From Escherichia coli (GTDB lineage Bacteria; Pseudomonadota; Gammaproteobacteria; Enterobacterales; Enterobacteriaceae): 64,000 bases of DNA. Under the pieces are notes generated by a model. It saw only the letters and a list, made by a program, of their open reading frames with translations. It was not told the DNA's origin and did no database searches. The translations under genes were made by a program, and so were the position numbers. The stretch lies in the NCBI RefSeq assembly GCF_017348835.2, contig NZ_CP071375.1. One strand, written 5' to 3'. Positions within the stretch are counted from its first letter, which is position 1. Each line of letters begins with the position of its first letter. Positions 1 through 64,000 of this stretch are shown here, one piece after another.

Positions 1-1107
1 AGAGAGTTTATAATTTTCTAGTCGTGCAGTATAGTTACCATTAAAATTGATTTCATGATTTCCAGCCAGAACGATGACATTTTTATTAATACAGCTATCT
101 TTATTACCCTCCATATTTCGCATAGAATTTAGCAAAGTAAGGATATATTTATCACCAAAAATAGTACTAAATCTATCGCCTGTATGATCCCCAAGGAAGA
201 TACAAGGGGTTATCGCATCGTCCTTTAAAAAAACATGTTGATGCAACTCATTCAATATCATGTCTCTCGTATTTAATAAATTGTAGAGCAATTTATTATT
301 TTTATGTATGTATGCAGATGAAGCCATGTCTTCGTGTTTTAATAATTCACATAATAAACTCCAACCCTTTTCCCTGATGCCTATATGCCCTGAAACGAGC
401 AATGCATAAAGTACAGCGCCTACTCTTCCATCTGTATCGCCAAAATAAGCCGTGTTGGCATTTTGTGGGTTAATCACACCACACTGTTTATAAAAGTCTA
501 TTTTAGAAAACACAGATTTAACATAGCTATCAAACTTATCCTTAGGAAACGTCTCTTTAGAGACATCCCAACGCCAGTCAGCTTTAAAATTACCGCTAAG
601 AAGAGTAAAGAAATTTTCAGGTATGATAGAAAGCCCATTAACTTTATAAATTATGTCTGATTTATAAATTATGTCTGATTTATCTCCGGAGAAATTAATA
701 AAATAATAACCATCCTTACACTCAATCTTAACTGTAATGGGAGACGATAATTTTATCACATGGTTATTGTCTGGTATAATTGTAAAGATAAACGTGTTAG
801 TAGTATTATCGGCGAAACTATTATATTCTTGAATATCTATAGATGGCTCACTATTGTAAAACCATATTTTCTCCATCTGAAGACTATGTTCATTTACCCT
901 CCAGTGACCATGTTGCAGGAAATAGATGATATTCAGGCCTAAATCGTTATCTATTTGCGAAAAGTCATTCAGCATATTAACTTCAACTGTGTTTGATCGA
1001 TATTTTTTATCAACCTTGCCATGGTGTTGATGACTGTTAACTTTATCTGAATGCTTATCTTGATGGCTTGAAGAGATGTGCTTAAATATATTTTGAAATA
1101 CTTTCAT
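1..1107 (-). CDS. AT-rich hypothetical protein, 3' end beyond window start (yhiL-like position; possible degenerate metallophosphoesterase motifs)
   Basis: Hand translation of the reverse complement from ATG at 1107 (MKVFQNIFKHISSSHQDKH...) stays open to position 1 in one frame; absent from the ORF track presumably because no stop lies in the window. Upstream of and divergent from yhiM. Contains LGDHTGDR and AGNHE motifs near the visible end. Confidence 0.55.
   Translation of the reverse strand, partial: MKVFQNIFKHISSSHQDKHSDKVNSHQHHGKVDKKYRSNTVEVNMLNDFSQIDNDLGLNIIYFLQHGHWRVNEHSLQMEKIWFYNSEPSIDIQEYNSFADNTTNTFIFTIIPDNNHVIKLSSPITVKIECKDGYYFINFSGDKSDIIYKSDIIYKVNGLSIIPENFFTLLSGNFKADWRWDVSKETFPKDKFDSYVKSVFSKIDFYKQCGVINPQNANTAYFGDTDGRVGAVLYALLVSGHIGIREKGWSLLCELLKHEDMASSAYIHKNNKLLYNLLNTRDMILNELHQHVFLKDDAITPCIFLGDHTGDRFSTIFGDKYILTLLNSMRNMEGNKDSCINKNVIVLAGNHEINFNGNYTARLENYKLS
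643..678. repeat. perfect 18-bp tandem duplication (tttataaattatgtctga x2) inside the yhiL-like ORF, in frame (SDIIYK x2)
   Basis: Read directly: two identical adjacent 18-mers at 643-660 and 661-678; length is a multiple of 3 and in register with the minus-strand frame from 1107. Confidence 0.85.
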
Positions 1108-1489
1108 AAATAACCTGCAATATTTATAACTTGTTAGTAACAAAATAAATGATACATGTCTGAAAGACATATTTACGACGATACAAAGTAATAATACTTA
1201 TATATTCGATGATTTTACGCACCGAGACTATCCGGTCTTTTACTAAATAAAGGAAAACAATCCATCCCTGGAAGATAATTGTAAAAAAAAACAGAATAAG
1301 AATTAATCTTAGGATAAATATTTATTTATCATGGCCTTTTAACCGCTAAAAAATGGCACTCGGCACAGTAAACCCCGCTATAGTTATGCTATGCATTTGT
1401 CTTTAATGATATCTCGTCGTTATATTAATAGGCTGAAATTATCATTAATGCACATTTCAATATTAGCAGGGATACCTGAGGAGTTTAAA

Positions 1490-2542
1490 GTGAACATATA
1501 TATCGGGTGGCTTTTCAAATTAATCCCTTTGATTATGGGCTTAATTTGTATCGCTTTAGGTGGCTTTGTGCTGGAAAGTTCAGGGCAAAGCGAGTATTTC
1601 GTCGCGGGTCATGTGCTGATTTCTCTGGCAGCCATATGCCTGGCATTATTCACTACCGCATTTATTATCATTTCGCAGCTCACGCGCGGCGTTAATACGT
1701 TTTACAATACATTGTTCCCCATTATTGGCTATGCGGGGTCAATTATCACCATGATATGGGGTTGGGCACTGTTAGCAGGCAATGATGTGATGGCAGACGA
1801 GTTTGTCGCCGGCCATGTTATTTTCGGCGTTGGTATGATTGCCGCCTGTGTATCGACGGTGGCAGCATCATCCGGTCACTTTCTGCTCATTCCCAAAAAT
1901 GCAGCGGGGAGCAAGAGCGATGGAACGCCGGTACAGGCTTATTCTTCATTAATCGGTAATTGCCTCATTGCCGTTCCCGTTTTACTCACCCTGCTCGGTT
2001 TCATTTGGTCTATTACGCTGTTACGTAGTGCTGACATAACTCCGCATTATGTCGCGGGTCACGTATTGCTTGGGTTAACCGCAATCTGTGCCTGTCTAAT
2101 TGGCCTTGTTGCCACAATTGTCCATCAAACACGTAATACGTTTTCAACTAAAGAACACTGGCTGTGGTGTTATTGGGTTATTTTTCTCGGCTCAGTCACG
2201 GTGCTGCAGGGGATATACGTCTTAGTCAGTTCCGATGCAAGCGCCCGACTGGCTCCCGGTATTATCCTCATTTGCTTGGGAATGATCTGTTACAGCATAT
2301 TCTCAAAAGTCTGGCTACTGGCACTGGTCTGGAGACGTACCTGTTCGTTAGCCAACAGAATACCGATGATACCGGTATTTACCTGTCTGTTTTGCCTTTT
2401 CCTGGCATCGTTTCTTGCGGAAATGGCGCAGACCGACATGGGATATTTTATTCCTTCGCGGGTTTTGGTCGGTTTGGGAGCGGTATGCTTTACGTTGTTC
2501 TCAATCGTTTCAATATTAGAAGCGGGTTCTGCTAAAAAATAA
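1490..2542 (+). CDS. yhiM: inner membrane protein YhiM (GTG start; 350 aa)
   Basis: ORF 1391..2542 trimmed to GTG at 1490 preceded by gaggag RBS; product MNIYIGWLFKLIPLIMG... with repeated FVAGHV motif matches recalled YhiM. Confidence 0.8.
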   Translation: MNIYIGWLFKLIPLIMGLICIALGGFVLESSGQSEYFVAGHVLISLAAICLALFTTAFIIISQLTRGVNTFYNTLFPIIGYAGSIITMIWGWALLAGNDVMADEFVAGHVIFGVGMIAACVSTVAASSGHFLLIPKNAAGSKSDGTPVQAYSSLIGNCLIAVPVLLTLLGFIWSITLLRSADITPHYVAGHVLLGLTAICACLIGLVATIVHQTRNTFSTKEHWLWCYWVIFLGSVTVLQGIYVLVSSDASARLAPGIILICLGMICYSIFSKVWLLALVWRRTCSLANRIPMIPVFTCLFCLFLASFLAEMAQTDMGYFIPSRVLVGLGAVCFTLFSIVSILEAGSAKK

Positions 2543-2560
2543 TTGCAACGTACCGGATAA

Positions 2561-2596
2561 AACCAGCGTTGACCATTTGCGTAACGCTGGTTTTTC
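2561..2596 (+). terminator. rho-independent terminator after yhiM
   Basis: Stem ccagcgtt / aacgctgg followed by ttttt. Confidence 0.6.
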
Positions 2597-2857
2597 TCAG
2601 GTATCATGAAATGATGCAGCATTAATGCATAGTGGTTAAGGATAAAAAAACAACAAAGTTACTGTCTTTTTCAGCCTGTTCATATTTTATAAAGATCTGG
2701 CCACTGGGTGAGTTTTCAATCACCTTTCCTTCCACCTTATATTAAGCCTGGAGGGTTTCAGTTCACGGGCTCATTAGAAAATAATCACAAGATAGCCACT
2801 ATCAAAATTAGCTCATTTTTAATGCGGCTCTAATAATTTTCATCTTTAGGTAACAGG

Positions 2858-4060
2858 TCAGGACGACTTCGCTGCAATCAAATCCTGCGCACAAGCCCAT
2901 GCACTCGACCACGCCCACTGGAAGTTATAGCCCCCCAGCCAGCCGGTGACGTCCATCACTTCGCCGATGAAGTACAGCCCAGGCACTTTGCGCGCTTCCA
3001 TCGTCCGTGAAGAGAGTTCGTTGGTGTCCACGCCGCCGAGCGTCACTTCGGCAGTGCGATAGCCTTCAGTGCCGTTGGGTTGTACGCGCCAGTCGGTCAA
3101 TGTGCTAATCAGTGCCTGTTGGTCACGCACGTTGAGCTGTTTTAGCGAAACATCCGGGATTTGCCCGAGTTGCTGTAAGCGTTCAACCAACCGCTTCGGT
3201 AGATGAACCGCCAGTGTGTTTTTCAGGCTCTGATTCGGATGTGCGTTACGCTGCTCATTCAGGAAGGTTTCGAGGTCCACATCCGGTAGCAGATTGATAC
3301 TGACAAATTCACCCGGTTGCCAGTAGCTGGAAATCTGCAACACCGCCGGTCCAGATAAGCCGCGGTGGGTGAAGAGTAAGTTCTCTCGGAAAACGGTGCC
3401 GTTTTCAGCGGTAATCACGGAAAGCACCGCCACGCCCGCCAGCACCTGTAACTCTTCGAGCAACGGTTTATGCAGAGTGAATGGCACCAGACCCGCGCGG
3501 GTCGGCAGCACGTTGAGACCAAATTGTTCGGCAATCTTATAACCAAACGGCGACGCGCCCAGCCCCGGCATTGACAGCCCACCGGTCGCGATGACCAGCT
3601 TTTCGCAACCGACAGTCATGCCGTTCAGTTCAAGCGTGAAGCCTGTATCATCCTTCTCCACGCTCAGCACTTCGCTACGCAATCTGAAGGTCACATTGCC
3701 CTTCTCGCACTCATCCACCAGCATGTCGACAATCTGCTGCGCGGAGTCATCGCAGAAGAGTTGTCCTAACGTTTTCTCGTGCCAGGCGATGCCGTGTTTA
3801 TTGACCAGATCAATGAAATCCCACTGGGTAAAACGCGCAAGTGCAGACTTACAAAAATGCGGATTCTGGCTCAGATAAGCGCCCGGTTCGACATAAAGGT
3901 TGGTAAAGTTGCAGCGCCCACCGCCAGACATGAGGATTTTGCGCCCTGGTTTTTTACCATTATCGATCAGCAGAACCCGGCGTCCTGCCTGACCTGCCAG
4001 CGCAGAACAGAACATACCCGCCGCACCAGCGCCTATAATAATGGCATCAAACCTTTCCAC
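2858..4060 (-). CDS. yhiN: FAD-binding flavoprotein YhiN (HI0933-like family)
   Basis: 400-aa ORF starting MERFDAIIIGAGAAGMFC (Rossmann GxGxxG); synteny upstream of pitA. Confidence 0.85.
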   Translation of the reverse strand: MERFDAIIIGAGAAGMFCSALAGQAGRRVLLIDNGKKPGRKILMSGGGRCNFTNLYVEPGAYLSQNPHFCKSALARFTQWDFIDLVNKHGIAWHEKTLGQLFCDDSAQQIVDMLVDECEKGNVTFRLRSEVLSVEKDDTGFTLELNGMTVGCEKLVIATGGLSMPGLGASPFGYKIAEQFGLNVLPTRAGLVPFTLHKPLLEELQVLAGVAVLSVITAENGTVFRENLLFTHRGLSGPAVLQISSYWQPGEFVSINLLPDVDLETFLNEQRNAHPNQSLKNTLAVHLPKRLVERLQQLGQIPDVSLKQLNVRDQQALISTLTDWRVQPNGTEGYRTAEVTLGGVDTNELSSRTMEARKVPGLYFIGEVMDVTGWLGGYNFQWAWSSAWACAQDLIAAKSS

Positions 4061-4291
4061 GTTGCGCTCCTCTTAGAAAAAACGGGCGTGAATTGTAAAG
4101 ATTCCTCAGTGGTCGCACCAGCATCAATATTACTAAAAGGAAGTATTTGCCTGAATTATATAAGATAATTATTTTTTGAGTGAAATCCATACAGGAGGCA
4201 AATCAAAAAAAGTCTATATTTCACTTTGCCCGCGCCGCGAAAGTCACTGATAATGCGCCGCGTTCATGTCCTCAAAATGGCGTAACGTCCT

Positions 4292-5791
4292 ATGCTACAT
4301 TTGTTTGCTGGCCTGGATTTGCATACCGGGCTGTTATTATTGCTTGCACTGGCTTTTGTGCTGTTCTACGAAGCCATCAATGGTTTCCATGACACAGCCA
4401 ACGCCGTGGCAACCGTTATCTATACCCGCGCGATGCGTTCTCAGCTCGCCGTGGTTATGGCAGCGGTGTTCAACTTTTTGGGTGTTTTGCTGGGTGGTCT
4501 GAGTGTTGCCTATGCCATTGTGCATATGCTGCCGACGGATCTGCTGCTTAATATGGGATCGTCTCATGGCCTTGCCATGGTGTTCTCTATGTTGCTGGCG
4601 GCGATTATCTGGAACCTGGGTACCTGGTACTTTGGTTTGCCTGCATCCAGCTCTCATACGCTGATTGGCGCGATCATCGGGATTGGTTTAACCAATGCGT
4701 TGATGACCGGGACGTCAGTGGTGGATGCACTCAATATCCCGAAAGTATTAAGTATTTTCGGTTCTCTGATCGTTTCCCCTATTGTCGGCCTGGTGTTTGC
4801 TGGCGGTCTGATTTTCTTGCTGCGTCGCTACTGGAGCGGCACCAAGAAACGCGCCCGTATCCACCTGACCCCAGCGGAGCGTGAAAAGAAAGACGGCAAG
4901 AAAAAGCCGCCGTTCTGGACGCGTATCGCGCTGATCCTTTCCGCTATCGGCGTGGCGTTTTCGCACGGCGCGAACGATGGTCAGAAAGGCATTGGTCTGG
5001 TTATGTTGGTATTGATTGGTGTCGCACCAGCAGGCTTCGTGGTGAACATGAATGCCACTGGCTACGAAATCACCCGTACCCGTGATGCCATCAACAACGT
5101 CGAAGCTTACTTTGAGCAGCATCCTGCGCTGCTGAAACAAGCTACCGGTGCTGATCAGTTAGTACCGGCTCCGGAAGCTGGCGCAACGCAACCTGCGGAG
5201 TTCCATTGCCATCCGTCGAATACCATTAACGCGCTCAACCGCCTGAAAGGCATGTTGACTACCGATGTGGAAAGCTACGACAAGCTGTCGCTTGATCAAC
5301 GTAGCCAGATGCGCCGCATTATGCTGTGCGTTTCTGACACCATCGACAAAGTGGTGAAATTGCCTGGCGTAAATGCTGACGATCAGCGTCTGTTGAAGAA
5401 ACTGAAGTCCGATATGCTAAGTACCATCGAGTATGCTCCGGTGTGGATCATCATGGCGGTCGCGTTGGCGTTAGGTATCGGTACGATGATTGGCTGGCGT
5501 CGTGTGGCAACGACTATCGGTGAGAAAATCGGTAAGAAAGGCATGACCTACGCTCAGGGGATGTCTGCCCAGATGACGGCGGCAGTGTCTATCGGCCTGG
5601 CGAGTTATACCGGGATGCCGGTTTCCACTACTCACGTACTCTCCTCTTCTGTCGCGGGGACAATGGTGGTAGATGGTGGCGGCTTACAGCGTAAAACCGT
5701 GACCAGCATTCTGATGGCCTGGGTGTTTACCCTTCCGGCTGCGGTACTGCTTTCCGGCGGGCTGTACTGGCTCTCCTTGCAGTTCCTGTAA
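4292..5791 (+). CDS. pitA: low-affinity inorganic phosphate transporter PitA
   Basis: 499-aa polytopic membrane ORF; sequence and synteny match PitA. Confidence 0.9.
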
Positions 5792-5850
5792 TCGTACGCA
5801 CCAAAACGAGCGGGTCAGCTGGCCCGCTTCAGATTGTTGACATAGTGCGC

Positions 5851-5957
5851 TTTGTTCATGCCGGATGCGGCGTGAACGCCTTATCCGGCCTACAAAAACA
5901 TGCAAATTCAATAGATTGCAGAGATTATGTAGGCCTGATAAGCGTAGCGCATCAGGC
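5851..5957. repeat. REP/BIME palindromic units between pitA and uspB
   Basis: gccggatgcggcgtgaacgccttatccggcctac and gtaggcctgataagcgtagcgcatcaggc, typical E. coli REP sequences. Confidence 0.7.
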
Positions 5958-5983
5958 AATTTTGCGTTTGCAATCAGTCTCGA

Positions 5984-6011
5984 GCGGGTCAGTTTACTGG
6001 CCCGCTTTTTT
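5984..6011 (+). terminator. rho-independent terminator (gcgggtcag...ctggcccgc + T-tract)
   Basis: GC-rich hairpin followed by tttttt; a near-identical hairpin lacking the T-tract lies at 5808-5825. Confidence 0.55.
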
Positions 6012-6034
6012 ATGCGTTATTATTGCTGAAGTGC

Positions 6035-6370
6035 TTAATGCCAAATCATCAATGCAATCAGGCTGACCACCACCAGACCACACAATGCGCTGGTCAGAAT
6101 AAACTGCCGACGCACCCGCTCACAGCGGCGAATAAATTCATCATCGTGATGATCGCGATAACGTTGGGCATAGATATACCAAACGAGACGCACCTGTTTG
6201 TTGGGTTGGCCATGTGAGGTAAAAAAGCCCCCTCCATCAACATATTGATAGAGCAATGGATCGCAGTTACGCAGTACCACTAACAACGCGCGTAGTGATG
6301 AGAAATAGCGCGCCATGTTAACAATGCAAACGACACATAAAGCCCAAAATAATGCGACGGTGCTTATCAT
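6035..6370 (-). CDS. uspB: universal stress protein B
   Basis: 111-aa [26 protein letters not shown]...; divergent from uspA. Confidence 0.9.
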
Positions 6371-6760
6371 ACCTCCTCCCCGGCGACCTGCCCGCGGAGT
6401 TCCACCCCGGGGCTACCGCTCCCGATACGCTGCCAATCAGTTAACACCAGGTCCTGGAGAAACCGCTTTTGTGGTGACCAACATCCGAGCGGCTCTATAG
6501 ATAGTGTAGGAGATCAGGTTGTTTTTTTTCCAGAAGGTTAACCACTATCAATATATTCATGTCGAAAATTTGTTTATCTAACGGGTAAGCAAGGCGGATT
6601 GACGGATCATCCGGGTCGCTATAAGGTAAGGATGGTCTTAACACTGAATCTTTACGGCTGGGTTAGCCCCGCGCACGTAGTTCGCAGGACGCGGGTGACG
6701 TAACGGCACAAGAAACGCTAGCTGGCCAGTCATCGACAACTTTATGGAAGGAGTAACACT

Positions 6761-7195
6761 ATGGCTTATAAACACATTCTCATCGCGGTCGATCTCTCCC
6801 CGGAAAGCAAAGTTCTGGTAGAGAAAGCAGTCTCTATGGCTCGCCCCTACAATGCGAAAGTTTCTCTGATCCACGTAGATGTAAACTACTCTGACCTATA
6901 CACCGGGCTTATTGATGTGAATCTGGGTGATATGCAGAAACGCATCTCTGAAGAGACACATCATGCGCTGACCGAGCTTTCCACTAATGCAGGCTACCCA
7001 ATCACTGAAACCCTGAGCGGCAGCGGCGACCTGGGCCAGGTTCTGGTCGATGCAATCAAGAAATACGATATGGATCTGGTGGTTTGTGGTCACCACCAGG
7101 ACTTCTGGAGCAAACTGATGTCTTCCGCACGTCAGCTGATCAACACCGTTCACGTTGATATGCTGATTGTTCCGCTGCGCGACGAAGAAGAATAA
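6761..7195 (+). CDS. uspA: universal stress protein A
   Basis: 144-aa [27 protein letters not shown]... Confidence 0.95.
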
Positions 7196-7221
7196 TCTTC
7201 CCTCCACGACGTGTTCCTGAA

Positions 7222-7250
7222 CGCCCGCATATGCGGGCGTTTTGCTTTTT
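7222..7250 (+). terminator. uspA rho-independent terminator
   Basis: cgcccgcatatgcgggcg hairpin followed by ttttgcttttt. Confidence 0.7.
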
Positions 7251-7512
7251 GGCGCGCCTTGTTACCTGATGCAGCATAAACACCTTATCTGGCCTACGAT
7301 CTGCGCACGCAATCAAAATCCCCTGCCAATACAACATTTAACACCATTATATTTTCCATCATTAGTGTGATCGGCTGGTTATTTTCTGTTGTAATAGTGT
7401 ATTAATCTATTCGCCGCATCAATATTAAGAATCTCTGACAGATGTAAACTTTTTCGCGCGTTATCCCTTACGCGTTCATACTTTTCAGGATGGTATTGGA
7501 AGGTTAATAAAT

Positions 7513-8982
7513 ATGAATACAACAACACCCATGGGGATGCTGCAGCAACCTCGCCCATTTTTCATGATCTTTTTTGTCGAGTTATGGGAGCGATTCGGCT
7601 ACTACGGCGTGCAGGGCGTACTGGCGGTTTTCTTCGTTAAACAGCTTGGATTCTCGCAAGAGCAGGCTTTTGTCACTTTTGGTGCTTTTGCTGCGCTGGT
7701 CTATGGCCTCATTTCCATTGGCGGCTATGTCGGCGACCACCTGCTGGGGACCAAACGCACCATCGTTCTTGGAGCACTTGTGCTGGCGATTGGCTACTTC
7801 ATGACCGGCATGTCGCTACTTAAGCCTGACCTGATTTTCATCGCCCTGGGGACTATCGCTGTCGGTAACGGCCTGTTTAAAGCTAACCCAGCCAGCTTGC
7901 TTTCGAAGTGCTATCCGCCGAAAGATCCGCGCCTTGATGGCGCATTCACCCTGTTCTATATGTCGATCAACATCGGCTCGTTGATAGCGTTATCGCTGGC
8001 CCCTGTGATCGCTGATAGATTCGGTTATTCAGTCACCTACAACCTGTGCGGGGCGGGGTTAATTATCGCATTACTGGTTTACATCGCCTGTCGTGGAATG
8101 GTGAAAAACATTGGTTCTGAGCCCGACTTCCGGCCAATGAGCTTCAGCAAACTGTTGTACGTATTACTTGGCAGCGTGGTGATGATCTTCGTCTGCGCCT
8201 GGCTGATGCACAACGTAGAAGTCGCCAATCTGGTGCTGATTGTTCTCTCCATCGTCGTCACCATCATCTTCTTTCGTCAGGCATTCAAGCTGGATAAAAC
8301 CGGGCGCAATAAAATGTTTGTCGCCTTTGTCCTGATGCTCGAAGCGGTGGTGTTTTACATTCTCTACGCCCAGATGCCAACGTCGCTGAACTTCTTTGCC
8401 ATCAACAACGTGCATCATGAAATTCTCGGCTTTTCCATCAACCCGGTCAGCTTCCAGGCGCTTAACCCGTTCTGGGTGGTACTCGCCAGCCCAATACTGG
8501 CAGGCATTTACACGCATCTGGGTAACAAAGGCAAAGACCTCTCGATGCCGATGAAATTTACTCTCGGCATGTTTATGTGCTCACTGGGCTTTTTGACGGC
8601 GGCAGCTGCGGGAATGTGGTTTGCGGATGCACAAGGGCTGACATCGCCATGGTTTATCGTGCTGGTGTACTTATTCCAGAGCTTAGGTGAACTGTTTATT
8701 AGCGCCCTTGGCCTGGCGATGATTGCTGCCCTGGTGCCGCAGCATTTGATGGGCTTTATTCTCGGGATGTGGTTCCTGACGCAGGCTGCCGCGTTCTTGC
8801 TGGGCGGCTATGTGGCAACATTTACCGCGGTGCCGGACAACATTACCGATCCGCTTGAGACGTTGCCCGTCTATACCAACGTGTTTGGTAAGATTGGTCT
8901 GGTCACGCTGGGCGTTGCAGTAGTGATGCTGTTGATGGTGCCGTGGCTGAAACGCATGATTGCGACGCCGGAAAGCCATTAA
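7513..8982 (+). CDS. dtpB: dipeptide/tripeptide permease B (POT family)
   Basis: 489-aa MFS/POT membrane ORF; synteny uspA-dtpB-rsmJ. Confidence 0.9.
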
Positions 8983-8995
8983 TTATTCTTGCAGA

Positions 8996-9027
8996 AAGCA
9001 GGGTAGCGTTATCGCTACCCTGCTTTA
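8996..9027. terminator. bidirectional terminator between dtpB and rsmJ
   Basis: agcagggtagcg...cgctaccctgct palindrome flanked by A and T runs. Confidence 0.6.
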
Positions 9028-9030
9028 CTT

Positions 9031-9783
9031 TTACACTGGCGTACCTGCATAAATATCAAACCTATGCCCTTTAGTGACAACCGCGTTTGGCGTGGCGACA
9101 TTCGCTAGCGGTGGCGCGTAGTCCGGGCGCTTTACCACCACGCGTTTGGTCGCCAGCAAGCGTGCAGGCTCCAGCAACCCATCCGCGTCGAGATCCGGCC
9201 CCACCAGCGACTGAAAGACACGCATCTCTTTTTTCACCAGCGCGCTTTTCTGCTTATGCGGGAACATCGGATCGAGATAAACCACCTGCGGGCGCGGGGT
9301 AATATCGGTCAGCGCCGTCAGGCTGGAGGCGTGAATTAACTGCAAACGCTCCTGCAACCAGCCGCCGATTTCCGCATCCGCATAACCACGCGCCAGGCCG
9401 TCGTCGAGCAATGCGGCAACGACTGGATTACGCTCCAGCATCCGCACGCGGCAGCCGACTGAAGCCAGCACAAAGGCATCGCGCCCCAGCCCTGCGGTGG
9501 CATCCACCACATCCGGCAAATAATCGCCTTTAATGCCCACCGCTTTCGCCACCGCCTCACCGCGACCACCGCCGAATTTGCGTCGGTGCGCCATCGCTCC
9601 GCCAACAAAATCAACAAAGATGCCGCCAAGTTTTGGCTCATCACGCTTGCGCAATTCCAGATGTTCCGGCGTTAACACCAGCGCCATCAGGTTGTCTTCA
9701 TCGTGCTCCAGCCCCCAGCGGGCCGCCAGAACAGATAAGGCACCGTCTCCGGTGCCTGTTTCATCAATTAAGCAGATTTTCAC
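9031..9783 (-). CDS. rsmJ: 16S rRNA m2G1516 methyltransferase RsmJ (GTG start)
   Basis: ORF 9031..9888 trimmed to GTG at 9783, 8 nt after the prlC stop; product (M)[22 protein letters not shown]... Confidence 0.8.
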
Positions 9784-9790
9784 TGAATGA

Positions 9791-11833
9791 TCAGCCCTTA
9801 ATGCCGTAATGCTCCAGCATCGCATCCAGCTGCGGTTCACGACCACGGAAGCGTTTGAACAGATCCATCGGCTCTTCTGAACCGCCACGGCTCAGAATGT
9901 TGTCGAGGAACGACTGCCCGGTTTCACGGTTGAAAATGCCCTCTTCCTCAAAGCGCGAGAAAGCATCTGCCGCCAGCACATCGGCCCACAGGTAGCTGTA
10001 GTAACCTGCGGCATAACCACCGGCGAAAATATGGCTGAAAGCGTGCGGGAAACGGCCCCAGGATGGAGACGGTACTACGGCAACCAGTTTCTTGATTTCT
10101 GCCAGAGTTTCGAGGATTTTCGCTCCCTGATCCGGGCGGAACTCGGCATGGAGGCGGAAATCGAACAGGCCGAACTCCAGCTGGCGCAGAATAAACAGCG
10201 CCGCCTGGTAGTTCTTCGCTGCCAGCATTTTATCCAGCAACTCTTTCGGCAGCGGTTCGCCGGTTTCATAGTGACCGGAGATAAACGCCAGCGCCTCCGG
10301 CTCCCAGCACCAGTTTTCCATAAACTGGCTCGGCAGTTCGACCGCATCCCACGGCACCCCGCTGATACCAGACACACCAGCGGTTTCAATGCGGGTAAGC
10401 ATATGATGCAGGCCATGACCGAACTCATGGAACAGAGTGATCACTTCGTCGTGAGTGAACAGCGCCGGTTTACCATTCACCGGGCGGTTGAAGTTACAGG
10501 TCAAATACGCGACCGGTTTTTGCAGCGAACCGTCGGCTTTACGCATCTGGCCTACGCAGTCATCCATCCACGCCCCGCCGCGCTTGTTTTCACGGGCATA
10601 CAGGTCGAGGTAGAAGCTACCGCGCAGTTCGTTGTTCTCGTCATACAGTTCGAAGAAACGTACATCCGGATGCCAGACATCAACATCTTTACGCTCTTTA
10701 GCGGTGATGCCGTAAATACGTTTCACCACTTCAAACAGGCCGTTAACCGCTTTGTTTTCCGGGAAGTACGGACGCAGCTGTTCGTCACTGATGCTGTAGA
10801 GGTGCTGTTTTTGTTTTTCGCTGTAGTACGCGATATCCCACGGCTGCAACTCATCGACGCCAAATTCGGCTTTGGCGAAGGAACGCAGTTGTGCCAGCTC
10901 TTTTTCGCCTTGCGGACGTGCGCGTTTTGCCAGATCGGTTAAGAAATCAAGCACCTGCTGCGGGTTTTCTGCCATTTTAGTGGCAAGGGATTTAAAGGCG
11001 TAGTTTTCAAAGCCCAGCAGTTGCGCCAGTTCGTGACGCAGCGCGAGGATCTCTTCCATCACCTTGCTGTTGTCCCACTTACCGGCGTTCGGACCTTGAT
11101 CGGAAGCGCGAGTGCTGTAAGCACGATACATCTCTTCGCGCAGAGCCTGGTTGTCGCAATAGGTCATTACCGGCAGGTAGCTTGGGATATCCAGCGTCAG
11201 CAAATAACCTTCCAGCTCTTTCGCTTCGGCCTGGGCTTTTGCCGCAGCCAGCGCGCTTTCTGGCATCCCCGCCAGCTCCGCTTCGTCGGTAACGAGTTTG
11301 GTCCAGCCCATTGTCGCATCGAGGACGTTGTTGCTGTACTGGTTTCCCAGCTCGGAAAGACGAGTGGCAATCTCACCGTAGCGTTGCTGTTTCTCTTTTG
11401 GCAGACCGATGCCAGAGAGTTCAAAGTCGCGCAGTGCGTTATCAACCGCTTTCTTCTGCGCCGTGTTCAGCGTGGCGTAATGATCGCCATCGCGCAGGTC
11501 GCGATACGCTTTATACAGCCCTTCATGTTGCCCTACCCAGGTGCTGTATTCCGACAGCAGCGGCAGGGTTTGCTCGTAGGCTTCACGCAGTTCCGGGCTA
11601 TTTTTCACCGAGTTCAGGTGGCTGACCGGGGAGAAGATACGCCCCAACACATCGTCCACTTCCGCCAGCGGCTGGCAGAGATTTTCCCAGGTGTACGGTG
11701 CCCCTTGCGCTACTACGCGCTCCACATTTTCCCGGCAGTCGTTCAGCGCCTGAGTCACGGCTGGAACGACATGTTCCGGGAGAATTTTAGAAAACGGAGG
11801 CAATTCAAAGGGAGTCAGTAACGGATTCGTCAT
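9791..11833 (-). CDS. prlC: oligopeptidase A
   Basis: ORF trimmed to ATG at 11833 ([17 protein letters not shown]...); HEFGH zinc-binding motif present. Confidence 0.9.
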
Positions 11834-12035
11834 TAGCGCAGTCCTGGTTAAAGAGGTTAAAGAAGCGCTCAACAGGCGCTTTACATAATGTTTGTAGCAT
11901 GGGGTTAAGTGTAGTGAATTTCAATGAGAAACGTTACGCTTTCGCGGCGGCGGCCTCTTTTCGGTATACTGTCCTGATAGGCTTTTGTGCGCCCCGAATA
12001 CGGGCCGATTTTTACTTACCGGAACACCTTTACCC

Positions 12036-12878
12036 ATGCTCAGTTATCGCCACAGCTTTCACGCTGGCAACCACGCCGACGTCCTTAAACATACCGTTCA
12101 GAGCCTGATCATCGAGTCGCTGAAAGAGAAAGATAAACCGTTTCTCTATCTCGACACCCACGCAGGGGCCGGGCGTTATCAGTTAGGCAGCGAACATGCC
12201 GAGCGTACCGGCGAATATCTCGAAGGTATCGCCCGTATCTGGCAGCAGGACGATTTGCCCGCAGAACTGGAGGCGTACATCAATGTGGTAAAACACTTCA
12301 ACCGTAGCGGTCAGTTGCGTTACTACCCCGGTTCGCCGTTGATTGCTCGCCAGCTACTGCGCGAACAAGACAGCCTGCAACTGACCGAACTGCACCCGAG
12401 CGATTACCCGTTGCTGCGTTCTGAATTTCAGAAAGATAGCCGTGCGCGCGTTGAAAAAGCCGACGGTTTCCAGCAGCTTAAGGCCAAACTGCCGCCGGTT
12501 TCCCGCCGTGGTTTAATCCTTATCGACCCGCCGTATGAAATGAAAACCGACTATCAAGCGGTGGTCAGCGGGATAGCAGAAGGTTACAAACGTTTCGCCA
12601 CTGGTACATACGCACTGTGGTATCCGGTGGTGCTGCGTCAGCAAATTAAGCGCATGATCCACGATCTGGAAGCGACCGGTATTCGCAAAATTCTGCAAAT
12701 TGAACTGGCGGTACTGCCAGACAGCGATCGCCGTGGCATGACCGCTTCCGGCATGATTGTGATTAACCCGCCGTGGAAGCTGGAACAGCAGATGAATAAC
12801 GTGCTGCCATGGCTGCACAGCAAACTGGTTCCGGCAGGTACCGGGCACGCCACCGTAAGCTGGATCGTGCCGGAGTAA
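12036..12878 (+). CDS. rlmJ: 23S rRNA m6A2030 methyltransferase RlmJ
   Basis: ORF trimmed to ATG at 12036 (MLSYRHSFHAGNHADVLKH...). Confidence 0.85.
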   Translation: MLSYRHSFHAGNHADVLKHTVQSLIIESLKEKDKPFLYLDTHAGAGRYQLGSEHAERTGEYLEGIARIWQQDDLPAELEAYINVVKHFNRSGQLRYYPGSPLIARQLLREQDSLQLTELHPSDYPLLRSEFQKDSRARVEKADGFQQLKAKLPPVSRRGLILIDPPYEMKTDYQAVVSGIAEGYKRFATGTYALWYPVVLRQQIKRMIHDLEATGIRKILQIELAVLPDSDRRGMTASGMIVINPPWKLEQQMNNVLPWLHSKLVPAGTGHATVSWIVPE

Positions 12879-12949
12879 TTGCAGCCATCGCTGGCACCTA
12901 TTACGTCTCGCGCTACAATCGCGGTAATCAACGATAAGGACACTCTGTC

Positions 12950-14302
12950 ATGACTAAACACTATGATTACATCGCCATCGGCGGCGGCAGCGGCGGTATC
13001 GCCTCCATCAACCGCGCGGCTATGTACGGCCAGAAATGCGCGCTGATTGAAGCCAAAGAGCTGGGCGGCACCTGCGTGAATGTTGGCTGCGTGCCGAAAA
13101 AAGTGATGTGGCACGCGGCGCAAATCCGTGAAGCGATCCATATGTACGGCCCGGATTATGGTTTTGATACCACTATCAATAAATTCAACTGGGAAACGTT
13201 GATCGCCAGCCGTACCGCCTATATCGACCGTATTCATACTTCCTATGAAAACGTGCTCGGTAAAAATAACGTTGATGTAATCAAAGGCTTTGCCCGCTTC
13301 GTTGATGCCAAAACGCTGGAGGTAAACGGCGAAACCATCACGGCCGATCATATTCTGATCGCCACAGGCGGTCGCCCGAGCCACCCGGATATTCCGGGCG
13401 TGGAATACGGTATTGATTCCGATGGTTTCTTTGCCCTTCCTGCTTTGCCAGAGCGCGTGGCGGTTGTTGGTGCGGGTTACATCGCCGTTGAACTGGCGGG
13501 CGTGATTAACGGCCTCGGCGCGAAAACGCATCTGTTTGTGCGTAAACATGCGCCGCTGCGCAGCTTCGACCCGATGATCTCTGAAACGCTGGTCGAAGTG
13601 ATGAACGCCGAAGGCCCGCAGTTGCACACCAACGCCATCCCGAAAGCGGTAGTGAAAAATGCCGATGGTAGCCTGACGCTGGAGCTGGAAGATGGTCGCG
13701 GTGAAACGGTGGATTGCCTGATTTGGGCGATTGGTCGCGAGCCTGCCAATGACAACATCAACCTCGAAGCCGCTGGCGTTAAAACCAACGAAAAAGGCTA
13801 TATCGTCGTCGATAAATATCAAAACACCAACGTTGAAGGTATTTACGCAGTGGGTGATAACACGGGTGCAGTGGAACTGACACCGGTAGCAGTTGCAGCG
13901 GGTCGCCGTCTCTCTGAACGCCTGTTTAATAACAAGCCGGATGAGCATCTGGATTACAGCAACATTCCGACCGTGGTCTTCAGCCATCCGCCGATTGGTA
14001 CTGTTGGTTTAACGGAACCGCAGGCGCGCGAGCAGTACGGCGACGATCAGGTGAAAGTGTATAAATCCTCTTTCACCGCGATGTATACCGCCGTCACCAC
14101 TCACCGCCAGCCGTGCCGCATGAAGCTGGTATGCGTTGGACCGGAAGAGAAGATTGTCGGTATTCACGGCATTGGCTTTGGTATGGACGAAATGTTGCAG
14201 GGCTTCGCGGTGGCGCTGAAGATGGGTGCAACCAAAAAAGACTTCGACAATACCGTCGCCATTCACCCAACGGCGGCAGAAGAGTTCGTGACAATGCGTT
14301 AA
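12950..14302 (+). CDS. gor: glutathione reductase
   Basis: 450-aa [30 protein letters not shown]...[13 protein letters not shown] (redox-active disulfide motif). Confidence 0.95.
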
Positions 14303-14309
14303 ATGTTAA

Positions 14310-14339
14310 AGGGCTAAGAGTAGTGTGCTCTTAGCCCTT
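14310..14339. terminator. bidirectional terminator between gor and dinQ
   Basis: gggctaagag...ctcttagccc palindrome immediately after the gor stop. Confidence 0.6.
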
Positions 14340-14355
14340 AATTACGTTTCCGCTA

Positions 14356-14439
14356 TCAGTTCAGAAGCTGAAGCAGAAAGCGGATCAGTTCCAGCAGCGC
14401 AATTAACGCCCCAAGAACGATGATTGCTTTATCAATCAC
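14356..14439 (-). CDS. dinQ: DinQ type I toxin peptide (27 aa, GTG start)
   Basis: Minus-strand translation gtg att gat aaa gca atc atc gtt ctt ggg gcg tta att gcg ctg ctg gaa ctg atc cgc ttt ctg ctt cag ctt ctg aac tga gives (M)IDKAIIVLGALIALLELIRFLLQLLN, matching recalled DinQ. Confidence 0.8.
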   Translation of the reverse strand: MIDKAIIVLGALIALLELIRFLLQLLN

Positions 14440-14632
14440 CCGTTTTCTCCATGCGATGGAGTGAGAATGCATCCGCTTACTCATCCACTGCCTGTCACGG
14501 CGCATGTCTCATTGTTAGATAAGAACTCTCTCACTCCGGCCAGAGCATCAGTTAACGGCACCACCCGTACTTCTGACCAGGACTTTGAAAGCGTTTATGC
14601 GCATTACCAGAGTGAAAATGCCTCAGAGCTAA

Positions 14633-14648
14633 CTGGATAATCATACAG
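14633..14648. promoter_or_regulatory. LexA box (CTG-N10-CAG) in the dinQ promoter
   Basis: ctggataatcatacag matches the SOS box consensus CTGT-N8-ACAG closely; located upstream of dinQ on its strand. Confidence 0.65.
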
Positions 14649-14677
14649 TACATTCAGGTTATAAAACCAGCATGTCC

Positions 14678-15773
14678 TGTGTAAGTTCACAGAGATATTG
14701 CAATTGCCTCCGGATAAGTAAGGGGAGATTGCACTATGCAAATGCAGCATCTGATGGTTGGCTATCCTAAGTACTACCAAACGGCCGATTATGCGTTGAG
14801 GCTTTCAGTGATGGCTGATATAGCAACAATGAGAATGAAGGCTCTGCACTTCTGGGATAAACACGGTATTTCTGCAGCTTCTGAAGCCTTTGGCGTGTCC
14901 TGCCGCACGCTTTACTGGTGGCGTCAGTTACTGAACAAGGAAGGACCTGAGGGGCTAATCCCGCACAGTAAGGCACCTCTGGTGCGACGAAAAAAACACT
15001 GGCATCCCGATGTGCTGAAAGAGATTCGACGCCTCAGGACAGAGCTGCCGAACCTCGGTAAAGAGCAGATTTTTGTTCGCCTGAAGCCCTGGTGCGAACA
15101 GCGCTATCTGGCCTGTCCGAGTGTTTCCACCATCGGCAGAATGATCGCTGCCGCACATGATAAAATGCGGATGATACCTGTGCGTCTGGGATCGCGGGGG
15201 AAGGCACTGCTTGTCAAAAAGCGGTCTGCCAAACCCCGCAGGCCAAAGCACTACCGCCCGGTAAAGACAGGTGAGCTCATTGGGATGGACGCCATTGAGC
15301 TCAGAATGGGCGAACTGCGTCGCTATGTCATCACCATGATCGACGAATGCAGCAATTACGCGCTGGCGCTGGCTGTGCCGTCACTCAACAGTGATATCGT
15401 CAATCACTTCTTCAGCCGCGCAGCCCGGTTGTTCCCGGTCGGTATCAGCCAGATAATCACAGATAACGGAAAAGAGTTCCTGGGAAACTTCGACAAAACG
15501 CTGCAGGAAGCCGCTATCAAACACCTCTGGACCTATCCCTACACGCCAAAAATGAACGCTATCTGTGAACGTTTTAACCGGACGTTAAGAGAGCAGTTTA
15601 TTGAATTTAATGAGATTTTACTCTTTGAAGATCTGGCGCTATTTAACCAGAAGCTGGCGGAATATCTGGTGCTGTATAACAGCAAAAGACCCCACAAGGC
15701 GCTCGCACTAATGACGCCCGTGGAATATATTTTAAAAGAGAATAAAAATTGCAATATGTGGTGGACCCATACA
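14678..15773 (+). mobile_element. insertion sequence, single-ORF DDE (rve) transposase, IS481-family-like, about 1.1 kb
   Basis: Imperfect ~28-bp terminal inverted repeats (left tgtgtaagttcacagagatattgcaatt; right reverse complement tgtatgggtccaccacatattgcaatt) flanked by a 5-bp direct repeat tgtcc (14673-14677 and 15774-15778). Boundaries are uncertain by a few bp. Confidence 0.6.
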
Positions 15774-15818
15774 TGTCCTTGCAATAGTTTCAGTATGGTA
15801 TTAGCATTGATGCGTTAG
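14736..15818 (+). CDS. DDE-type transposase (integrase core domain; N-terminal HTH)
   Basis: 360-aa ORF with HTH (GVSCRTLYWWRQ) and catalytic residues consistent with D (GMDAIE), D (ITDNGKEF) and E (ICERFNRTL) about 36 aa later; the ORF reads 45 nt past the inferred right end of the element. Confidence 0.7.
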   Translation: MQMQHLMVGYPKYYQTADYALRLSVMADIATMRMKALHFWDKHGISAASEAFGVSCRTLYWWRQLLNKEGPEGLIPHSKAPLVRRKKHWHPDVLKEIRRLRTELPNLGKEQIFVRLKPWCEQRYLACPSVSTIGRMIAAAHDKMRMIPVRLGSRGKALLVKKRSAKPRRPKHYRPVKTGELIGMDAIELRMGELRRYVITMIDECSNYALALAVPSLNSDIVNHFFSRAARLFPVGISQIITDNGKEFLGNFDKTLQEAAIKHLWTYPYTPKMNAICERFNRTLREQFIEFNEILLFEDLALFNQKLAEYLVLYNSKRPHKALALMTPVEYILKENKNCNMWWTHTCPCNSFSMVLALMR

Positions 15819-15895
15819 ATGATGGCATTCTCACTCCAGCCAGAGCCACCAACTCTGGGCTGCAAAGTAAAAAACCGACGCAAAGTCGGTTTTTT
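15812..15895 (+). ncRNA. agrA: agrA-like small RNA (repeat copy with intrinsic terminator)
   Basis: Shares the gttagat...ctcactccagccagagccaccaactc...aaaaaccgacgcaaagtcggttttttt core with the downstream copy; candidate -35 ttgcaa (15779-15784) and -10 tagcat (15802-15807) with 17-bp spacer. Confidence 0.6.
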
Positions 15896-16042
15896 TACAT
15901 CCGGATTCGGACAAGGCTTAATATGACGATGACCCAGTGAAAGTATATAAATCGTCACTGCGATATATACCGAAGTGCCCCCTCCGCCAGCTGAAGAAAT
16001 CGCTAATTCTTGCAATGTTAGCCACTGGCTAATAGTATTGAG

Positions 16043-16127
16043 CTGTTAGATAAGAGCTCTCTCACTCCAGCCAGAGCCACCAACTCAGGGCTGGAAAGTA
16101 AAAAACCGACGCAAAGTCGGTTTTTTT
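16043..16127 (+). ncRNA. agrB: agrB-like small RNA (antisense regulator of dinQ)
   Basis: Second tandem copy; -35 ttgcaa (16010-16015), 17-bp spacer, -10 tagtat (16033-16038); about 33 nt (gttagataagagctctctcactccagccagagc) complementary to the dinQ leader copy at about 14510-14542; ends in hairpin + T7. Confidence 0.65.
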
Positions 16128-16161
16128 ACGTCCTGATTCAGACCTCCTTTCAAATGAATAG

Positions 16162-16241
16162 CCAACTCAAAATTCACACCTATTACCTTCCTCTGCACCT
16201 ACGCATTCGTTAAACCATATATGTTTTTGACTTATCCGCTT
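16162..16241 (+). promoter_or_regulatory. ars promoter/ArsR operator remnant (retains -35 TTGACT), downstream part replaced
   Basis: ccaactcaaaattcacacctattaccttcctctgcacctacgcattcgttaaaccatatatgtttttgacttatccgctt closely matches the K-12 Pars region as I recall it; similarity ends after ccgctt. Confidence 0.55.
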
Positions 16242-16242
16242 T

Positions 16243-16292
16243 GGTTTGTAACGCTGGCTGCGCTGGCGCTACGTCTCTCTTTCACTTTGTAA
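16243..16292 (+). pseudogene. arsB: arsB 3'-terminal remnant (last ~16 codons, ...FVTLAALALRLSFTL*)
   Basis: In-frame reading of ggtttgtaacgctggctgcgctggcgctacgtctctctttcactttgtaa ends in a stop 12 nt before the arsC ATG, the expected arsB-arsC arrangement; no arsR or arsB body precedes it. Confidence 0.5.
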
Positions 16293-16304
16293 TGAGATAC
16301 TGAT

Positions 16305-16730
16305 ATGAGCAACATTACCATTTATCACAACCCAGCCTGCGGCACATCGCGTAATACGCTGGAGATGATCCGCAACAGCGGTACAGAACCGACCATTATC
16401 CATTATCTGGAAACACCACCAACGCGCGATGAACTGGTAAAACTCATTGCCGATATGGGGATTACCGTACGCGCGCTGCTGCGTAAAAACGTCGAGCCGT
16501 ATGAGGAACTGGGCCTTGCGGAAGATAAATTTACTGACGAGCGGTTAATCGACTTTATGCTTCAGCACCCGATTCTGATTAACCGTCCGATTGTGGTGAC
16601 GCCGCTGGGAACTCGCCTATGCCGCCCCTCGGAAGTGGTGCTGGAAATTCTGCCAGATGCGCAAAAAGGCGCGTTCTCCAAGGAAGATGGCGAGAAAGTG
16701 GTTGATGAAGCGGGTAAGCGGTTGAAATAA
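16305..16730 (+). CDS. arsC: arsenate reductase (glutaredoxin-coupled ArsC)
   Basis: 141-aa ORF MSNITIYHNPACGTSRNTLEMIRNSG... with catalytic Cys12 context (HNPACGTSRN). Confidence 0.95.
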   Translation: MSNITIYHNPACGTSRNTLEMIRNSGTEPTIIHYLETPPTRDELVKLIADMGITVRALLRKNVEPYEELGLAEDKFTDERLIDFMLQHPILINRPIVVTPLGTRLCRPSEVVLEILPDAQKGAFSKEDGEKVVDEAGKRLK

Positions 16731-16778
16731 AGCGGCTATATCCCCCCCACAGGTTGTTAGAAAAGTGCGCTTTATTTA

Positions 16779-16880
16779 TGTCGGATGCGACGCTGGCGCG
16801 TCTTATCCGACCTACAAGGTTATGAAAATTCGATGAATTGTATGTTATTTGTAGGCCTGACAGGCGTAGCGCATCAGGCG
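16779..16880. repeat. REP/BIME palindromic units downstream of arsC
   Basis: tgtcggatgcgacgctggcgcgtcttatccgacctaca and tgtaggcctgacaggcgtagcgcatcaggcg. Confidence 0.7.
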
Positions 16881-17356
16881 ATTTTGCTATTTACACATTA
16901 CTCCCTGCGTGAGATTCCAATTATCGCGTCCAGCATGGTGTATCAGTGATCTGCTTAGTGATCAGCGATACAGTGCAGCAGTTTAAAGACGTACTGGATT
17001 ATGATTTATCAGTGCTTTACACAACAAATTATTCAATAATTATAAGATACCTTAACCCATTTTATTATTACACATCTAAAACATCACAAAAATATCATTT
17101 CACACACTATCGGAGAACATCATAACTTTTTAAAATGAGCGCTTTTTGATAGTTGTTAACGTTTTCTTTTACGATACTATCAATGCCCTTTTTTATACAC
17201 AAATATTACCGGGTGGAGATAAAAGGGAAGTCAAAGGTAATTATATCAGGAAGATATGACGCATGATATTTATTGTGCGTAGAAGAAAATCCATTCCTGC
17301 TCTAATTATCCAATTTAAAAATCTTAGCATAAAACAGATAATGAATAAGGAATGTT

Positions 17357-18472
17357 ATGTCAATTGACTTTACCCCAGGTGTGATAAATACATATCACGG
17401 CGATATTTATAACCGCACAACAGATACCGACAATGTTAAAACACCAGACACACCGATGTGGCCTTGTGATAATCGGGAAGAACAACAACCCATTAATTCC
17501 ACATTCTCTGGAGAAGGATACAACCCTGAACAATATGATTTAGCGCGGCAACACCTCCCACAAATTTATGCGTGCCGCACGAACACCAAATATACAGATG
17601 CAGACTACTCAAAAGTTGTGGCTCAACTTGTAAGTCTTATTACTAACATTGAATCGATAAGTTCGACACCACTTACGCGGCAGGCACAGGAAATACTTAA
17701 TCAAATTAATAACATTAGATACGAAAAGAACAAAAGTGCTGAATGTCGAATCATTGTTGTCGCTAATCCTAAACCCGACAAGGCAATCATAACTAAAATT
17801 AGCGTAGAAGAGGGAATACCAGTAAGATTCAGTGTCCAAACCATGTTTTCAGATACTAATTTTATTGCTGAACAACGAGCTGACTTACCGACTAATATAA
17901 AAGATATTCAAATCCTGTATCAAAAAATGACGAAGTTATATATTGAACACAGTGAAAATAAAAACAGGATGAAAGTCTTTGCCGGAACCAACTTTATTGA
18001 TTTCAATATGACAGGACAGAACCTGTCCGGGTTCGTTCTAACTTTGTCAAGGTTTTATTTCGAAGATCTACTTAATATAAATTTCACTGACGCAAATTTA
18101 GGTGACACTATTTTTTCACATAAAGAACACCCTACCCCCAAATTATATAAAGACGAACAATATCTTGACAAACAAATCGAAGGTTTATTTTCAACATTAT
18201 TAACCATTAATGACAACTTTTTACGAGCAAAAGCGGAAATTGCTTCGACAATAATTAAATTCTTAGAGGCCAGGATAACCAATCTTTCATACAATGACAT
18301 ATTAAAATATCAGCAAGAATTCCAAAAACAATGTTATAAGCAAGTTAAAGCCTTTACGACACTCTCCCGATACAATAAAATTCAAACATGGGCAGAAATG
18401 TCTGAATATCAATTCGAAGTATTTCAATACGAGACGCTTAACCCAAAAAAATGTCACGTACGCCTTATTTAA
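17357..18472 (+). CDS. AT-rich hypothetical protein with a pentapeptide-repeat tract (intact yhiS-like gene)
   Basis: 371-aa ORF; residues [46 protein letters not shown] place F/L/M at every fifth position for about 9-10 repeats, usually preceded by N/D (A[DN]LXX pattern). Position between arsC and slp matches yhiS. Confidence 0.6.
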
Positions 18473-18826
18473 AGAGGCCACTTCCTAATGAAAAAGATAT
18501 ATATTATGGGGTGGAAATAGAAATACCATCTGGCAAAAGAATTCGCTTATCAAATCATTATCAGAATATAATACCATAATATTGATTATTAGCACTTTAT
18601 AATTATTGAATAAAAATATATTTTATGTAATTTTAAAACAAAGGATTATATTATGGGGCGATGGATACTCATGTCACGCCCCAAAATCAATGGAATTGAA
18701 CTAAACAGAAGGGATATAAACATCAGACAGGTTTACGTTACTATCAGGCATATCGCCTCAGAATCAGATGAAAACTATAAAGAAATATCTATTATGGTTT
18801 TAATATTTGTTGATAAGGATAGTAAC

Positions 18827-19393
18827 ATGAACATGACAAAAGGTGCACTCATCCTCAGCCTTTCATTTTTGCTTGCCGCATGTAGTTCAATTCCGCAAAA
18901 TATCAAAGGCAATAACCAACCTGATATTCAAAAAAGTTTTGTTGCTGTTCATAACCAGCCGGGGTTATATGTTGGTCAACAAGCGCGCTTTGGCGGGAAG
19001 GTTATCAACGTTATCAATGGCAAAACGGATACGTTGTTAGAAATCGCTGTATTACCGTTGGATAGCTATGCGAAACCTGATATTGAAGCCAACTATCAGG
19101 GCCGACTGCTCGCCAGACAAAGCGGCTTCCTTGATCCAGTGAACTATCGTAATCACTTTGTTACCATCCTCGGTACCATTCAGGGTGAACAACCCGGCTT
19201 TATCAATAAAGTCCCGTATAACTTCCTGGAAGTGAATATGCAGGGCATCCAGGTGTGGCATTTGAGAGAAGTGGTTAATACCACCTATAACCTGTGGGAT
19301 TACGGCTATGGTGCATTCTGGCCGGAACCGGGCTGGGGTGCGCCTTACTACACCAATGCGGTGAGTCAGGTAACACCTGAGCTGGTCAAATAA
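18827..19393 (+). CDS. slp: starvation-inducible outer-membrane lipoprotein Slp
   Basis: ORF 18653..19393 trimmed to in-frame ATG at 18827 giving MNMTKGALILSLSFLLAACSS (lipobox LAAC), 188 aa. Confidence 0.85.
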   Translation: MNMTKGALILSLSFLLAACSSIPQNIKGNNQPDIQKSFVAVHNQPGLYVGQQARFGGKVINVINGKTDTLLEIAVLPLDSYAKPDIEANYQGRLLARQSGFLDPVNYRNHFVTILGTIQGEQPGFINKVPYNFLEVNMQGIQVWHLREVVNTTYNLWDYGYGAFWPEPGWGAPYYTNAVSQVTPELVK

Positions 19394-19548
19394 CACCACC
19401 GAAAGATGCAGATGCTTTCTCAGCATCTGCATCGTGCATTACATCAAATTAATACACAGCAAGCTAACTATTATTACTATAAGCCCTGTCCTGTTAATTA
19501 CCTTTGGCAAACTGATTATAAAGTTAATGTCCGCACCAGGAGTCGGTT

Positions 19549-20079
19549 ATGTTTCTTATAATTACCAGGGATACGATGTTCTTCACCGCGATGAAAAACA
19601 TTCTGAGTAAAGGTAATGTCGTTCATATACAGAACGAAGAAGAGATCGACGTAATGTTGCATCAGAATGCCTTCGTCATTATTGATACATTAATGAATAA
19701 TGTATTTCATTCTAATTTTCTCACTCAAATTGAACGATTAAAACCTGTCCATGTCATTATTTTCTCCCCCTTTAATATTAAACGCTGCCTGGGGAAAGTG
19801 CCGGTGACCTTTGTTCCGCGGACTATCACTATCATTGATTTTGTCGCACTCATCAATGGCAGTTACTGCTCTGTGCCTGAAGCGAATGTGTCACTTTCGC
19901 GCAAGCAACATCAGGTTCTGAGCTGCATTGCGAATCAAATGACAACGGAAGATATTCTGGAGAAACTGAAAATATCGCTAAAAACGTTCTACTGCCATAA
20001 ACACAATATCATGATGATCCTCAATCTTAAGCGGATCAATGAGCTGGTACGCCATCAGCATATTGATTATCTGGTATGA
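19549..20079 (+). CDS. dctR: LuxR-family transcriptional regulator DctR (YhiF)
   Basis: 176-aa ORF with C-terminal LuxR-type HTH; synteny slp-dctR. Confidence 0.85.
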   Translation: MFLIITRDTMFFTAMKNILSKGNVVHIQNEEEIDVMLHQNAFVIIDTLMNNVFHSNFLTQIERLKPVHVIIFSPFNIKRCLGKVPVTFVPRTITIIDFVALINGSYCSVPEANVSLSRKQHQVLSCIANQMTTEDILEKLKISLKTFYCHKHNIMMILNLKRINELVRHQHIDYLV

Positions 20080-20139
20080 ACGATTGATCAATATAAAGAG
20101 GCCCAGCAATAAATAGCCAGACCTCCCGTTAATTATACG

Positions 20140-30297: not shown

Positions 30298-30630
30298 TTA
30301 CATATCTTTCTTAATTTTGTCCCATTCGCCTTTAACTTTATCTTTAAAGTTGGCTTGTTTATCCTGAGTACAAGCCTGAACGATAGCTGGGGTTACGGTT
30401 GCAATACCCTGAACATCTAAAACCGCATCTTCTGGTTTATCTTTGTTGTTCAGCGCTTCAGCAAAACCAACTGCAGTTGGCTGGAAGGATTCGTCCACAG
30501 CCAGGAAATCTTCACAGGTCCAGGAGTTGACCGGTTTTTTGTTATCAGCTGCTTTTTGCGCATCCGCTGCATTGCTCACAACTGGCAGAAGAAGCAGACC
30601 ACCAAGAATAACGCCTAATACTTTTTTCAT
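30298..30630 (-). CDS. hdeA: periplasmic acid-stress chaperone HdeA
   Basis: 110-aa ORF MKKVLGVILGGLLLLPVVSNA... Confidence 0.95.
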   Translation of the reverse strand: MKKVLGVILGGLLLLPVVSNAADAQKAADNKKPVNSWTCEDFLAVDESFQPTAVGFAEALNNKDKPEDAVLDVQGIATVTPAIVQACTQDKQANFKDKVKGEWDKIKKDM

Positions 30631-30788
30631 CGTAATATCCTCAACTATAAAGTGAAAGAGCCGTCACGAATCAATTTCGACACTGAGGTTATAACCTGGT
30701 TTTCTGTATATGTCATGTTGATGGAAAATATCAAAATCAGATATTTTTATTTCAATACAATGAGTTACAGATGCATCAGATACTGCAA

Positions 30789-30807
30789 TTAGGAAATTTT
30801 TATTAAA
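30789..30807. promoter_or_regulatory. gad-box-like sequence in the hdeA/hdeD divergent promoter region
   Basis: ttaggaaatttttattaaa resembles the GadE-binding consensus TTAGGATTTTGTTATTTAAA. Confidence 0.3.
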
Positions 30808-30884
30808 TCGACTGCATTCTTAGACGCGTTTTTGGCATAGATTGATAGCAGGGGATTTTCTTCTTAATTTTATAGGGTGGTTCT

Positions 30885-31457
30885 ATGTTATATATAGATA
30901 AGGCAACAATTTTGAAGTTTGATCTGGAGATGCTGAAAAAGCATCGCAGAGCAATCCAGTTTATTGCCGTGCTGCTGTTTATCGTCGGGTTGCTGTGTAT
31001 CAGTTTCCCGTTCGTCTCTGGCGATATTTTAAGCACAGTAGTGGGTGCATTATTAATCTGCTCGGGTATTGCGCTTATTGTCGGGTTATTCAGCAACCGC
31101 AGTCATAATTTCTGGCCGGTATTATCTGGTTTCCTCGTCGCAGTCGCCTATTTATTGATCGGCTATTTCTTCATCCGCGCACCGGAGCTGGGCATTTTTG
31201 CCATTGCGGCATTTATTGCCGGTTTGTTCTGTGTTGCAGGGGTTATTCGCCTGATGAGTTGGTATCGTCAGCGTTCAATGAAAGGCAGCTGGCTACAGCT
31301 CGTTATTGGTGTGCTGGATATCGTCATTGCCTGGATATTCCTTGGTGCAACGCCGATGGTATCTGTAACGCTGGTTTCCACACTGGTGGGAATTGAACTG
31401 ATATTTAGCGCCGCCAGCCTGTTCAGCTTCGCCAGTTTGTTCGTTAAGCAGCAATAA
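30885..31457 (+). CDS. hdeD: acid-resistance membrane protein HdeD
   Basis: 190-aa membrane ORF. Confidence 0.9.
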   Translation: MLYIDKATILKFDLEMLKKHRRAIQFIAVLLFIVGLLCISFPFVSGDILSTVVGALLICSGIALIVGLFSNRSHNFWPVLSGFLVAVAYLLIGYFFIRAPELGIFAIAAFIAGLFCVAGVIRLMSWYRQRSMKGSWLQLVIGVLDIVIAWIFLGATPMVSVTLVSTLVGIELIFSAASLFSFASLFVKQQ

Positions 31458-32255
31458 TTATCCCGGTTGTCACCCGGATCATAGTCACTTGATGTGACTA
31501 TGATCCGATTAATACTCTCTCCGCTACGCAGTGTTGTAGATCAATTGCGCACTATCATTGAAATAATTACCTGCTAGTGATTATTTCAACCTACTGAATT
31601 TCATCTAATTTTTTTCACTCCATGGCAAATTAGCCATTTCAAACATTATCATGGCTGATATTTTCCGTAGTCAGGTTTAATGTTTTAAAAGTGCTGTGGG
31701 AAAGTGAACAAAGAGTTCCGTAAGCGTTGATGCTATGGGCGGTTAAATAAGTAATCCGGGTTCATTTTTTTGCAACTGGCGTTGATTACATTGCATAAAT
31801 ATCCGTGTCTCCAGACGCTATATAAAAACCTGAAGACATGAATGCGTTATTTACTCAGGTAATTTCAATGCGTTAAAAGAAAGCTGGCAATCCAATTGCC
31901 AGCTTAAGTCGAAACAAGGAGACTCGATATTTAAATCGGATTACATTTTAACTTTAGTAATATTCTTCAGAGATCACAAACTGGTTATTGATAACTTATT
32001 CTTGGGCAGTAATCCGCAAACGTTAACTTTTTGTTTACTATTTACAATCTGATAACAACCAGGAATATTACTTAGGATCAATATATGGAGTGCGTGATGG
32101 ATAAATCTGAAGTATTGATTAGTGTTAATAGACGTATTAGTTCACGAAGGGCAAAGTTCTTATAGGCGTTTACTATATTGAACAACGATTCGGACAAGGA
32201 TGTAAATAATGAAAAGGATGACATGTTCGAAACGATAACGGCTAAGGAGCAAGTT
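31458..32255 (+). promoter_or_regulatory. long AT-rich gadE upstream regulatory region
   Basis: About 800 bp without a convincing ORF ahead of gadE; consistent with the known multi-promoter gadE control region. Confidence 0.5.
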
Positions 32256-32783
32256 ATGATTTTTCTCATGACGAAAGATTCTTTTCTTTTACAGGGCTTT
32301 TGGCAGTTGAAAGATAATCACGAAATGATAAAAATCAATTCCCTGTCAGAGATCAAAAAAGTAGGCAATAAACCCTTCAAGGTTATCATTGATACCTATC
32401 ACAATCATATCCTTGATGAAGAAGCGATTAAATTTCTGGAGAAATTAGATGCCGAGAGAATTATTGTTTTGGCACCTTATCACATCAGTAAACTAAAAGC
32501 TAAAGCGCCTATTTATTTTGTTAGCCGCAAAGAAAGTATCAAAAATCTTCTTGAGATTACTTATGGTAAACACTTGCCCCATAAGAATTCACAATTATGT
32601 TTTTCACATAATCAGTTCAAAATTATGCAACTGATTCTGAAAAATAAAAATGAAAGCAATATCACGTCGACGCTCAATATTTCGCAACAAACATTAAAGA
32701 TTCAGAAATTCAACATTATGTACAAGCTGAAACTAAGACGTATGAGCGACATCGTCACCCTGGGTATCACATCTTATTTTTAG
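32256..32783 (+). CDS. gadE: acid-resistance transcriptional activator GadE (LuxR family)
   Basis: Trimmed to ATG at 32256 with aaggag RBS (MIFLMTKDSFLLQGFWQLKDNHEM...), 175 aa. Confidence 0.9.
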   Translation: MIFLMTKDSFLLQGFWQLKDNHEMIKINSLSEIKKVGNKPFKVIIDTYHNHILDEEAIKFLEKLDAERIIVLAPYHISKLKAKAPIYFVSRKESIKNLLEITYGKHLPHKNSQLCFSHNQFKIMQLILKNKNESNITSTLNISQQTLKIQKFNIMYKLKLRRMSDIVTLGITSYF

Positions 32784-33121
32784 TCAGGACATAAGCAACT
32801 GAAATTGATGGCTGGCATGACGAGGGATGCAGATGCTGATTTCATTACCCCCGGTGATTACTAAAGGAGAGGCTAAAACGACTTTATTCCCCTGGTATGT
32901 GTATCCACCAGTAGAACCCTTCGTTGCCCGAATGCTGGCAGGAACTGTTGGCAGAACGGCAACATTTTTTTTGTCGTTGACCTCACCATGTCGATCACTA
33001 TGCCTGTATCCCACCTTACTGGCTGACAACCCCACTATGCCGCTGGTCTGTAAATCCCTCATATCTCTCCTCGCGCGCAATTTAAAGAACCGTTATTTCT
33101 CAAGAATTTTCAGGGACTAAA

Positions 33122-34279
33122 ATGAACAGAAGAAGAAAGCTGTTAATACCGTTGTTATTCTGCGGCGCGATGCTCACCGCCTGCGATGACAAATCGGCGG
33201 AAAACGCCGCCGCCATGACGCCTGAGGTCGGTGTCGTCACACTCTCCCCTGGCTCGGTCAATGTGTTGAGCGAATTGCCCGGTAGAACCGTTCCTTATGA
33301 AGTTGCCGAGATACGTCCCCAGGTGGGCGGTATTATCATTAAACGCAACTTTATCGAAGGCGATAAAGTGAACCAGGGCGATTCGCTGTATCAGATTGAT
33401 CCTGCACCTTTACAGGCCGAGCTAAACTCCGCCAAAGGCTCGCTGGCGAAAGCACTCTCTACCGCCAGCAATGCCCGCATCACCTTTAACCGCCAGGCAT
33501 CGTTGCTGAAGACCAACTACGTTAGCCGTCAGGATTACGACACCGCGCGCACCCAGTTGAATGAAGCAGAAGCCAATGTCACCGTCGCCAAAGCGGCTGT
33601 TGAACAGGCGACGATCAATCTGCAATACGCGAATGTCACCTCGCCGATTACGGGCGTCAGCGGGAAATCGTCGGTGACCGTCGGCGCACTCGTTACCGCT
33701 AATCAGGCAGATTCGCTGGTTACCATACAACGTCTGGACCCGATTTATGTCGATCTCACGCAGTCGGTGCAAGATTTCTTACGCATGAAAGAAGAGGTCG
33801 CCAGTGGGCAAATCAAACAGGTTCAGGGCAGTACGCCAGTACAGCTCAATCTGGAAAATGGTAAACGTTACAGCCAGACCGGCACGCTGAAATTCTCCGA
33901 CCCGACGGTTGATGAAACCACGGGCTCCGTGACGTTACGGGCGATTTTCCCCAACCCAAATGGTGACTTGCTGCCTGGCATGTATGTCACGGCATTAGTG
34001 GATGAAGGTAGCCGCCAGAATGTATTACTGGTGCCGCAGGAAGGCGTCACCCACAACGCCCAGGGTAAAGCAACGGCGCTCATTCTGGATAAAGACGATG
34101 TCGTGCAGCTACGCGAAATTGAAGCCAGCAAAGCCATCGGCGACCAGTGGGTCGTCACCTCTGGCTTGCAGGCTGGCGATCGGGTGATCGTTTCCGGTTT
34201 GCAACGCATTCGTCCGGGTATCAAAGCACTAGCAATTTCCTCCAGCCAGGAAAACGCCAGCACCGAATCGAAACAATAA
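33122..34279 (+). CDS. mdtE: RND efflux membrane-fusion protein MdtE
   Basis: 385-aa lipoprotein (LTAC lipobox); precedes the RND pump gene. Confidence 0.9.
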   Translation: MNRRRKLLIPLLFCGAMLTACDDKSAENAAAMTPEVGVVTLSPGSVNVLSELPGRTVPYEVAEIRPQVGGIIIKRNFIEGDKVNQGDSLYQIDPAPLQAELNSAKGSLAKALSTASNARITFNRQASLLKTNYVSRQDYDTARTQLNEAEANVTVAKAAVEQATINLQYANVTSPITGVSGKSSVTVGALVTANQADSLVTIQRLDPIYVDLTQSVQDFLRMKEEVASGQIKQVQGSTPVQLNLENGKRYSQTGTLKFSDPTVDETTGSVTLRAIFPNPNGDLLPGMYVTALVDEGSRQNVLLVPQEGVTHNAQGKATALILDKDDVVQLREIEASKAIGDQWVVTSGLQAGDRVIVSGLQRIRPGIKALAISSSQENASTESKQ

Positions 34280-34303
34280 CGTTGCAGGCTTAAGGGGACT
34301 TTC

Positions 34304-37300
34304 ATGGCTAACTATTTTATTGATCGCCCGGTTTTTGCCTGGGTACTTGCCATTATTATGATGCTTGCAGGTGGTCTGGCGATCATGAACTTACCGGTTG
34401 CGCAGTATCCGCAGATTGCGCCACCGACCATTACCGTCAGCGCTACCTATCCGGGTGCCGATGCGCAAACGGTAGAAGACTCGGTCACTCAGGTGATTGA
34501 GCAAAATATGAATGGGCTTGATGGCCTGATGTACATGTCTTCAACCAGTGATGCGGCGGGTAATGCCTCTATCACTCTGACCTTCGAGACTGGGACATCT
34601 CCTGATATCGCACAGGTTCAGGTGCAAAATAAACTGCAACTCGCTATGCCTTCATTACCTGAAGCAGTGCAGCAGCAGGGGATTAGCGTCGATAAATCGA
34701 GCAGTAATATCCTGATGGTAGCGGCGTTTATTTCTGATAACGGCAGCCTAAACCAGTACGATATCGCGGACTATGTAGCGTCTAATATCAAAGACCCGCT
34801 AAGCCGTACCGCGGGCGTTGGTAGCGTACAGCTCTTTGGTTCCGAGTACGCCATGCGTATCTGGCTGGACCCGCAAAAACTCAATAAATATAACCTTGTA
34901 CCTTCCGATGTTATTTCCCAGATTAAGGTGCAAAACAACCAGATTTCCGGTGGTCAACTGGGTGGCATGCCACAGGCGGCAGACCAGCAGCTAAACGCCT
35001 CGATCATTGTGCAGACGCGTCTGCAAACGCCGGAAGAATTTGGCAAAATCCTGTTGAAAGTTCAGCAAGATGGTTCGCAAGTGCTGCTGCGTGATGTCGC
35101 CCGCGTCGAACTTGGGGCGGAAGATTATTCCACCGTGGCGCGCTATAACGGCAAACCTGCTGCCGGGATCGCCATCAAACTGGCTGCCGGAGCAAACGCC
35201 CTGGATACCTCGCGGGCAGTCAAAGAGGAACTGAACCGCTTATCAGCCTATTTCCCGGCAAGTCTGAAGACGGTTTATCCTTACGACACCACGCCGTTTA
35301 TCGAAATTTCTATTCAGGAAGTTTTCAAAACACTGGTTGAGGCTATCATCCTCGTCTTCCTGGTCATGTATCTGTTTTTGCAGAATTTCCGTGCCACAAT
35401 CATCCCGACGATTGCCGTACCGGTGGTTATTCTCGGGACGTTTGCGATCTTGTCGGCGGTCGGTTTCACCATCAACACGTTAACTATGTTCGGGATGGTG
35501 CTGGCGATAGGGTTACTGGTGGATGACGCCATCGTAGTGGTGGAGAACGTCGAGCGTGTCATTGCGGAAGATAAGCTACCGCCGAAGGAAGCGACGCATA
35601 AATCGATGGGGCAGATCCAACGTGCGCTGGTCGGTATTGCCGTTGTTCTTTCCGCAGTGTTTATGCCGATGGCCTTTATGAGCGGTGCAACCGGGGAGAT
35701 CTACCGCCAGTTCTCCATCACGCTGATCTCCTCCATGCTGCTTTCAGTATTTGTGGCAATGAGCCTGACCCCTGCCCTGTGCGCCACCATTCTGAAAGCC
35801 GCGCCGGAAGGCGGTCACAAACCTAACGCCCTGTTCGCACGCTTCAACACGCTGTTTGAAAAATCAACTCAGCACTATACCGATAGCACCCGCTCGCTGT
35901 TGCGTTGTACCGGTCGCTACATGGTGGTCTACCTGCTGATTTGCGCCGGGATGGCGGTGCTGTTCCTGCGCACGCCGACCTCTTTCTTACCAGAAGAGGA
36001 TCAGGGGGTATTTATGACCACCGCGCAGTTACCTTCCGGTGCCACCATGGTTAACACCACGAAAGTGCTGCAACAGGTGACGGATTATTATCTTACAAAA
36101 GAGAAAGATAATGTTCAGTCGGTGTTTACCGTTGGCGGCTTTGGCTTCAGCGGCCAGGGGCAAAACAACGGTCTGGCGTTTATCAGTCTCAAGCCGTGGT
36201 CTGAACGTGTCGGTGAGGAAAACTCGGTTACCGCGATCATTCAGCGGGCAATGATTGCGCTAAGCAGTATCAATAAAGCCGTCGTCTTCCCGTTCAACTT
36301 ACCCGCGGTGGCTGAACTGGGTACCGCGTCAGGTTTTGATATGGAACTGCTGGACAACGGTAACCTGGGGCACGAAAAACTAACCCAGGCACGAAACGAG
36401 CTGTTATCACTAGCAGCGCAATCACCGAATCAGGTCACCGGGGTACGCCCGAACGGCCTGGAAGATACGCCGATGTTCAAAGTGAACGTCAACGCCGCGA
36501 AAGCTGAGGCAATGGGTGTGGCGCTGTCTGATATCAACCAGACAATTTCCACCGCCTTCGGCAGCAGCTACGTGAACGACTTCCTCAACCAGGGGCGGGT
36601 GAAAAAAGTGTATGTCCAGGCAGGCACGCCGTTCCGTATGTTGCCGGATAACATCAATCAATGGTATGTACGCAACGCCTCTGGCACGATGGCACCGCTT
36701 TCTGCCTACTCGTCTACCGAATGGACCTATGGTTCACCGCGACTGGAACGCTACAACGGCATCCCGTCAATGGAGATTTTAGGTGAAGCGGCGGCCGGGA
36801 AAAGTACCGGTGACGCAATGAAATTTATGGCAGACCTGGTCGCTAAACTTCCGGCAGGCGTCGGCTACTCATGGACCGGACTGTCGTATCAGGAAGCGTT
36901 ATCCTCAAATCAGGCTCCTGCGCTGTATGCGATTTCACTGGTCGTGGTGTTCCTCGCCCTCGCCGCACTTTATGAGAGCTGGTCAATTCCATTCTCGGTG
37001 ATGTTGGTTGTTCCGTTAGGCGTCGTTGGCGCATTACTGGCCACCGATCTGCGCGGCTTAAGTAATGACGTCTACTTCCAGGTTGGTTTGCTGACCACCA
37101 TCGGGCTTTCCGCCAAAAACGCCATCCTGATTGTCGAATTTGCCGTTGAGATGATGCAGAAAGAAGGGAAAACGCCGATAGAGGCAATCATCGAAGCGGC
37201 GCGGATGCGTTTACGCCCAATCCTGATGACCTCTCTGGCCTTTATTCTCGGCGTGCTGCCGCTGGTTATCAGTCATGGTGCCGGTTCTGGCGCGCAAAAC

Positions 37301-37417
37301 GCGGTAGGTACCGGCGTGATGGGCGGGATGTTTGCCGCAACAGTGCTGGCAATTTACTTTGTTCCGGTCTTTTTCGTTGTAGTGGAACATCTCTTTACCC
37401 GCTTTAAAAAAGCGTAA
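34304..37417 (+). CDS. mdtF: RND multidrug efflux transporter MdtF
   Basis: 1037-aa 12-TM RND ORF ([21 protein letters not shown]...). Confidence 0.95.
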
Positions 37418-37779
37418 CGTGTAAATGAGAGTAAGGTTGAACGTGAAGGTTCAGCCTTACTCTTTCCTGCTAACCATTCACCACTCAACAACCAGCTAAC
37501 CGTCAGGAATACCAGGCTTAGTACACAGCACTGAAAGTAGAAACCACTCCAGCCATTCGTCATCAATTTGAACAACACAATACTGACCCACATTCCCGTA
37601 ATCGTATGAATTGTCAGCTTAATAATCCCAAACATGCCGAGTCTTTTCCTCCTGAAAATACCTATACCGCCTGGCAAACTGCGAAAGAGAACTAGCCGGT
37701 AGCCCGGCAGAAATCATCAGGGAAGAGTTTCACATGAAGCAGGTGTGAGATCCTGACCAATATTCAAATGCAAAATATG

Positions 37780-38508
37780 TCAGGAAAAGGTACCTGGCGA
37801 ATGTTGCGCAAACTGATGTGGCGTTACACCATAATATTGTCGAAATGTGTTTATAAAGTACGACGTACTGCTATAGCCACATTTTTCTGCAATAGTATGC
37901 AGAGGAATTTGACGTAACTCGAGTAATCGTCTGGCCATCGACATCCTGGAAGCGAGTAATATTTTACTGAAACAGGTATTTTCATCCTGCAACTTTTTTT
38001 TGATTAGACTCTCGCTGGTATACATTCTTTCCGCAATATCGCGCAGATACCAACGTTTGGCGATATCAAAGCTAATAAGGCGTTCAACTTTTCCTGAAAC
38101 AGTACTGATACTATTGAAAAGTAAGGGGATCAGTTCTTTCTTATGAGAAAACATCGATAAACAGGAAAGATAGAGCATTTTGCTCAGTATCGGCGAATTT
38201 ACCCCGGAGTCATTGAAACTATCAAAAATCGCCGTCACCAGCGGCATGGGGGGTGACTGGTTAATTAACAGACGGTCTTTGCTATGTAACCCTAAATTGC
38301 GTGGTAGCTGACGAATATTTTGTAAGTAATGGCAAACTGTCAGCTCATCGATATCCAGCCGTCGCGTATCCGGTGAACAAAACGCAAAATCGTCTGCCAA
38401 ATTTTTATCCAGCAGCAGGATACTCTCGTTATGCAGCGATATTTTTTGCTGTTCATGATAAATATCGAATGAACGACGAATGAGGATCACCGAGCAGACA
38501 TGAGTCAT
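37780..38508 (-). CDS. gadW: AraC-family regulator GadW
   Basis: 242-aa ORF with C-terminal AraC HTH. Confidence 0.9.
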   Translation of the reverse strand: MTHVCSVILIRRSFDIYHEQQKISLHNESILLLDKNLADDFAFCSPDTRRLDIDELTVCHYLQNIRQLPRNLGLHSKDRLLINQSPPMPLVTAIFDSFNDSGVNSPILSKMLYLSCLSMFSHKKELIPLLFNSISTVSGKVERLISFDIAKRWYLRDIAERMYTSESLIKKKLQDENTCFSKILLASRMSMARRLLELRQIPLHTIAEKCGYSSTSYFINTFRQYYGVTPHQFAQHSPGTFS

Positions 38509-38753
38509 GATTATCCCTTATATTTCATACTGCGATTATTTCAATTTCAGTATACTAATGAAATGATGCCAGACTGTTTCTTAGCGCAAAAACTGCCAGA
38601 TTTGGTAGGACCAAAATTTATCCACAAAGTAGTTTTGCATAACAGTTAATTGATAATAAGTAAATGCAACACGAATATATTTTCGCACAGCGTATAGCTT
38701 ATGTTTATAAAAAAATGGCTGATCTTATTTCCAGTAAAAGTTATATTTAACTT

Positions 38754-38859
38754 ACTGAGAGCACAAAGTTTCCCGTGCCAACAGGGAGTGTTATAACGGT
38801 TTATTAGTCTGGAGACGGCAGACTATCCTCTTCCCGGTCCCCTATGCCGGGTTTTTTTT
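38754..38859 (+). ncRNA. gadY: GadY small RNA (overlaps gadX 3' UTR, opposite strand)
   Basis: actgagagcacaaagtttcccgtgccaacagggagtg... ending in cccggtcccctatgccggg + T8 matches recalled gadY; 5' end approximate. Confidence 0.6.
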
Positions 38860-38875
38860 ATGTCTGAGTAAAATT

Positions 38876-39700
38876 CTATAATCTTATTCCTTCCGCAGAA
38901 CAGTCAGTGCCGTAAAAATTCCCTTGCGCAACAATACTTGCCGCCGAGTCACGGTTCGACAATCTCTGCGCCGATCGCTCCTGATACTCTGTGGGCGTCA
39001 TCCCATAATAATTTCGAAAGACGTAAATGAAATACGACACGCTGTGATATCCACAGGATACTGCAACTCGCTTAATTGAAAAACCATGTATAACAATAAG
39101 TTGCAAAGCACGTTGCATTCTACACTCAGTAAGCAACTGTGAATATGATGTCTCTTCTTCGCGCAATTTTTTCTTTAACAGACTTGGACTCATCAACAGC
39201 TCGCTGGCGATTCGGGCTAGTGTCCACTCATGGGCGATATTATTATTGATAACCGTACAAACTCGTGTTCGCATGTTCGGTTGTAAAACGTTCAGAAGCA
39301 GCGGTATAAAGTGCTCATCCTCAAGAAAAACAGATAACAACGCAAAGATTAATGCTCTTTTACGTAGCATTTCTGCATAGCGAAGATTCTTATTCTGCGA
39401 TAGTTGCGCAACTTCCTGAAAAACAGGAATATCTCTGCTACAGTGATGAACGAGTAATGAAGAAACTTTTTTATGTGCATGAAGATTTAATGCCTCCTCC
39501 TTGAGCATCGGGAGAAATAATGAAAGTGTGTCCCTTGACACAAATACAAAATTTTCAACACACTTATCTACTCGAATTTGGCTTGCATCCGCAAAAACCA
39601 AGTCACCGCCATTAAAATAGCGATATTCACCATTAACCATGGTGAGAATATATTTATGTCTTGCGTACGCAATTAGACAATTCCCATGTAGTGATTGCAT
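38876..39700 (-). CDS. gadX: AraC-family regulator GadX
   Basis: 274-aa ORF downstream of gadA on the same strand. Confidence 0.9.
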   Translation of the reverse strand: MQSLHGNCLIAYARHKYILTMVNGEYRYFNGGDLVFADASQIRVDKCVENFVFVSRDTLSLFLPMLKEEALNLHAHKKVSSLLVHHCSRDIPVFQEVAQLSQNKNLRYAEMLRKRALIFALLSVFLEDEHFIPLLLNVLQPNMRTRVCTVINNNIAHEWTLARIASELLMSPSLLKKKLREEETSYSQLLTECRMQRALQLIVIHGFSIKRVAVSCGYHSVSYFIYVFRNYYGMTPTEYQERSAQRLSNRDSAASIVAQGNFYGTDCSAEGIRL

Positions 39701-40069
39701 AGTTGGCTTAATATTACATAAACATATTACTGTTTATTAATGTAGCACGCCGCCCTCTTAAGTCAAATTGATTGATAAATAAATTTAAACGAAGCGGGAG
39801 AACAGGATGATAATGTGTGATGTTCTACGGGCAGGATGACTGGATTTATAATACAAATACGTGTTTAAGAACGCAGGGAAATTAATAGTAAGCAAATAAT
39901 CCCTTTTCGTGACATTAAAGGCAATCGCTACATTTAATAAACATTCATATAACATATATCTTATCAACACGATGAATAGACAGCCAATATATTATTGCGA
40001 TTAATAAGCAACCGAATGCCCAGCTGTTTTTTTAAAGGCTGGGCATTCGGTTTTTACAACGTTATGTTA

Positions 40070-41470
40070 TCAGGTGTGTTTAAAGCTGTTCTGCTGGGCA
40101 ATACCCTGCAGTTTCGGGTGATCGCTGAGATATTTCAGGGAGGCTTTGTAGTCTTCCAGCAACAGTTCAGCAAAGTCCATTTCGAAGCCGCGACGACACA
40201 TAATGCGCATCACCACGATGTCGGTGGCTTCACCGCCGAGAGTGAAGGCCGGAACCTGCCAGCCGCGCAGACGCAGACGTTCAGAGAGGTCGTACAGGGT
40301 GTATCCCGGATCTTCACCATCTTTCAGTTTGAAGCAAACCGCCGGGATGCCTTCGTCCGGGCGACCCGTACAGATGAACTCATACGGCCCCAGTTTGGCG
40401 ATTTCATCCGCCAGATAGGCAGCGACCTGGTAGGAAGCATTCTGTACTTTGGTATAGCCTTCACGACCAAGGCGCAGGAATTCATAGTACTGTGCAATCA
40501 CCTGACCTGCCGGGCGGGAGAAGTTGATGGCGAAAGTACCAATCTGACCCCCCAGGTAGTCAACGTTGAACACCAGTTCCTGCGGCAGCGCTTCTTCGTC
40601 ACGCCAGATAACCCAGCCGCAGCCCAGAGGAGCCAGACCGAATTTATGGCCTGAAGCACTGATCGATTTCACACGCGGCAGGCGGAAGTCCCAGACGATA
40701 TCCGGGGCGACGAACGGTGCCAGAAAGCCACCGCTGGCGGCGTCGATGTGCATGTCGATGTCGATACCGGTGTCGGCCTGGAATTTATCCAGCGCATCGT
40801 GCAGCGGTTGCGGGAACTCATAGTTACCGGTGTAGGTCACGCCGAAAGTCGGCACCACGCCGATGGTGTTTTCGTCGCAGGCTTCAATCATGCGTTTCGG
40901 GTCCATAAACAACTGACCGGGGCGCATAGGGATCTCACGCAGCTCCACATCCCAGTAGCGGGCGAATTTATGCCAGCAGATTTGTACCGGACCGCACACC
41001 AGGTTTGGTTTATCCGTTGGTTTGCCTGCAGCTTCCATACGCTTGCGCCAACGCCATTTCATCGCCATCCCGCCGAGCATACAGGCCTCGGAAGAACCAA
41101 TGGTGTTGGTGCCAACGGCCTGACCATTTTTCGGCGCAGGCGCATGCCACAGATCGGCAACCATGTTTACGCAACGCAGGTCGATGGCTGCGGATTGCGG
41201 ATATTCTTCTTTGTCGATCCAGTTTTTATTGATCGACAAATCCATCAATTTATGGACGTTTTCGTCGTCCCAGGTCTGGCAGAAAGTGGCCAGGTTCTGA
41301 CGAGCGTTGCCATCAAGATATAATTCATCATTGATAATCTGGAATGCGACATCATCGCGCATTTCGTGCAGCGGAAATCGTTTTGACTCCGCGATAGTAG
41401 AAATGGCCTTTGCGCCAAAACGTGAATCGAGTAGTTCTGAGCGGAAATCCGTTAACAGCTTCTGGTCCAT
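40070..41470 (-). CDS. gadA: glutamate decarboxylase alpha (PLP-dependent)
   Basis: Trimmed to ATG at 41470 ([23 protein letters not shown]...), 466 aa; adjacent to gadX, so gadA rather than gadB. Confidence 0.9.
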
Positions 41471-41549
41471 TTCGAACTCCTTAAATTTATTTGAAGGCAA
41501 TAAAAAAGTAGGATTTATCCGCAATGGAAGCAAGGCATTACAGGCTTAA

Positions 41550-41569
41550 TTTAAATAACAAAATCCTAA
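41550..41569 (-). promoter_or_regulatory. gad box (GadE-binding site) upstream of gadA
   Basis: Minus-strand sequence TTAGGATTTTGTTATTTAAA is a perfect match to the recalled consensus, about 80 nt upstream of gadA. Confidence 0.7.
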
Positions 41570-41640
41570 GCAGAAAAACTACTTTTTATAATATAAACAT
41601 TTAACATGATAATATTAAAAACAGACTTTATTATCGTAAT

Positions 41641-41670
41641 AAAAATCGCCCAAACATTCCTGTTCGGGCG
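41641..41670 (-). terminator. rho-independent terminator after yhjA
   Basis: On the minus strand cgcccgaaca...tgtttgggcg followed by atttttatt. Confidence 0.55.
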
Positions 41671-41680
41671 ATCAAATTAA

Positions 41681-43078
41681 TTATTGTTTATCCTGCATAT
41701 ACGGCGTGTACACCCCGTTCAGACTGTGCAGGAAAGCTACGATATCATCCACATCCTCCTGCGGCAGCTCTTTGCCTACCTGATAGCGCAACATCAGTTT
41801 CACCGCCCCGTCCAGCGTCGGCACGTCACCGCGATGGAAGTACGGTGCCGTTAAAGCAACGTTACGTAAACCGGGTACTTTCTGACGCAATTTATCACGC
41901 TCTTCTTTAGTCACATTCATACGACCAATATCCGCCGCCGTAATTTCCCCAAAGTTAAAGTCTTTTTTCAGCCCCAACGGTTCAAAGGAACGTCCGCCGA
42001 GAATAATTCCACCATGACAAGTTGCACATTTATTATCTTTAAATAATTGATAGCCTTTTTTCTGTTGCGCCGTCAGCGCATTCTCATCTCCACGCAACCA
42101 TTTATCAAATGGGGAATCCGGCGTAATTAATGTTTTCTCAAATTCAGCAATGGCATCAGTAATATTTTCGCCACTGAAACCTTGCGGATAGACGTCGAGG
42201 AACTGCGCTTTAAGCTGCGGATCTTTTTCCAGCTTAGCAATAATTTCGTCCCAGGATTTTGACGCCATTTCAATCGGGTTCAACGGCGGTCCACCAGCCT
42301 GATCCTGCAATGTTGCCGCACGACCATCCCAGAACTGCTCAACGTTAAATACTGAATTAAATACCGTCGGCGCGTTAATCGGCCCAACTGCGCCACCAAC
42401 ACCAATCGATGTTTTTCTGCCATCGACGCCCCCCGCATTCAACGCATGGCAATGAGCGCATGAAATGGTGTTATCTGCCGATAAACGGGGATCGTGATAC
42501 AGCGCAAAGCCCAACGCCACTTTTTGCGCATCGGTAGGCAGTTTTTGCGGGATGGGCTGCACCGGTTCATTGCGATGCTCCGGAGCAGTATCATTACTGG
42601 CGTAATATTCTGCGCGCTGTTTTGCAATCCAGGCCAGTATTTCCGCCCGCTCTTCATCACTCACCTTACCCGCCCAGTGAAGCGCGGTATAACGCGTTGG
42701 CGGCATAGTTTCATACTGCATCACCCATTCAATCTTATTCAGATCGCTTTGCGAAACGGGTTTATCAGCCAGCAGAGCAGCACGCACGGCCTCGAGGTTA
42801 AAAGATTTATATCCAAGCTTAATGTCGTAATCCATCAACTGTTTCGCGCCAGGAATATAATAATAGGCGGGTAATTCTGCCGAAGGCGTGTGGCAATAGT
42901 CGCATCCTTTTTCGCGGAGAAAGCCTAAAACCTTATTATTTTCACTGACAGCAGATGCCTGAACATCGGCCTGTTTACTGCGTTTATTATCGTGGTACCA
43001 CACATAACCAGATAACCCTAAATAGCAAATCGCGACGCCAGCCAGGCCGATCGCGGTAATACGTGAGACCATTTTCAT
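41681..43078 (-). CDS. yhjA: cytochrome c peroxidase YhjA (CcpA family)
   Basis: 465-aa ORF with several CxxCH haem-binding motifs (CDYCH, CAHCH, CATCH). Confidence 0.9.
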   Translation of the reverse strand: MKMVSRITAIGLAGVAICYLGLSGYVWYHDNKRSKQADVQASAVSENNKVLGFLREKGCDYCHTPSAELPAYYYIPGAKQLMDYDIKLGYKSFNLEAVRAALLADKPVSQSDLNKIEWVMQYETMPPTRYTALHWAGKVSDEERAEILAWIAKQRAEYYASNDTAPEHRNEPVQPIPQKLPTDAQKVALGFALYHDPRLSADNTISCAHCHALNAGGVDGRKTSIGVGGAVGPINAPTVFNSVFNVEQFWDGRAATLQDQAGGPPLNPIEMASKSWDEIIAKLEKDPQLKAQFLDVYPQGFSGENITDAIAEFEKTLITPDSPFDKWLRGDENALTAQQKKGYQLFKDNKCATCHGGIILGGRSFEPLGLKKDFNFGEITAADIGRMNVTKEERDKLRQKVPGLRNVALTAPYFHRGDVPTLDGAVKLMLRYQVGKELPQEDVDDIVAFLHSLNGVYTPYMQDKQ

Positions 43079-43451
43079 TATTCTTCCCTCACGGTGGTGA
43101 GTTATTGTGACCCAGAAAATTTTCCAGAATGCTGCAAACGTCTCTGCGAGACAAAGCCATCATAAAAAACAGGGAGATACACTTTTTGATAGGAATCAAT
43201 CAATTACATGAATATAAACTATCAATAAGATAGCCTGTGCCTATTACCCAGATCAGGAATGGCATATCATGATTGCGGCGAGAGCAGGATTGAATGTTCT
43301 GAAAATGAAAAACAACACGAAATCTGTATTTTTATAAATTCCATTGATATTAGTGCGTTATATTTTTTGACAGGTTAATAAACGTGATCCACCGCACGCT
43401 TTGTCGCCCACCAGGCGGAGCGAATGACTACCCTTAAAGAAAAGCCGATAA

Positions 43452-45131
<1,680 letters not shown>

Positions 45132-45181
45132 TATTTTTACAGCCAGCCGCTAACTTCCTGCTGGCTGTAAAATTATCCTCT

Positions 45182-45784
45182 TCAGGAGGAGATATTTAAC
45201 ATCATTGCCGCCTGGGTGCGATTTTTCACTTCCAGACGGCGATACAGGGATTCCAGATGCGCTTTTACCGTTCCGGTACTGATATTCAGCGCTCTGCCGA
45301 TCTCCTTATTTGATTCGCCCGCCGCTAACATGGTTAAAATCTCCCGCTGGCGGGCGCTTAACGATTTGAGATCTTTAATGTCCTTTTCCGGCGTCGTCCG
45401 CCAGTCTCCAGGCAGAAACATCATCCCCATCGCCGCACTATTTACCGCCAACGCAAATGTCTCGACGGTTGAATCACGAGGCACAATGGCCAGCACATTA
45501 AAATGGATAACTTCCTGTAACCACCGTTTATTGCAATCCGTCGCCGTAATTAACACCTTAACCTCAGGAAATTGCACCACGGTTTTTTGCAGCAACCAGT
45601 AGCAAAACTCACCATCCTGATCGCCATCGAGCATAACTAAGGCTTCAGGGTAACTTTCCAGCTTTTGCCATAACTCGTCTGCCTGACTGGCCCCCTGAAT
45701 ACTCACTCCTGGAATACGCTGCTGTAAACTGATTTTCATTCCATGAATAAATATTGACTGCCTGTCAAACATGACTATTTGCAT
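45182..45784 (-). CDS. yhjB: LuxR-family response-regulator-like protein YhjB
   Basis: 200-aa ORF with C-terminal LuxR HTH. Confidence 0.85.
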   Translation of the reverse strand: MQIVMFDRQSIFIHGMKISLQQRIPGVSIQGASQADELWQKLESYPEALVMLDGDQDGEFCYWLLQKTVVQFPEVKVLITATDCNKRWLQEVIHFNVLAIVPRDSTVETFALAVNSAAMGMMFLPGDWRTTPEKDIKDLKSLSARQREILTMLAAGESNKEIGRALNISTGTVKAHLESLYRRLEVKNRTQAAMMLNISS

Positions 45785-46303
45785 AACTGAATCTCCACCT
45801 GAATACGTTAAAAAGACTTAAGTAGTGGAAGGGTATTACCTGCGAGAAAAAATAAGAATTCGCCATTTGGCGGTGGCCATTCTACAGAGATGACGCGTAG
45901 AAAATAGTTACCGATATAAATAGTTACAGCTAAACGCCTGAAATTACATGTCGAGGGCACTATTTAAAATAATTTTGAGGATTTCCTTATATTGATGGTT
46001 AGTACGCATGCAATTAAAAATGAAATTCCGCGACCACAAGCCAAAATAACAAACGGCAATGAGACAAAAATAAGCACAAATAGCCAATACGTCCTCTATT
46101 CACTTTAAAGGGAATCGCTGAAAAATACGCTCTGTTTAAGGGGATTCACCTTTCTCAGAAAGCTATTCCGCCCTTTTCCTGCTGAGAAATCGCCACATTC
46201 GTCATGACAACATTGTGAAACCCGGCATTAGATGTTAGAAAAAACAATAAACAATGCGATATGCGCGTTACTGTTTCGCTGTGAACAACAATCGGTCAAA
46301 GAA

Positions 46304-47203
46304 ATGGATAAAATTCACGCAATGCAGTTGTTCATCAAAGTCGCGGAGCTGGAAAGTTTTTCCCGCGCGGCGGATTTCTTTGCTTTGCCAAAGGGAAGTG
46401 TTTCGCGCCAGATACAGGCACTGGAACATCAACTTGGCACCCAGCTTCTCCAGCGCACCACGCGACGGGTCAAACTCACGCCAGAAGGCATGACCTATTA
46501 TCAACGGGCAAAAGATGTGTTGAGTAATCTCAGCGAACTGGACGGTCTGTTTCAACAGGATGCCACCAGTATCAGCGGTAAATTACGCATCGACATCCCG
46601 CCAGGAATCGCGAAAAGCCTGTTACTGCCGCGCCTGTCGGAATTTCTCTATCAGCATCCGGGAATTGAGCTGGAACTGAGTAGCCATGACCGTCCGGTAG
46701 ATATTCTTCATGATGGTTTTGATTGCGTGATACGCACTGGCGCGTTACCGGAAGATGGCGTTATCGCCCGTCCCCTCGGCAAACTGACCATGGTCAACTG
46801 TGCCAGTCCGCACTATCTGACGCGCTTTGGTTATCCGCAAAGCCCCGATGATCTGACTTCACACGCAATAGTGCGTTATACACCGCACCTGGGTGTACAT
46901 CCGTTAGGTTTTGAGGTTGCCAGCGTTAATGGCGTCCAGTGGTTTAAGTCTGGCGGCATGTTGACGGTAAACAGTAGCGAAAACTATCTCGCCGCCGGTC
47001 TTGCCGGTCTGGGGATTATTCAGATCCCGCGCATTGCCGTGCGCGAAGCCCTGCGTGCCGGGCGGCTTATTGAAGTGTTGCCAGGCTACCGTGCCGAGCC
47101 GCTCTCCCTTTCGCTGGTTTATCCGCAGCGTCGGGAGCTTTCCCGGCGTGTAAACCTGTTTATGCAGTGGCTGGCTGGCGTAATGAAAGAGTACCTGGAC
47201 TGA
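46304..47203 (+). CDS. yhjC: LysR-family transcriptional regulator YhjC
   Basis: Trimmed to ATG at 46304 (MDKIHAMQLFIKVAELESFSRAA...), 299 aa. Confidence 0.8.
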   Translation: MDKIHAMQLFIKVAELESFSRAADFFALPKGSVSRQIQALEHQLGTQLLQRTTRRVKLTPEGMTYYQRAKDVLSNLSELDGLFQQDATSISGKLRIDIPPGIAKSLLLPRLSEFLYQHPGIELELSSHDRPVDILHDGFDCVIRTGALPEDGVIARPLGKLTMVNCASPHYLTRFGYPQSPDDLTSHAIVRYTPHLGVHPLGFEVASVNGVQWFKSGGMLTVNSSENYLAAGLAGLGIIQIPRIAVREALRAGRLIEVLPGYRAEPLSLSLVYPQRRELSRRVNLFMQWLAGVMKEYLD

Positions 47204-47251
47204 CCGACTATACTTTTTAAGAATGACCACGACAGAAGGACAAAAGAGCGG

Positions 47252-48265
47252 ATGACGCAGGAAAACGAGATCAAACGTCCCACCCAGGATCTGGAGCACG
47301 AGCCGATTAAGCCGTTGGATAATAGCGAGAAAGGCGGCAAAGTTAGCCAGGCGCTGGAAACCGTCACCACCACTGCCGAAAAAGTCCAACGCCAACCAAT
47401 TATTGCGCACCTTATTCGCGCGACAGAACGCTTTAACGATCGGCTGGGTAACCAGTTTGGTGCGGCTATCACCTATTTCTCATTTTTGTCGATGATCCCG
47501 ATTTTGATGGTGTCGTTTGCCGCAGGGGGCTTTGTACTGGCCTCCCATCCGATGTTGCTACAGGATATCTTCGACAAAATTCTGCAAAACATCAGCGATC
47601 CGACGCTAGCCGCCACGTTGAAAAACACCATCAACACCGCCGTTCAGCAGCGTACGACTGTAGGGCTTGTCGGCCTGGCGGTGGCGCTTTATTCCGGCAT
47701 CAACTGGATGGGTAACCTGCGTGAAGCGATTCGCGCCCAGTCGCGCGATGTCTGGGAACGCTCGCCGCAAGATCAGGAGAAGTTCTGGGTAAAATATCTG
47801 CGTGATTTTATTTCGCTGATTGGTTTGTTGATTGCGCTGATTGTGACGCTTTCGATCACCTCGGTTGCCGGTTCGGCGCAGCAAATGATTATTAGCGCCC
47901 TGCACCTGAACAGCATTGAGTGGCTGAAACCGACGTGGCGGTTGATTGGCCTGGCGATTTCCATCTTCGCCAACTATCTGCTTTTCTTCTGGATCTTCTG
48001 GCGGTTGCCGCGCCACCGTCCGCGCAGAAAAGCCCTGATTCGCGGAACATTTCTGGCTGCTATTGGTTTTGAAGTGATTAAAATCGTGATGACCTACACC
48101 TTGCCATCGTTGATGAAATCCCCCTCTGGCGCAGCATTTGGTTCCGTGCTGGGGCTGATGGCATTTTTCTACTTCTTCGCCCGTTTGACGCTGTTTTGCG
48201 CGGCGTGGATTGCCACCGCCGAATATAAAGACGACCCGCGAATGCCGGGGAAAACGCAGCCTTAA
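47252..48265 (+). CDS. yhjD: inner membrane protein YhjD (YihY/BrkB family)
   Basis: 337-aa membrane ORF; synteny. Confidence 0.85.
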   Translation: MTQENEIKRPTQDLEHEPIKPLDNSEKGGKVSQALETVTTTAEKVQRQPIIAHLIRATERFNDRLGNQFGAAITYFSFLSMIPILMVSFAAGGFVLASHPMLLQDIFDKILQNISDPTLAATLKNTINTAVQQRTTVGLVGLAVALYSGINWMGNLREAIRAQSRDVWERSPQDQEKFWVKYLRDFISLIGLLIALIVTLSITSVAGSAQQMIISALHLNSIEWLKPTWRLIGLAISIFANYLLFFWIFWRLPRHRPRRKALIRGTFLAAIGFEVIKIVMTYTLPSLMKSPSGAAFGSVLGLMAFFYFFARLTLFCAAWIATAEYKDDPRMPGKTQP

Positions 48266-48270
48266 AATAG

Positions 48271-48345
48271 GCCGGATGCGGCGTACGAATTTATTCGGCC
48301 TGGCTCCCCGTAGGCCGGATAAGATGCGCCAGCATCGCATCCGGC
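48271..48345. repeat. REP palindromic units downstream of yhjD
   Basis: gccggatgcggcgtacgaat...gtaggccggataagatgcgccagcatcgcatccggc. Confidence 0.65.
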
Positions 48346-48657
48346 TATAATGCGCACATAACCTCTTGAAACTCTTCCCCAGAGCCTCTTCAGCCATCTA
48401 TTTGGGAGCAAACAATTTCATGCCAACTCATAACCCCAGCATATAAATCCAGTTGGTAACTTTTATTTAACCTGAAACCAGTTTTATCCACCATTTATAA
48501 AATTATGTGAAGCATTTCATAGAAGAAAAATCACTGGCCTAAACATTATCCCCTTTTTGCCTTATTTTTGACCATTTCCGCGATTTGTTACACATTGAAA
48601 TATCACTTTTGCTGTGCGTAATATGGCTATTCGTTAGCCAAAAAATAAGAAAAGATT

Positions 48658-49980
48658 ATGCAAGCAACAGCCACAACACTCGACCACGAGCAAGAATACA
48701 CGCCGATCAACTCGCGTAATAAAGTCCTTGTCGCCTCTCTCATTGGCACGGCCATTGAGTTCTTCGACTTTTACATTTACGCCACTGCGGCCGTTATTGT
48801 GTTTCCGCATATCTTCTTCCCGCAGGGCGATCCTACGGCAGCAACGCTACAGTCGCTCGCCACCTTCGCCATCGCCTTCGTCGCGCGCCCCATTGGCTCT
48901 GCCGTATTTGGTCATTTTGGCGATCGCGTTGGGCGTAAAGCGACGCTGGTCGCCTCGTTGCTAACGATGGGGATTTCGACCGTGGTGATTGGTCTGCTGC
49001 CGGGCTATGCCACGATTGGTATTTTCGCCCCGCTGCTGCTGGCGCTGGCTCGATTTGGTCAGGGTCTGGGCTTAGGCGGTGAATGGGGCGGCGCGGCGCT
49101 GCTGGCGACTGAAAACGCCCCACCGCGCAAACGTGCACTGTATGGCTCCTTCCCACAGCTGGGCGCACCGATTGGCTTCTTCTTTGCCAACGGCACTTTC
49201 TTGCTGCTTTCCTGGCTACTGACCGATGAGCAGTTTATGAGCTGGGGCTGGCGTGTGCCATTTATCTTCTCGGCGGTGCTGGTCATTATCGGCCTGTATG
49301 TTCGCGTGTCGCTGCATGAGTCGCCGGTGTTTGAGAAAGTCGCTAAAGCGAAAAAACAGGTGAAGATCCCGCTGGGTACGCTGCTGACCAAACATGTTCG
49401 CGTAACCGTACTGGGTACGTTCATTATGCTGGCAACCTATACGCTGTTTTACATCATGACGGTCTACTCTATGACCTTCAGTACCGCCGCCGCGCCAGTT
49501 GGGCTTGGCCTGCCGCGTAACGAAGTGTTGTGGATGCTGATGATGGCAGTTATTGGTTTTGGCGTGATGGTGCCAGTCGCCGGATTACTGGCTGATGCCT
49601 TTGGTCGCCGTAAAAGCATGGTAATTATCACCACGCTGATCATTCTGTTCGCGCTGTTCGCCTTTAACCCGCTGCTCGGTTCTGGCAACCCGATTCTGGT
49701 TTTTGCCTTCCTGCTGCTGGGGTTAAGTCTGATGGGTCTGACCTTCGGGCCAATGGGTGCGCTGTTACCAGAGCTGTTTCCGACAGAAGTGCGTTACACC
49801 GGAGCATCGTTCTCTTACAACGTAGCGTCGATTCTCGGGGCTTCCGTTGCGCCGTATATCGCAGCCTGGTTGCAGACTAACTACGGGTTAGGTGCGGTGG
49901 GGTTATATCTGGCGGCGATGGCTGGCTTGACGTTAATCGCCCTGCTGCTGACCCATGAGACGCGACATCAGTCGTTGTAA
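48658..49980 (+). CDS. yhjE: MFS transporter YhjE
   Basis: 440-aa 12-TM MFS ORF. Confidence 0.85.
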   Translation: MQATATTLDHEQEYTPINSRNKVLVASLIGTAIEFFDFYIYATAAVIVFPHIFFPQGDPTAATLQSLATFAIAFVARPIGSAVFGHFGDRVGRKATLVASLLTMGISTVVIGLLPGYATIGIFAPLLLALARFGQGLGLGGEWGGAALLATENAPPRKRALYGSFPQLGAPIGFFFANGTFLLLSWLLTDEQFMSWGWRVPFIFSAVLVIIGLYVRVSLHESPVFEKVAKAKKQVKIPLGTLLTKHVRVTVLGTFIMLATYTLFYIMTVYSMTFSTAAAPVGLGLPRNEVLWMLMMAVIGFGVMVPVAGLLADAFGRRKSMVIITTLIILFALFAFNPLLGSGNPILVFAFLLLGLSLMGLTFGPMGALLPELFPTEVRYTGASFSYNVASILGASVAPYIAAWLQTNYGLGAVGLYLAAMAGLTLIALLLTHETRHQSL

Positions 49981-49993
49981 TAAGAGTGAAAAG

Positions 49994-50091
49994 CCTGATG
50001 CGCTACGTTTATCAGGCCTGAATTTCCATACAATATATTGAATTCGCAAGGATTTGTAGGCCGGATAAGGCGTTCACGCCGCATCCGGCAT
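49994..50091. repeat. REP/BIME palindromic units downstream of yhjE
   Basis: gcctgatgcgctacgtttatcaggcc ... gtaggccggataaggcgttcacgccgcatccggc. Confidence 0.65.
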
Positions 50092-50161
50092 GAACAAAGC
50101 ACACTTTGCCAACAATCTAAATCTGTTTAATTGCCGGATGTCAGACATCCGGCAATTATCA

Positions 50162-52237
50162 TCACTTCTTCATCTGCGACAAAATTGTCCGACACTGATT
50201 AGCCTCCCCTTCGGAAGGTGAGATCAGCGCCAGTAACGCCGCCGCCGGTGTTACCAGCGTTGCCAGTGCCGCAGCAACAGCACCACGGGCAATCAGCGGT
50301 CCGGCTTTCACTCCAGCCTGCGGATTTTTAAACGTCCCACGCACATACAGCGGCGAACGCAGTGTGATAATCCGAATTCCTTTACTCTCCGGATCAATAG
50401 TCAAATCCAGCTGTTCCGAAGCAAAACTTGCCGTGCCGGTAACGTTAATCAACGCGTTCTCAGTATCGAAAGCAAAAATCTGCGGGCGCGCCACGCCGTT
50501 GGCAATATTCAGATTCGCCGCCGCGCAGTTCACCCGCACCTCATCGTCACCAAATATCGCACCGACAATGTAGTTGCCGACATTCAGCCCAACAATCTCC
50601 ATCAGGTTGCGGCTCACCAGCCCGTCATTCATCAACAGTTTCAGGTTGCCGTTACTGTTGCCTAAAAGCGCCGCCACCGAGTTACCGCTACCGCGTAGTT
50701 CCGCGTCACCGTTCATTTCCCCCAGCGTCTTCTGCATCAGTTCCACATCGGGCATCAGTTCTTTCAGTTTCAGTCGACGAGCCTGAATATCTGCCCGCCC
50801 CTGCATCGGCTTTTTATCGCCTTCCAGATGAATATTCGCCGCAATGCTGCCGCCCGCCATGCCAAATTTCAGCGGTTGCAGGCGCAGGTCAGCATTTTTG
50901 AGGATGATATGAGTAGAAAGATCGCTAATCGGCAGGCTACTGCCATGCTCAATGCGCCGCCCTTTGAAGCGAACATCGGCATCCATGACATCCCATTTAT
51001 CGGTTTCGAAGCGGTCATAAGGCAGCACTTTGCCCGCAGGCTGAACGCTTTTTTCGCCCTTCTTCTGTTCAGACCGTTTCGACTTGTCTGCCCCTTTCCC
51101 GGAATCAACGCCAATCAACGGTCCCAGGTCCGCCAGCCGCAATTGCCGCGACTCGACATCACCTTCCAGTTTTGGTCGTGGCTTGCCGGTGGTGTAGACC
51201 AGAGAACCGTGGATATCGCTATCGCCAATTCGCCCATTAAAGCCGCGATAATCAAAGACCGACGATTTTTCAGTGTCGATTTTCGCTACCAGCCGACCAT
51301 CCGTTTCAAACGGCGGGGTATCGGGCAGCAGAACGCCCGTCAGTTCATAGAGATCACCCAGTGAATCGCCAGAAAATTTAAGCCGTAAATCGACACCGCC
51401 CATCTTCATTGGGTCATTCACGACGCCATCAAAAGCAACACGGGTATTACCTGAACGGAAATCAGCCTGTACCGGAAACGGCGTCCCTTCGCCACGCAGC
51501 GCCAGCATACCGCCTATTTTTCCCGTACCAGTGAGCGGTTCACCGTTATAACGTCCCTGCGCCTTCAGGCCAAAAACGTAATCGCCCACCTTTTCTTTAT
51601 CCGCTTTACCTTTCGATCCAGTAACTTCGCTGAACGGCAGCGGCTTGCCTAAGGGATCAACAAAAATCTCCAGATCCGCTTTGCTTACTTTGTCATCAAT
51701 GGCGATCCGCCCTTGATCGAAAAGAATATTATCCAGCCGAAACGACCATGCCGACGGCTTTGCATTCGCGTCTTTGTTATCATCGTTGGCGAGATTAAAC
51801 GTCCAGTTATTGTTCTTTTCAGAGAGGCGAATCAGGCGCGCGTCGGGCTTTTCGAGCTTGATCCACGGCAGCCAGACCGTTTTGGTCAGCAGCGCCAGCG
51901 GGGCCAGCGTTGCTTCTACGCGTGGCAAATGCACCATCGTGACTTCGGGAATATCCGGTGGATTGCCAAGAATGATGTCTTCCGCGTGTACATGGGGCCA
52001 CGGCACCCAGCTGCGCCAGCCAGTTTCTTGTTTTTGCCGCTCCCACACCACGCCCAGATCGCCACGGATAGCGAACGGACGATTCAACTCCACAGAGACT
52101 TTCTGGTTGATGGTCGGTTTGAGTCGATTCCAGTCAAAAGTTGCAATCAAAATGATCGCCACGACAATCAACAACAAGAAAGCCCCTGAAATCGCAGCGG
52201 TTATTTTGCCTGCCTTGCTCATCGTTCGCTTCCTCAT
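50162..52237 (-). CDS. yhjG: AsmA-family protein YhjG
   Basis: 691-aa ORF with N-terminal TM anchor; the true start may be the ATG 5 codons in (MSKAGKITAA...). Confidence 0.85.
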   Translation of the reverse strand: MRKRTMSKAGKITAAISGAFLLLIVVAIILIATFDWNRLKPTINQKVSVELNRPFAIRGDLGVVWERQKQETGWRSWVPWPHVHAEDIILGNPPDIPEVTMVHLPRVEATLAPLALLTKTVWLPWIKLEKPDARLIRLSEKNNNWTFNLANDDNKDANAKPSAWSFRLDNILFDQGRIAIDDKVSKADLEIFVDPLGKPLPFSEVTGSKGKADKEKVGDYVFGLKAQGRYNGEPLTGTGKIGGMLALRGEGTPFPVQADFRSGNTRVAFDGVVNDPMKMGGVDLRLKFSGDSLGDLYELTGVLLPDTPPFETDGRLVAKIDTEKSSVFDYRGFNGRIGDSDIHGSLVYTTGKPRPKLEGDVESRQLRLADLGPLIGVDSGKGADKSKRSEQKKGEKSVQPAGKVLPYDRFETDKWDVMDADVRFKGRRIEHGSSLPISDLSTHIILKNADLRLQPLKFGMAGGSIAANIHLEGDKKPMQGRADIQARRLKLKELMPDVELMQKTLGEMNGDAELRGSGNSVAALLGNSNGNLKLLMNDGLVSRNLMEIVGLNVGNYIVGAIFGDDEVRVNCAAANLNIANGVARPQIFAFDTENALINVTGTASFASEQLDLTIDPESKGIRIITLRSPLYVRGTFKNPQAGVKAGPLIARGAVAAALATLVTPAAALLALISPSEGEANQCRTILSQMKK

Positions 52238-52291
52238 ATTCTTCCTGTGCCAGTCCTAAAGATAGTCCAGCCAGGCGGAAAATGAGGCAGC

Positions 52292-53059
52292 TTATAGCGC
52301 CAGAACCGCCGTATTCAGCGTTTCTATCGGTGCCGGGCGTGAAAGAAACCAGCCTTGTGCGGCGAATGCGGGCGAGTTCTGAACATCACGCCACTCTTCC
52401 GGCGTTTCTACGCCCTCGACAATCACCCCGCGACAATAGCGATTCATTAGATGTAAAAGCTGAGAAAAGAGTGTGCGTCCTTCCGGCGACTGACGCAGCA
52501 TCACAAACAGTTCTCGCGCGATTTTGATGTAGTCATAACGCACTTCACTTAGTGCAGAGAAATTTGCCATCCCGGTACCAAAATCATCCAGCCACAGCGG
52601 GCCAAATTCACACATCGAGGCAAAGGTTGAATCTTTCGGCAGACGGATATGCTCCACCAGTTCGAAACGCAGCCAGGGAAGACGCTCAATCTGGCACAGG
52701 ATTTTTGGTTGCTGACGCAGGGCGATGAGCGTAGGGCCATCAATATTGACCGATGCCAGCAGGCCGTGCTCTACAAAGAAGTCGGCTTTTTGCGCCAGCA
52801 AATCAATCTGCTCTTTCACAACCTCCATCCGATGGCTAACGGTGATTTCAGTAAAATAGCGATCCGGCGGCAGGCGTTGCGAAGGGTTCAAGGGATGCGT
52901 GACCGCAGTTAATAGCTCCACGGCCATTAACCGCCCGCATGTTTGATAGATCGGCTGCCAGGTGTAAGCACGCTCACACTGCAACCAAAAACGCCGTTCC
53001 TGCAAGCTCTCGATGCTTGCTTCAGGGTTGCTTATTCGCTGGATAACCTGCCTTATCAT
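52292..53059 (-). CDS. pdeH: c-di-GMP phosphodiesterase PdeH (EAL domain)
   Basis: Trimmed to ATG at 53059 (MIRQVIQRISNPEASIESLQ...), 255 aa. Confidence 0.85.
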   Translation of the reverse strand: MIRQVIQRISNPEASIESLQERRFWLQCERAYTWQPIYQTCGRLMAVELLTAVTHPLNPSQRLPPDRYFTEITVSHRMEVVKEQIDLLAQKADFFVEHGLLASVNIDGPTLIALRQQPKILCQIERLPWLRFELVEHIRLPKDSTFASMCEFGPLWLDDFGTGMANFSALSEVRYDYIKIARELFVMLRQSPEGRTLFSQLLHLMNRYCRGVIVEGVETPEEWRDVQNSPAFAAQGWFLSRPAPIETLNTAVLAL

Positions 53060-53202
53060 CAAAGATGTCCTGTGTTTAAAAGTGATGCAGCCCGGACTCG
53101 ACAAAGATTATCGGCGCGCAAGGGCAGAACTTTACCGCCTGGCCGGGGTAAATTTCCCCACTCCACAACGGAATCTTTCAGGAATACGTTCTGGCTCAAA
53201 AA

Positions 53203-53224
53203 AATAATGGAACACTGTTTTAAT
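53203..53224. promoter_or_regulatory. candidate KdgR operator in the kdgK promoter
   Basis: aataatggaacactgttttaat is an imperfect palindrome resembling the KdgR box (AATGAAACA-N-TGTTTCATT). Confidence 0.35.
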
Positions 53225-53290
53225 ATGGTTGACCAGCAAACCACCACAGCGCAAACTAACGCTAATTTTTTACAGATCAGGTTCACGACT

Positions 53291-54220
53291 ATGTCCAAAA
53301 AGATTGCCGTGATTGGCGAATGCATGATTGAGCTTTCCGAGAAAGGCGCGGACGTTAAGCGCGGTTTCGGCGGCGATACCCTGAACACTTCCGTCTATAT
53401 CGCCCGTCAGGTCGATCCTGCGGCATTAACCGTTCATTACGTAACGGCGCTGGGAACGGACAGTTTTAGCCAGCAAATGCTGGACGCCTGGCACGGCGAG
53501 AACGTTGATACTTCCCTGACCCAACGGATGGAAAACCGTCTGCCGGGCCTTTACTACATTGAAACCGACAGCACCGGTGAACGTACGTTCTACTACTGGC
53601 GTAACGAAGCCGCTGCCAAATTCTGGCTGGAGAGCGAGCAGTCTGCGGCGATTTGTGCAGAGCTGGCGAATTTCGATTATCTCTACCTGAGCGGGATTAG
53701 CCTGGCGATCTTAAGCCCGACCAGCCGCGAAAAGCTGCTTTCCCTGCTGCGCGAATGCCGCGCCAACGGCGGAAAAGTGATTTTCGACAATAACTATCGT
53801 CCGCGCCTGTGGGCCAGCAAAGAAGAGACACAGCAGGTGTACCAACAAATGCTGGAATGCACGGATATCGCCTTCCTGACGCTGGACGATGAAGACGCGC
53901 TGTGGGGTCAACAGCCGGTGGAAGACGTCATTGCGCGCACCCATAACGCGGGCGTGAAAGAAGTGGTGGTGAAACGCGGGGCGGATTCTTGCCTGGTGTC
54001 CATTGCTGGCGAAGGGTTAGTGGATGTTCCGGCGGTGAAACTGCCGAAAGAAAAAGTGATCGATACCACCGCAGCTGGCGACTCTTTCAGTGCCGGTTAT
54101 CTGGCGGTACGTTTGACGGGCGGCAGTGCGGAAGACGCGGCGAAACGCGGGCACCTGACCGCAAGTACCGTTATTCAGTATCGCGGCGCGATTATCCCGC
54201 GTGAGGCGATGCCAGCGTAA
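53291..54220 (+). CDS. kdgK: 2-dehydro-3-deoxygluconokinase
   Basis: ORF 52943..54220 trimmed to ATG at 53291 (MSKKIAVIGECMIELS...), 309 aa; PfkB-family sugar kinase. Confidence 0.85.
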   Translation: MSKKIAVIGECMIELSEKGADVKRGFGGDTLNTSVYIARQVDPAALTVHYVTALGTDSFSQQMLDAWHGENVDTSLTQRMENRLPGLYYIETDSTGERTFYYWRNEAAAKFWLESEQSAAICAELANFDYLYLSGISLAILSPTSREKLLSLLRECRANGGKVIFDNNYRPRLWASKEETQQVYQQMLECTDIAFLTLDDEDALWGQQPVEDVIARTHNAGVKEVVVKRGADSCLVSIAGEGLVDVPAVKLPKEKVIDTTAAGDSFSAGYLAVRLTGGSAEDAAKRGHLTASTVIQYRGAIIPREAMPA

Positions 54221-54315
54221 ACGCAGCATATGCAAAAGGCTGGATAAAGTGTTACCCCTCTATCCAGCTCATCCATAAATACCTGATGGTTGTGCTAACT
54301 CATCACCATTAGGCA

Positions 54316-64000: not shown

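Follow-up and report, generated by a model that had tools for sequence, protein, structure and literature searches.

YhiL of Escherichia coli, found here as an allele with an in-frame 18-bp tandem duplication, is a candidate divergent metallophosphoesterase nearest in predicted fold to WipA and WipB

The first 1107 nucleotides of a 64,000-nucleotide stretch of Escherichia coli DNA (the window) carry, on the minus strand, the 5' part of an intact allele of yhiL. Our preferred reading, to which we give a probability of about 0.6 on the basis of conserved motifs and a predicted structure, is that YhiL is a two-domain protein of 535 aa whose DUF4049 domain is a divergent metallophosphoesterase of the PPP type, nearest to the Legionella phosphatases WipA and WipB and most likely a hydrolase of phosphomonoesters on proteins, and that the 18-bp duplication in this allele arose by slippage. 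Both yhiL and its neighbor yhiJ are among the E. coli genes without an assigned function, and placing them near WipA/WipB within the PPP fold provides a concrete biochemical hypothesis that can be tested cheaply. Beyond this hypothesis the finding carries little weight: yhiL is an already annotated gene, its intact allele is common, the duplication has no evident consequence, and the locus is otherwise largely ordinary.

Identification of an intact yhiL allele at the window edge

Machine translation of the reverse complement of positions 1–1107 gave an open frame of 369 codons with no stops, beginning at ATG 1107 and running past the window start. An earlier note on this DNA had proposed such a frame (at least 369 codons) from hand translation, and no stop codon or frameshift was found to have been overlooked; the same frame in E. 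coli PE164 reaches its stop at 535 aa. The translated segment includes SDIIYKSDIIYK, LGDHTGDR and AGNHE, and its G+C content is 32.7%. The frame is truly absent from the list of open reading frames made for the window, as had been remarked, but this is an edge artefact rather than biology, since the listing omits frames that run past the edge of the source. When positions 1–1400 were compared, the window was 100% identical to PE164 (NZ_CP114128.1), a pig isolate from Nanjing, in which the complete gene is LZG51_RS01225 (WP_053883603.1, 535 aa, "DUF4049 domain-containing protein"). The gene order in PE164 is rbbA-yhiI-yhiY-yhiJ-yhiL-yhiM-yhiN-pitA-uspB-uspA, identical to that of K-12, and in both genomes the gene lies between yhiM and yhiJ. 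By identity with PE164 and synteny with K-12, the frame at 1–1107 is a genuine intact yhiL allele and the orthologue of K-12 yhiL, as the earlier note had surmised; its statement that the K-12 gene is a pseudogene also agrees with the annotation of b4660. The features of the region are collected in Table 1.

Many automatic gene callers use an upstream in-frame ATG at 1170 (1168–1170, minus strand), which would add a hydrophobic extension of 21 codons (MSFRHVSFILLLTS...). We rejected this start and consider ATG 1107 to be the conserved one because the position of ATG 1170 is CTG in K-12 and C41, and in ABWA45-type alleles it is out of frame and a stop follows. Judged from these alignments, the extension is probably non-coding.

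Table 1. Sequence features of the yhiL region, given in window coordinates.
Feature	Position	Strand	Basis or remark
yhiL, 5' part (codons 1–369 of 535)	1–1107	-	Translation and identity with PE164; remainder lies beyond the window start
DUF6860, N-terminal domain (aa 41–170), holds the duplication	598–987	-	Pfam PF21661, E 9e-65
Perfect in-frame 18-bp tandem duplication, units 661–678 and 643–660; SDIIYK twice (aa 144–155)	643–678	-	TRF; single copy in K-12
ATAAA microhomology directly preceding the first unit, same as the last 5 nt of each unit; likely slippage anchor	679–683	-	Sequence; TRF array extends to 683
DUF4049, start of domain (aa 215–369 in the window; to aa 532 outside)	1–465	-	Pfam PF13258
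Motif I, GDTDG (aa 223–227)	427–441	-	Asp226 where PPP phosphatases have His; invariant in every aligned relative, P0140 and P0171 included
Two long predicted helices (aa 246–267 and 271–289) between motifs I and II	240–372	-	Both AlphaFold models
Motif II, GDHTGDR (aa 306–312), Asp-to-Asp spacing i+4	172–192	-	G306, D307, D311 and R312 conserved
Motif III, GNHE (aa 349–352)	52–63	-	Aligned to GNHE of PP5, Mre11 and MPPED2
yhiL-yhiM divergent AT-rich intergenic region, contains the yhiL promoter region	1108–1489		RefSeq yhiM start at 1490

Predicted fold and putative active site of the DUF4049 domain

Profile searches placed YhiL firmly in the DUF4049 family (PF13258; aa 215–532, E 2e-159, 530 bits against a cut-off of 25, profile positions 1–333 of 333). 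Pfam Metallophos (PF00149) scored below threshold (18.1 bits against a cut-off of 21.5, E 0.004) and covered aa 303–409, the region of motifs II to IV only. With the Pfam family WipA_Phos (PF21663) there was no match for YhiL, and the paralogue YhiJ remained below the family cut-off (14 bits against 27, E 0.034). A sequence search of the PDB with the single protein returned nothing, and profiles gave PP5, Mre11 and MPPED2 at E values of about 0.1 or weaker. The structure of the protein was predicted from an alignment of 6–12 sequences, which is shallow because the YhiL family is very narrow, and the loops of the model are of low confidence. The model has the two-sheet beta-sandwich of the phosphoesterase fold, and when the full AlphaFold model was compared with the PDB by Foldseek, WipB (5nny, E 1e-5) and WipA (5n6x, E 2e-5) were recovered, as were ApaH and PP5. 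The strengths of the individual fold matches are listed in Table 2. The resemblance to metallophosphoesterases that the earlier note had seen in LGDHTGDR and AGNHE is thus upheld by fold, on a predicted model of the full-length protein, and by the overall motif pattern; it does not extend to the Pfam Metallophos threshold or to motif I, which is non-canonical.

Table 2. Fold matches of the predicted YhiL structure.
Matched protein	Fold-match score	Aligned residues
WipA	13.3	227
WipB	13.3	231
Shewanella cold-active tyrosine phosphatase	12.4	191
ApaH	10.8	176
PP5	10.4	177
Calcineurin, PP1	about 10	179–184
Lambda phosphatase	8.0	158

The three motifs depart from the classical pattern to different degrees. 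In motif I (D-x-H, GDxHG) YhiL keeps the first Asp and has the invariant Asp226 in place of the His. Motif II has one residue more than the canonical GDxxDR, and the weak PP5 profile alignment opens a gap exactly at this position; the extra residue, which had been noticed before, is real and produces the spacing seen in WipA and WipB. Motif III is a canonical GNHE in which G349, H351 and E352 are conserved; N350 is changed to Asp only in the relative P0140, and motif III of the relative P0171 reads GNHD. Further toward the C-terminus, every full-length relative retains H395 (SHHG) and H492 (GHxG), with H395 falling, in a weak alignment, on the 'LHQGI' of Mre11. The residues conserved down to 24–26% identity are G223-D224-x-D226-G227, G306-D307-x-x-x-D311-R312, G349/H351/E352, H395, R470-P471, H492 and N511.

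The Legionella pneumophila proteins WipA (5N6X) and WipB (5NNY) share several of these peculiarities. WipA has a PPP fold with motif II at D180...D184 R185 and a helical hairpin of 85 angstrom between motifs I and II (PMC5454105), and WipB has a PPP fold with the motif II GDELVDR, D118...D122 R123 (PMC5572681). Both share with YhiL the i+4 spacing of motif II and a GNHE / NHx motif III, and WipA also resembles it in having a helical insert between motifs I and II, although the insert predicted in YhiL is much shorter than the hairpin of WipA. Identity to YhiL is 15–17% without a significant sequence match, and motif I is DxH in both proteins whereas it is GDTDG in YhiL, which differs from them further in its extra N-terminal DUF6860 domain and in a host organism that does not bear Dot/Icm. 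The cold-active protein-tyrosine phosphatase of Shewanella (1V73) is 14% identical and has neither the helical insert nor the N-terminal domain. Compared with the classical PPPs (PP5, PP1, calcineurin, lambda phosphatase and ApaH), YhiL has Asp for His in motif I, one extra residue in motif II and a longer stretch between the two motifs. This stretch is about 80 residues in YhiL; in PPPs it is roughly 25–30 residues.

By analogy with these enzymes, our best guess for YhiL is a metal-dependent protein phosphatase activity. Two metal ions would be bound through D224/D226/D307 and D307/N350/H395/H492, and, if the roles assigned in WipA and WipB carry over, H351 would act as the proton donor while D311-R312 would position the phosphate. 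The presumed substrates would be phosphomonoesters on proteins, either pSer/pThr or pTyr. The position that differs is a critical one, since the H32A substitution in motif I of WipA abolishes activity (PMC5454105). Because the motif I Asp of YhiL sits where WipA has this essential His32, YhiL may work with other metals or on a different substrate, or may have no activity. That the Asp never varies among the aligned sequences speaks for a metal site that has been conserved, if possibly in altered form, and against a dead site.

The rest of the protein offers less to compare. The first ~56 residues of YhiL are predicted to be disordered and are rich in Ser, His and Lys. AlphaFold gave a poor model of the DUF6860 region, with pLDDT under 50 over much of it, and owing to this low confidence no fold was assigned to it.

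The YhiL family and its paralogue YhiJ

When 1.84 billion cluster representatives were searched exhaustively, 52 matches were obtained, almost all of them Escherichia YhiL or YhiJ fragments; P0140 (720 aa) and P0171 (446 aa) were the only two that did not belong to the named Escherichia clusters. A word-indexed homologue search, run with the protein and then with a domain profile, recovered hardly any entries from outside E. coli, Shigella and E. albertii and did not reach the WipA-like families. In the literature searched, we found no mention of DUF4049, PF13258 or DUF6860 and no experimental report on the activity of YhiL or YhiJ. The tandem paralogue YhiJ (b3488) is 35% identical to YhiL over 379 residues and likewise contains DUF4049; its motifs read GDTDG, GDQTGDR and GNHE, the same catalytic motifs as in YhiL apart from the third letter of motif II (GDHTGDR in YhiL). 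The N-terminal region of YhiJ differs and has no DUF6860 match, its C-terminal tail is longer, and in K-12 it is intact whereas yhiL is the pseudogene.

Two relatives deserve separate mention. P0122, from Escherichia albertii (430 aa), is a hybrid that is YhiL-type from its N-terminus to about residue 265 and then passes directly into a YhiJ-type C-terminus, implying a deletion between the tandem paralogues that removed motifs II and III. P0171, the most distant DUF4049 relative, has the motifs GDADG, GDILHDR and GNHD, and its neighbors on a contig from Logan SRR7686997 (L008 1-9341) are a CesT-family chaperone, a eukaryote-type Pkinase-domain protein and a 2276-aa OTU-domain protein. This neighborhood is a hint, no more, of effector-like ancestry.

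The 18-bp duplication is an established minority allele

TRF reported a single array at 643–683 with a period of 18, 2.3 copies and 100% matches, and the coding strand across the repeat reads GGAGATAAA / TCAGACATAATTTATAAA / TCAGACATAATTTATAAA / GTT. The earlier description of a perfect 18-bp duplication at 643–678 that adds a second SDIIYK and keeps the frame is therefore accurate according to both TRF and the translation. A perfect tandem of 36 bp is far longer than chance would produce in 64 kb, and comparison with single-copy alleles such as that of K-12 identifies it as a real 18-bp insertion polymorphism. Two ATAAA repeats at a distance of 18 bp are present in the K-12 allele as well. 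The near-equal lengths of the K-12 and PE164 genes had raised the suspicion that K-12 also carries two copies, but alignment showed a single copy there; the lengths agree by coincidence, because the gene has another 18-bp indel close to its 3' end.

The distribution of the repeat was determined in complete E. coli genomes with two queries. A 120-bp query across the repeat split the genomes into one-copy and two-copy alleles: 308 matched at 90% identity or more, and all sampled rows of this class spanned 120 bp (two copies), whereas in the 3866 genomes below 90% nearly all sampled rows spanned 100–102 bp (one copy) and one sampled row was partial. A 44-bp query that requires the repeat junction was found in 310 of 5426 complete genomes, with 19 identical to it and 291 having one mismatch. 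In the alleles read (ABWA45, O104:H4-type and Shigella sonnei cluster P0001), this mismatch distinguishes the two copies and turns the second SDIIYK into SDITYK. Carriers came from pig, human, chicken/poultry, cattle, giant panda, wastewater and other sources in many countries. The duplication is not private to one strain; it is an established minority allele, present in about 7% of the genomes that have the gene. Given this number of genomes, the many hosts and countries, and the mismatch in 291 of them, we do not retain the earlier note's view of the duplication as recent. Its suggestion of replication slippage we keep as an inference: slipped-strand mispairing, with the two ATAAA repeats pairing out of register, probably duplicated the 18-bp unit, which added six residues to the N-terminal domain and left an allele that persists in a minority of strains.

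Intactness, decay and constraint of yhiL across E. coli

The yhiL locus is present in 4195 of 5426 complete E. coli genomes, and about 23% are without any match. Annotations of an intact yhiL exist for E. coli C41(DE3) (B lineage) and for O157:H7, and protein clusters of 529–535 aa contain hundreds to thousands of member sequences. An intact copy, which the earlier note had thought of interest, is consequently not unusual, with thousands of such entries in the databases. K-12 yhiL is disrupted at nt 1190 by an A8-to-A7 frameshift; this lesion and a single substitution are all that distinguishes it from the intact 535-aa C41(DE3) allele. Other pseudogenes have a stop at codon 362 (ABWA45, O104:H4) or at codon 42 (2011C-3911). 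Among three intact alleles dN/dS was 0.5–0.6, with a value of 0.94 for the catalytic segment in one pair, and dS was about 0.15 overall and 0.26–0.36 in the C-terminal third. Repeated independent pseudogenes, together with dN/dS values of 0.5–0.6, indicate that yhiL is dispensable and weakly constrained and that its inactivation took place in separate events in several lineages. The C-terminal third, a mosaic, shows strong divergence and contains the second in-frame 18-bp indel (L001 5500-5700, beyond the window start), whose six-residue insert is present in the K-12, B and ABWA45 alleles and absent in PE164.

These observations bear on a reading in which yhiL is an evolutionary relic, an open but decaying, H-NS-silenced frame with a useless product, the duplication being another neutral lesion. 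We regard this as possible but unlikely. The at least three independent inactivating mutations in other lineages, the relaxed dN/dS (up to the 0.94 mentioned above), the fraction of genomes lacking the locus, its position in an AT-rich H-NS-bound promoter island (PMC3661553) and the viability of a 20-kb yhiJ–yhiS deletion in laboratory evolution (PMC11633386) would all be expected of a relic. Yet the 535-codon frame is still open in many deep lineages (B strains, O157:H7, Shigella and PE164), both of the indels observed keep the frame, and overall dN/dS is below 1. Moreover, the putative catalytic residues are all invariant, including in relatives outside E. coli that are 24–33% identical.

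Candidate substrates and site of action

If DUF4049 is an active metallophosphoesterase, it might act on small molecules or nucleic acids instead of proteins, for example on dinucleoside polyphosphates as ApaH does, on cyclic nucleotides, or on RNA/DNA ends as PnkP and Mre11 do. Mre11 and SbcD are indeed among the weak sequence matches, the His-to-Asp change in motif I sets the family apart from classical protein phosphatases, and yhiJ and yhiL appear in lists of SOS-induced genes, although their induction is weak and late (PMC11002266). The structural comparison nevertheless makes such a substrate improbable: the best three matches are all protein phosphatases (WipA, WipB and the Shewanella PTPase), they align over 191–231 residues compared with 176 for ApaH, and both the extra residue of motif II and the helical insert are characteristic of WipA/WipB. 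As for the SOS lists, nothing convincing was found in a search for a LexA box near yhiL, where near-matches to the LexA core were not above chance (2 found, 3.4 expected).

A bolder extension of the protein-phosphatase reading is that YhiL and YhiJ, with their Asp-for-His variant of the active site, represent Escherichia in a WipA/WipB-like lineage, and that they are active protein phosphatases, possibly tyrosine-directed, that are delivered to other cells or counter a bacterial or phage kinase. We consider it a long shot. If it were true, diversifying selection, and not decay, would be the source of the allelic diversity, including both the additional SDIIYK in the N-terminal targeting domain and the mosaic makeup of the C-terminus. 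NCBIfam and PADLOC scans were empty, so no assignment to a defence system was possible.

Least probable of all, in our estimation, is that YhiL and YhiJ are effector-like phosphatases exported to act on a different cell, with the disordered N-terminus and DUF6860 serving secretion or targeting: the nearest solved structures are translocated Legionella effectors, P0171 adjoins a chaperone, a kinase and an OTU protein as described above, the N-terminus is disordered and Ser/His/Lys-rich, and both genes lie within an AT-rich acquired block, but they occupy a fixed chromosomal site in K-12 and B, which are without a functional type III/IV effector system, no secretion chaperone or apparatus gene is adjacent to yhiL at the PE164 locus, no signal peptide is evident (the upstream hydrophobic extension not being conserved as coding), and the literature searched contained no experimental report of such a role.

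Local context of yhiL

The yhiJ-yhiL block, about 3.9 kb in length, has a G+C content of 30–40% compared with 53–60% in its flanks. The K-12 yhiL coding region and the yhiL-yhiM spacer are both listed as H-NS-bound 'promoter islands' (PMC3661553). The two genes are tandem paralogues in an AT-rich block that was probably acquired horizontally and, according to the literature (PMC3661553), is bound by H-NS. Upstream of ATG 1107, a promoter scan detected no sigma-70 consensus on the minus strand. On the opposite strand, the mechanical yhiM frame runs from ATG 1391 to 2542 (383 aa), whereas RefSeq gives 1490–2542 (350 aa); the longer frame therefore overlaps the AT-rich divergent promoter region. 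Within the spacer, TTGTAAAAAAAAACAG at 1279–1294 has one mismatch to the CTGT-N8-ACAG LexA core. In E. coli ABWA45 (L002 1037-2265 and 6206-7402), an IS2 element lies between yhiJ and yhiL and truncates yhiJ, and a pco copper-resistance cluster is located just past yhiM.

Follow-up and report, generated by a model that had tools for sequence, protein, structure and literature searches.

The convergent Escherichia coli genes pitA and uspB are separated by a BIME-1 element that was inserted at their shared terminator hairpin, leaving the complete stem-loop present on both sides. We studied the spacer in a window of 64,000 nt (the whole stretch of DNA that was analyzed, from E. coli contig NZ_CP071375.1), and our comparisons demonstrate an insertion with defined element ends and duplication of the whole stem-loop. 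The full account given here, including the cut-and-join step that the footprints suggest, is likely to be correct. The pitA-uspB locus itself is ordinary; the point of interest is a target duplication defined by structure. In the window, the spacer between the two convergent genes is 243 nt long and is organized as follows (features without a sign have no assigned strand).

4292-5791, + strand: pitA coding sequence, the upstream convergent gene (from the open reading frame list; annotated as pitA in matching genomes)
5803-5806, - strand: A-tract retained next to the left hairpin copy; read on the - strand, it forms the U-tract of the uspB terminator
5807-5829: hairpin copy 1, CGAGCGGGTCAGCTGGCCCGCTT, the left target-duplication copy, without the TTTA loop in this strain
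5830-5980: BIME-1 (RIB/RIP) element, the inserted unit of 151 nt, from full-length paralogues; missing from the short allele
5830-5859: left flank motif and terminal inverted repeat, CAGATTGTTGACATAG..., 30 nt, from paralogue alignment and the inverted match to 5958-5980
5860-5893, + strand: Y-type REP, GCCGGATGCGGCGTGAACGCCTTATCCGGCCTAC, from inverted repeats and paralogue alignment
5894-5928: L linker with an IHF-like site, 35 nt, kept in paralogues
5929-5957, - strand: Z1-type REP, GTAGGCCTGATAAGCGTAGCGCATCAGGC, inverted, from inverted repeats and paralogue alignment
5958-5980: right flank motif and terminal inverted repeat, ...TTTGCAATCAGTCT, 23 nt, from paralogue alignment; an inverted copy of the left flank
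5981-6007: hairpin copy 2, CGAGCGGGTCAGTTTACTGGCCCGCTT, the right target-duplication copy, the same as the ancestral hairpin
6006-6011, + strand: T-tract (T6) kept by the right copy and overlapping its end; pitA transcript end
6035-6370, - strand: uspB coding sequence, the downstream convergent gene (from the open reading frame list)

The two hairpins are laid out as CGAGCGGGTCAG|CTGGCCCGCTT in copy 1 and as CGAGCGGGTCAG-TTTA-CTGGCCCGCTT in copy 2. All 23 shared positions are identical, a G.T wobble included, so that the 4-nt loop TTTA is the sole difference, and the flanking CG...TT is common to both. Local alignment of the 40-nt flanks gave a score of 18, compared with a mean of 6.0 (standard deviation, 1.5) for mismatched flank pairs; the resemblance between the hairpins is therefore not a matter of chance. 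An initial annotation of this DNA had described two near-identical GC hairpins bracketing two REP units, and this description is borne out by the 23 of 23 identities and the Y and Z1 REPs between the copies. Its position for the distal hairpin (about 5981) was right, whereas the proximal hairpin, placed at about 5804, begins at 5807, with the A-tract occupying 5803-5806. As RNA on the + strand, both copies form stable folds (-15.8 kcal/mol for copy 1 and -19.6 kcal/mol for copy 2). Copy 2 has the features of an intrinsic terminator on the + strand (an 11-bp stem followed by U6), as does copy 1 on the - strand (a weaker stem followed by CGUUUU). No U-tract follows copy 1 on the + strand, where the next bases are CAGAUUGUUG, or copy 2 on the - strand, where they are CGAGACUG. 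The earlier remark that only the distal copy has a T-tract thus holds for the + strand and fails for the - strand, on which copy 1 is followed by CGUUUUGG, called a terminator-like site by our scan.

The sequence between the hairpins is a single BIME-1 unit lying between the stop codons of pitA and uspB. A search with the 151-nt block against 5,426 complete E. coli genomes returned full-length matches of 90 to 93% identity in strains that are empty at pitA-uspB, with full-length paralogues at uvrA-yjbR, fepA-entD, and satP-mog. The homology starts with CAGATTG and ends with CAGTCT in every aligned copy. These shared limits identify positions 5830-5980 as one complete repeat unit and place the hairpins outside it. 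One end of the element (AGATTGTTGACA...) is repeated in inverted form at the other (...TGTCATCAGTCT), the element is noncoding, and related sequences occur at dozens of places per genome. The Y REP and the inverted Z1 REP align base for base with three paralogues, and the REP feet are CCTAC at 5889-5893 and GTAGG at 5929-5933. We take the REPs at 5860-5893 and 5929-5957 to be of the Y and Z1 types. In the linker, a putative IHF site, ATTCAATAGATTG at 5906-5918, matches 12 of the 13 positions of WATCAANNNNTTR. As single-stranded DNA, the element folds into one long hairpin (-55.2 kcal/mol; z = -7.3). The Y/Z1 naming and the BIME-1 architecture are as described in PMC3333891. The feature table of NC_000913.3 lists no repeat features at pitA-uspB.

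Part of the element is also recognized by RNA family models. The Rfam family ES036/CssrF matches the linker at 5896-5936 with 42 bits (gathering score, 37.6), meaning that this "sRNA" corresponds to the BIME-1 linker, and the Y REP (5854-5890) gives a subthreshold match to naRNA4. In practice, the ES036/CssrF and naRNA4 families represent fragments of a dispersed repeat. Two further BIME-1-like copies were observed in the window. The copy at 49993-50118 (- strand) is cut short at its right end, which adjoins a stop codon (gene at 48658-49980); a hairpin, TTGCCGGATGTCTGACATCCGGCAA, lies 10 nt from its left end. The copy at 16750-16887 (+ strand) is degenerate (77% identity) and has no flanking repeat.

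The pitA-uspB spacer occurs as two alleles in E. coli. The long allele is present in 1,939 of 5,425 complete genomes, and about 3,480 genomes (approximately 64%) carry the short one; nearly all genomes without the long allele match in two pieces, over a span that is 173 to 174 nt shorter. The short allele reads CACCAAAA-CGAGCGGGTCAGTTTACTGGCCCGC-T7 (TTTTTTT) and consists of one hairpin with a TTTA loop between A4 and T7 tracts. Among loci around uspB from 80 species, a single A-tract, hairpin, and T-tract arrangement was found in about 75, including Escherichia whittamii and other Escherichia lineages. The single hairpin in these other enterobacterial species indicates that the single state is ancestral and the duplicated state derived. 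The initial annotation had put forward splitting or duplication of the pitA terminator by a REP/BIME insertion, a reading that the lack of any REP-less variant would have refuted. This proposal is supported, in that the whole hairpin was duplicated and a REP-less variant with one hairpin exists among E. coli genomes. A first refinement is that the ancestral hairpin was a bidirectional terminator common to pitA and uspB and did not belong to pitA alone; a second, taken up below, concerns the proximal copy.

Three genomes (VE-V11-M, BHUCD02, and 1919D3) retain TTTA in the left copy and so have a perfect 27-nt direct repeat; the left copy is without the loop in nearly all other carriers of the long allele. 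The long allele is also found in contig L165, which has cryptic-clade Escherichia flanks, with the same diagnostic variants (GACATAG and the GTCAGCTG junction), and a related genome (L008) has the short allele. The presence of the long allele in L165 implies that the insertion is old or was moved by recombination. In the left copy of L165 (L165:7760-8020), CTGAAT replaces TTTTCT at the loop and the first two right-arm bases, and the length is still 27 nt. The loop region of the left copy has been altered repeatedly, by deletion in E. coli and by replacement of six bases in L165. The resident BIME-1 also varies internally: in L216 and L219 (VE-V11-M and BHUCD02), a patch carries approximately 11 to 14 substitutions relative to K-12, with identical ends and flanks. 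Judged by sequence, this patch looks like gene conversion from another BIME-1 copy; the right-hand part of the VE-V11-M element, CTTACTTTTG, resembles the BIME-1 copy at rlmC-artJ.

Published transcript ends from K-12 show how the two copies are used. SMRT-Cappable-seq mapped a full-length pitA transcript spanning MG1655 3637611-3639360, whose end falls in the T-tract that follows copy 2 (Yan et al. 2018, PMC6131387); this places the pitA 3' end at the distal copy, 3639360. On the - strand, Term-seq reports a 3' end at MG1655 3639154 (scores, 130,524 and 25,150), equivalent to window position 5804 and to the third U downstream of copy 1 (Adams et al. 2021, PMC7815308). This strong end in the copy 1 U-tract indicates that copy 1 is no relic and now serves as the uspB terminator. 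The K-12 RNAs run through the BIME in both directions: that of pitA crosses copy 1 first and ends after copy 2, and that of uspB crosses copy 2 first and ends after copy 1. As each gene ends at its distal copy, the convergent transcripts overlap by about 207 nt in antisense across the BIME. At rlmC-artJ, too, the artJ 3' end on the - strand of K-12 (899644) lies past the BIME-1, after the distal hairpin copy. A separate - strand Term-seq end at MG1655 3639733 (window position approximately 6383; scores, 109,975 and 42,672) falls within the uspB leader, 13 nt upstream of the start codon.

To see how far this arrangement extends, we assembled 16 distinct loci with near-full-length BIME-1 from a metagenome scan by left-end pattern and 1.34 Mb of further sequence, a pattern-based sample rather than a full genome census. 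At nine of the 16, locus-specific direct repeats abut both element ends with flank alignment scores of at least 12, compared with 1.1% of mismatched flank pairs that reach this threshold. Each of the nine repeats is a stable, GC-rich, terminator-like hairpin of 18 to 27 nt that comprises a whole stem-loop, and repeat length follows the length of the local stem-loop. Four loci have no stable adjoining hairpin (fepA-entD, L116, L185, and a second, degenerate copy in L170); at three (L169, L162, and L182), a stable hairpin lies against one or both element ends with no clear direct repeat. Four loci could be compared with their empty alleles, and each has a single hairpin when empty. Besides pitA-uspB, these are the following.

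uvrA-yjbR: occupied in 89 genomes (1.6%); single hairpin in the empty allele, AAGGCCGCTTTCAGAGCGGCCTT
satP-mog: occupied in 467 genomes (8.6%); single hairpin in the empty allele, ATCCCCCCGCTCGGGGGGAT plus T7
rlmC-artJ: single hairpin in the empty allele, AAAAAGCCGCAGGTGCGGCTTT

The duplication covers the full stem with its closing A-T pairs in every confirmed case. Two loci that appeared one-sided, rlmC-artJ (L093 allele) and the L173/L194 locus (L194 allele), proved to reflect secondary deletion of one copy. For the L102 locus, whose contig comes from another species, no empty allele was found in E. coli. The idea that the element always has one orientation with respect to the T-tract fit the first six loci and was rejected when rlmC-artJ and L102 had the stronger tract on the opposite side. 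At satP-mog, the 7 to 9 nt just upstream of the left copy differ between the occupied allele in L089 (attaagc) and L214/L215 (gttttgaga). The attaagc of the occupied allele differs from all empty alleles seen, and it may reflect either a change made by the insertion event or import of the allele from another, divergent lineage.

The history that these observations show is as follows. Ancestrally, pitA and uspB had one bidirectional intrinsic terminator between them, in which an A-tract and a T-tract flanked a GC stem of 11 bp closed by a 4-nt loop. A 151-nt BIME-1 was then inserted at this shared hairpin in a single lineage of E. coli and left a complete stem-loop on each side (a 27-bp duplication). 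The A-tract stayed with the left copy and the T-tract with the right copy, so that the bidirectional terminator was resolved into two unidirectional terminators facing apart. Both mRNAs gained REP-containing 3' untranslated regions (UTRs) that overlap in antisense, and the TTTA loop of the left copy was lost later, in almost all carriers. The footprints suggest that integration may have proceeded by cutting and joining, with a strand break at each base of the target stem. The target may have been recognized as an extruded hairpin or cruciform, which would bring both break positions side by side, and gap filling would then copy the stem-loop to both sides. More tentatively, BIME-1 as a class may be a mobile element that integrates specifically at intrinsic-terminator hairpins and duplicates the entire stem-loop, with the extent of the duplication defined by structure and not by a fixed stagger.

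The candidate enzyme is the REP-associated Y1 (HUH) transposase; we know of no enzyme shown to cut at hairpin bases. The REP-associated transposase of E. coli cleaves single strands at C^T, like IS200/IS605, without target duplication (PMC3333891), so the duplication is not predicted by that biochemistry alone. We considered C^T junctions as evidence for this transposase and dropped them, as they are present at only 4 to 5 of 7 loci, near the chance expectation. Insertion into the hairpin loop was rejected since both copies are complete and the repeats are perfect over 27 nt in three genomes. Snap-back synthesis of copy 1 was likewise rejected, as the right arm keeps the wobble G and is not a perfect complement.

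Two alternatives would deny the insertion or reverse its direction. That the hairpins are unrelated or convergent look-alike terminators with a REP cluster between them by chance is exceedingly improbable. GC-rich terminator stems can indeed be similar, as the 1.1% of mismatched flank pairs scoring at least 12 shows, but identity here covers all 23 shared positions, the wobble and the flanks included (27 of 27 in three genomes), the BIME-less allele has exactly one copy, and the pattern recurs at eight other loci with different hairpin sequences. It is also very unlikely that the long allele is ancestral and that the short allele arose by deletion between the direct-repeat hairpins, through slipped mispairing or recombination across CGAGCGGGTCAG, with loss of one copy and the BIME. 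Deletion between the 12-nt left arms would recreate exactly the short allele seen, secondary loss of one hairpin copy is known at other BIME-1 loci, and the long allele also occurs in the cryptic-clade contig L165 and in L009. However, a single hairpin without BIME-1 is found in about 75 other species and in several Escherichia lineages, and the occupied allele is rare at uvrA-yjbR (1.6%) and satP-mog (8.6%). Recombination via the right arms would, moreover, leave a single hairpin without the loop, a mark of such excision that was found in none of 5,426 genomes. Outgroups thus largely refute this origin of the short allele, while reversion is possible in individual strains; occasional short alleles could be revertants.

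The remaining alternatives accept an insertion and differ in how it came about. In a replicative template switch, the nascent strand would copy the hairpin, then a BIME-1 located elsewhere or excised as a single strand, and then return upstream to copy the hairpin again. Hairpins and REPs stall polymerases (stall sites in PMC3333891), and self-folding of the element and of the target would return the 3' end to the stem base. The return junctions nevertheless lack microhomology (the element end GTCT(C) compared with AAAAC, GTTA, and TGAG before the stems), the element ends are base exact at unrelated loci, as expected of defined cleavage sites, and a snap-back copy is excluded by the G of the G.T wobble kept in the right arm of copy 1; we regard this route as unlikely. 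We give similarly little credence to two single-strand Y1 (HUH) insertions, one per strand and each immediately 3' of the hairpin of that strand, in which the top strand would read hairpin-element and the bottom strand element-hairpin; repair of the looped-out hairpins would yield hairpin-element-hairpin, and replication without repair would yield one-sided products. In favor of this route, the enzyme cleaves single-stranded DNA only, at C^T (PMC3333891). The stem/T-tract junction is C^T on the top strand at 4 to 5 of 7 loci, with a similar picture on the bottom strand; the inverted ends of the element read ...CA(G/A)TC^T on each strand; in Enterobacter sp. EA-1, a related IS200 immediately follows this hairpin; and one-sided loci exist. 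Against it, two coordinated events and large-loop repair are required, C^T is expected by chance about half the time at a junction of GC stem and T-tract, and both checkable one-sided loci are secondary deletions.

The element itself does not differ from the BIME-1/RIB/RIP elements of E. coli, of which it is a member and which were reportedly described by Gilson in 1991, Boccard and Prentki and Oppenheim in 1993, and Bachellier in 1997. The whole pitA-uspB element is present or absent among isolates, as has been noted for BIME-1 in PMC1187871 (citing Bachellier 1997) and PMC3333891. Duplication of the flanking host hairpin is a feature that we did not find described: the accessible literature contains no mention of hairpin duplication around BIME or REP sequences. 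As the older primary BIME papers lie outside that literature, we rate hairpin duplication as a general rule as only probably a new observation.

The element also resembles the REPINs of the REPIN/RAYT system, reportedly the work of Bertels and Rainey (in 2011), Nunvar (in 2010), and Ton-Hoang and Messing (both in 2012), in having two inverted REPs with GTAG/CTAC feet and a long single-strand hairpin. REPINs are thought to be mobilized in trans by a domesticated IS200-like Y1 transposase. IS200/IS605 transposition produces no target duplication, whereas the BIME-1 loci described here have an 18- to 27-bp duplication equal to the target stem-loop. To our knowledge, no transposition event has been captured for REP, BIME, or REPIN sequences, no target duplication has been attributed to their spread, and the role of the Y1 transposase is inferred. 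The mechanism of REPIN spread is given as unknown in PMC3333891.

Bacterial miniature elements (MITEs) such as Correia, ERIC, and RUP are likewise short, noncoding, multicopy, and variable among strains, with terminal inverted repeats and flanking direct repeats. MITE target duplications measure 2 to 9 bp, with a length set by the transposase. They are fixed and short, unlike those at the BIME-1 loci studied here, which lack this MITE signature and range from 18 to 27 bp with the target hairpin. IS1397 and ISKpn1, which target REP loops, and group IIC introns and IS200, which lie next to terminators, are similar in that an intergenic DNA stem-loop guides target choice. These elements duplicate 0 to 4 bp, whereas BIME-1 here duplicates the whole stem-loop. 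The short allele is the same as known bidirectional intrinsic terminators between convergent genes, with A-tract, GC hairpin, and T-tract serving both genes; the long allele differs in that the two directions are split onto copies 174 nt apart and transcripts end at the far copy. A 2011 review presents REPs as lacking MITE signatures (PMC3184786).

If insertion at terminators with stem-loop duplication holds in general, REP/BIME (REPIN) elements would have their first integration footprint, and the position of BIME-1 at the 3' ends of transcription units would be explained. A footprint that recurs in this way would place limits on the chemistry, with breaks falling at both bases of an extruded hairpin; it would also identify terminators as the target and offer a simple assay in which a cloned terminator serves as a trap. 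Each insertion into a bidirectional terminator would also rewire two convergent genes toward overlapping antisense 3' UTRs. At pitA-uspB and rlmC-artJ, one insertion has turned a compact bidirectional terminator into two one-way terminators and given both genes REP-containing, mutually antisense 3' UTRs. The roughly 36:64 split of E. coli strains at pitA-uspB could affect how stable the mRNAs of a phosphate transporter and of a stress gene are.

BIME-1 copies may also take part in later rearrangements. In a set of metagenome contigs (L169, L198, L209, L116, and L151), the right flank ccgatgctattaatcc... is joined via BIME-1 to three left flanks, and the left flank ...cgccaccgggtata is joined to two different right flanks. 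On sequence grounds, this reshuffling of flanks suggests recombination between BIME-1 copies.

The pitA-uspB spacer has acquired other sequences outside E. coli. In seven loci from Citrobacter, Salmonella arizonae/diarizonae, and others (L012, L013, L015, L018, L024, L028, and L040), REPs or REP pairs lie downstream of the pitA stop codon and ahead of the hairpin; these insertions are independent, involve genus-specific REP types, and did not duplicate the hairpin. In Enterobacter sp. EA-1 (L073), a frameshifted IS200-like element (Pfam Y1_Tnp; E = 2e-31) directly follows the conserved terminator hairpin, which is not duplicated, at the junction ...CCCGTTTT|CTTGTTCTAG.... The spacer reaches 626 to 1,003 nt in a group including Raoultella, Enterobacter, and Leclercia (L016, L025, L046, L059, L082, L023, and L080), where extra DNA past the terminator hairpin contains an open reading frame starting with MASVPxPGPGSIV....

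Follow-up and report, generated by a model that had tools for sequence, protein, structure and literature searches.

An IS481-family element between dinQ and agrA in the dinQ/agrA/agrB type I toxin–antitoxin locus of Escherichia coli, and its possible preference for antitoxin-RNA promoters

The gor–ars intergenic region of the window, a 64,000-nucleotide stretch of an Escherichia coli genome (assembly GCF_017348835.2, contig NZ_CP071375.1), is supported as the chromosomal dinQ/agrA/agrB type I toxin–antitoxin (TA) locus of this species, here split by an insertion sequence (IS) of the IS481 family. We base this identity on gor to the left and ars to the right, a protein family, an RNA family, antisense complementarity and dinQ mRNA landmarks that map exactly. 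Taken as a whole, a dinQ–agrAB locus with K-12-type regulation, divided by a non-randomly inserted IS, is very probably the best explanation of the region. The assignment itself is already known biology (Weel-Sneve 2013, PMC3567139; Kristiansen 2016, PMC5066626) and RefSeq annotates dinQ here. The locus is a 100% match to E. coli PE164, where dinQ is annotated, and genome comparison shows synteny with K-12 at gor–dinQ–agr–ars.

A first-pass annotation had read positions 14356 to 16127 as this type I TA locus. Its identification stands; what it overlooked is the IS481-family element, which makes up 1095 of those 1772 bases (62%), and a deletion in arsR-arsB, and it treated agrA and agrB as equivalent. 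The only value of the dinQ–agrAB assignment is that a first-stage reader recovers small peptide and sRNA genes missed by ORF tracks. The observation on the IS, made on the side, could matter more.

The toxin gene and its control region have the following features.

14356 to 14439, minus strand: dinQ coding sequence, 27 codons with a GTG start at 14439-14437, for the hydrophobic peptide MIDKAIIVLGALIALLELIRFLLQLLN (NCBIfam, RefSeq)
14305 to 14633, minus strand: dinQ primary transcript, about 330 nt, with +1 at G 14633, +44 at 14590 and an approximate 3' end
14450 to 14447, minus strand: dinQ Shine–Dalgarno (SD) sequence GGAG, mapped from the published G184-G187
14618-14606, 14540-14528, 14467-14456 and 14452-14447, minus strand: dinQ switch elements 1, 2, 3 and 4
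14631 to 14650, minus strand: LexA operator 1, TACTGTATGATTATCCAGTT, overlapping the putative dinQ -10 (TATGAT, 14645-14640) and +1
14653 to 14672, minus strand: probable, weak LexA operator 2 (CTG-N10-CTG), overlapping the dinQ -35 region, its exact position presumed
14309 to 14339, no strand: inverted repeat of 12 bp, perfect, separating gor and dinQ and terminating gor on the plus strand and dinQ on the minus strand

The GTG-initiated ORF of 27 codons proposed for a hydrophobic DinQ peptide is present, nested in a 49-aa ORF of the ORF list. Its product matches NCBIfam toxin_DinQ (E 1.4e-14, 54 bits, cutoff 30), and the protein accession WP_001295215.1 is common to the window genome in RefSeq and to K-12 DH5alpha. 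The published dinQ numbering (SD G184-G187, elements 1-4; PMC5066626) falls exactly on the window sequence. The mutually exclusive leader pairings 1:2, 2:3 and 3:4 have predicted energies of -18.3, -16.9 and -6.9 kcal/mol, and the predicted minimum-free-energy folds contain 1:2 in the +1 form and 2:3 in the +44 form, as published. As for the inverted repeat between gor and dinQ, the terminator scan flags its plus strand, and its minus strand folds at -19.0 kcal/mol.

The CTG-N10-CAG LexA box reported by the first-pass annotation lies at 14633-14648, with no SNP relative to K-12. The whole 20-mer of operator 1 is identical to that of K-12, where its heterology index is 4.83, and a second operator with an index of 13.82 lies near it (PMC3567139). 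The probable operator 2 of the window differs from K-12 by one SNP at 14654, outside the CTG cores. The dinQ -10 is probably TATGAT, judging by the position of +1. The LexA operator overlaps the dinQ promoter, and SOS control is predicted.

The antisense side of the locus consists of two tandem units and a third copy of their core.

15779 to 15807, plus strand: agrA promoter (TTGCAA at 15779-15784, 17-nt spacer, TAGCAT at 15802-15807)
15815 to 15898, plus strand: agrA small RNA, its 5' 32 nt antisense to dinQ, then a stem-loop and an intrinsic terminator
16010 to 16038, plus strand: agrB promoter (TTGCAA, 17-nt spacer, TAGTAT), by analogy with agrA
16046 to 16129, plus strand: agrB small RNA, the functional antitoxin in K-12, its 5' 32 nt antisense to dinQ
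14513 to 14546, plus strand: third copy of the agr core, its reverse complement being the AgrB target in the dinQ 5'UTR (G88-A119 = 14546-14515)

The two tandem sRNA-like units proposed earlier are borne out as a direct repeat of 114 nt (15799-15912 and 16030-16143, 87% identical, period 231), each with a full-length match to Rfam AgrB (RF02891; 100.3 bits for agrA and 108.1 bits for agrB, gathering score 40). The 34-nt core repeats are conserved in nearly all E. coli genomes. The claim that each unit has its own terminator agrees with a hairpin and U-run at each end (-14.8 and -14.7 kcal/mol). The -35/-10 pair claimed for each can likewise be read in the sequence, with 8 of the 12 consensus positions by our own count, a weak sigma-70 match. 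Published work describes consensus-like promoters with identical start sequences for agrA and agrB (PMC3567139). The consensus promoter and terminator scan picked up no agr promoter and no agr terminator, and we defined the units by Rfam, folds and published start sites instead. We think that the scanner overlooked the terminators as their A/U pairs and U-run were absorbed into the stem.

The third core copy lies in the dinQ leader on the same DNA strand, as had been noted, at coordinates 3-4 nt off those first given (14510-14542). It is identical to the agrB copy at 32 of 34 positions and to the agrA copy at 26 of 34. The strand logic put forward for the locus is also correct: dinQ is on the minus strand and agrA and agrB are on the plus strand, hence repeats on the same DNA strand give complementary RNAs. 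In K-12 the target of AgrB is nt 88-119 of the dinQ 5'UTR, and only agrB represses DinQ translation (PMC5066626). Over the 32 positions of this target, agrB forms 30 Watson–Crick pairs and 1 GU pair, and agrA 25 and 4. The complementarity expected of agrB and the dinQ leader was found, with a core duplex of -58.2 kcal/mol (z = -11.8), compared with -45.2 kcal/mol (z = -8.2) for agrA and about -16 +/- 3.5 for shuffles. We used core-to-target duplexes because full-length RNAduplex energies were inflated by long interior loops, with shuffles reaching -62 kcal/mol.

We apply the K-12 mechanism here because every sequence element is conserved. The named elements are identical to K-12 except for C28U in element 1 and one change in the probable LexA box 2; the agr RNAs also differ by a few substitutions. 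LexA would repress dinQ, and DNA damage would yield a dinQ mRNA of about 330 nt, translationally inert because hairpin 3:4 holds the SD. Loss of the first 43 nt would free element 2 to pair with element 3, opening the SD and allowing translation, from GUG, of the 27-aa inner-membrane toxin. AgrB, presumably made constitutively from the opposite strand, would pair in trans with nt 88-119 of the leader, re-close the SD hairpin and trigger RNase III cleavage. AgrA would be the diverged copy from a tandem duplication, with poorer pairing. For the K-12 locus there are Northern, primer-extension, SHAPE and translation data, and DinQ toxicity and AgrB repression have been shown in vivo for K-12 (PMC3567139, PMC5066626). 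Since agrB acts in trans and is untouched, the TA system is probably still functional in this strain.

The element that splits the locus has these features.

14679 to 15773, plus strand: IS481-family IS of the ISKpn28 group, 1095 bp, with ends GTGTAAG...CATACA, absent from K-12
14673 to 14678, no strand: left copy of the 6-bp target-site duplication (TSD) TGTCCT
15774 to 15779, no strand: right copy of TGTCCT, its last T being the first base of the agrA -35 hexamer
14736 to 15818, plus strand: transposase ORF of 360 aa, 'IS481 family transposase' in RefSeq

The boundaries of the IS coincide with the breakpoints of the K-12 alignment, where the site is empty. Its imperfect inverted repeats share an 11-nt core, ATATTGCAATT, located 17-27 nt from each tip. 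The transposase has Pfam rve and rve_3 domains above their cutoffs, an HTH and a weak LZ_Tnp_IS481 match; against NCBIfam transpos_IS481 (NF033577) it scores 221.4 bits (E 1.7e-65), just under the cutoff of 224. Its ORF has no stop codon inside the IS and runs through the agrA promoter to the TAG at 15816-15818 (agrA +2 to +4), so that the stop codon is supplied by the target. We speculate that the target's terminator also serves the transposase gene. The mobility of the IS is seen in 100%-identical full-length copies at at least 7 unrelated sites, in the empty K-12 site and in independent insertions at the same site; strain IAL7255 has 37-38 copies.

Within the 81 bp that hold the divergent promoters, the insertion point is position -46 for dinQ and lies 5 bp before the agrA -35 hexamer. 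The IS separates the LexA boxes of dinQ from the agrA -35 without interrupting a core promoter, a LexA box or any of the three genes. By replacing the sequence upstream of dinQ -46 and agrA -35, the IS could alter the activity of either promoter, and read-through from the transposase gene could produce a 5'-extended agrA. We also looked by eye for a promoter at either IS end that faces outward, into dinQ or agrA, and dropped this candidate for want of a convincing -35/-10 pair.

Identical copies of the IS adjoin hokA, hokD, ldrA, ldrD and a dinQ-like gene. They share one orientation, and those beside toxin loci abut, without exception, the -35 TTG of the promoter for the antitoxin RNA. The Rfam matches to rdlD and AgrB begin 40-41 nt past the IS end, and those to sok begin at the IS end. 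A further candidate target is a leader RNA (Rfam STnc100) that precedes the holin-endolysin cassette of a prophage. The productive source of flanks was a metagenome scan for the IS right end, which takes in two IS lineages, 75% identical. The same scan of genome contigs gave two matches, both in metagenome-assembled genomes, one of which (L019) belongs to the hokD-type flank cluster.

The set of 62 distinct flanks includes 37 whose junction reads TTG (expectation 1.7%, p about 1e-46); among the hok/sok flanks, many are mutually homologous. A -10-like hexamer is found 16-18 nt past the junction TTG (p = 3e-20, again over distinct flanks that include many homologous hok/sok ones). Among the 25 flanks with no TTG at the junction, at least one cluster has no matching duplication and several abut another sequence. 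Some of these flanks look rearranged; several with an intact duplication, such as L016 and L044, do not. By our own count, a matching 6-bp duplication is present at 18 sites checked for a TSD, including the window and L008. A search for unannotated toxin ORFs beside the non-TA sites L005, L016, L022, L110 and L128 gave none that were convincing.

These data suggest that insertion is non-random and that the right end would preferentially abut the -35 TTG of small constitutive RNA promoters, above all those of type I antitoxin RNAs. We give an even chance to a stronger proposal, that ISKpn28-group elements are promoter-homing: they would insert, to the exact nucleotide, where the -35 (NNNNNT/TG) of strong constitutive promoters of short terminated RNAs begins on its upstream side, with dinQ/agrA as one recurrent hot spot. 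The targets of such homing would include antitoxin RNAs of three unrelated type I TA families (Sok, Rdl, AgrA and Agr-like). Our literature search found no report linking IS481 or ISKpn28 to hok, sok, ldr or type I toxins, nor any of a -35 preference. One candidate report of an IS481–hok link, PMC12859917, was a false lead that had matched 'Hokkaido' and IS481EU, and a recent preprint that surveys Hok speaks of neighbouring IS genes in general terms only.

Two alternatives concern the locus itself. One would make the three 34-nt repeats a matter of chance or of some generic repeat of intergenic DNA, with tandem units that are no antisense regulators; it is scarcely credible. The blank result of the simple promoter and terminator scan at the agr units would fit it, but the Rfam covariance matches exceed the gathering score by 60-68 bits, the duplex z-scores reach -8 to -12, and both the conservation of the repeats and the experiments in K-12 speak against it; as far as sequence and literature allow, it is already refuted. 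It is improbable, though less so, that the locus is a decayed remnant, in which dinQ, agrA or both were silenced or deregulated by an IS in their common promoter region and the TA system is no longer K-12-like. It would fit that the IS directly adjoins the agrA -35 and stands at dinQ -46, and that hok and ldr toxins must be inactive where the same IS has come between their coding sequence and the promoter and leader that serve it. Pedersen and Gerdes are also said to have found, in 1999, K-12 hok loci inactivated by nearby IS elements. At dinQ, unlike hok and ldr, the insertion is outside the transcript, with -10, +1, LexA boxes, leader, SD and coding sequence intact; furthermore, the DinQ protein is identical to that of K-12, and agrB lies 270 bp away, untouched and with its own promoter.

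The position of the IS can also be explained without homing to promoters. An accident of descent, in which one neutral insertion without target preference was inherited by a few strains, agrees with the presence of the dinQ/agrA junction insertion in only 7 of 5426 complete E. coli genomes and with the 100% identity of PE164 and F2_81, both from pigs, over the 161-bp left junction. However, the seven genomes differ in flank sequence, agr copy number and presence of arsRB. Strain IAL7255 has an identical IS at the same nucleotide with its own allele, CGTCCT instead of TGTCCT, in both duplication copies. In each of two haplotypes, then, both copies of the duplicated 6-mer show the local allele, so these two insertions were independent; the same geometry also recurs at unrelated loci, and descent alone is very unlikely. 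A more serious rival, which we nevertheless rate as rather unlikely, is that the IS prefers a short DNA word of about YYTSYT/TGC, like its own core TTGCAAT, which antitoxin promoters happen to contain, with no role for promoter function or RNA polymerase. The agrA site does read TTGCAAT, identical to the inverted-repeat core, and the fourth base past the junction is C in 22 of the 37 TTG sites (own count). Against a mere word, the duplicated 6-mer is poorly conserved, the sites are real promoters of Rfam-recognised RNAs, and -10-like hexamers at 17 +/- 1 nt occur in about 13 of 20 non-hok/sok sites compared with 5% of control TTGs (own count).

If promoter homing is true, a DDE transposon at a fixed position relative to the -35 would be unusual in bacteria, a rare case of promoter-registered integration. 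The closest analogy is the eukaryotic Ty3 at Pol III start sites. By parting toxin coding sequences from their promoters and leaders, the hok and ldr insertions would recurrently inactivate or uncouple type I toxins with the antitoxins spared. Klebsiella and E. coli plasmids maintained by hok/sok commonly carry ISKpn28, and the target preference, if real, bears on plasmid stability and persistence.

The closest known system is the K-12 dinQ–agrAB locus, which shares the gor–ars site, the DinQ peptide, LexA operator 1, the tandem agr units and the target at nt 88-119, with a dinQ leader identical save for the wobble change C28U. SNPs number five in agrA, one in agrB (where G replaces A and makes the GU pair) and five in the block from the gor/dinQ terminator to the insertion (14303-14678). 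The window differs by the 1095-bp IS between dinQ and agrA and by the loss of arsR and arsB at one junction, so that arsC (16305-16730) directly follows agrB.

16242 to 16243, no strand: deletion junction, 1686 bp relative to K-12, removing arsR and most of arsB

In terms of control, tisB/istR-1 is similar, a comparison drawn in PMC3567139: it is also an SOS (LexA)-controlled type I toxin forming a small inner-membrane peptide, its inert primary mRNA is activated by 5' processing, and a divergent antitoxin RNA pairs with the leader and not with the ribosome-binding site. The sequences are unrelated, tisB has a single functional antitoxin RNA instead of a tandem pair, and we claim no membership.

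Other elements are known at hok loci. Pedersen and Gerdes, in 1999, reportedly placed IS150 and IS186 near but outside the type I toxin reading frames of hokA, hokC and hokE in K-12. These belong to other IS families, and we know of no report of their precise registration with an antitoxin -35. At hokA, K-12 carries IS150 and PE164 an IS481-family element.

Lastly, ISKpn28 is a known relative of the IS. It has been described for mgrB disruption and plasmid distribution, and also inserts away from such promoters, for example inside mgrB (PMC6101004); no description of a promoter or TA target preference of ISKpn28 was found in the literature. Both elements are about 1.1 kb with a single DDE (rve) transposase and an N-terminal HTH, and share the inner inverted-repeat core ATATTGCAATT/AATTGCAATAT (PMC6101004) and an identical terminal 20-mer. 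ISKpn28-like copies are also seen at hok genes, 14 nt before the start codon, where the duplication is TCTCCT. With about 75% nucleotide identity to ISKpn28, the E. coli element of the window is a distinct lineage, 25% diverged.

The dinQ/agrA/agrB locus of the window is split by an IS481-family insertion sequence (IS). The alignment of the window with K-12 stops at 14678/14679 and continues from 15772, and the inserted element lies between dinQ and agrA. The first-pass annotation missed this split. The features of the locus are as follows.

Features of the dinQ-agr locus (window positions)
14302: 3' end of gor
14309-14339: perfect 12-bp inverted repeat after gor (- strand fold, -19.0 kcal/mol)
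14356-14505, - strand: 49-aa ORF of the ORF list
14439-14437, - strand: GTG start of the DinQ peptide, MIDKAIIVLGALIALLELIRFLLQLLN, the final 27 codons of the 49-aa ORF
14513-14546, 15813-15846 and 16044-16077: 34-nt core, three copies on one strand
14650-14631: LexA operator 1, TACTGTATGATTATCCAGTT, identical in K-12
14673-14678 and 15774-15779: 6-bp duplication TGTCCT flanking the IS
14679-15773: the IS, 1095 bp, between dinQ and agrA
15779-15784, + strand: TTGCAA of the agrA promoter, followed by a 17-nt spacer and TAGCAT
15799-15912 and 16030-16143: 114-nt direct repeat holding both AgrB matches, 87% identical, period 231
15815-15898, + strand: agrA, full-length Rfam AgrB (RF02891), 100.3 bits
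16046-16129, + strand: agrB, full-length Rfam AgrB (RF02891), 108.1 bits

The single protein encoded by the IS is 360 aa long, has HTH and rve domains and matches the IS481 transposase model with an E-value of 1.7e-65 (221.4 bits, 3 bits below the NCBI cutoff). The element shares about 75% identity with copies that bear the ISKpn28 annotation, and its inner inverted-repeat core, ATATTGCAATT, is the one published for ISKpn28 (PMC6101004). The RefSeq annotation at the locus lists gorA, dinQ, “IS481 family transposase” and arsC, and the chromosome of E. coli strain PE164 is a 100% match to the window over the dinQ region.

The insertion point is in the divergent promoter region, at -46 from dinQ +1 and immediately past LexA box 2. 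The right duplication overlaps the agrA -35 hexamer by a single base, its final T opening TTGCAA, and the core elements of dinQ, agrA and agrB are all uninterrupted. The transposase ORF (14736-15818) has no stop inside the IS and crosses the agrA promoter, ending at a TAG (15816-15818) that corresponds to agrA +2 to +4. Where the -35 at the target reads TTGA, the transposase meets an immediate TGA stop, and the protein is 348 aa long at the hokA and dinQ-like sites. Since the flank supplies the stop, annotated protein lengths differ between sites and some copies are annotated as pseudogenes. A similar link between target and transposase stop codon has been drawn for the CTAG target of IS481.

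The reading of the locus as dinQ/agrA/agrB is supported. The 27-codon GTG-initiated ORF proposed as DinQ was confirmed by a match to NCBIfam toxin_DinQ (E 1.4e-14, 54 bits, cutoff 30), and its protein accession is the same in the window genome and K-12 DH5α. Between the gor/dinQ terminator and the insertion site (14303-14678), five SNPs were found against K-12. One is in the terminator, one is in the dinQ coding sequence and is synonymous, since the protein is identical to K-12, and one (C28U) is in element 1 of the leader, with pairing kept as a GU wobble. The remaining two are in the probable second operator, with the CTG cores untouched, and in the target 6-mer.

Two LexA operators were described for dinQ, with heterology indices of 4.83 and 13.82, along with five transcripts, translated from the +44 form only, and an antisense complementarity of 31 nt, with 30/31 for agrB and 25/31 for agrA (Weel-Sneve et al., PMC3567139). 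The CTG-N10-CAG LexA box of the first-pass annotation is operator 1, and a weak second operator (CTG-N10-CTG) can be inferred at about 14672-14653. Leader elements 1 (U16-C28), 2 (G94-G106), 3 (U167-U178) and 4 (A182-G187), the SD (G184-G187) and the AgrB site (G88-A119) were mapped by Kristiansen et al. (PMC5066626), who showed that the SD hairpin is re-closed and +44 dinQ translation blocked by AgrB, not by AgrA. We transferred the published numbering to the window by anchoring the SD GGAG at 14450-14447, which places dinQ +1 at G14633. Elements 1-4, the GUG at +195 and the AgrB site (14546-14515) then agree exactly with the published positions, and predicted folds have the 1:2 pairing in the +1 form and the 2:3 alternative in the +44 form.

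As for the antisense RNAs, both claimed tandem units were recovered, with RF02891 scores far above the gathering score of 40 and a CCGAC/GUCGG hairpin plus U-run at each 3' end (-14.8 kcal/mol for agrA and -14.7 for agrB). A third core copy in the dinQ leader is present on the same strand as claimed, but at 14513-14546 and not 14510-14542, a shift of 3-4 nt. With dinQ on the - strand, the agr RNAs of the + strand are antisense to its leader. Across the 32-nt core, agrB forms 30 Watson-Crick pairs and 1 GU, and agrA 25 and 4 GU. Duplex prediction gives energies of -58.2 (agrB) and -45.2 kcal/mol (agrA) against about -16 ± 3.5 in 1000 shuffles (z = -11.8 and -8.2).

A 14-nt stretch of agrA (15825-15838, GCATTCTCACTCCA) is the same as the dinQ mRNA stretch at 14457-14470 that holds element 3, forming a perfect 14-nt inverted repeat in DNA. 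This identity comes from strain-specific changes at 15827-15828, K-12 agrA having GCTATCTC. Judging from sequence, AgrA and element 3 would be rivals for pairing with element 2. Copy number also differs among strains, with a single agr unit in place of the tandem pair in some genomes (377323_2f, FWSEC0007), both with and without arsRB.

Downstream of agrB, 1686 bp with arsR and most of arsB are absent relative to K-12 (3839-5524 of the K-12 locus, L002), with the junction at 16242-16243, and arsC (16305-16730) follows agrB directly. This junction is common to other E. coli lineages (e.g. matches H13 and H26-H28). REP-like palindromes are found at 16779-16811, downstream of arsC, and at 5896-5936, with sub-threshold or marginal Rfam naRNA4 and ES036 matches. 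Further RNA elements of the window are the GadY sRNA (38751-38864), the ES205 sRNA (32901-32972) and the chuA/shuA 5'UTR thermometer (23197-23228), which fit a neighbourhood made up of the acid-fitness island and the chu haem-uptake genes.

Many E. coli genomes contain full-length copies with 100% identity to the window IS. Among the 17 copies fetched, six distinct sites adjoin type I toxin genes.

Type I toxin sites occupied by 100%-identical IS copies
dinQ (window)
hokA (PE164 itself, B4103-1)
dinQ-like gene (E2348/69)
ldr cluster near bcsG
hokD in prophages
ldrA near kdsA/chaA

Orientation is the same at all six, with the toxin left of the IS and on the opposite strand. Where the toxin gene is hok or ldr, 13-16 nt separate the IS from the start codon downstream of it. 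In PE164, this distance is 16 nt at hokA, in the cspA-glyS interval (176011-180103), a locus that carries IS150 in K-12. To the right of the IS, rdlD and AgrB-like Rfam matches start 40-41 nt past its end (41 nt for agrA in the window) and sok matches start at the end itself. Beside hokA, hokD, ldrA, ldrD and the dinQ-like gene, the right end is always against the -35 TTG of an antitoxin-RNA promoter. The hokD site is also occupied by a 97.6%-identical copy (ETEC4067), and ISKpn28-like copies (75% identity) have equal placement beside Hok ORFs.

A metagenome scan with the terminal 20-mer added 120 loci, which pooled with the E. coli loci gave 62 distinct right flanks. TTG is exactly at the junction in 37 of these, against 1.7% expected (binomial p about 1e-46), and a hok/sok signature is present in 17. 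In three more clusters the IS precedes Rfam STnc100 (RF02076), and in loci L025 (56-1400), L031 and L110 it is placed at the -35 edge of a promoter. In L025, the one contig examined, the genes after STnc100 encode a prophage holin (Phage_holin_3_3) and an endolysin of family GH108, an arrangement pointing to leader RNAs of late promoters as a further class of target.

The dinQ-site junction occurs in 7 of 5426 complete E. coli genomes, with differing flanks, agr copy number (one or two) and arsRB content. Strain IAL7255 has CGTCCT in both duplication copies and the window TGTCCT on both sides. As each strain's own allele is duplicated around an identical IS, at least two independent insertions must have struck this one dinQ/agrA nucleotide.

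Insertion of this IS is non-random. It could be recruited to RNA polymerase-promoter complexes at very active small-RNA promoters, or it could recognise a TTGC(AAT)-like word resembling its own inverted-repeat core. The best -10-like hexamer score at 16-18 nt averages 4.65, against 2.49 in 2137 control TTGs (p = 3e-20), which favours recruitment to RNA polymerase-promoter complexes. C is over-represented at the fourth position (22 of the 37 TTG sites), which is compatible with recognition of the TTGC word.

The biology of dinQ and agrA/agrB is already known. The IS that splits the locus, together with the evidence for homing of its group to the -35 edge of antitoxin-RNA promoters, might be the sole new part. 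A full-text search, whose incomplete coverage makes an earlier description possible, returned no account of a preference linking IS481 or ISKpn28 with hok, sok, ldr or type I toxins, and we consider it evenly balanced whether the homing is both real and undescribed. ISKpn28 itself is mostly intergenic, at 59% when distinct sites are counted and 81% over all sites (Adams et al. 2016), and also inserts inside mgrB under colistin selection (PMC6101004).

Follow-up and report, generated by a model that had tools for sequence, protein, structure and literature searches.

A 1.1-kb block lying between the divergent dinQ and agrA promoters of Escherichia coli was found to be a real ISKpn28-like insertion sequence (IS) of the IS481 family, and it was very probably inserted there by the ordinary, highly site-specific route of such elements, with the agrA promoter as its target. 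Judged from the sites compared, the members of this group insert, with few exceptions, 5 bp upstream of a sigma-70 -35 hexamer, and this is why the copy studied here stands exactly 5 bp upstream of the agrA promoter. The first-pass annotation of the window (the whole stretch of 64,000 nucleotides analysed) had noted this placement; the collected sites and their sequence logo show in it the normal target rule of the group and no peculiarity of the locus. The element itself is ordinary, as an intergenic IS is routine and public annotation already names an IS481-family transposase. The main interest is in the rule, by which these elements appear to read sigma-70 promoters and to insert with nucleotide precision at the upstream edge.

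The element and its insertion between dinQ and agrA

The features of the locus, in the coordinates of the window, are as follows.

14356-14439, minus strand: dinQ coding sequence, intact, for the 27-aa toxin VIDKAIIVLGALIALLELIRFLLQLLN (PGAP on the identical region of strain PE164; translation)
14514-14546, minus strand: segment of dinQ mRNA complementary to AgrA/AgrB, the "agrAB repeat" (direct repeat family D1; Weel-Sneve 2013)
14631-14650, unstranded: main dinQ LexA operator AACTGGATAATCATACAGTA, intact (sequence reading; ends 27 bp before the IS)
14653-14672, unstranded: probable weak second LexA operator together with the dinQ -35 region, TTCAGGTTATAAAACCAGCA (CAG-N10-CAG pattern and the statement in PMC3567139)
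14673-14677, unstranded: target-site duplication TGTCC, left copy (empty-site comparison)
14678-15773, plus strand: ISKpn28-like IS481-family insertion sequence, 1096 bp
14678-14705, plus strand: left terminal repeat (IRL), starting with TGT, TGTGTAAGTTCACAGAGATATTGCAATT (repeat search and sequence reading)
14736-15818, plus strand: transposase ORF, 360 aa, stop codon TAG at 15816-15818 (ORF list and translation; same protein, WP_001178364.1, in PE164)
15747-15773, plus strand: right terminal repeat (IRR), ending with ACA and encoding the last transposase residues within the IS, ...NMWWTHT
15774-15778, unstranded: target-site duplication TGTCC, right copy (empty-site comparison)
15779-15807, plus strand: agrA core promoter, TTGCAA-17 bp-TAGCAT, intact, which served the IS as target motif (placed by reference to the 5′ end of agrA; same motif at other sites)
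15815-15898, plus strand: agrA small RNA (Rfam RF02891, 100.3 bits; K-12 annotation)
16010-16038, plus strand: agrB core promoter, TTGCAA-17 bp-TAGTAT, untouched (sequence reading)
16046-16129, plus strand: agrB small RNA, the main DinQ antitoxin, intact (Rfam RF02891, 108.1 bits)

The tips of the IS, TGTGTAAG... on the left and ...CCCATACA on the right, show the TGT...ACA ends of the IS481 family, and its length is within the 1-1.3 kb or so usual for that family. Its terminal repeats (27/28 bp) are imperfect, with matches at 21 of 28 positions and one 1-nt gap, and have in common a perfect 11-bp core, ATATTGCAATT. The transposase matched NCBIfam transpos_IS481 over residues 33-331 with 221.4 bits, narrowly missing the curated cut-off of 224, and the next family, IS3, scored 98 bits. 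Pfam domains HTH_23, HTH_28 and HTH_32 were located in residues 32-136 and rve and rve_3 in residues 179-328, giving the single DDE transposase with N-terminal helix-turn-helix and rve integrase core that is characteristic of IS481 elements, and PGAP labels the identical PE164 protein as 'IS481 family transposase'. The IS481-like element of about 1.1 kb with imperfect terminal repeats that had been proposed from the letters alone was thus borne out by the family models and by the alignment of IRL with IRR.

The closest named relative is ISKpn28 of Klebsiella pneumoniae (about 1100 bp), which has the same size, the same termini (TGTGTAAGTTCAC... and ...GGTGGACCCATACA) and the same core, likewise encodes one helix-turn-helix and rve transposase without an internal stop, and is often found next to hok genes. 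The transposase of the window is about 80% identical in amino acids to ISKpn28-family proteins, and the DNA about 75% identical by a crude global alignment, values below the 95% nucleotide or 98% amino-acid identity from which ISfinder assigns elements to the same species. Because the transposase is only about 80% identical, we regard the E. coli element as a separate isoform or species related to ISKpn28. Literature on ISEc13 and on IS481-family elements of E. coli gave nothing usable for a name, and that of ISKpn28 was taken from database protein names. While the window holds a single copy, the IS was found in 1,419 of 5,426 complete E. coli genomes at 1,927 places, on chromosomes and plasmids, and is therefore mobile.

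Comparison with uninterrupted dinQ-agrA regions confirmed the 5-bp TGTCC duplication noted in the first pass. The empty site, ...AAAACCAGCA(T/C)GTCC TTGCAATAG..., is present in K-12, in strain 042 and in 4,593 other E. coli genomes. The almost isogenic pig strain YZ22PE67 has the window's own allele, ...CCAGCATGTCCTTGCAAT..., with TGTCC once, and this single TGTCC in the same allele proves the duplication. The position first read for the IS, between the divergent promoters and 5 bp upstream of the agrA -35 hexamer, agreed with the coordinates. That the 1.1 kb is ancestral here and was lost from other strains, which would have overturned that reading, can be ruled out for all practical purposes, as 4,593 genomes carry a precise empty site with one copy of the 5 bp, and its inverted repeats and multiple copies mark the block as a mobile element.

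The IS occupies this locus in only 7 of the 5,426 genomes. The copies and their flanks show at least three independent insertions at the same nucleotide of the agrA site: the duplication reads CGTCC in IAL7255 and TGTCC in the window, and EC12 and 377323_2f carry 100%-identical copies of the IS within flanks that diverge by 3%. Three of the seven genomes also lack the AgrB-type antisense segment.

The host locus has the constituents of a type I toxin-antitoxin system, namely a hydrophobic toxin ORF (DinQ, identical to WP_001295215.1), a LexA operator, and divergent complementary AgrA and AgrB RNAs, both of which exceed the gathering score of RF02891. Its agrA promoter begins directly after the right TGTCC with the -35 hexamer TTGCAA (15779-15784), followed by a 17-bp spacer and the -10 hexamer TAGCAT (15802-15807), and the agrA terminator hairpin (I15) lies at 15869-15895. 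These signals were read from the sequence; a simple promoter and terminator scan, whose thresholds passed over those of agrA and agrB, was left out. They agree with the earlier view that the dinQ and agrA core promoters are intact, and agrB is intact as well. In comparison, the K-12 dinQ-agrAB locus (Weel-Sneve 2013) has the same dinQ, LexA operator, agrA, agrB and terminators in nearly identical form, but its dinQ and agrA promoters are about 5 bp apart at their -35 edges, where the window has 1.1 kb of IS between them; in the window strain, unlike K-12, a deletion has also removed arsR and arsB downstream of agrB.

The main LexA box (CTG-N10-CAG at 14633-14648) lies 139 nt upstream of the 49-aa ORF, in agreement with the published description (PMC3567139). 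Weel-Sneve et al. also reported a second, weak LexA operator near the first, with the dinQ -35 and -10 elements overlapping both operators (PMC3567139). This second operator most likely corresponds to 14653-14672 and would then end one base before the duplication. The IS had been placed about 30 bp beyond the dinQ LexA box, which is correct for the main box (27 bp), but the probable second operator practically touches the duplication, so that the distance from the IS to the dinQ promoter is much shorter than that figure implies.

Target sites in E. coli and in related elements

At the simple insertions examined, the right end of the IS is followed by the 5-bp duplication and then by TTGnnn and TAnnnT with about 17 bp between them, i.e., a sigma-70 promoter pointing away from the element. 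This arrangement was observed on E. coli chromosomes and plasmids, in gut metagenomes, for ISKpn28, and for relatives from other phyla with as little as 43% identity. Each of the 8 E. coli copies that were picked arbitrarily showed TTGnnn-17-TAnnnT. Of nine independent, duplication-verified target classes from metagenomes, seven had TTG at +6 to +8 (background 1.5%, p=6e-12), and in five of these seven a hexamer resembling a -10 element stood at 16-18 bp (background 4.8%, p=5e-6). The target sites are natural and filtered by selection, and their sample is biased to multi-copy hok/sok homologues; with these limits, a logo of 15 independent sites had its information at T0 T1 G2 and at T23 A24 T28. 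A 5-bp duplication was seen at 20 further distinct sites. ISKpn28 copies showed the 5-bp duplication followed by TTGnnn-17-TAnnnT, and five of six relatives at 43-56% identity, their ends located through the conserved tips TGTATAAGTTCA and GGACCCATACA, obeyed the rule, including an Acidithiobacillus caldus copy upstream of trx-rho. A contig search with an 18-nt right-end pattern gave 7 matches, 6 of them by chance in unrelated MAGs and 1 a real copy at a sok-like site (L137).

Exceptions with a clean duplication were TGTCAA (L117), TTTTCT (L038) and TGGACT (L157), and a published ISKpn28 insertion at +91 within mgrB, obtained by selecting with colistin, may be a further one. The agrB promoter (AATTC|TTGCAA-17-TAGTAT) conforms to it, and the IS was found there in none of the 5,426 genomes. 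According to a published survey, 80.6% of ISKpn28 insertions are intergenic (PMC5343135). The papers on ISKpn28 that were consulted (including PMC5343135 and PMC12248084) present it as a disrupter of mgrB or a neighbour of anti-CRISPR genes and describe no target rule. Literature searches for insertion sequences that target promoters or -35 elements, and for IS481 in connection with hok/sok or type I toxin-antitoxin systems, likewise turned up no earlier account of it.

The targets appear to be, most often, the promoters of antitoxin RNAs in type I toxin-antitoxin loci. Seven of the eight arbitrarily chosen E. coli copies adjoin type I toxin genes (hokA, hokD, ldr, and a dinQ paralogue), further copies lie beside the iap-cysH hok and a plasmid hok, and one copy was found within a gene for an Ig-like-domain protein, at an internal TTGACT-17-TAACAT. 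The constitutive Sok, Rdl, and AgrA promoters could dominate the observed sites on account of their strength and permanent occupancy, and since insertion at such a promoter would do no harm or would disable the toxin. Hok, Ldr, and DinQ loci are recurrently interrupted or flanked by one specific element. FlmC is presumably the mok-equivalent gene of the F-plasmid flm (hok/sok-type) locus. The reported co-localisation of ISKpn28 with FlmC (PMC12248084) fits the target rule, which would account for the co-occurrence of ISKpn28 with flm/hok genes in plasmid leading regions and for its mostly intergenic location. Insertions of this group may also serve as marks of active promoters, especially those of unannotated small RNAs. 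In some of the loci Rfam matched OxyS, STnc540, and tRNAs, all far from the IS and unrelated to it.

The transposase reading frame and its stop codon

No stop codon is present in the transposase gene within the IS. Of the 360 codons in the window, 346 are inside the element, the last being ACA, and 14 come from the duplication and the agrA promoter, which the ORF crosses to end 2 nt into agrA. The read-out of the transposase gene towards agrA suggested in the first pass is therefore built into the element. Since the 5-bp duplication and the following T make up two codons, an in-frame TGA is met two codons past the end of the IS wherever the -35 hexamer begins with TTGA. This TGA explains the modal product of 348 aa, the length annotated at TTGA sites. 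Where the hexamer starts with TTGC, as in agrA and most sok promoters, the ORF reads on (in agrA, for 14 codons beyond the IS), and products at other sites are very variable in length and fused to foreign Pfam domains. The odd, variable-length and chimeric 'transposase' proteins in databases can be accounted for in this way.

Taking the stop codon from the target is a documented habit of the IS481 family (PMC2516522, PMC6794481). IS481 proper, ISLxc2 and ISRe46 belong to the same DDE family, have TGT...ACA ends, and obtain their stop from the duplicated target, in their case a 6-bp NCTAGN duplication whose TAG is the stop and whose centre is a palindromic tetranucleotide (PMC2516522, PMC6794481). 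The group described here differs in duplicating 5 bp of any sequence, in having its TGA (of TTGA) outside the duplication, and in its promoter-shaped target. Its variable 5-bp duplications contain no CTAG, a distinction at the level of the subgroup and not of the family.

Target selection and consequences for the locus

We propose that the DNA would be cut with a 5-bp stagger just ahead of the -35 hexamer in a sigma-70 promoter (TTGnnn, about 17 bp, TAnnnT) and that the right end of the IS, which is the 3′ end of the transposase gene, would be set facing the promoter. The feature read could be the promoter as RNA polymerase sees it, because the informative positions (TTG, TA...T and the 17-bp spacing) are those read by sigma-70. 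In the most economical version, sigma-70 holoenzyme sitting on the promoter would guide the transpososome to its upstream edge. Extended to the whole IS481 subgroup (ISKpn28, the E. coli element, and the Acidithiobacillus and other relatives), the proposal is that promoter-bound holoenzyme selects a fixed site, that the TGA of TTGA is a co-evolved stop, and that in enterobacteria Sok, Rdl, and AgrA promoters are preferred. We put this forward tentatively, as a plausible account that is still short of likely. Such a promoter-targeting subgroup is undescribed as far as we could find and, if confirmed, would represent a new mode of target selection for bacterial DDE transposons, possibly with an RNA polymerase tether.

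The yeast retrotransposons Ty3 and Tf1 integrate at Pol III start sites or Pol II promoters via transcription factors, and the IS group may be their bacterial counterpart. They likewise use a fixed spot at the upstream edge of a promoter, leaving promoter and gene intact as a 'safe haven'; they are, however, eukaryotic retroelements whose tethers were shown experimentally, whereas sigma-70 holoenzyme as tether of the present IS is inferred.

The transposase might also act without RNA polymerase, reading a bipartite DNA motif whose agreement with the sigma-70 consensus would be a coincidence. Its helix-turn-helix might normally bind the TTGCAA/TTGGCA motif of both terminal repeats, each of which carries, about 20 bp inward from its tip, a hexamer resembling a -35 element (ATATTGCAATT in the E. 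coli element and ISKpn28, TTTGGCAC in distant relatives); TTG is the strongest part of the target logo, and transposases of the IS3 and IS30 types target sequences like their own ends. The geometry is different, though, as the hexamer stands about 20 bp inward from the tip of a repeat, whereas in the target only 5 bp separate it from the joint; nothing in the repeats corresponds to the -10-like TAnnnT with its fixed 17-bp spacing, and each informative position coincides with one that sigma-70 reads. We consider this explanation a serious one but rather unlikely. Far less probable still is that insertion is essentially random and that selection leaves only copies in harmless places, such as upstream of promoters or next to dispensable toxin genes. 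Natural sites are indeed filtered by selection, and insertions that separate hok from the promoter driving it should be neutral or an advantage; work by Pedersen and Gerdes in 1999 reportedly placed IS150 and IS186 in K-12 hok loci. These are in hokA, hokC, and hokE, and thus likewise in type I loci, apparently inactivating hok, but they belong to other IS families and reportedly take varied positions near hok that are not fixed relative to the Sok promoter. Selection cannot produce single-nucleotide precision, a duplication set against the first T of the hexamer and a constant orientation, nor does it explain the repeated use of the identical agrA nucleotide or the copy inside the Ig-like-domain gene at its internal promoter-like motif.

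Some other origins of the target motif were discarded. The target does not appear to mimic the ends of the IS, which the agrA flank resembles only patchily (IRL) and the sok flanks not at all, nor a circle-junction promoter, as no workable -35/-10 spacing exists across the IRR-IRL junction. The IS does not bring the promoter along either, since every empty site has the agrA promoter natively, and promoters differ between sites.

The effect of the IS on dinQ and agrA expression is probably small and mild, because the core signals of dinQ, of the two LexA sites, and of agrA and agrB are preserved. A changed upstream (UP-element) context for the dinQ and agrA promoters is possible, as is some read-through from the transposase gene into agrA, which would stop at the agrA terminator. 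That the insertion was instead selected for altered DinQ regulation, through LexA or UP-element control of dinQ or through more or less AgrA, seems improbable. The IS does border directly on the dinQ -35 region and what is probably the second LexA operator, several lineages acquired it independently, and the AgrB-type segment was lost in three of the seven carriers; these seven are, however, few among 5,426 genomes, target specificity alone accounts for the recurrence, and in the window all core elements and agrB are intact.

Structure of the insertion at dinQ-agrAB

The first-pass annotation had placed an IS481-like element, with imperfect terminal inverted repeats of about 28 bp and a 5-bp tgtcc target duplication, between the divergent dinQ and agrA core promoters, both of which looked intact. 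The element occurs once in the window, and the features of this type I toxin-antitoxin locus are listed below.

Features of the interrupted locus
14356-14439, minus strand: dinQ, intact
14631-14650: strong LexA box, 27 bp from the element
14653-14672: TTCAGGTTATAAAACCAGCA, candidate second, weak LexA operator
14673-14677 and 15774-15778: TGTCC duplication, on both sides of the element
14678-15773: insertion sequence, 1096 bp, start TGTGTAAGTTCACAGAGATATTGCAATT, end AATTGCAATATGTGGTGGACCCATACA
14736-15818, plus strand: transposase ORF, 360 aa, the sole long ORF
15779-15784 and 15802-15807: agrA promoter, -35 TTGCAA and -10 TAGCAT separated by 17 bp, directly after the right-hand TGTCC
15815: start of agrA (Rfam RF02891, 100 bits; K-12 annotation agrees)
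16005-16038: agrB promoter, AATTC/TTGCAA-17-TAGTAT
16046-16129: agrB (RF02891, 108 bits), gene and promoter untouched

The two ends form inverted repeats with 21 identical positions of 28, a single 1-nt gap and a perfect shared 11-bp core, ATATTGCAATT. Window 14200-16300 was 100% identical to pig strains PE164 and F2_81, while the reconstructed empty site was present in 4,593 of 5,426 complete E. coli genomes (coverage threshold of at least 80%). The empty site reads ...AAAACCAGCACGTCC-TTGCAATAG... in K-12 and strain 042, and pig strain YZ22PE67 carries the window's exact allele, ...CCAGCATGTCCTTGCAAT..., with TGTCC only once; the block is thus an insertion with a 5-bp target duplication. The transposase scored 221 bits against the NCBIfam IS481 model (cut-off 224), the next family being IS3 with 98 bits. 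Pfam assigned HTH_23/28/32 followed by rve/rve_3, and the identical protein of PE164 is named 'IS481 family transposase' by PGAP. The initial finding was real and correctly interpreted. The closest named relatives were Klebsiella 'IS481-like element ISKpn28 family' transposases (~80% identity); ISKpn28 copies have the same termini, and the published ISKpn28 repeat core is also the same (PMC6101004). The element is mobile and common in E. coli, found at 1,927 places in 1,419 of 5,426 genomes, on chromosomes and plasmids, and as a single insertion the copy at dinQ/agrA is ordinary.

The insertion occupies the few bp that separate the divergent core promoters, neither of which is damaged. Near the first LexA operator a second, weak one has been described, with the dinQ -35/-10 overlapping both (PMC3567139, Weel-Sneve et al.); its sole candidate appears to be the sequence at 14653-14672, which ends 1 base before the duplication. 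Since all core signals are intact, as is agrB, the main antitoxin (PMC3567139), little change would be expected at the locus. An altered upstream context of the dinQ and agrA promoters, interference at the candidate weak operator, and read-through transposase transcripts carrying AgrA sequence are possible. In the same region of the window, arsR is deleted together with nearly the whole of arsB (about 16242-16304), so that sequence 3' of agrB is fused to the last ~60 nt of arsB, followed by arsC (16305-16730). At this place K-12 and strain 042 carry arsR, with arsB or arsDA, and in strains EC12 and 377323_2f arsC likewise lies directly after the agr region.

A promoter-directed target rule

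Megablast matches of the element elsewhere ran a few bases into similar flanks beside Hok genes, and insertion sites were therefore gathered more widely. Scanning metagenome contigs for exact matches to the right end of the element yielded 120 stretches, which were sorted by flank. Where a simple insertion had its 5-bp duplication verified, the duplication was followed by TTGnnn, a spacer of about 17 bp and TAnnnT. TTG was found at +6 to +8 in 7 of 9 independent duplication-verified target classes (background 1.5%; p = 6e-12), and a -10-like hexamer followed at 16-18 bp in 5 of these 7 (background 4.8%; p = 5e-6). Flanks lacking TTG were mostly without duplication, and thus represent rearranged copies. 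All 8 E. coli copies sampled arbitrarily, as the first-listed 100% matches, obeyed the rule, each with precisely 17 bp between the hexamers.

Target sites (duplication/hexamer-spacer-hexamer)
ldr/rdl: CTGTG/TTGTAA-17-TATTCT
hokD (two genomes): TCTCC/TTGCCT-17-TAACCT
hokA (three genomes): CTGTG/TTGATT-17-TAACCT
dinQ paralogue, ybbP-mnmH, E2348/69: GCTGT/TTGAAT-17-TATAAT
inside Ig-like-domain gene: ATCTC/TTGACT-17-TAACAT
ISKpn28 copy: TCTCC/TTGCCT-17-TATCCT
ISKpn28 copy beside HOK_GEF genes: CCTCC/TTGCAA-17-CATACT
L153, distant relative in Acidithiobacillus caldus, upstream of trx-rho: GAGCC/TTGAAC-17-TAATCT
L154, distant relative, upstream of xseB: CAATC/TTGACG-16-TATAAT
L155, distant relative: TTTTA/TTGCCT-17-TACAAT
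L156, distant relative: AACTC/TTGACG-17-TACCCT
L158, distant relative: TTGCCA-18-TATAAT
L157, distant relative, exception: TGGACT

In a logo of 15 independent sites, a sample enriched in hok/sok homologues and consisting of natural insertions already filtered by selection, information was concentrated at T0 T1 G2 and T23 A24 T28, with almost none in the duplication or left flank. The target promoter was always directed away from the element, in the direction of the transposase gene, and the exceptions to the TTG rule were L157 and two other compared loci, L117 and L038. The rule is old and widespread: relatives with 43-56% identical transposases retain the tips TGTATAAGTTCA... and ...GGTGGAC(C/G)CATACA, 5 of 6 of them follow it, and the next downstream gene was co-directional in 5 of 5 chromosomal cases. 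Integration is thus site- and orientation-specific, at the upstream edge of a sigma-70-type promoter motif, and the position of the element in the window is a rule rather than an accident. The insertion at agrA has exposed a conserved, promoter-directed target rule in an IS481 subgroup that is apparently undescribed, as our literature search returned no paper tying IS481-family elements to hok/sok, type I toxin-antitoxin systems or promoter targeting.

Recurrence at agrA and other type I toxin-antitoxin loci

Among the 5,426 E. coli genomes, 7 carried the element at dinQ/agrA, always in the same orientation. Strain IAL7255 has a CGTCC duplication on both sides, corresponding to the K-12 allele, where the window has TGTCC; EC12 and 377323_2f have TGTCC within flanks ~3% different from those of the window, around a 100% identical element. 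From these differences, insertion at this one nucleotide occurred on at least three separate occasions. As a match to the target motif, the agrB promoter is no worse than that of agrA, and the element was found there in 0 of 5,426 genomes; counter-selection or an extra target requirement is possible. In one carrier, Z1323CEC0015, the junctions are aberrant (left ...CCAGCA/TGTCTAAG..., right ...CATACA/CTTGCAAT), with no duplication, ~9-10 nt missing and a frameshifted transposase, which could be an assembly error or a later deletion. Three of the 7 carriers (EC12, 377323_2f and FWSEC0007) retain a single agr gene, an agrA/agrB hybrid with an agrA-type 5' part and agrB-type 3' flank left by a 231-bp deletion, and thus no longer encode the AgrB antisense segment with full complementarity.

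An annotated type I toxin gene adjoins 7 of the 8 arbitrary E. coli copies, as well as an iap-cysH copy, a plasmid copy, two ISKpn28 copies and the window copy. At these sites the toxin gene lies on the opposite strand, on the side of the left repeat, and the insertion has struck the antitoxin-RNA promoter (Sok, Rdl, AgrA or an Agr-like RNA). At hok and ldr the insertion falls inside the toxin transcription unit and severs the toxin ORF from its own promoter; dinQ is not severed, because agrA lies outside its transcript. In the F-plasmid flm locus, which is of the hok/sok type, FlmC is presumably the equivalent of mok. Published data fit these landing sites at antitoxin promoters: 80.6% of ISKpn28 insertions are intergenic (PMC5343135), and ISKpn28 co-localises with FlmC in plasmid leading regions (PMC12248084), neither paper making the type I toxin-antitoxin connection. 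The ybbP-mnmH site of E2348/69 holds another dinQ-like toxin gene (52 aa, annotated DinQ); here the element lies 5 bp upstream of the promoter of an Agr-like RNA, whose identity to agrB, over the promoter and 5' part, is 87.7%. This insertion was found in several O127:H6 genomes. In many metagenome copies (L017, L066, L073, L106, L121, L124) the left flank is of hok type, the right flank is unrelated and the duplication is missing, which suggests recombination between copies, or adjacent deletions, at hok/sok loci. In two further metagenome contigs (L100 and L022) the element lies 5 bp upstream of TTGAAA-17-TAAATT, directly before an Rfam STnc100 small-RNA match. The matching RNA, with paired 5' and 3' ends (GGTGTGGTG...CACCACACC) and a short ORF inside, recalls a type I toxin mRNA, and its locus is absent from the E. 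coli core genome.

An open-ended transposase gene and the proposed basis of targeting

The transposase ORF is open-ended. The element contains 346 codons and no stop, the last codon, ACA, being its terminal three bases, and in the window the frame runs 14 codons through the duplication and agrA promoter to a TAG at 15816-15818, 2 nt into agrA. Any full-length transposase mRNA thus has to extend across the agrA promoter, and agrA supplies the first terminator along its path. The duplication and the first T of the hexamer supply 2 further codons, so that a TTGAnn hexamer gives TGA as the next triplet and a 348-aa product. Annotations give this length at hokA, at the dinQ paralogue, at the Ig-like site and in distant relatives, and 348 aa is also the commonest length among the homologues compared. 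Database proteins with identical cores range from 348 to 573 aa, some of them with Pfam domains that belong to adjacent genes. Where the hexamer begins TTGC, as at agrA and most sok promoters, the frame stays open beyond this point. The borrowed stop codon parallels IS481 proper and its actinobacterial relatives, in which the TAG of an NCTAGN target ends the ORF (PMC2516522, PMC6794481).

The bases that carry information, together with the 17-bp spacing, match what sigma-70 recognises, and the simplest model is thus guidance by the holoenzyme. Sigma-70 holoenzyme sitting on a strong, constitutively occupied promoter would direct the transpososome to about position -36/-41, a reading that we draw from the motif and hold as tentative, with a chance approaching even. 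Direct recognition of the target motif by the transposase itself is the main rival and seems rather unlikely; the transposase binding motif in both repeats is TTGCAA or TTGGCA, itself a hexamer of -35 type, which would leave the -10 signal unexplained. Pure selection among insertions cannot yield the pattern, as nucleotide precision is beyond its reach. Conservation of the habit would be explained by a 'safe haven' advantage: promoter and downstream gene are spared, transcription runs in the same direction, and the element borrows a stop codon and frequently a terminator too.

Because the ORF is open-ended, many chimeric 'transposases' of 353-573 aa have entered the databases, some with neighbour-gene Pfam domains including H-NS, UmuC/IMS_C, BcsB, Hpt, PilP and Tn3 transposase, and many copies are flagged by PGAP as 'incomplete; missing C-terminus'. 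Both kinds of entry are annotation artefacts of this group of elements.

Follow-up and report, generated by a model that had tools for sequence, protein, structure and literature searches.

In the 64,000-nucleotide stretch of Escherichia coli DNA analysed here, hereafter the window, an insertion sequence (IS) lies between the toxin gene dinQ and the small-RNA gene agrA, and the reading frame of its transposase runs past the inferred right end of the element into the agrA promoter. The first-pass annotation of this locus had seen two ways to account for the overrun: either the true transposase stop was lost, leaving a locally created C-terminus on a possibly inactive element, or the element is longer than inferred. 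How, then, does a transposase gene come to end in the promoter of its neighbour?

Boundaries of the element and the end of its reading frame

Positions 14300-16300 of the window match E. coli PE164 (a pig isolate, NZ_CP114128.1) at 100%, and the PGAP annotation of that genome carries a transposase coding sequence identical to 14736-15818. The ends of the element were placed with the help of an IS-free allele in E. coli JME65 (L001), which aligns to 14678 and resumes at 15772; the eight shared junction bases resolve into a 5-bp TGTCC duplication and an element spanning 14678-15773. Copies elsewhere are 100% identical over exactly this interval, and their flanks diverge directly after ...CCCATACA. 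The features that bear on the overrun are the following.

14678-15773, + strand: IS481-family insertion sequence of 1,096 bp (TGTGTAAG...CCCATACA), from empty-site comparison, 100% full-length matches and Pfam/NCBIfam
14673-14677, no strand assigned: left copy of the 5-bp target-site duplication TGTCC, from empty-site comparison and sequence
15774-15778, no strand assigned: right copy of the 5-bp target-site duplication TGTCC, encoding the first flank residues of the tail
14678-14708, + strand: terminal inverted repeat at the left end (TGTGTAAG at the tip, ATATTGCAATT as inner motif), from sequence
15743-15773, + strand: right terminal inverted repeat (AATTGCAATAT...GGACCCATACA), which also codes for ...KNCNMWWTHT
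14736-15818, + strand: transposase open reading frame (ORF), 360 aa, of which the element encodes 346 and the flank 14
15774-15818, + strand: flank-encoded tail CPCNSFSMVLALMR and TAG stop (15816-15818, at the agrA start)
15779-15807, + strand: agrA core promoter, with -35 TTGCAA at 15779-15784, a 17-nt spacer and -10 TAGCAT at 15802-15807
15815-15898, + strand: agrA small RNA, Rfam RF02891 (the AgrB model), 100.3 bits, with a terminator hairpin at 15869-15895

Imperfect terminal repeats, TGT...ACA tips, the length of 1,096 bp and a short direct duplication are all traits of the IS481 family, for which target duplications in ISfinder range from 4 to 15 bp. The family model NF033577 (transpos_IS481) scores 221.4 bits, just below its cut-off of 224, and is by far the best family, with IS3 at 98 bits. 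The transposase is encoded by one long ORF, with no programmed frameshift, and combines an N-terminal helix-turn-helix (HTH) with an rve DDE core; Pfam matches in the 360-aa product are rve (5e-11), rve_3 (3.5e-14), HTH_32 and HTH_28, and the catalytic core (rve/rve_3) ends at about residue 331.

At the right end of the element the codons read TGG TGG ACC CAT ACA, the last of them (Thr, 15771-15773) flush with the element end, and the flank carries the frame on as TGT CCT TGC AAT AGT TTC AGT ATG GTA TTA GCA TTG ATG CGT TAG. Translation over the 15773 boundary gives WWTHT and then CPCNSFSMVLALMR*, and the predicted peptide spanning the element/flank joint of the 14736-15818 ORF is ...MWWTHTCPCNSFSMVLALMR. 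The end of the ORF is supplied by the flank past 15773, as the first-pass annotation supposed, its figure of about 15 codons being the 14 counted here plus the stop; the overlap that it described with the agrA -35/-10 is likewise borne out, both hexamers lying inside the tail. Its proposal that the element is longer than inferred, so that the stop at 15816-15818 would be internal, is refuted: although the eight-base junction overlap (CATGTCCT) lets the boundary shift by a few bases, the IS-free allele has ...CGTCCTTGCAATAGTTTCAG... uninterrupted, 72 different right flanks follow ...CCCATACA in other copies and diverge directly after the position equivalent to 15773, and from 15779 onward the sequence is the conserved agrA promoter and RNA, found in K-12-type genomes too.

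Other copies and relatives of the element

Because the chance of 14 extra sense codons is about one half once a frame is open ((61/64)^14 = ~0.5), an overrun of this length is unremarkable. The non-random feature is the absence of an in-element stop in all copies, not the 14-codon run. The element is present in 1,419 of 5,426 complete E. coli genomes, at 1,927 places in all; 146 records reach at least 99% identity, and a single genome carries as many as 38 places. Only 7 of the 5,426 have the dinQ-agrA insertion. A scan of metagenome, viral and genome collections with the right-end 27-mer yielded 165 loci and about 72 distinct right flanks, one locus coming from the genome contigs and the rest of the data from the metagenome and viral scans. 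No in-element stop was found among these 165 loci and 72 distinct right flanks, nor in relatives at 43-80% protein identity, ISKpn28 included. Since no copy has a stop of its own, the transposase gene always ends in neighbouring DNA.

What follows the element end differs with the flank. A second copy in PE164, beside hokA, ends in ...WWTHT-VC*, and the copy in E. coli E2348/69, whose neighbours are a second dinQ-like toxin and an AgrB-like RNA, ends in ...WWTHT-AV*; other tails read EH* or SPCLSARKRLT*, and fusions reach 614 aa. Protein clusters with at least 79% identity to the query are 348-614 aa long, collinear as far as ...NMWWTHT and unrelated thereafter, some of them being fused to Pfam domains of neighbour genes. 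Relatives at 43-56% protein identity (for example in Acidithiobacillus caldus) retain a C-terminal C-x-x-W-W-T-H-T, after which 19 of the 27 distant-relative proteins examined have two residues only, or x-x-Cys. The first-pass annotation was right that the C-terminus in the window is locally created; it had named the same C-terminus inside other copies as the observation that would speak against this, and the tails of those copies are different ones. As a side observation, protein P0010 (K. pneumoniae, 408 aa) has the ...WWTHT of one ISKpn28 copy running in frame into the interior of a second copy (QEFLGNFDK...), which indicates an IS-into-IS or recombinant arrangement.

The other half of that annotation's first alternative, a true stop lost by mutation from a copy or lineage that is now decaying and inactive, fares badly. 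PGAP gives one and the same 1,096 bp different names from copy to copy (an intact IS481 family transposase, an integrase core domain-containing protein or a pseudogene 'missing C-terminus'), and the latter two labels on several copies, together with a 93%-identical lineage on ColV-type plasmids that is truly frameshifted, could be taken to favour decay. Such decay is nonetheless very improbable for the element in the window: its 1,096 bp, with 346 stop-free codons, are 100% identical in many genomes and at many different sites, which implies recent transposition, in-element stops are absent from its relatives down to 43% identity, and a fresh insertion into mgrB is on record for ISKpn28, which is built in the same way (PMC6101004). 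The overrun of the frame is itself ordinary, that of an intact, recently mobile IS with an ORF open by design. The 93%-identical lineage (L170, L002 and about 1,100 records at 90-95%) has frameshifts or internal stops and no clean duplication, and is found on large plasmids, those of ColV type among them, as well as at the chromosomal galF-yegH position; it gives the impression of an old cohort in decay, separate from the 100%-identical cohort that is active.

Insertion sites and the promoters beside them

The right flanks share a register. Directly after the 5-bp duplication, at +6 to +8, TTG stands in 28 of 54 non-redundant flanks against a background of 1.7% taken from this window (p ~2e-35), and in 17 of these 28 TTG flanks a TAnnnT lies 16-18 nt after the hexamer, against 3.1% of TTG sites in general (p ~3e-19); flank redundancy was cut by a Hamming-distance filter only, and not all of the flanks are independent, since homologous hok/sok promoters account for many of the E. 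coli targets. The transposase gene is always co-oriented with the promoter-like target, and the left flanks hold no signal comparable to the TTG/TAnnnT of the right flanks. Perfect 5-bp duplications are found at 27 of 49 other full copies, and clean insertions with such a duplication have TTG in 10 of 12 non-redundant targets, in the form N5-TTGnnn-17-TAnnnT; 15 of the 49 show 4-5 mismatches between the duplication copies. About half of the non-redundant flanks are without TTG and, because most of these are also without a matching 5-bp duplication, they look rearranged. Individual targets, including those of distant relatives, read as follows.

E2348/69 target: TTGAAT-17-TATAAT
PE164 hokA target: TTGATT-17-TAACCT
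Further target examples: TTGAAA-17-TAAATT and TTGACT-17-TATCGT
Distant relative, site L171: -35 TTGAAC, -10 TAATCT
Distant relative, site L172: -35 TTGACG, -10 TATAAT
Distant relative, site L173: -35 TTGACG, -10 TACCCT
Distant relative, site L175: -35 TTGATA, -10 TATGAT
Distant relative, site L177/L178: -35 TTGACA, -10 TATATT
Distant relative, site L174: -35 TGGACT, -10 CAGACT
Distant relative, site L176: -35 TGGCGA, -10 TATAAT

Five of the seven distant-relative sites have N5-TTG and two N5-TGG, with TAnnnT at 16-18 nt in six and CAGACT in one. They precede a thioredoxin gene, xseB, a radical-SAM gene and a response-regulator gene, and the 5-bp duplication was verified at two of them. The promoter-abutting pattern spans E. 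coli to Acidithiobacillus.

The same register bears on the length of the tail. A -35 of the form TTGAnn is read as N1N2N3 N4N5T TGA and gives a 2-residue tail, the commonest length (the mode, in 13 of 54 flanks). TTGCnn is read as x-x-Cys and lets the frame run on past the -35; the agrA -35 is TTGCAA, so that codon 3 is TGC (Cys) and the tail is one of 14 residues beginning CPC. A stop made by the target arises with TTGAnn only (TGA after two codons), as in most distant relatives, whereas the stop in the window is a chance TAG 14 codons on.

The target in the window is the dinQ/agrAB locus. The gene order is gorA (12950-14302), dinQ (minus strand), IS, agrA, agrB, arsC, with the agrA and agrB small RNAs downstream of gor and dinQ and on the opposite strand to dinQ, in agreement with the published layout of dinQ/agrAB (PMC3567139). 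Besides the agrA features given above, the locus comprises the following.

14356-14439, - strand: dinQ toxin coding sequence, 27 aa, from PGAP, with a LexA operator CTGGATAATCATACAG at 14633-14648
16010-16038, + strand: agrB promoter, paralogous, TTGCAA-17-TAGTAT, of the same architecture as that of agrA
16046-16129, + strand: agrB small RNA, Rfam RF02891, 108.1 bits

Both agrA and agrB have consensus-like -10/-35 sequences and mapped starts, and agrB is the main DinQ antitoxin (PMC3567139); a consensus promoter scan of 14300-16300 misses the two promoters, which score 8/12 where 9 is required. Positioned between the divergent promoters of dinQ and agrA, the IS leaves the agrA and agrB core promoters intact. 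What it does to dinQ can be read in two ways. The agrA -35, TTGCAA, is palindromic and in the IS-free allele lies 16 nt from an opposite-strand TAACCT; it might be shared by the two divergent promoters. With the IS in place, TACACA from its left tip occupies the position of TTGCAA relative to TAACCT (dinQ promoter region 14633-14664). On one reading, the dinQ -35 would be the palindromic TTGCAA, with a 16-nt spacer to TAACCT, and the IS would part it from its -10; on the other, the dinQ -10 would be the TATGAT inside the LexA operator, and the dinQ promoter would be intact, 8 bp from the IS.

Type I toxin loci recur among the sites. An Rfam Sok, STnc100 or AgrB-like RNA lies directly to the right of the element at 6 of 15 loci tested, and a Hok- or DinQ-type toxin ORF on the opposite strand lies just to its left in 22 of 65 contexts. 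The layout of toxin (-), IS (+) and antitoxin small-RNA promoter is common to the window, PE164 hokA (L168, PE164 176009-180104), E2348/69 (L167) and an ISKpn28 copy next to hok on an E. coli plasmid (L169, pJtgc-02-p2). At the hok loci, the IS parts the toxin coding sequence from its promoter and leader and leaves the antitoxin promoter whole.

Several further observations concern these neighbourhoods. In E2348/69, the AgrB-like RNA (Rfam, 53.6 bits) adjoins a 51-aa DinQ-like ORF between ybbP and mnmH. In the window, agrB is separated from arsC (16305-16730) by a gap of about 175 bp (16130-16305), and this strain lacks arsR and arsB, the genes that come after agrB in JME65 and K-12-type genomes. 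Downstream of arsC, an AT-rich stretch holds a 371-aa ORF (17357-18472) that PGAP calls a frameshifted hypothetical protein in PE164. Other Rfam matches above the gathering score in the window are GadY (38751-38864), ES205 (32901-32972), ES036 (5896-5936) and a shuA/chuA 5'-UTR thermoregulator (23197-23228, minus strand), the last implying a haem-uptake chu locus.

Accounts of the targeting, known systems and significance

We consider it highly probable that the open-ended ORF and the promoter-abutting insertion are the normal design of an ISKpn28-type clade of IS481 elements and not damage. In such a design, the last ~13 codons of the transposase are written in the right inverted repeat, the final codon ACA being the last three bases of the element with no stop, and translation would end in whatever DNA adjoins on the right. 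Insertion would put the 5-bp duplication against the -35 of a sigma-70-type promoter with the transposase gene co-oriented, and a -35 of the form TTGAnn would yield a defined product of 346 + 2 residues. In the window, where the target was the agrA promoter, the ribosome would pass the spacer and the -10 to reach the TAG at the agrA start; the frame would thus end in the agrA promoter because this element group lands 5 bp upstream of promoters.

Judging from the frame, the tail is probably translated and harmless. Because the catalytic domains end at about residue 331 and the last ~13 codons are constrained by the repeat, it is most likely irrelevant to activity. A functional tail that tunes the transposase, with 2-aa TTGA copies as active sources and copies with 14-aa tails or long fusions attenuated, appears unlikely. 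The 2-aa mode, the length of most distant relatives (347-348 aa) and the TAA or TAG in the left tip, which would give a similarly short 3-aa tail at a junction of right end, five bases and left end (IRR-N5-IRL), would all fit such tuning; the short-tail mode, however, follows automatically from the TTGA/TTGC preference, with no need for selection on the protein, and the catalytic domains end before the tail begins.

Selection could also act on the sites themselves: insertion would be broad, or would occur at any TTG, and only where a promoter was left whole and a type I toxin silenced would the insertion persist. Many sites are indeed toxin-antitoxin loci, where separating toxin from promoter is harmless or helpful, and ISKpn28 inserts inside mgrB under colistin selection (PMC6101004). 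We nevertheless rate survival as an improbable source of the promoter-like flanks. It leaves unexplained the exact register, in which the last base of the duplication adjoins the hexamer, only one orientation is used and a 17-nt spacer leads to TAnnnT, and it leaves equally unexplained the same register at unrelated genes in distant bacteria.

If promoters are the normal targets of the clade, the question becomes what is read there. The landmark would be the whole promoter and not TTG alone, because the -10 at the correct spacing is enriched too. The most economical reading is that the target is recognised via promoter-bound RNA polymerase or via a DNA distortion upstream of the -35; the alternative is that the transposase reads the target sequence directly. 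Inverted-repeat mimicry, in which the target resembles the element end, is known for IS30 and IS911. It was rejected here: the inner TTGCAA-like motif lies ~20 nt from the tip and the target TTG 5 nt from the joint, and the distant relatives have another inner motif, TTTGGCAC, with the same kind of target.

The frame may also close without any target. At an IRR-N5-IRL junction, in a circle or a tandem, it would run NNN NNT GTG TAA and end in the left tip; the triplet at positions 5-7 of that tip is TAA here and TAA or TAG in all relatives examined. No circular intermediates are documented for the IS481 family in the review literature checked, no -35/-10 pair across the IRR-N5-IRL junction was convincing by eye, and no IRR-N(0-12)-IRL junction was found in 178 loci, the sole match, L091, being an 11-nt ...GGACCCATACA remnant beside a full copy. 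This lone right tip (3874-3884 of metagenome contig OGSB01000833.1) immediately precedes the ACTCC duplication that flanks a full ISKpn28-like copy at a hok-type locus, and may be what an earlier copy left behind or the trace of a deletion within a tandem pair.

Taken further, the pattern allows a tentative proposal to which we give somewhat less than even weight: this IS481 clade, from Enterobacteriaceae to Acidithiobacillus, may consist of promoter-seeking transposons that use a sigma-70 landmark, inserting 5 bp upstream of the -35 in one orientation, sparing the core promoter and using TTGA as a stop. The landmark would most plausibly be RNA polymerase holoenzyme on the promoter or a DNA bend just upstream of the -35.

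The closest known element is ISKpn28, an IS481-family member from Klebsiella pneumoniae listed under that name in ISfinder and NCBI, for which the inner motif ATATTGCAATT has been reported (PMC6101004). The two elements share this motif and the last 30 nt, which are identical; ISKpn28 has the left tip TGTGTAAGTTCACA, a length of ~1.1 kb and a 5-bp duplication (TCTCC). Its ORF is likewise open-ended (357 aa, tail SPCLAASKRLS), and its insertion point, beside hok, is likewise 5 bp ahead of a Sok-type -35. Identity between the two is 75.4% in DNA and 78-80% in protein. By ISfinder convention, isoforms share roughly more than 95% of protein or more than 90% of DNA sequence. At ~75% DNA and ~79% protein identity, the element in the window is therefore a separate IS and not an isoform of ISKpn28; no name for it was found in the searched literature.

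A transposase gene that borrows its stop has a precedent in another family. IS870 of Agrobacterium vitis belongs to the IS630 family. According to the title of Fournier, Paulus and Otten (1993, J Bacteriol 175:3151; title in PMC6471742), its ORF is without a stop of its own and its preferred target makes one. On the strength of that title, IS870 resembles the window element in having no in-frame stop inside the element and differs from it in that the IS870 target CTAG gives TAG and is required for the stop, whereas the target in the window clade is a -35, which makes a stop (TGA) only with TTGAnn and is not required to. A target-supplied transposase stop is thus a known arrangement; the window element differs in its target, a sigma-70 promoter at a fixed register, and in a stop that arises with TTGA hexamers only.

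Closer in family, IS481 and IS1002 of Bordetella resemble the window element in their single-ORF DDE transposase, TGT-type termini, short duplication and marked target specificity. Stibitz is said to have found in 1998 that they duplicate 6 bp at NCTAGN, against 5 bp beside a -35 hexamer here. As regards location, Pedersen and Gerdes reportedly described IS150 and IS186 at chromosomal hok loci of E. coli K-12 in 1999; like the window element these sit beside type I toxin genes and part them from regulatory regions, but they belong to other IS families and have no reported -35 register. Yeast Ty3, at Pol III start sites, and Tn7, at attTn7, also insert at a fixed distance from a landmark and spare the neighbouring gene, a likeness that can be drawn as a functional analogy only: their machinery is unrelated to that of the window element, and whereas the Ty3 tether is a transcription factor, a tether for the window element is only inferred. 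In the searched literature, neither -35-abutting insertion nor the open ORF is described for the ISKpn28 group; ISfinder, TnPedia and most subscription journals lay outside that search, and a prior description there is possible.

What exceeds the routine at this locus is a conserved, base-precise, oriented preference for positions just upstream of the -35, which seems undescribed in the searched literature. For annotation, the present calls are inconsistent, ranging from intact genes through 'missing C-terminus' pseudogenes to chimeras of up to 614 aa, and treating the ORF as open by design, ending in ...WWTHT plus a flank tail, would fix them. The predicted local effects are that IS DNA replaces upstream promoter elements, that transposase transcripts enter the small RNA and that toxin genes lose their 5' regions. 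Promoter targeting would explain the build-up of ISKpn28-type elements both in intergenic regions and next to hok/sok and dinQ/agr modules. If the proposal is true, an IS that reads promoters at single-base register would provide a simple model in which to study the reading of a transcription landmark by a DDE transposase; the strong constitutive promoters of antitoxin small RNAs (Sok, AgrA-like, STnc100) would be preferred landing pads in E. coli, and type I toxin genes would be repeatedly uncoupled from their promoters, in a bacterial counterpart of Ty3-type targeting.

Follow-up and report, generated by a model that had tools for sequence, protein, structure and literature searches.

As read from its sequence, the arsC-only arrangement in the window (the whole 64-kb stretch of Escherichia coli DNA that was analysed) is a deletion scar from which arsR and arsB have been lost. 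We give a probability of about 0.9 to an overall explanation in which the arrangement is an ars deletion allele that arose in one old event and then spread, with arsC intact and, we infer, still made. The arrangement reflects a loss and not an ancestral arsC-only state, because the tail of arsB and a fragment of the ars promoter (Pars) are retained. The deletion is a widespread allele that is not peculiar to the source genome, and the window is a member of a known arsC-only allele class, a common and already published polymorphism.

The order of the elements around arsC in the window is gor (12950-14302), dinQ, an IS481-family insertion, two AgrB-family small RNAs, arsC (16305-16730), a 371-aa yhiS-like ORF, slp, and dctR. 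Two pig isolates, PE164 and F2_81, have chromosomes that match the stretch from 15820 to 16800 at 100% identity, and the PE164 annotation of this stretch gives dinQ, an IS481-family transposase, arsC, a pseudogene, slp, dctR, chuS, and chuA. In K-12 (strain EMG2), the order is dinQ, agrA, agrB, arsR, arsB, and arsC. The ORFs, the PE164 annotation, and the Rfam match to AgrB together place the ars locus of the window between gor-dinQ-agr on one side and the yhiS-like gene and slp on the other. A second full-length AgrB-family match in Rfam, at 15815-15898, corresponds to the position of agrA. The breakpoints were mapped base by base against K-12, with both flanks read, and against four other intact loci, which resolved the locus into the following features.

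16046-16129, plus strand: AgrB small RNA, the left neighbour of the ars locus (Rfam RF02891, 108.1 bits against a gathering score of 40, model positions 1-84 of 84).
About 16100-16127, plus strand: AgrB intrinsic terminator hairpin, a predicted terminal hairpin followed by a U-run (z = -4.4).
16201-16232, plus strand: retained ArsR-binding site (operator) of Pars, identical by alignment at 29 of 32 positions to the MG1655 site (PMC9134189 SI).
16227-16232, plus strand: -35 box of Pars, TTGACT, identical at 6 of 6 positions to the published -35 (pattern search).
16233-16241, plus strand: the 9 nt of the Pars spacer next to the -35 box, TATCCGCTT; agreement with K-12 is complete up to 16241 and ends there, which sets the left breakpoint after 16241.
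16242-16244, no strand assigned: junction bases TGG, assignable to neither flank (the corresponding K-12 bases are CGA at the left breakpoint and CTG at the right one).
16245-16292, plus strand: 3' remnant of arsB, the last 15 codons, FVTLAALALRLSFTL, with the TAA stop, in frame and matching K-12 arsB codons 415-429 with one G>A.
16250-16255, plus strand: candidate hybrid -10 box, AACGCT, 17 nt past the retained -35 and with TGT before it, proposed from the sequence.
16293-16304, plus strand: native 12-nt arsB-arsC spacer, with the ribosome-binding region of arsC, identical to K-12.
16305-16730, plus strand: arsC, encoding an intact glutaredoxin-dependent arsenate reductase of 141 aa (NCBIfam NF007456 and TIGR00014).

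The left flank (16106-16241) aligns with the K-12 sequence that begins at the agrB terminator and stops 9 nt beyond the -35 box, 4 of its 136 nt being mismatched (97% identity). The right flank (16245-16304) aligns with the 3' end of K-12 arsB plus the 12-nt spacer and has a single mismatch over 60 nt. Collinearity with K-12 arsRBC extends through the arsB tail, the spacer, and arsC. In the window, 199 nt separate the agrB terminator from the arsC ATG, versus 1,883 nt in K-12; the net loss of 1,684 bp comprises the -10 box of Pars, arsR, and arsB codons 1-414. Inspection of the K-12 breakpoints revealed no microhomology or repeat. The first-pass annotation had read the stretch as an agrB terminator followed by the Pars operator, the -35 TTGACT, and a few bases more, then a deletion of about 1.7 kb covering arsR and arsB, with an intact arsC 12 nt after the arsB stop, and the alignment bears out each of these points. 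Two details needed correction: the arsB tail is in frame as described, but it consists of 15 codons plus the stop instead of about 16 codons, and the deletion, which had been called clean, has K-12-like flanks on both sides but carries the TGG that belongs to neither of them.

A tblastn search of the 64-kb window with K-12 ArsR, ArsB, and ArsC recovered only the 15-codon ArsB tail and the full-length ArsC, with no ArsR homologue better than E = 0.03. The window thus contains arsC without arsR and arsB, and the earlier description of an operator lacking its cognate repressor stands, there being no other ArsR or ArsB homologue within these 64 kb. That arsC alone represents the ancestral state, with arsR-arsB inserted in other lineages, is a merely formal alternative to loss that nothing in the sequence favours and to which we give negligible probability. 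The last 15 arsB codons in frame, together with an ArsR operator and a -35 box, can be understood only as the remains of a once complete operon, and Sütterlin et al. (PMC5923176) likewise conclude loss, from phylogeny. We consider the ancestral reading refuted because the arsB tail and the operator lie inside the arsC-only allele itself.

In the published annotation of MG1655 Pars, the ArsR-binding site is ACACATTCGTTAAGTCATATATGTTTTTGACT, the -35 box is TTGACT, and the -10 box is GACACT (PMC9134189 SI). The window retains the operator and the -35 box. The native GACACT is absent 17 nt past the -35, where the arsB-derived AACGCT is found instead, and ArsR is not encoded in cis, as arsR has been deleted. 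The ars promoter had previously been described as truncated; the retained operator and -35 box agree with this, to which it must be added that the -10 box is also lost, leaving half of the core promoter. Because of this further loss, the question becomes how arsC is transcribed at all, beyond derepression. The operator reads AAACCAT at a position where K-12 has AAGTCAT. Decay after the deletion was rejected as the origin of this difference, since the arsRBC-intact strains O157:H7 and 222 have AAACCAT too, and by this sequence comparison the variant is an ordinary polymorphism. A 23-codon fusion ORF, MFLTYPLWFVTLAALALRLSFTL followed by a stop (16220-16292), has its ATG within the operator and continues into the arsB tail; it is probably meaningless, and most of it lies upstream of any start from the putative hybrid promoter.

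To determine the frequency of the deletion, a 186-nt query centred on the junction was compared with 5,426 complete E. coli genomes, and a genome was counted if the query matched in one piece. The junction was present in 1,111 of these genomes (approximately 20%), including Nissle 1917 and O145:H28. About 1,050 of the best matches fall in a band of 80-90% identity, in which every sampled row was a full-length match to the junction, and the other carriers, about 60, are closer to the junction type of the window. The arsB core (851 nt) is missing from 1,096 of the 5,426 genomes, even at blastn sensitivity. If the arsB-less genomes are nearly all carriers, as expected, almost all carriers of the junction are without any arsB. 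For PE164, a composite query consisting of the junction region of the window and the reverse-complemented arsB core, applied to the chromosome only, matched at two places. Local BLAST showed that cross-matches between agrA and agrB yield extra places of this kind; the second place is best read as such a cross-match, and the PE164 chromosome hence as having no arsB elsewhere.

The junction was read in 12 carriers: the window, Nissle 1917, five more strains of the Nissle sequence type, O145:H28, A30, Combat11I9, 33F4, and Res13. All 12 agree in their breakpoints, in the TGG, and in a G>A 6 nt into the arsB remnant, and the junction ...CCGCTT-TGG-TTTGTAAC... is identical in the window, in the B2 strain Nissle 1917, and in the 10 other carriers. 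Neither the TGG nor the remnant A was found at the junction positions in any of the intact loci read. A base-identical junction in every carrier read points to a single origin, and the absence of TGG and A from the intact loci, together with the lack of microhomology, points to one illegitimate-recombination event behind all carriers.

Comparison of the sequences on either side of the junction revealed a mosaic. A single nucleotide separates the arsC of the window from that of strain 410, which is arsRBC-intact, whereas 16-23 nt separate it from the arsC of other carriers, and the junction regions of the window and of the Nissle type are only about 90% identical. This difference of about 10%, and an arsC nearer to K-12-type alleles than to those of other carriers, could suggest that the same deletion occurred repeatedly at a hotspot of recombination, with separate events in the Nissle-type lineage and in the lineage of the window. 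However, the exact breakpoints, the unassignable TGG, and the G>A 6 nt into the remnant are common to all 12 carriers, the K-12 breakpoints offer no repeat or microhomology that would make the event repeatable, and mosaic flanks are expected from recombination around an old allele. We therefore regard repeated origin as very unlikely. Under the single-origin reading, the mosaic flanks imply that the deletion allele is old and that both sides of it have been moved or overwritten by homologous recombination. One old illegitimate-recombination event cut out 1,684 bp, from 9 nt past the Pars -35 to arsB codon 414, and the allele afterwards spread by descent and homologous recombination; it is now found in a large cluster including Nissle 1917 and in a minority of other lineages, such as the pig strain of the window.

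Carriers of this kind have been described previously. In the passages considered here, Sütterlin et al. (2018, AAC 62:e00209-18, PMC5923176) report arsC alone between gor and slp in isolates of phylogroup B2 and in some of phylogroup E, and arsenite MICs below 128 mg/L in isolates lacking arsRB, with isolates carrying arsRBC or arsRDABC above this value. Among ST131 isolates, those without arsRB are reported to have the lowest arsenite MICs (PMC9731454). According to this published work, arsC-only carriers lack both an arsenic response under ArsR control and efflux through ArsB, and their arsenite MICs are the lowest (PMC5923176, PMC9731454), which does not sit with the phenotype having been called unpredictable in the first-pass annotation. 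The base-level junction is not spelled out in these passages of the two papers.

The locus of the window resembles the B2/E arsC-only locus in its position (from gor, dinQ, and agr to the yhiS-like gene and slp, with chu genes downstream) and in its arsC-only content, and its junction is base-identical to those of Nissle 1917 and five more strains of the Nissle sequence type. It differs from the Nissle type in the flanks at the junction, at only about 90% identity, and in its K-12/ST410-like arsC; moreover, the window has both agrA and agrB where Nissle has one agr copy, and it carries the IS481-family insertion upstream. Relative to K-12 arsRBC, the sequence upstream, from AgrB through Pars to 9 nt past the -35, is 97% identical and the ArsC protein is 98.6% identical, whereas the -10 box, arsR, and arsB codons 1-414 are wanting from the window. 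Relative to the arsRDABC operon of plasmid R773 and its chromosomal counterparts, the window has an ArsC of the same glutaredoxin-coupled family with the R773 catalytic residues, and it is without arsD, arsA, arsB, and arsR. The deletion allele explains arsenite sensitivity and arsB-negative PCR in a large share of clinically important E. coli, among them ST131, strains whose allele is of the Nissle 1917 type, and some further lineages such as O145:H28. Its relevance to metal co-selection studies and to the choice of arsenic biosensor chassis is already in the literature; what is added here is the exact junction, its frequency in complete genomes, evidence for a single origin with later recombination into divergent backgrounds, and a testable idea of a hybrid promoter.

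Analysis of the encoded protein indicated that the ArsC of the window belongs to the arsenate reductase family, scoring 304.9 bits against NF007456 (cut-off 242, residues 1-141 of 141) and 137 bits against TIGR00014 (cut-off 106). Cys12 and the triad Arg60, Arg94, and Arg107, which we take to be the catalytic residues of R773 ArsC, are present in the ArsC of the window and in all 17 comparison alleles. A 141-aa arsC ORF with all four residues was found in each of the 12 carriers and in 6 intact-operon strains. Among the 12 carriers, the variable sites of arsC comprise 39 synonymous and 15 non-synonymous positions, with pairwise dN/dS values of 0.03-0.2; the Nissle-type sample alone, with 5 synonymous and 3 non-synonymous sites, has little power. 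Between the window and Nissle, identity is 85% in the 48-nt arsB remnant, where the differences change amino acids, 94.6% in arsC, and 97.2% in gor. The differences in the remnant are consistent with neutral drift, and the overall pattern fits an arsC that would be retained and constrained beside a drifting arsB scar. The case for constraint is weakened because arsC alleles have been exchanged with intact operons, and dN/dS was rejected as conclusive proof of selection after the deletion, as the alleles swap between intact and deleted backgrounds. As a separate observation, the diversity of arsC within E. coli is very high, with dS of about 0.19 between alleles versus a total divergence of 2.8% in the neighbouring gor, and arsC alleles do not follow the presence or absence of the arsRB deletion.

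In the proposed mechanism, arsC is still made and is probably transcribed constitutively and weakly. Transcription would start from a hybrid promoter in which the TTGACT of Pars serves as the -35 box and, after a 17-nt spacer, the arsB-derived AACGCT with a TG in front of it serves as the -10 box. The lack of ArsR would leave the operator empty, and some arsC transcripts may come from read-through of the agrB terminator. At the position of the candidate -10, intact arsB has GACGCT, which is identical to the native GACACT at 5 of 6 positions. The hexamer in the carriers was probably GACGCT originally and is now AACGCT, which matches 2 of 6 consensus positions and keeps A2 and T6. The ArsC produced would reduce arsenate with glutathione and glutaredoxin, and the resulting arsenite would leave the cell by non-dedicated routes only.

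The opposite view, that arsC is a silent and decaying relic that is not meaningfully transcribed and looks intact through recombination with arsRBC-intact strains, has in our estimate an appreciable minority chance. It draws on the deleted -10 box of Pars and on the strong hairpin of the agrB terminator upstream, and a consensus scan for promoters and terminators over 15800-16900 called none, although this negative is uninformative because the same scan misses the native Pars and the agrB terminator of K-12. The single nucleotide separating the arsC of the window from an intact-operon allele points to a recent allele exchange, and the 5 synonymous and 3 non-synonymous sites of the Nissle type are not clearly a sign of purifying selection. 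Against the relic view, the arsC ORF and its catalytic residues are intact in all 12 carriers, from very different backgrounds, while the arsB remnant gains amino-acid-changing differences. The -35 box also lies at the native 17-nt spacing from a hexamer that has A2 and T6 and a TG just upstream, and arsC was present in all isolates of Sütterlin et al. (PMC5923176).

Literature searches found no report on arsC transcription in any carrier, and the expression matches in the literature on uropathogenic strains concern yffB, an ArsC-family paralogue, and not arsC. The question of why the reductase is kept without the pump was already raised by Sütterlin et al. (PMC5923176). A further-reaching proposal, to which we give only a small chance on the sequence patterns described, is that a repressor-free, constitutive hybrid promoter drives arsC and that selection keeps the gene in more than 1,000 pump-less genomes for a use independent of ArsB. 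If true, such a use might be, for example, low-level arsenate handling or a redox role independent of arsenic.

Several further rearrangements were observed around the locus. On the 3' side of arsC lies a second scar, at 16874-16943 (minus strand) and 16974-16996. In strains such as 222, O104:H4, and KK05-19, arsC is separated from the yhiS-like gene by a permease and a regulator of the ArsR/SmtB family; in the window, K-12, and O157:H7, only the last 23 or so codons of the regulator (E = 8e-5) and a 23-nt fragment of the permease are left, with about 1.6 kb missing. The yhiS-like ORF (17357-18472, 371 aa) is open in the window and gave no NCBIfam match; the same position holds a frameshifted pseudogene in the PE164 annotation and is split by IS5 in K-12. 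In the small-RNA region, AgrA and AgrB are both retained in the window, and a single agr terminator and copy is found in the carriers Nissle 1917, Combat11I9, 33F4, and Res13; this difference in agr copy number among carriers of the arsRB deletion represents a second, independent rearrangement in the small-RNA/toxin (dinQ) region.

The IS481-family insertion (14678-15773) separates dinQ from agrA and is located some 40 nt upstream of the AgrA-type RNA. The element is flanked by a 5-bp duplication, TGTCC, where K-12 has a single CGTCC, and its terminal inverted repeats start with TGTGTAAG and TGTATGGG. An insertion at the same site was found in 7 of the 5,426 genomes, one O103:H2 strain among them. 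The transposase ORF (14736-15818) extends 45 nt beyond the end of the element into the flank, and in other copies of the element, at other sites, the match likewise continues for about 12 nt past the end, which hints at a target preference.

Follow-up and report, generated by a model that had tools for sequence, protein, structure and literature searches.

The arsC-yhiS interval of Escherichia coli: an AT-rich yhiS upstream region of a kind catalogued in K-12, with gene relics at its left edge

A K-12 promoter island and its counterpart

Promoter islands of Escherichia coli are AT-rich segments with very many potential transcription start points, which are bound by RNA polymerase and yield almost no full-length transcript; 78 of them have been listed (Panyukov and Ozoline, 2013; PMC3661553). 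One of these in K-12, island 3648929_470, is 470 bp long, lies between arsC(+) and yhiS(+) and was scored 'A', that is, bound by H-NS in every compiled ChIP data set (PMC3661553, Table 1). It falls within a predicted genomic island and is associated with predicted foreign genes (PMC3661553, Table 1). The original definition of a promoter island uses PlatProm, and the K-12 orthologue of the DNA described here falls under it (PMC3661553). In addition, yhiS is named among the high-affinity StpA loci (2026 preprint).

The DNA considered here, referred to as the window, is a stretch of 64,000 nt that originates from an E. coli chromosome, and positions are counted along it. Positions 16731-17356 are 100% identical to strain PE164, where the annotation lists, in order, gorA, dinQ, an IS481-family transposase, arsC, a 626-bp unannotated gap, a frameshifted yhiS, slp, dctR and chuS. 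The gap comprises the 626 bp between the arsC stop (16730) and the yhiS ATG (17357), and 16890-17356 makes up its right three quarters. The flanking genes are as follows.

16305-16730, plus strand: arsC, a 141-aa ORF, glutaredoxin-dependent arsenate reductase according to the annotation of the 100% identical PE164
17357-18472, plus strand: yhiS, frameshifted allele, 371 aa against 407, labelled 'frameshifted' by PGAP in PE164

A preliminary description, made from the letters of the sequence, had presented 16890-17356 as a strongly AT-rich non-coding stretch of about 470 bp with several A/T tracts. Both statements hold. These 467 bp have a G+C content of 32.3%, the whole window one of 49.4%; a value as low occurs in just 2.4% of all 467-bp segments. 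The density of TpA steps is about double the window average (0.105 vs 0.051). There are 13 runs of A or of T of at least 4 bases and 10 runs composed only of A/T of at least 8 bases, all of them within 17026-17331. The stretch is no uniform feature, however, and consists of two unlike parts: 16890-17019 has 41.5% G+C and 17020-17356 has 28.8%, so that the truly AT-rich part is 17001-17356 (about 29% G+C). Low G+C also extends past 17356 to about 18850, taking in yhiS (35.6%) as well as the spacer between yhiS and slp (29.9%).

The preliminary description proposed a comparison with the K-12 arsC-yhiS interval, which proves to be collinear with that of the window and 95% identical to it; in the K-12 MG1655 RefSeq record nothing is annotated there. 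If the offset between two K-12 genome versions is 1,977 bp, as we take it to be, island 3648929_470 corresponds to K-12 3650906-3651375 and to about 16974-17441 of the window, covering 82% of 16890-17356. As a cross-check, the same offset places the neighboring island 3651288_639 (insH_11/slp) between IS5 and slp. The K-12 island and its counterpart in the window are orthologous, AT-rich and located beside a predicted foreign gene, and in K-12 this DNA is furnished with many promoter-like sites and is H-NS-bound. They differ in that the window allele departs from K-12 at about 5-7% of positions, and in that yhiS is disrupted by IS5 in K-12 but frameshifted in the window. A second promoter island is found just upstream of slp in K-12.

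A broader comparison can be made with H-NS/StpA xenogeneic silencing, for example at slp-dctR and the acid-fitness-island promoters. The window likewise combines low G+C with high TpA, at the point where the AT-rich yhiS-slp block begins. Unlike the silencing systems compared, yhiS has no anti-silencing activator that we know of. YdeO was considered and rejected as a regulator of yhiS, since its ChIP site in the neighborhood lies upstream of slp and yhiS is not induced by YdeO. As an AT-rich, H-NS-silenced promoter region, the K-12 interval is already known; the small addition made here is that its left edge, in K-12 too, is the scar of a lost pair of genes for an ArsR-type regulator and an ArsP-type permease.

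Gene relics and the two arsC-yhiS alleles

Among 5426 complete E. coli genomes surveyed, 3165 contain the whole interval, referred to as the short allele. A large second group of genomes matches only its right half, and in members of this group such as A1_136 two extra genes are located between arsC and yhiS. An intact regulator-permease pair occupies this position in 2220 of the 5426 genomes (about 41%), so the arsC-yhiS interval is polymorphic, with one allele that has this part of an extended arsenic-locus module and one that lacks it. Both the window and K-12 carry the deleted, short allele.

The regulator of the long allele in A1_136 (WP_001175589) is a 98-aa protein of the ArsR/SmtB family encoded on the minus strand. 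It matches Pfam HTH_20/HTH_5 and reaches 61.9 bits with NCBIfam NF033788, for which the cut-off is 55. The permease (WP_001389872) comprises 333 aa, is encoded on the plus strand and matches Pfam ArsP_1 (PF03773) with 180 bits, while falling far below the cut-offs of the NCBIfam Cu/Zn-efflux and SaoE equivalogs. The intact permease, at 2736-3737 of the A1_136 long-allele sequence, also contains the string TPFCSCS and a cysteine-rich loop (CC...CC...CC), features that presumably resemble the methylarsenite-efflux signature of ArsP.

Two segments of the window align with these genes.

16874-16942, minus strand: relic of the 3' end of the ArsR/SmtB-family regulator gene, comprising the last 22 codons and the original stop, with one internal stop
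16956-17012, plus strand: relic of an internal segment of the ArsP_1-family permease gene, about codons 203-221 (~19 codons)

Both are relics and no longer genes. The regulator relic translates as YTMLDAIIGISRRE*CVNSKIA*, compared with YAMLEAIIEFLREECCVNSKIA* in the intact A1_136 gene (asterisks are stops); 15 of the 22 residues match, and at the DNA level 65 of 79 positions are identical over 16863-16941. The version of this relic in strain 1919D3, at 95.7% identity to the intact gene, is labelled by PGAP as a partial 'transcriptional regulator' pseudogene. The ArsR/SmtB winged helix-turn-helix reading frame is not intact in the window, residues 13-64 of the intact protein having been deleted. 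For the permease relic, local DNA alignment with 3343-3399 of the A1_136 long-allele sequence gives a score of 23, against 10.5 +/- 1.3 and a maximum of 15 in a shuffle control (n=300). Its peptide ...DTVQQFKDVLDY matches ...DALQQFKDVLPY, with QQFKDVL common to the relic and the intact permease, and in K-12 a stop codon interrupts the frame. The PF03773 reading frame is not intact in the window either, where similarity is confined to about 19 codons.

The relics align to both genes of the A1_136 module in the same order and orientation, but only ~22 and ~19 codons are left, with stops among them; nothing survives of the helix-turn-helix domain or of the transmembrane parts. The short allele lacks roughly 1.5 kb of the long one, and homology resumes at about 17001, the right-hand junction. 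The deletion breakpoints are identical in the window, K-12 and 1919D3; that they coincide across phylogroups A and B2 and the window strain points to one common origin. Because pieces of both genes have been kept, the short allele appears to derive from a long-type ancestor via two deletions, of roughly 0.9 and 0.6 kb. These would have taken the divergently arranged regulator and permease genes, sparing the last 22 codons of the former and a ~19-codon piece from the middle of the latter, and leaving about 16874-17012 as probable non-functional debris. A 14-base imperfect direct repeat brackets the permease relic (ATGGTGTATCAGTG at 16935-16948 and ATGATTTATCAGTG at 17001-17014) and may mark the deletion junctions, or microhomology involved in the deletions.

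The preliminary description had suggested that the stretch might hide a remnant of another gene. This is correct for the left part, about 16874-17012, which holds the 3' end of an ArsR/SmtB gene and an internal piece of an ArsP_1 gene; 17001-17356 is upstream DNA of yhiS. Given the relic alignments, about the first quarter of the stretch does align to coding gene fragments, an outcome that the same description had named as speaking against its reading. Part of the apparent 'intergenic regulatory DNA' is pseudogene debris, which bears mainly on correct annotation.

The AT-rich core upstream of yhiS

To the right of the relics, the following features were recognized.

17001-17356, plus strand: AT-rich core, the putative yhiS upstream region (promoter and leader), delimited by composition and by homology in the short and long alleles
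17016-17043, 17069-17098, 17146-17175, 17314-17342 and 17315-17342, plus strand: sigma-70 promoter-like sites from a consensus scan, all pointing toward yhiS
17102-17155, plus strand: predicted hairpin in the putative yhiS leader, from the MFE fold and the RNAalifold consensus, weak evidence
17347-17359, plus strand: Shine-Dalgarno-like AAGGA (17347-17351) and the yhiS ATG (17357), read off the sequence

The core is common to both alleles and is a single-copy chromosomal sequence. A search of plasmids matched it only to chromosome-sized records, and the region is therefore not mobile. In a collection of genomes from 100,044 species, a 24-mer pattern scan gave no match, the phylogroup B2 allele (IHE3034) departing from the pattern at a single base. 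The only match from a 21-mer pattern scan was one of 25/26 bases in an archaeal MAG, attributable to chance. One T-run, at 17189-17194, is polymorphic in length, with six T in the window and IHE3034 and seven to eight in other strains.

Promoter prediction had been proposed together with prediction of small RNAs. The sigma-70 consensus scan of 16600-17500 found 6 sites, all on the plus strand, compared with 2.8 +/- 1.5 in shuffles. Each of them agrees with 9 of the 12 consensus positions, a weak match, and the sixth (17445-17473) falls within yhiS. The AAGGA ends 5 bases ahead of the yhiS ATG.

The explanation we consider well favored is a yhiS promoter region silenced by H-NS, of a known type, with pseudogene debris at its left. 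According to this explanation, 17001-17356 would be the promoter and leader of yhiS and the left edge of a ~1.9-kb AT-rich block formed by yhiS and the yhiS-slp spacer. Very low G+C, many TpA steps and overlapping promoter-like sites would make it a platform for RNA polymerase, H-NS and StpA, and the coating of this AT-rich DNA by H-NS and StpA would keep yhiS essentially silent. Occupancy by H-NS and StpA and low transcription are taken from the K-12 literature (H-NS and transcription, PMC3661553; StpA, 2026 preprint). The assignment of 17001-17356 as probable H-NS-bound regulatory DNA is supported only through homology, by the K-12 ChIP data, and we infer that the same silencing operates in the window strain. 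The view in the preliminary description of the whole stretch as H-NS-bound regulatory DNA can accordingly be retained, by way of K-12, for 17001-17356.

Within 16890-17356, the high-affinity H-NS motif TCGATAAATT has no match with up to 2 mismatches, and the 10-11 bp periodicity of AA/TT that would reveal phased A-tracts is no better than in shuffles. Consequently, the case for H-NS that can be drawn from the sequence is one of composition. A nucleation motif and phased A-tract curvature are common in H-NS-silenced regions, though not obligatory.

An alternative view is that the AT-rich stretch is functionless DNA decaying beside an often pseudogenized gene, its composition resulting from foreign origin and mutation bias under relaxed selection, with H-NS binding passively. 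Several observations agree with it. Of the 8 strains inspected, 4 carry a disrupted yhiS, owing to a frameshift in the window and O121:H19, to IS5 in K-12 and to truncation in IHE3034; the adjoining DNA is demonstrably gene debris; and the T-run indel is accompanied by substitutions scattered throughout. In a comparison of seven strains, identity of the core to the window amounts to 88-93%, the same as for the 5' half of yhiS, whereas slp is at 99%; diverging as fast as the gene, the core shows no sign of extra constraint. However, at least 80% of the core is covered in 5376 of the 5426 E. coli genomes (99%), and among the seven strains it contains several invariant 20-22-base blocks, while the Shine-Dalgarno-like sequence, the start codon of yhiS and the neighboring bases are invariant as well. 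Moreover, yhiS is intact, with 407 aa, in A1_136, CUVET19-1993 and HR12-1. Taken together, we regard pure decay as unlikely. It partly overlaps the explanation by H-NS silencing and does not shut it out: with yhiS disrupted here and in several other strains, any 'regulatory' role of the region may now be largely vestigial.

Two further alternatives would place a gene product in the interval. The first, an unannotated small RNA or a structured cis-regulatory leader, had been raised in the preliminary description and appears improbable in the extreme. In its favor, the predicted plus-strand fold of 17020-17356 is a little more stable than those of shuffled sequences (z = -2.16, with 1 of 100 shuffles as good), and the consensus fold again contains the hairpin at 17102-17155. 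The pairs of this hairpin are mostly invariant, however, with 0 compensatory changes and several sequences that break pairs. On the minus strand the fold has no advantage over shuffles (z = +0.24), and covariation contributes only -0.68 kcal/mol to the fold of the 7-strain alignment, in which 'compensatory' pairs are found only in non-homologous misaligned columns or in one single pair. When 15800-19000 was compared with Rfam at E <= 1, no match fell within 16890-17356 (AgrA/AgrB matches appeared upstream of arsC), a terminator scan found no such site on either strand, and K-12 MG1655 has no ncRNA annotation in the interval. Rfam, terminator scan and folding left the small RNA half of the proposed predictions without support.

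The second, a small protein gene such as the 59-aa ORF at 16946-17125 or one of the 34-37-aa ORFs at 17146-17367, is scarcely credible. Such ORFs do exist in the window, but none of five (the 59-aa ORF and four smaller ones) is intact across 7 strains, in which stops, frameshifts or lost starts interrupt them; the T-run indel shifts the frame of the small overlapping ORFs. The longest, with a GTG start, begins within the permease relic and is stopped in K-12. These ORFs are unannotated in every record inspected, and PGAP places nothing in the 626-bp gap of the 100% identical PE164. The preliminary remark that the stretch contains no ORF of note is consistent with these data. In the absence of an Rfam family, a terminator, covariation or a conserved small ORF, neither a small RNA nor a small protein finds support. 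The AT-rich leader might still act through a cis-acting RNA element, for example the hairpin at 17102-17155, or through regulatory short transcripts of the promoter island. We hold this to be very doubtful; if true, the leader would be more than a passive H-NS platform.

Sequences on either side of the interval

The part of the gap that the preliminary description omitted, 16731-16889, contains two palindromes of the REP type.

16778-16879, no strand assigned: two REP-type palindromic units (about 16778-16816 and 16850-16879), recognized from inverted repeats and repeat matches

As in REP/BIME elements, 16778-16879 consists of imperfect G+C-rich palindromes that have further matching places in most genomes. 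In the E. coli genomes searched, the REP part of the query is found at a median of 2 and up to 4 places per genome, and 16778-16815 has a 100% match elsewhere in a chromosome. Sub-threshold Rfam matches at 16769-16858 correspond to the REP-derived naRNA4 and to ES036.

The YhiS protein has no relative in Pfam, NCBIfam or PDB. Its residues at about 205-254 display sub-threshold similarity to pentapeptide repeats (PF00805, E = 0.46; PDB 2f3l, E = 0.084). Compared with the intact protein of A1_136 (407 aa), the window version shows 93% identity for 365 aa and diverges after that, the frameshift being located near codon 366 (about 18450-18472). A sharp change in divergence is found to the right of the gene: arsC, the intergenic DNA, yhiS and the yhiS-slp spacer (16305-18826) share 88-96% identity with other E. 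coli, compared with 99% for slp (18827-19393). Identity to A1_136 is also mosaic, with 99% in the 3' half of yhiS and 92.6% in the 5' half. This pattern of divergence suggests old alleles shuffled by recombination.

Further upstream, the window differs from K-12 by an insertion and a deletion. The insertion, of 1093 bp (14679-15771), is flanked by dinQ and the small RNA gene agrA, with 43 bp between its end and the AgrA match (15815-15898), and carries an IS481-family transposase ORF (14736-15818) that reads past the insertion end. An 8-bp overlap of the flanking alignments at the insertion suggests a target-site duplication. The deletion, of 1686 bp with its junction at 16241-16244, removed arsR and almost all of arsB, of which the last 49 bp remain (16244-16292). 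This leaves arsC an orphan, with agrB (16046-16129) immediately upstream of it. Strain IHE3034, of phylogroup B2, likewise has neither arsR nor arsB.

Follow-up and report, generated by a model that had tools for sequence, protein, structure and literature searches.

The window analyzed here is a 64,000-nucleotide stretch of an Escherichia coli contig (NZ_CP071375.1) that harbors, on its plus strand, an open reading frame of 371 residues (17357–18472, taken from the list of open reading frames), which starts with an ATG, is preceded by a Shine-Dalgarno-like AAGGA 5 nt upstream of this ATG (17347–17351, plus strand, found by sequence inspection) and has its C-terminus cut off by a frameshift. 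The frame is bordered by arsC (16305–16730) on one side and by slp on the other, which is the position of yhiS and bears out the name given to it in an earlier sequence-only reading. The slp ATG is placed at 18828 by a constant offset to L001, and the slp promoter and slp itself occupy the sequence from about 18733 onward. The yhiS product is 98% identical to a cluster of 371-residue proteins (P0001) and 93% identical to a cluster of 407-residue proteins (P0009). Of 5426 complete E. coli genomes, 5417 carry the locus, derivatives of K-12 among them, and they do so in a constant setting made of arsC (or a permease gene), yhiS and slp. Compared to K-12, the window differs in its upstream context by the presence of an IS481-family transposase and the absence of arsRB. 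A scan of positions 13000–21000 with Rfam revealed no RNA element within or beside yhiS, an uncharacterized gene of nearly every E. coli that borders the well-studied acid-fitness island. With a maximal hydropathy of 0.99 over 19 residues and an N-terminus that contains many T, D, N, and P over its first 60 residues but no Sec signal, YhiS is predicted to be a soluble protein devoid of signal peptide and membrane segment.

The GC content drops to 0.30–0.40 across about 16900–18800, compared to 0.50–0.56 in the flanking regions. The AT-rich region upstream of yhiS (16950–17356, plus strand, GC 0.295–0.35) corresponds to the arsC/yhiS "promoter island" of K-12. Its part starting from about 17040 is common to all E. 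coli alleles, with the ars operon or the permease gene upstream, and homology with genomes devoid of the ars context begins at query position 241–244, i.e., at about 17040 in the window. At the other end, a variable AT-rich spacer delineated by sliding diversity (18580–18732, no strand assigned) closes the divergent yhiS islet. Several weak sigma-70-like sites are scattered over 17016–17342; promoter-like sites are not significantly enriched (15 found versus 9.5 ± 3.6 expected), and the promoter and terminator scan retrieved no terminator. In K-12, the 470-bp arsC/yhiS promoter island was bound by H-NS in all ChIP studies and linked to predicted foreign genes, and the insH11/slp region is also listed as an H-NS-bound promoter island in the Shavkunov/Ozoline set (PMC3661553). 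H-NS/StpA chromatin was described at yhiS (bioRxiv 10.64898/2026.02.10.705075), the gene was not induced by overexpression of YdeO (PMC4222967), and the only test found of the Keio deletion and the ASKA clone of yhiS revealed no phenotype (PMC8170033); all of this published work was carried out on the IS5-disrupted K-12 copy. The suggestion that yhiS sits in AT-rich DNA of the type silenced by H-NS agrees with both the GC drop and the H-NS-bound K-12 counterpart (PMC3661553), and by analogy with K-12 the islet of the window is probably silenced by H-NS.

The usual length of YhiS is 407 residues, as in two protein clusters that count 8964 and 2855 sequences. Nucleotide alignment located a −1 frameshift site in a homopolymer of seven adenines (A7; 18445–18451, plus strand), which is A8 in PE164, a near-identical genome, and alleles with an open frame of 407 codons carry eight bases at this tract, namely A8, CA7, TA7 or CGAAAAGA. 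Due to the change from A8 to A7, which falls at codon 366 and brings the frame to termination seven codons further on, yhiS stops after 371 residues and loses a conserved tail of 41 codons. The gene had been considered intact, a claim refuted by this slippage and by the resulting removal of the C-terminus. The stranded ancestral tail (18451–18579, plus strand) is still open upon translation, shifted into the +1 frame with respect to the gene that precedes it, and it belongs to the best-conserved parts of the family at both the protein and the DNA level. The 74-nt haplotype surrounding the tract is combined with A8 in 10–11 complete genomes, whereas no more than one of 5426 combines it with A7. 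An assembly error is a less likely origin of A7, given that the exact 371-residue protein of the window is present on eight public contigs, the allele thus recurring in independent assemblies. Most likely, an A was recently lost from A8, and the window carries a null or weakened allele, since the conserved tail is gone.

This copy is one among many independent disruptions of yhiS across E. coli, which comprise insertions of IS5 and IS1, losses of one base within or beside a T-run, the frameshift in the A-run, and a large deletion. The T-run is a T6 homopolymer within the last pentapeptide of the repeat module discussed below (18111–18116, plus strand; nucleotide alignment and sequence) and is intact in the window; a T was lost in or beside it in O157:H7 strain 4276 and strain 639, and EC361 lost the C that directly follows it. 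In K-12, IS5 is inserted a few codons upstream of the same run, and the 5′ fragment of the gene ends after 747 nt. The split by IS5 seen in the sequence of the K-12 derivative DH5a and described in the literature (PMC8170033, PMC11677980) shows that the gene was correctly described as an IS-split pseudogene in K-12. K-12, O157:H7, and the strain of the window thus present three different disruptions, and forms of 371 residues occur on four distinct allele backgrounds (the window, P0001, P0022, and P0027). A single match over at least 80% of the locus is missing in 1091 of the 5417 complete genomes (about 20%), a count that takes in the large deletion and IS-split copies. PGAP frequently labels yhiS a pseudogene, and the pseudogene calls of this annotation pipeline at the locus proved inconsistent. 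As the K-12 and O157:H7 copies are disrupted, experiments should rely on an intact 407-residue allele, for instance from PE164 or MLI023K1.

YhiS contains a pentapeptide-repeat-like module covering residues 206–277 (17972–18187, plus strand), in which about 10 pentapeptides are followed by a cap, as delineated by periodicity, profile matches, and alignments. A phenylalanine, leucine or methionine recurs at every fifth residue, 10 times in succession, between residues 208 and 253. A run of this period was matched in 0.055% of 20,000 shuffled sequences when F, L, M, I, and V were allowed and in none of 20,000 with F, L, and M only (p ≤ 5e-4). Of the nine residues that precede a hydrophobic center (i−1: N, N, N, V, R, D, N, N, I), six are N or D, a significant enrichment over the background N+D frequency of 13.5% (binomial p = 3.5e-4), so that the period-5 pattern noticed from the sequence alone over about 50 residues, with its preceding N/D, is real. 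The inward-facing i−2 residues are less regular (T, F, Q, F, S, E, I, A, T), being small in four of nine repeats and Q or E in two. Among 90 distinct alleles, the core repeat positions are invariant or subject to conservative swaps (F/L, L/M).

Profile comparisons point to the same region. Against the PDB, the family profile retrieved two proteins and no others, Rfr32 (E = 0.005) and TL15 (E = 0.096); both matches fall at residues 202–254 and have marginal scores. Six clearly non-E. coli library matches, each of them a genuine pentapeptide-repeat protein, gave E-values of 6e-5 to 9e-4, which are marginal too, as such library-wide values add up several weak matches each, their targets being repetitive; the six proteins align to residues 204–284 and include the cap LY...Y..K.L.G. 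These distant matches themselves score on the NCBIfam models of Qnr, MfpA, PipB, PipB2, and SopA-type proteins. On the contrary, the check proposed for the pentapeptide claim was negative, as neither PF00805 nor its Pfam relatives matched the window protein at E ≤ 10 or 20 alleles at E ≤ 0.1. Two AlphaFold2 runs, one with the 371-residue window form and 20 sequences and the other with the repaired 407-residue form and 57 sequences, reached a mean pLDDT of 38 and 40, with values of 23–32 over residues 200–260, where no beta-helix was drawn; such low values result from an alignment restricted to E. coli alleles of 75–98% identity. Foldseek matches of this low-pLDDT model in the PDB (Hsp70, ribosomal proteins; TM of about 0.07–0.12) were disregarded. 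The description of YhiS as a pentapeptide-repeat protein stands only for a stretch of about 50 residues that aligns specifically, if weakly, to genuine members; with a single module in 371 or 407 residues, it does not stand in the sense of Qnr or MfpA. Residues 206–277 or so appear, from their sequence, to carry one short degenerate pentapeptide-repeat module with a putative beta-helix fold, and the conserved core of YhiS would thereby be one pentapeptide-type module invisible to curated models.

Outside of this module, YhiS has few relatives. All named full-length homologues belong to E. coli or Shigella, and an exhaustive HMMER search of 1.84 billion cluster representatives returned one full-length cluster plus fragments. 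No relative was found in phages by tblastn, and the plasmid matches corresponded to three mislabelled chromosomes of 4.8–4.9 Mb rather than to true plasmids. PADLOC, PHROGs, Pfam, and NCBIfam gave nothing usable, and the absence of any nameable similarity noted from the letters alone holds for the latter two. Matches to PorH (NCBIfam, E = 0.023), phrog_26779 (E = 0.072), DDE_Tnp_1_3 (Pfam, E = 0.033, in 1 of 20 alleles), and DUF5894 (Pfam, E = 0.04) were treated as chance. The NCBIfam search listed no family at all for the window protein at E ≤ 1, PorH being the sole entry for two 407-residue alleles at E ≤ 10. Exact scans of 100,044 species-representative genomes with peptide patterns and with a 20-mer invariant in 11 alleles detected no YhiS homologue, the sole match (L013) being an unrelated metagenome-assembled genome without similarity to E. 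coli; these scans are weak evidence of absence, since the E. coli representative itself was unmatched. Judging from these searches, yhiS is an apparent orphan gene, detected only in E. coli and Shigella.

Sequence diversity is high within the islet. Nucleotide diversity amounts to 0.04–0.12 over 17037–18732, compared to 0.004–0.013 from 18733 onward, a more than 10-fold fall, and the alleles of yhiS are mosaic. The dN/dS ratio is 0.41, based on 63.8 synonymous and 116.2 non-synonymous differences, and is significantly below 1 (Fisher p = 2e-7). The ratio drops to 0.18–0.27 over residues 181–300, and no other part of the gene is as constrained as the module. A sliding dN/dS scan gave no reliable window above 1, the only such value (residues 76–105) being based on very few synonymous changes. 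Between deep alleles, the frame of 407 codons remained open despite 138–180 substitutions in DNA of 33% GC, whereas a random placement of these substitutions would be expected to create 7–8 stop codons and left the frame open in at most 0.06% of simulations. The gene thus seems to evolve under weak purifying selection, and a dN/dS of 0.4 together with many knock-outs would also fit a gene that most lineages are already in the process of losing by drift.

We consider, with a probability of roughly 60%, that yhiS is a real, dispensable orphan gene of E. coli and Shigella that encodes one pentapeptide module and that is frameshifted in the window. According to this explanation, the gene would be housed in an AT-rich islet of about 1.7 kb that separates arsC from slp on the margin of the acid-fitness region, and H-NS/StpA would coat this islet and keep it essentially silent under laboratory conditions, if K-12 can serve as a guide. 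The ancestral product of 407 residues would comprise a polar N-terminus rich in T, D, N, and P followed by an alpha/beta region predicted with low confidence, then a module of about 70 residues whose 10 or so degenerate pentapeptides would suffice for a quadrilateral beta-helix of 2 to 2.5 turns, with the motif LY-x4-Y-xDK-x-I-x-G-L as its cap, and finally a helical C-terminal region and the conserved tail of 41 residues. The module resembles the repeated unit of large secreted or anchored pentapeptide-repeat proteins, and it may offer, as a short and rigid beta-helical element, a protein-binding surface between two orphan domains. It would hardly be shaped as a DNA mimic, since mimicry of the Qnr/MfpA kind needs about four times as many repeats plus a dimer. 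The yhiS copy of the window is a modest and rather ordinary curiosity, not an intact new pentapeptide-repeat protein.

The main competitor of this explanation is that yhiS never had or no longer has a function, and represents decaying foreign DNA that drifts neutrally under H-NS silencing with the period-5 pattern as a leftover. The many independent knock-outs, among which IS5, IS1, three frameshifts associated with homopolymers and the large deletion, would be expected in this case, as would the one-fifth of complete genomes devoid of one match over most of the locus, a dN/dS that is high for E. coli, a divergence 2–10 times that of neighboring genes, the lack of phenotype in the test of the Keio and ASKA constructs (PMC8170033), and the frequent pseudogene label given by PGAP. 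However, a dN/dS that is significantly below 1 and close to 0.2 in the module is difficult to reconcile with neutrality, as is the survival of the frame through all these substitutions, and clusters of 407-residue proteins dominate the protein collection (8964 + 2855 + 539 and further members), so that pure decay is unlikely. At the opposite end, YhiS might be the founder of an E. coli-specific family organized around one minimal pentapeptide beta-helix, silent under H-NS, maintaining deeply divergent mosaic alleles and switched off time and again at two homopolymers, which would act as a conditional and fast-evolving interaction factor facing a host, a phage or a competitor rather than being a leftover; we regard this more ambitious proposal as quite improbable.

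It is also very unlikely that YhiS is a pentapeptide-containing type III effector, or the remnant of one, related to PipB/PipB2 or SopA/NleL/EspX, for which the LEE or ETT2 system would be the delivery route and the polar N-terminus the secretion signal. Such a role would fit the composition of the first 60 residues and the absence of a Sec signal, the pentapeptide modules of PipB, PipB2, and SopA-type effectors, on whose models the distant matches score, as well as the AT-rich, H-NS-silenced and variable nature typical of effector genes. But YhiS itself matched none of the corresponding NCBIfam models (NF011743, NF011744, NF007264, and NF011904), HECT effectors included, no secretion-system gene is linked to yhiS within the window, and the locus is nearly universal in complete E. 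coli genomes, even in derivatives of K-12, which have no working type III secretion system.

Very little credit can be given to a contingency locus, where slippage at T6 and A8/A7 would switch yhiS on and off and diversity would stem from diversifying or balancing selection, for example by phages or the host. Unrelated alleles do show recurrent frameshifts within or beside these two tracts, the 371-residue forms arose on four allele backgrounds, and the mosaic alleles reach a diversity of 0.05–0.12, compared to 0.005 in slp. Nevertheless, no window has a dN/dS convincingly above 1, dS rises along with dN, a pattern anticipated for AT-rich genes of low expression, PADLOC gave no match, and the A7 form is rare compared to its A8 counterpart. 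Moreover, tracts of 6–8 bases are short for phase variation.

The least probable proposal is that YhiS is a DNA mimic of the Qnr/MfpA/AlbG type that binds gyrase or topoisomerase IV and guards the enzyme against quinolones or other poisons: residues 204–254 do align to genuine pentapeptide-repeat proteins, and the distant matches score on the Qnr and MfpA models, but the repeats account for about 50 of 371 or 407 residues, compared to almost the whole of Qnr and MfpA (about 180–220 residues, 8–10 coils), the remainder being predicted as orphan alpha/beta and helical sequence, and the gene is probably silenced and is often lost. Nothing ties yhiS to a topoisomerase or to quinolone resistance, and no new mechanism is revealed.

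Among the closest known systems is the yhiS gene of K-12 itself (b3504, UniProt P37635, described as a pseudogene or an uncharacterized protein), which occupies the same arsC-slp locus and belongs to the same 407-residue family. Its 5′ 747 nt are 94% identical to the copy of PE164, itself near-identical to that of the window; in K-12, an IS5 breaks the repeat module after codon 249, whereas the window has no IS and is frameshifted at codon 366. The islet as a whole resembles H-NS promoter islands by its AT-rich upstream block, H-NS binding being known from K-12.

With Qnr, MfpA, and AlbG, YhiS has only the chemistry of the repeats in common. Qnr and MfpA consist almost wholly of about 35–40 pentapeptides that build rod-like dimers of the size of B-DNA. 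YhiS has about 10 repeats rather than about 40 as well as additional orphan domains, and matched neither the Qnr (NF033086) nor the MfpA (NF000349) model of NCBIfam (window protein at E ≤ 1, two 407-residue alleles at E ≤ 10); with about 70 of 407 residues, its module is too short for a Qnr-like mimic. Like PF00805 proteins such as Cyanothece Rfr32 (PDB 2f3l) and Arabidopsis TL15 (PDB 3n90), YhiS presents about 10 tandem x-[N/D]-[L/F/M]-x-x units, and it aligns without gaps to both over 44–53 residues, at the E-values given above. Unlike these proteins, it has no Pfam match, its i−2 positions are degenerate, the repeats form about 13% of the protein, and the fold is putative. Finally, environmental bacteria encode large pentapeptide-repeat proteins of modular build (P0154, P0155, P0158, P0159, and P0164) in which the module has a counterpart. 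They count 800–1200 residues with 3–11 modules and signal or anchor sequences, one of them matching the NCBIfam model of the PEP-CTERM sorting domain, whereas YhiS has no signal peptide and a single module flanked by unrelated domains. Their module mostly recurs every 65–69 residues and closes with LYSTxSYxxKxLxG, and residues 206–277 of YhiS align to single copies of it without a gap and with 28–31% identity, including the cap LY...Y..K.[LI].G.

yhiS is a known, uncharacterized gene restricted to E. coli, and the window carries a frameshifted allele of it. The frame lies at exactly 17357-18472 (+), with the length of 371 aa that the sequence-only reading had given; it starts with ATG, preceded 5 nt upstream by the Shine-Dalgarno sequence AAGGA. 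It follows arsC (16305-16730) and is itself followed by slp, dctR and chuS, the setting of yhiS in E. coli, so the name proposed from the sequence is the right one. The K-12 disruption had also been stated correctly, since DH5a, a K-12 derivative, is annotated with two yhiS pseudogene fragments separated by IS5, and K-12 yhiS (b3504, P37635) is described as a pseudogene for an uncharacterized protein, disrupted by an insertion element (PMC8170033, PMC11677980). The strongly AT-rich block was equally apparent, GC being 0.30-0.40 across ~16900-18800 vs. 0.50-0.56 in both flanks.

Several features were observed around this block. A 360-aa ORF at 14736-15818 (+), between dinQ and the agrA/agrB sRNAs, is annotated as an IS481-family transposase in PE164, a near-identical E. 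coli genome. Two strong Rfam AgrB matches at 15815-15898 (108 bits) and 16046-16129 (100 bits), both (+), probably correspond to agrA/agrB, which regulate dinQ as antisense RNAs, and the first of them starts within the final 4 nt of the transposase ORF. arsC stands alone since arsR and arsB are missing from the window, compared to arsRBC in K-12; just 3' of it, REP-like palindromes contain a sub-threshold naRNA4/REP-type match at 16779-16811 (+) (31 bits vs. a gathering score of 59.5). Directly after dctR lies chuS (20140-21168, -), followed by chuA and shuT; the strain therefore carries a heme-uptake cluster, which K-12 does not have at this position.

The gene had been thought intact, which did not hold: an A7 instead of an A8 tract at 18445-18451 cuts the frame to 371 aa vs. 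the common 407. In public data, the 407-aa clusters comprise 8964, 2855, 539, 394 and 190 member sequences, whereas the 371-aa clusters are minor (222, 7, 4 and 2 members). Both forms are collinear as far as LNPKK, after which the long form continues with MSYAPYLKR...HYQNIIP and the short one with CH(V/A/T)(R/H)LI-stop. PE164, the closest complete genome, has eight A's and an otherwise identical coding sequence, and the ancestral frame is still open 3' of the tract in the window, ending at 18579 with SNHYQNIIP. In other alleles whose 407-codon frame is open, the tract reads A8, CA7, TA7 or CGAAAAGA. The A7 may come from a misassembled homopolymer in the window sequence, but the exact 371-aa protein is found on eight public contigs under several accessions. 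Given these contigs and the counts of the 74-nt haplotype around the tract (A8 in 10-11 and A7 in at most one of 5426 complete genomes), the slip is probably real, recent and rare. The truncation likely matters, as the missing C-terminal tail is among the best conserved stretches of YhiS in both protein and DNA; without it, the product of this strain is probably inactive or weakened. Pseudogene calls at the locus differ from genome to genome: in two compared loci, L001 (6558-7674) and L011 (917-2033), PGAP labels yhiS as frameshifted despite uninterrupted 407-codon frames, apparently by comparison with a 371-aa reference.

Among 11 aligned yhiS alleles from complete genomes, pairwise dN/dS was 0.3-0.5 with dS up to 0.31, and the deepest pair differed at 63.8 of 248.5 synonymous and 116.2 of 972.5 non-synonymous sites, a dN/dS significantly below 1 (Fisher p=2e-7). 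Random placement of the observed substitutions at 33% GC predicts 7-8 stop codons, and the 407-codon frame remained open in at most 0.06% of the simulations. Because of this low ratio and the rarity of open frames, the allele sequences indicate that selection protected the frame throughout their history. Residues 181-300, which include the helix before the pentapeptide-like module, the module itself and two helices after it, are the most constrained (dN/dS 0.18-0.27). yhiS is nevertheless clearly dispensable to E. coli. IS5 interrupts it in K-12 and IS1 in an O25:NM strain. O157:H7 strain 4276 and strain 639 have each lost one T of the T6 run (18111-18116), and EC361 has lost the C immediately 3' of it. 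The A-run slip occurs in at least four allele backgrounds, and a deletion leaves only ~380 nt of the locus.

Of 5426 complete E. coli genomes, 5417 carry the locus, always on the chromosome; no single match covers at least 80% of it in 1091 of these 5417, among them the large deletion and IS-split copies. All source-named homologues belong to E. coli or Shigella, and neither phage nor true plasmid relatives were found. In 100,044 species-representative genomes, exact-pattern scans found nothing, which is weak evidence of absence as the E. coli representative was missed as well.

Nucleotide diversity among the 11 alleles reaches 0.04-0.12 over 17037-18732 and 0.004-0.013 from 18733 into slp; in one genome pair, divergence is 11.1% in yhiS vs. 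3.4% in gorA, 5.9% in arsC, 2.8% in dctR and 1.1% in slp. Diversifying selection is a less likely source of this diversity, as a sliding scan of yhiS revealed no window with a reliable dN/dS above 1. Since dN and dS are both raised, we rather read it as relaxed constraint combined with the high synonymous rate to be expected when an AT-rich gene is poorly expressed; mosaic alleles would have arisen by recombination. The adjoining slp and its promoter (~18733-19394) are unusually uniform (diversity ~0.005), the changeover from the diverse yhiS islet occurring within ~100 bp, and the Slp accession WP_001057453.1 is identical in 11 of 12 genomes inspected.

In K-12, the 470-bp arsC/yhiS region is a "promoter island" linked to predicted foreign genes, on which every ChIP data set considered shows H-NS, the IS5-slp interval being a further island (PMC3661553). 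yhiS is also listed among sites of hairpin-like chromatin kept by StpA/H-NS (2026 preprint, bioRxiv 10.64898/2026.02.10.705075), and YdeO overexpression induced slp-dctR but not yhiS (PMC4222967). The same AT-rich block is kept in the window from ~17040 and, by analogy with K-12, H-NS may silence yhiS in this strain. Inside the gene, an antisense promoter-like site at 18171-18142 (-) is near-consensus (TTGTCA-18-TATAAT, 11 of 12 matches); AT-rich genes bound by H-NS often contain sites of this kind.

The period-5 pattern noticed in the protein is real and conserved. When residues 209-258 are written in fives, F, L or M occupies ten consecutive fifth positions, F208 included, a run reached in 0.055% of 20,000 shuffles when counting FLMIV and in none when counting FLM. 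N or D precedes the hydrophobic centre in six of nine repeats (p=3.5e-4), and across 90 distinct 407-aa alleles the centres are invariant or exchange only F/L or L/M. Only four of nine repeats have a small residue at the inward-facing i-2 position. Pfam, proposed as a check for PF00805, gave no pentapeptide family for the window protein, nor for any of the 20 alleles compared with it, and the NCBIfam models of Qnr, MfpA, PipB, PipB2, SopA and HetL did not match YhiS. The claim that no similarity could be named thus stood for these two collections, but other searches gave weak matches. phmmer against all PDB sequences gave eight weak matches, five of them pentapeptide beta-solenoids, all over residues 205-254; with a family profile only Rfr32 (2f3l, E=0.005) and TL15 (3n90, E=0.096) remained, both pentapeptide-repeat proteins. 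HMMER, run exhaustively over 1.84 billion cluster representatives, retrieved one full-length cluster (P0009, the 407-aa form), fragments mostly >60% identical to it, and six matches of another kind (E 6e-5 to 9e-4), all confirmed as pentapeptide-repeat proteins. Two AlphaFold2 runs yielded mean pLDDT of 38 and 40 (23-32 over the module), and Foldseek found no meaningful match with this low-confidence model. From these comparisons we conclude that YhiS probably contains a single degenerate pentapeptide module, weakly supported and previously unannotated, whose length would give about 2 to 2.5 beta-helix turns. The observation made from the sequence was thus partly confirmed and its interpretation partly supported: a pentapeptide module is present, but the whole protein is not built of such repeats.

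YhiS is predicted to be soluble, without signal peptide or membrane segment, with orphan sequence on both sides of its single conserved module, which may fold into a short, rigid beta-helix whose surface binds a partner. YhiS could be a type III effector, but nothing supports this role: it matches none of the effector models, and genomes carry yhiS whether or not they have secretion systems. A Qnr/MfpA-style DNA mimic is unlikely, since such mimics need about four times the length of the YhiS module and neither model matches. Five of the six pentapeptide-repeat proteins matched by HMMER are large proteins of environmental bacteria (P0154, P0155, P0158, P0159 and P0164) that share a module repeated mostly every 65-69 residues, in which pentapeptides end in LYSTxSYxxKxLxG; residues 206-277 of YhiS align to single modules of these proteins without gaps at ~30% identity, residues 263-277 falling on the cap motif.
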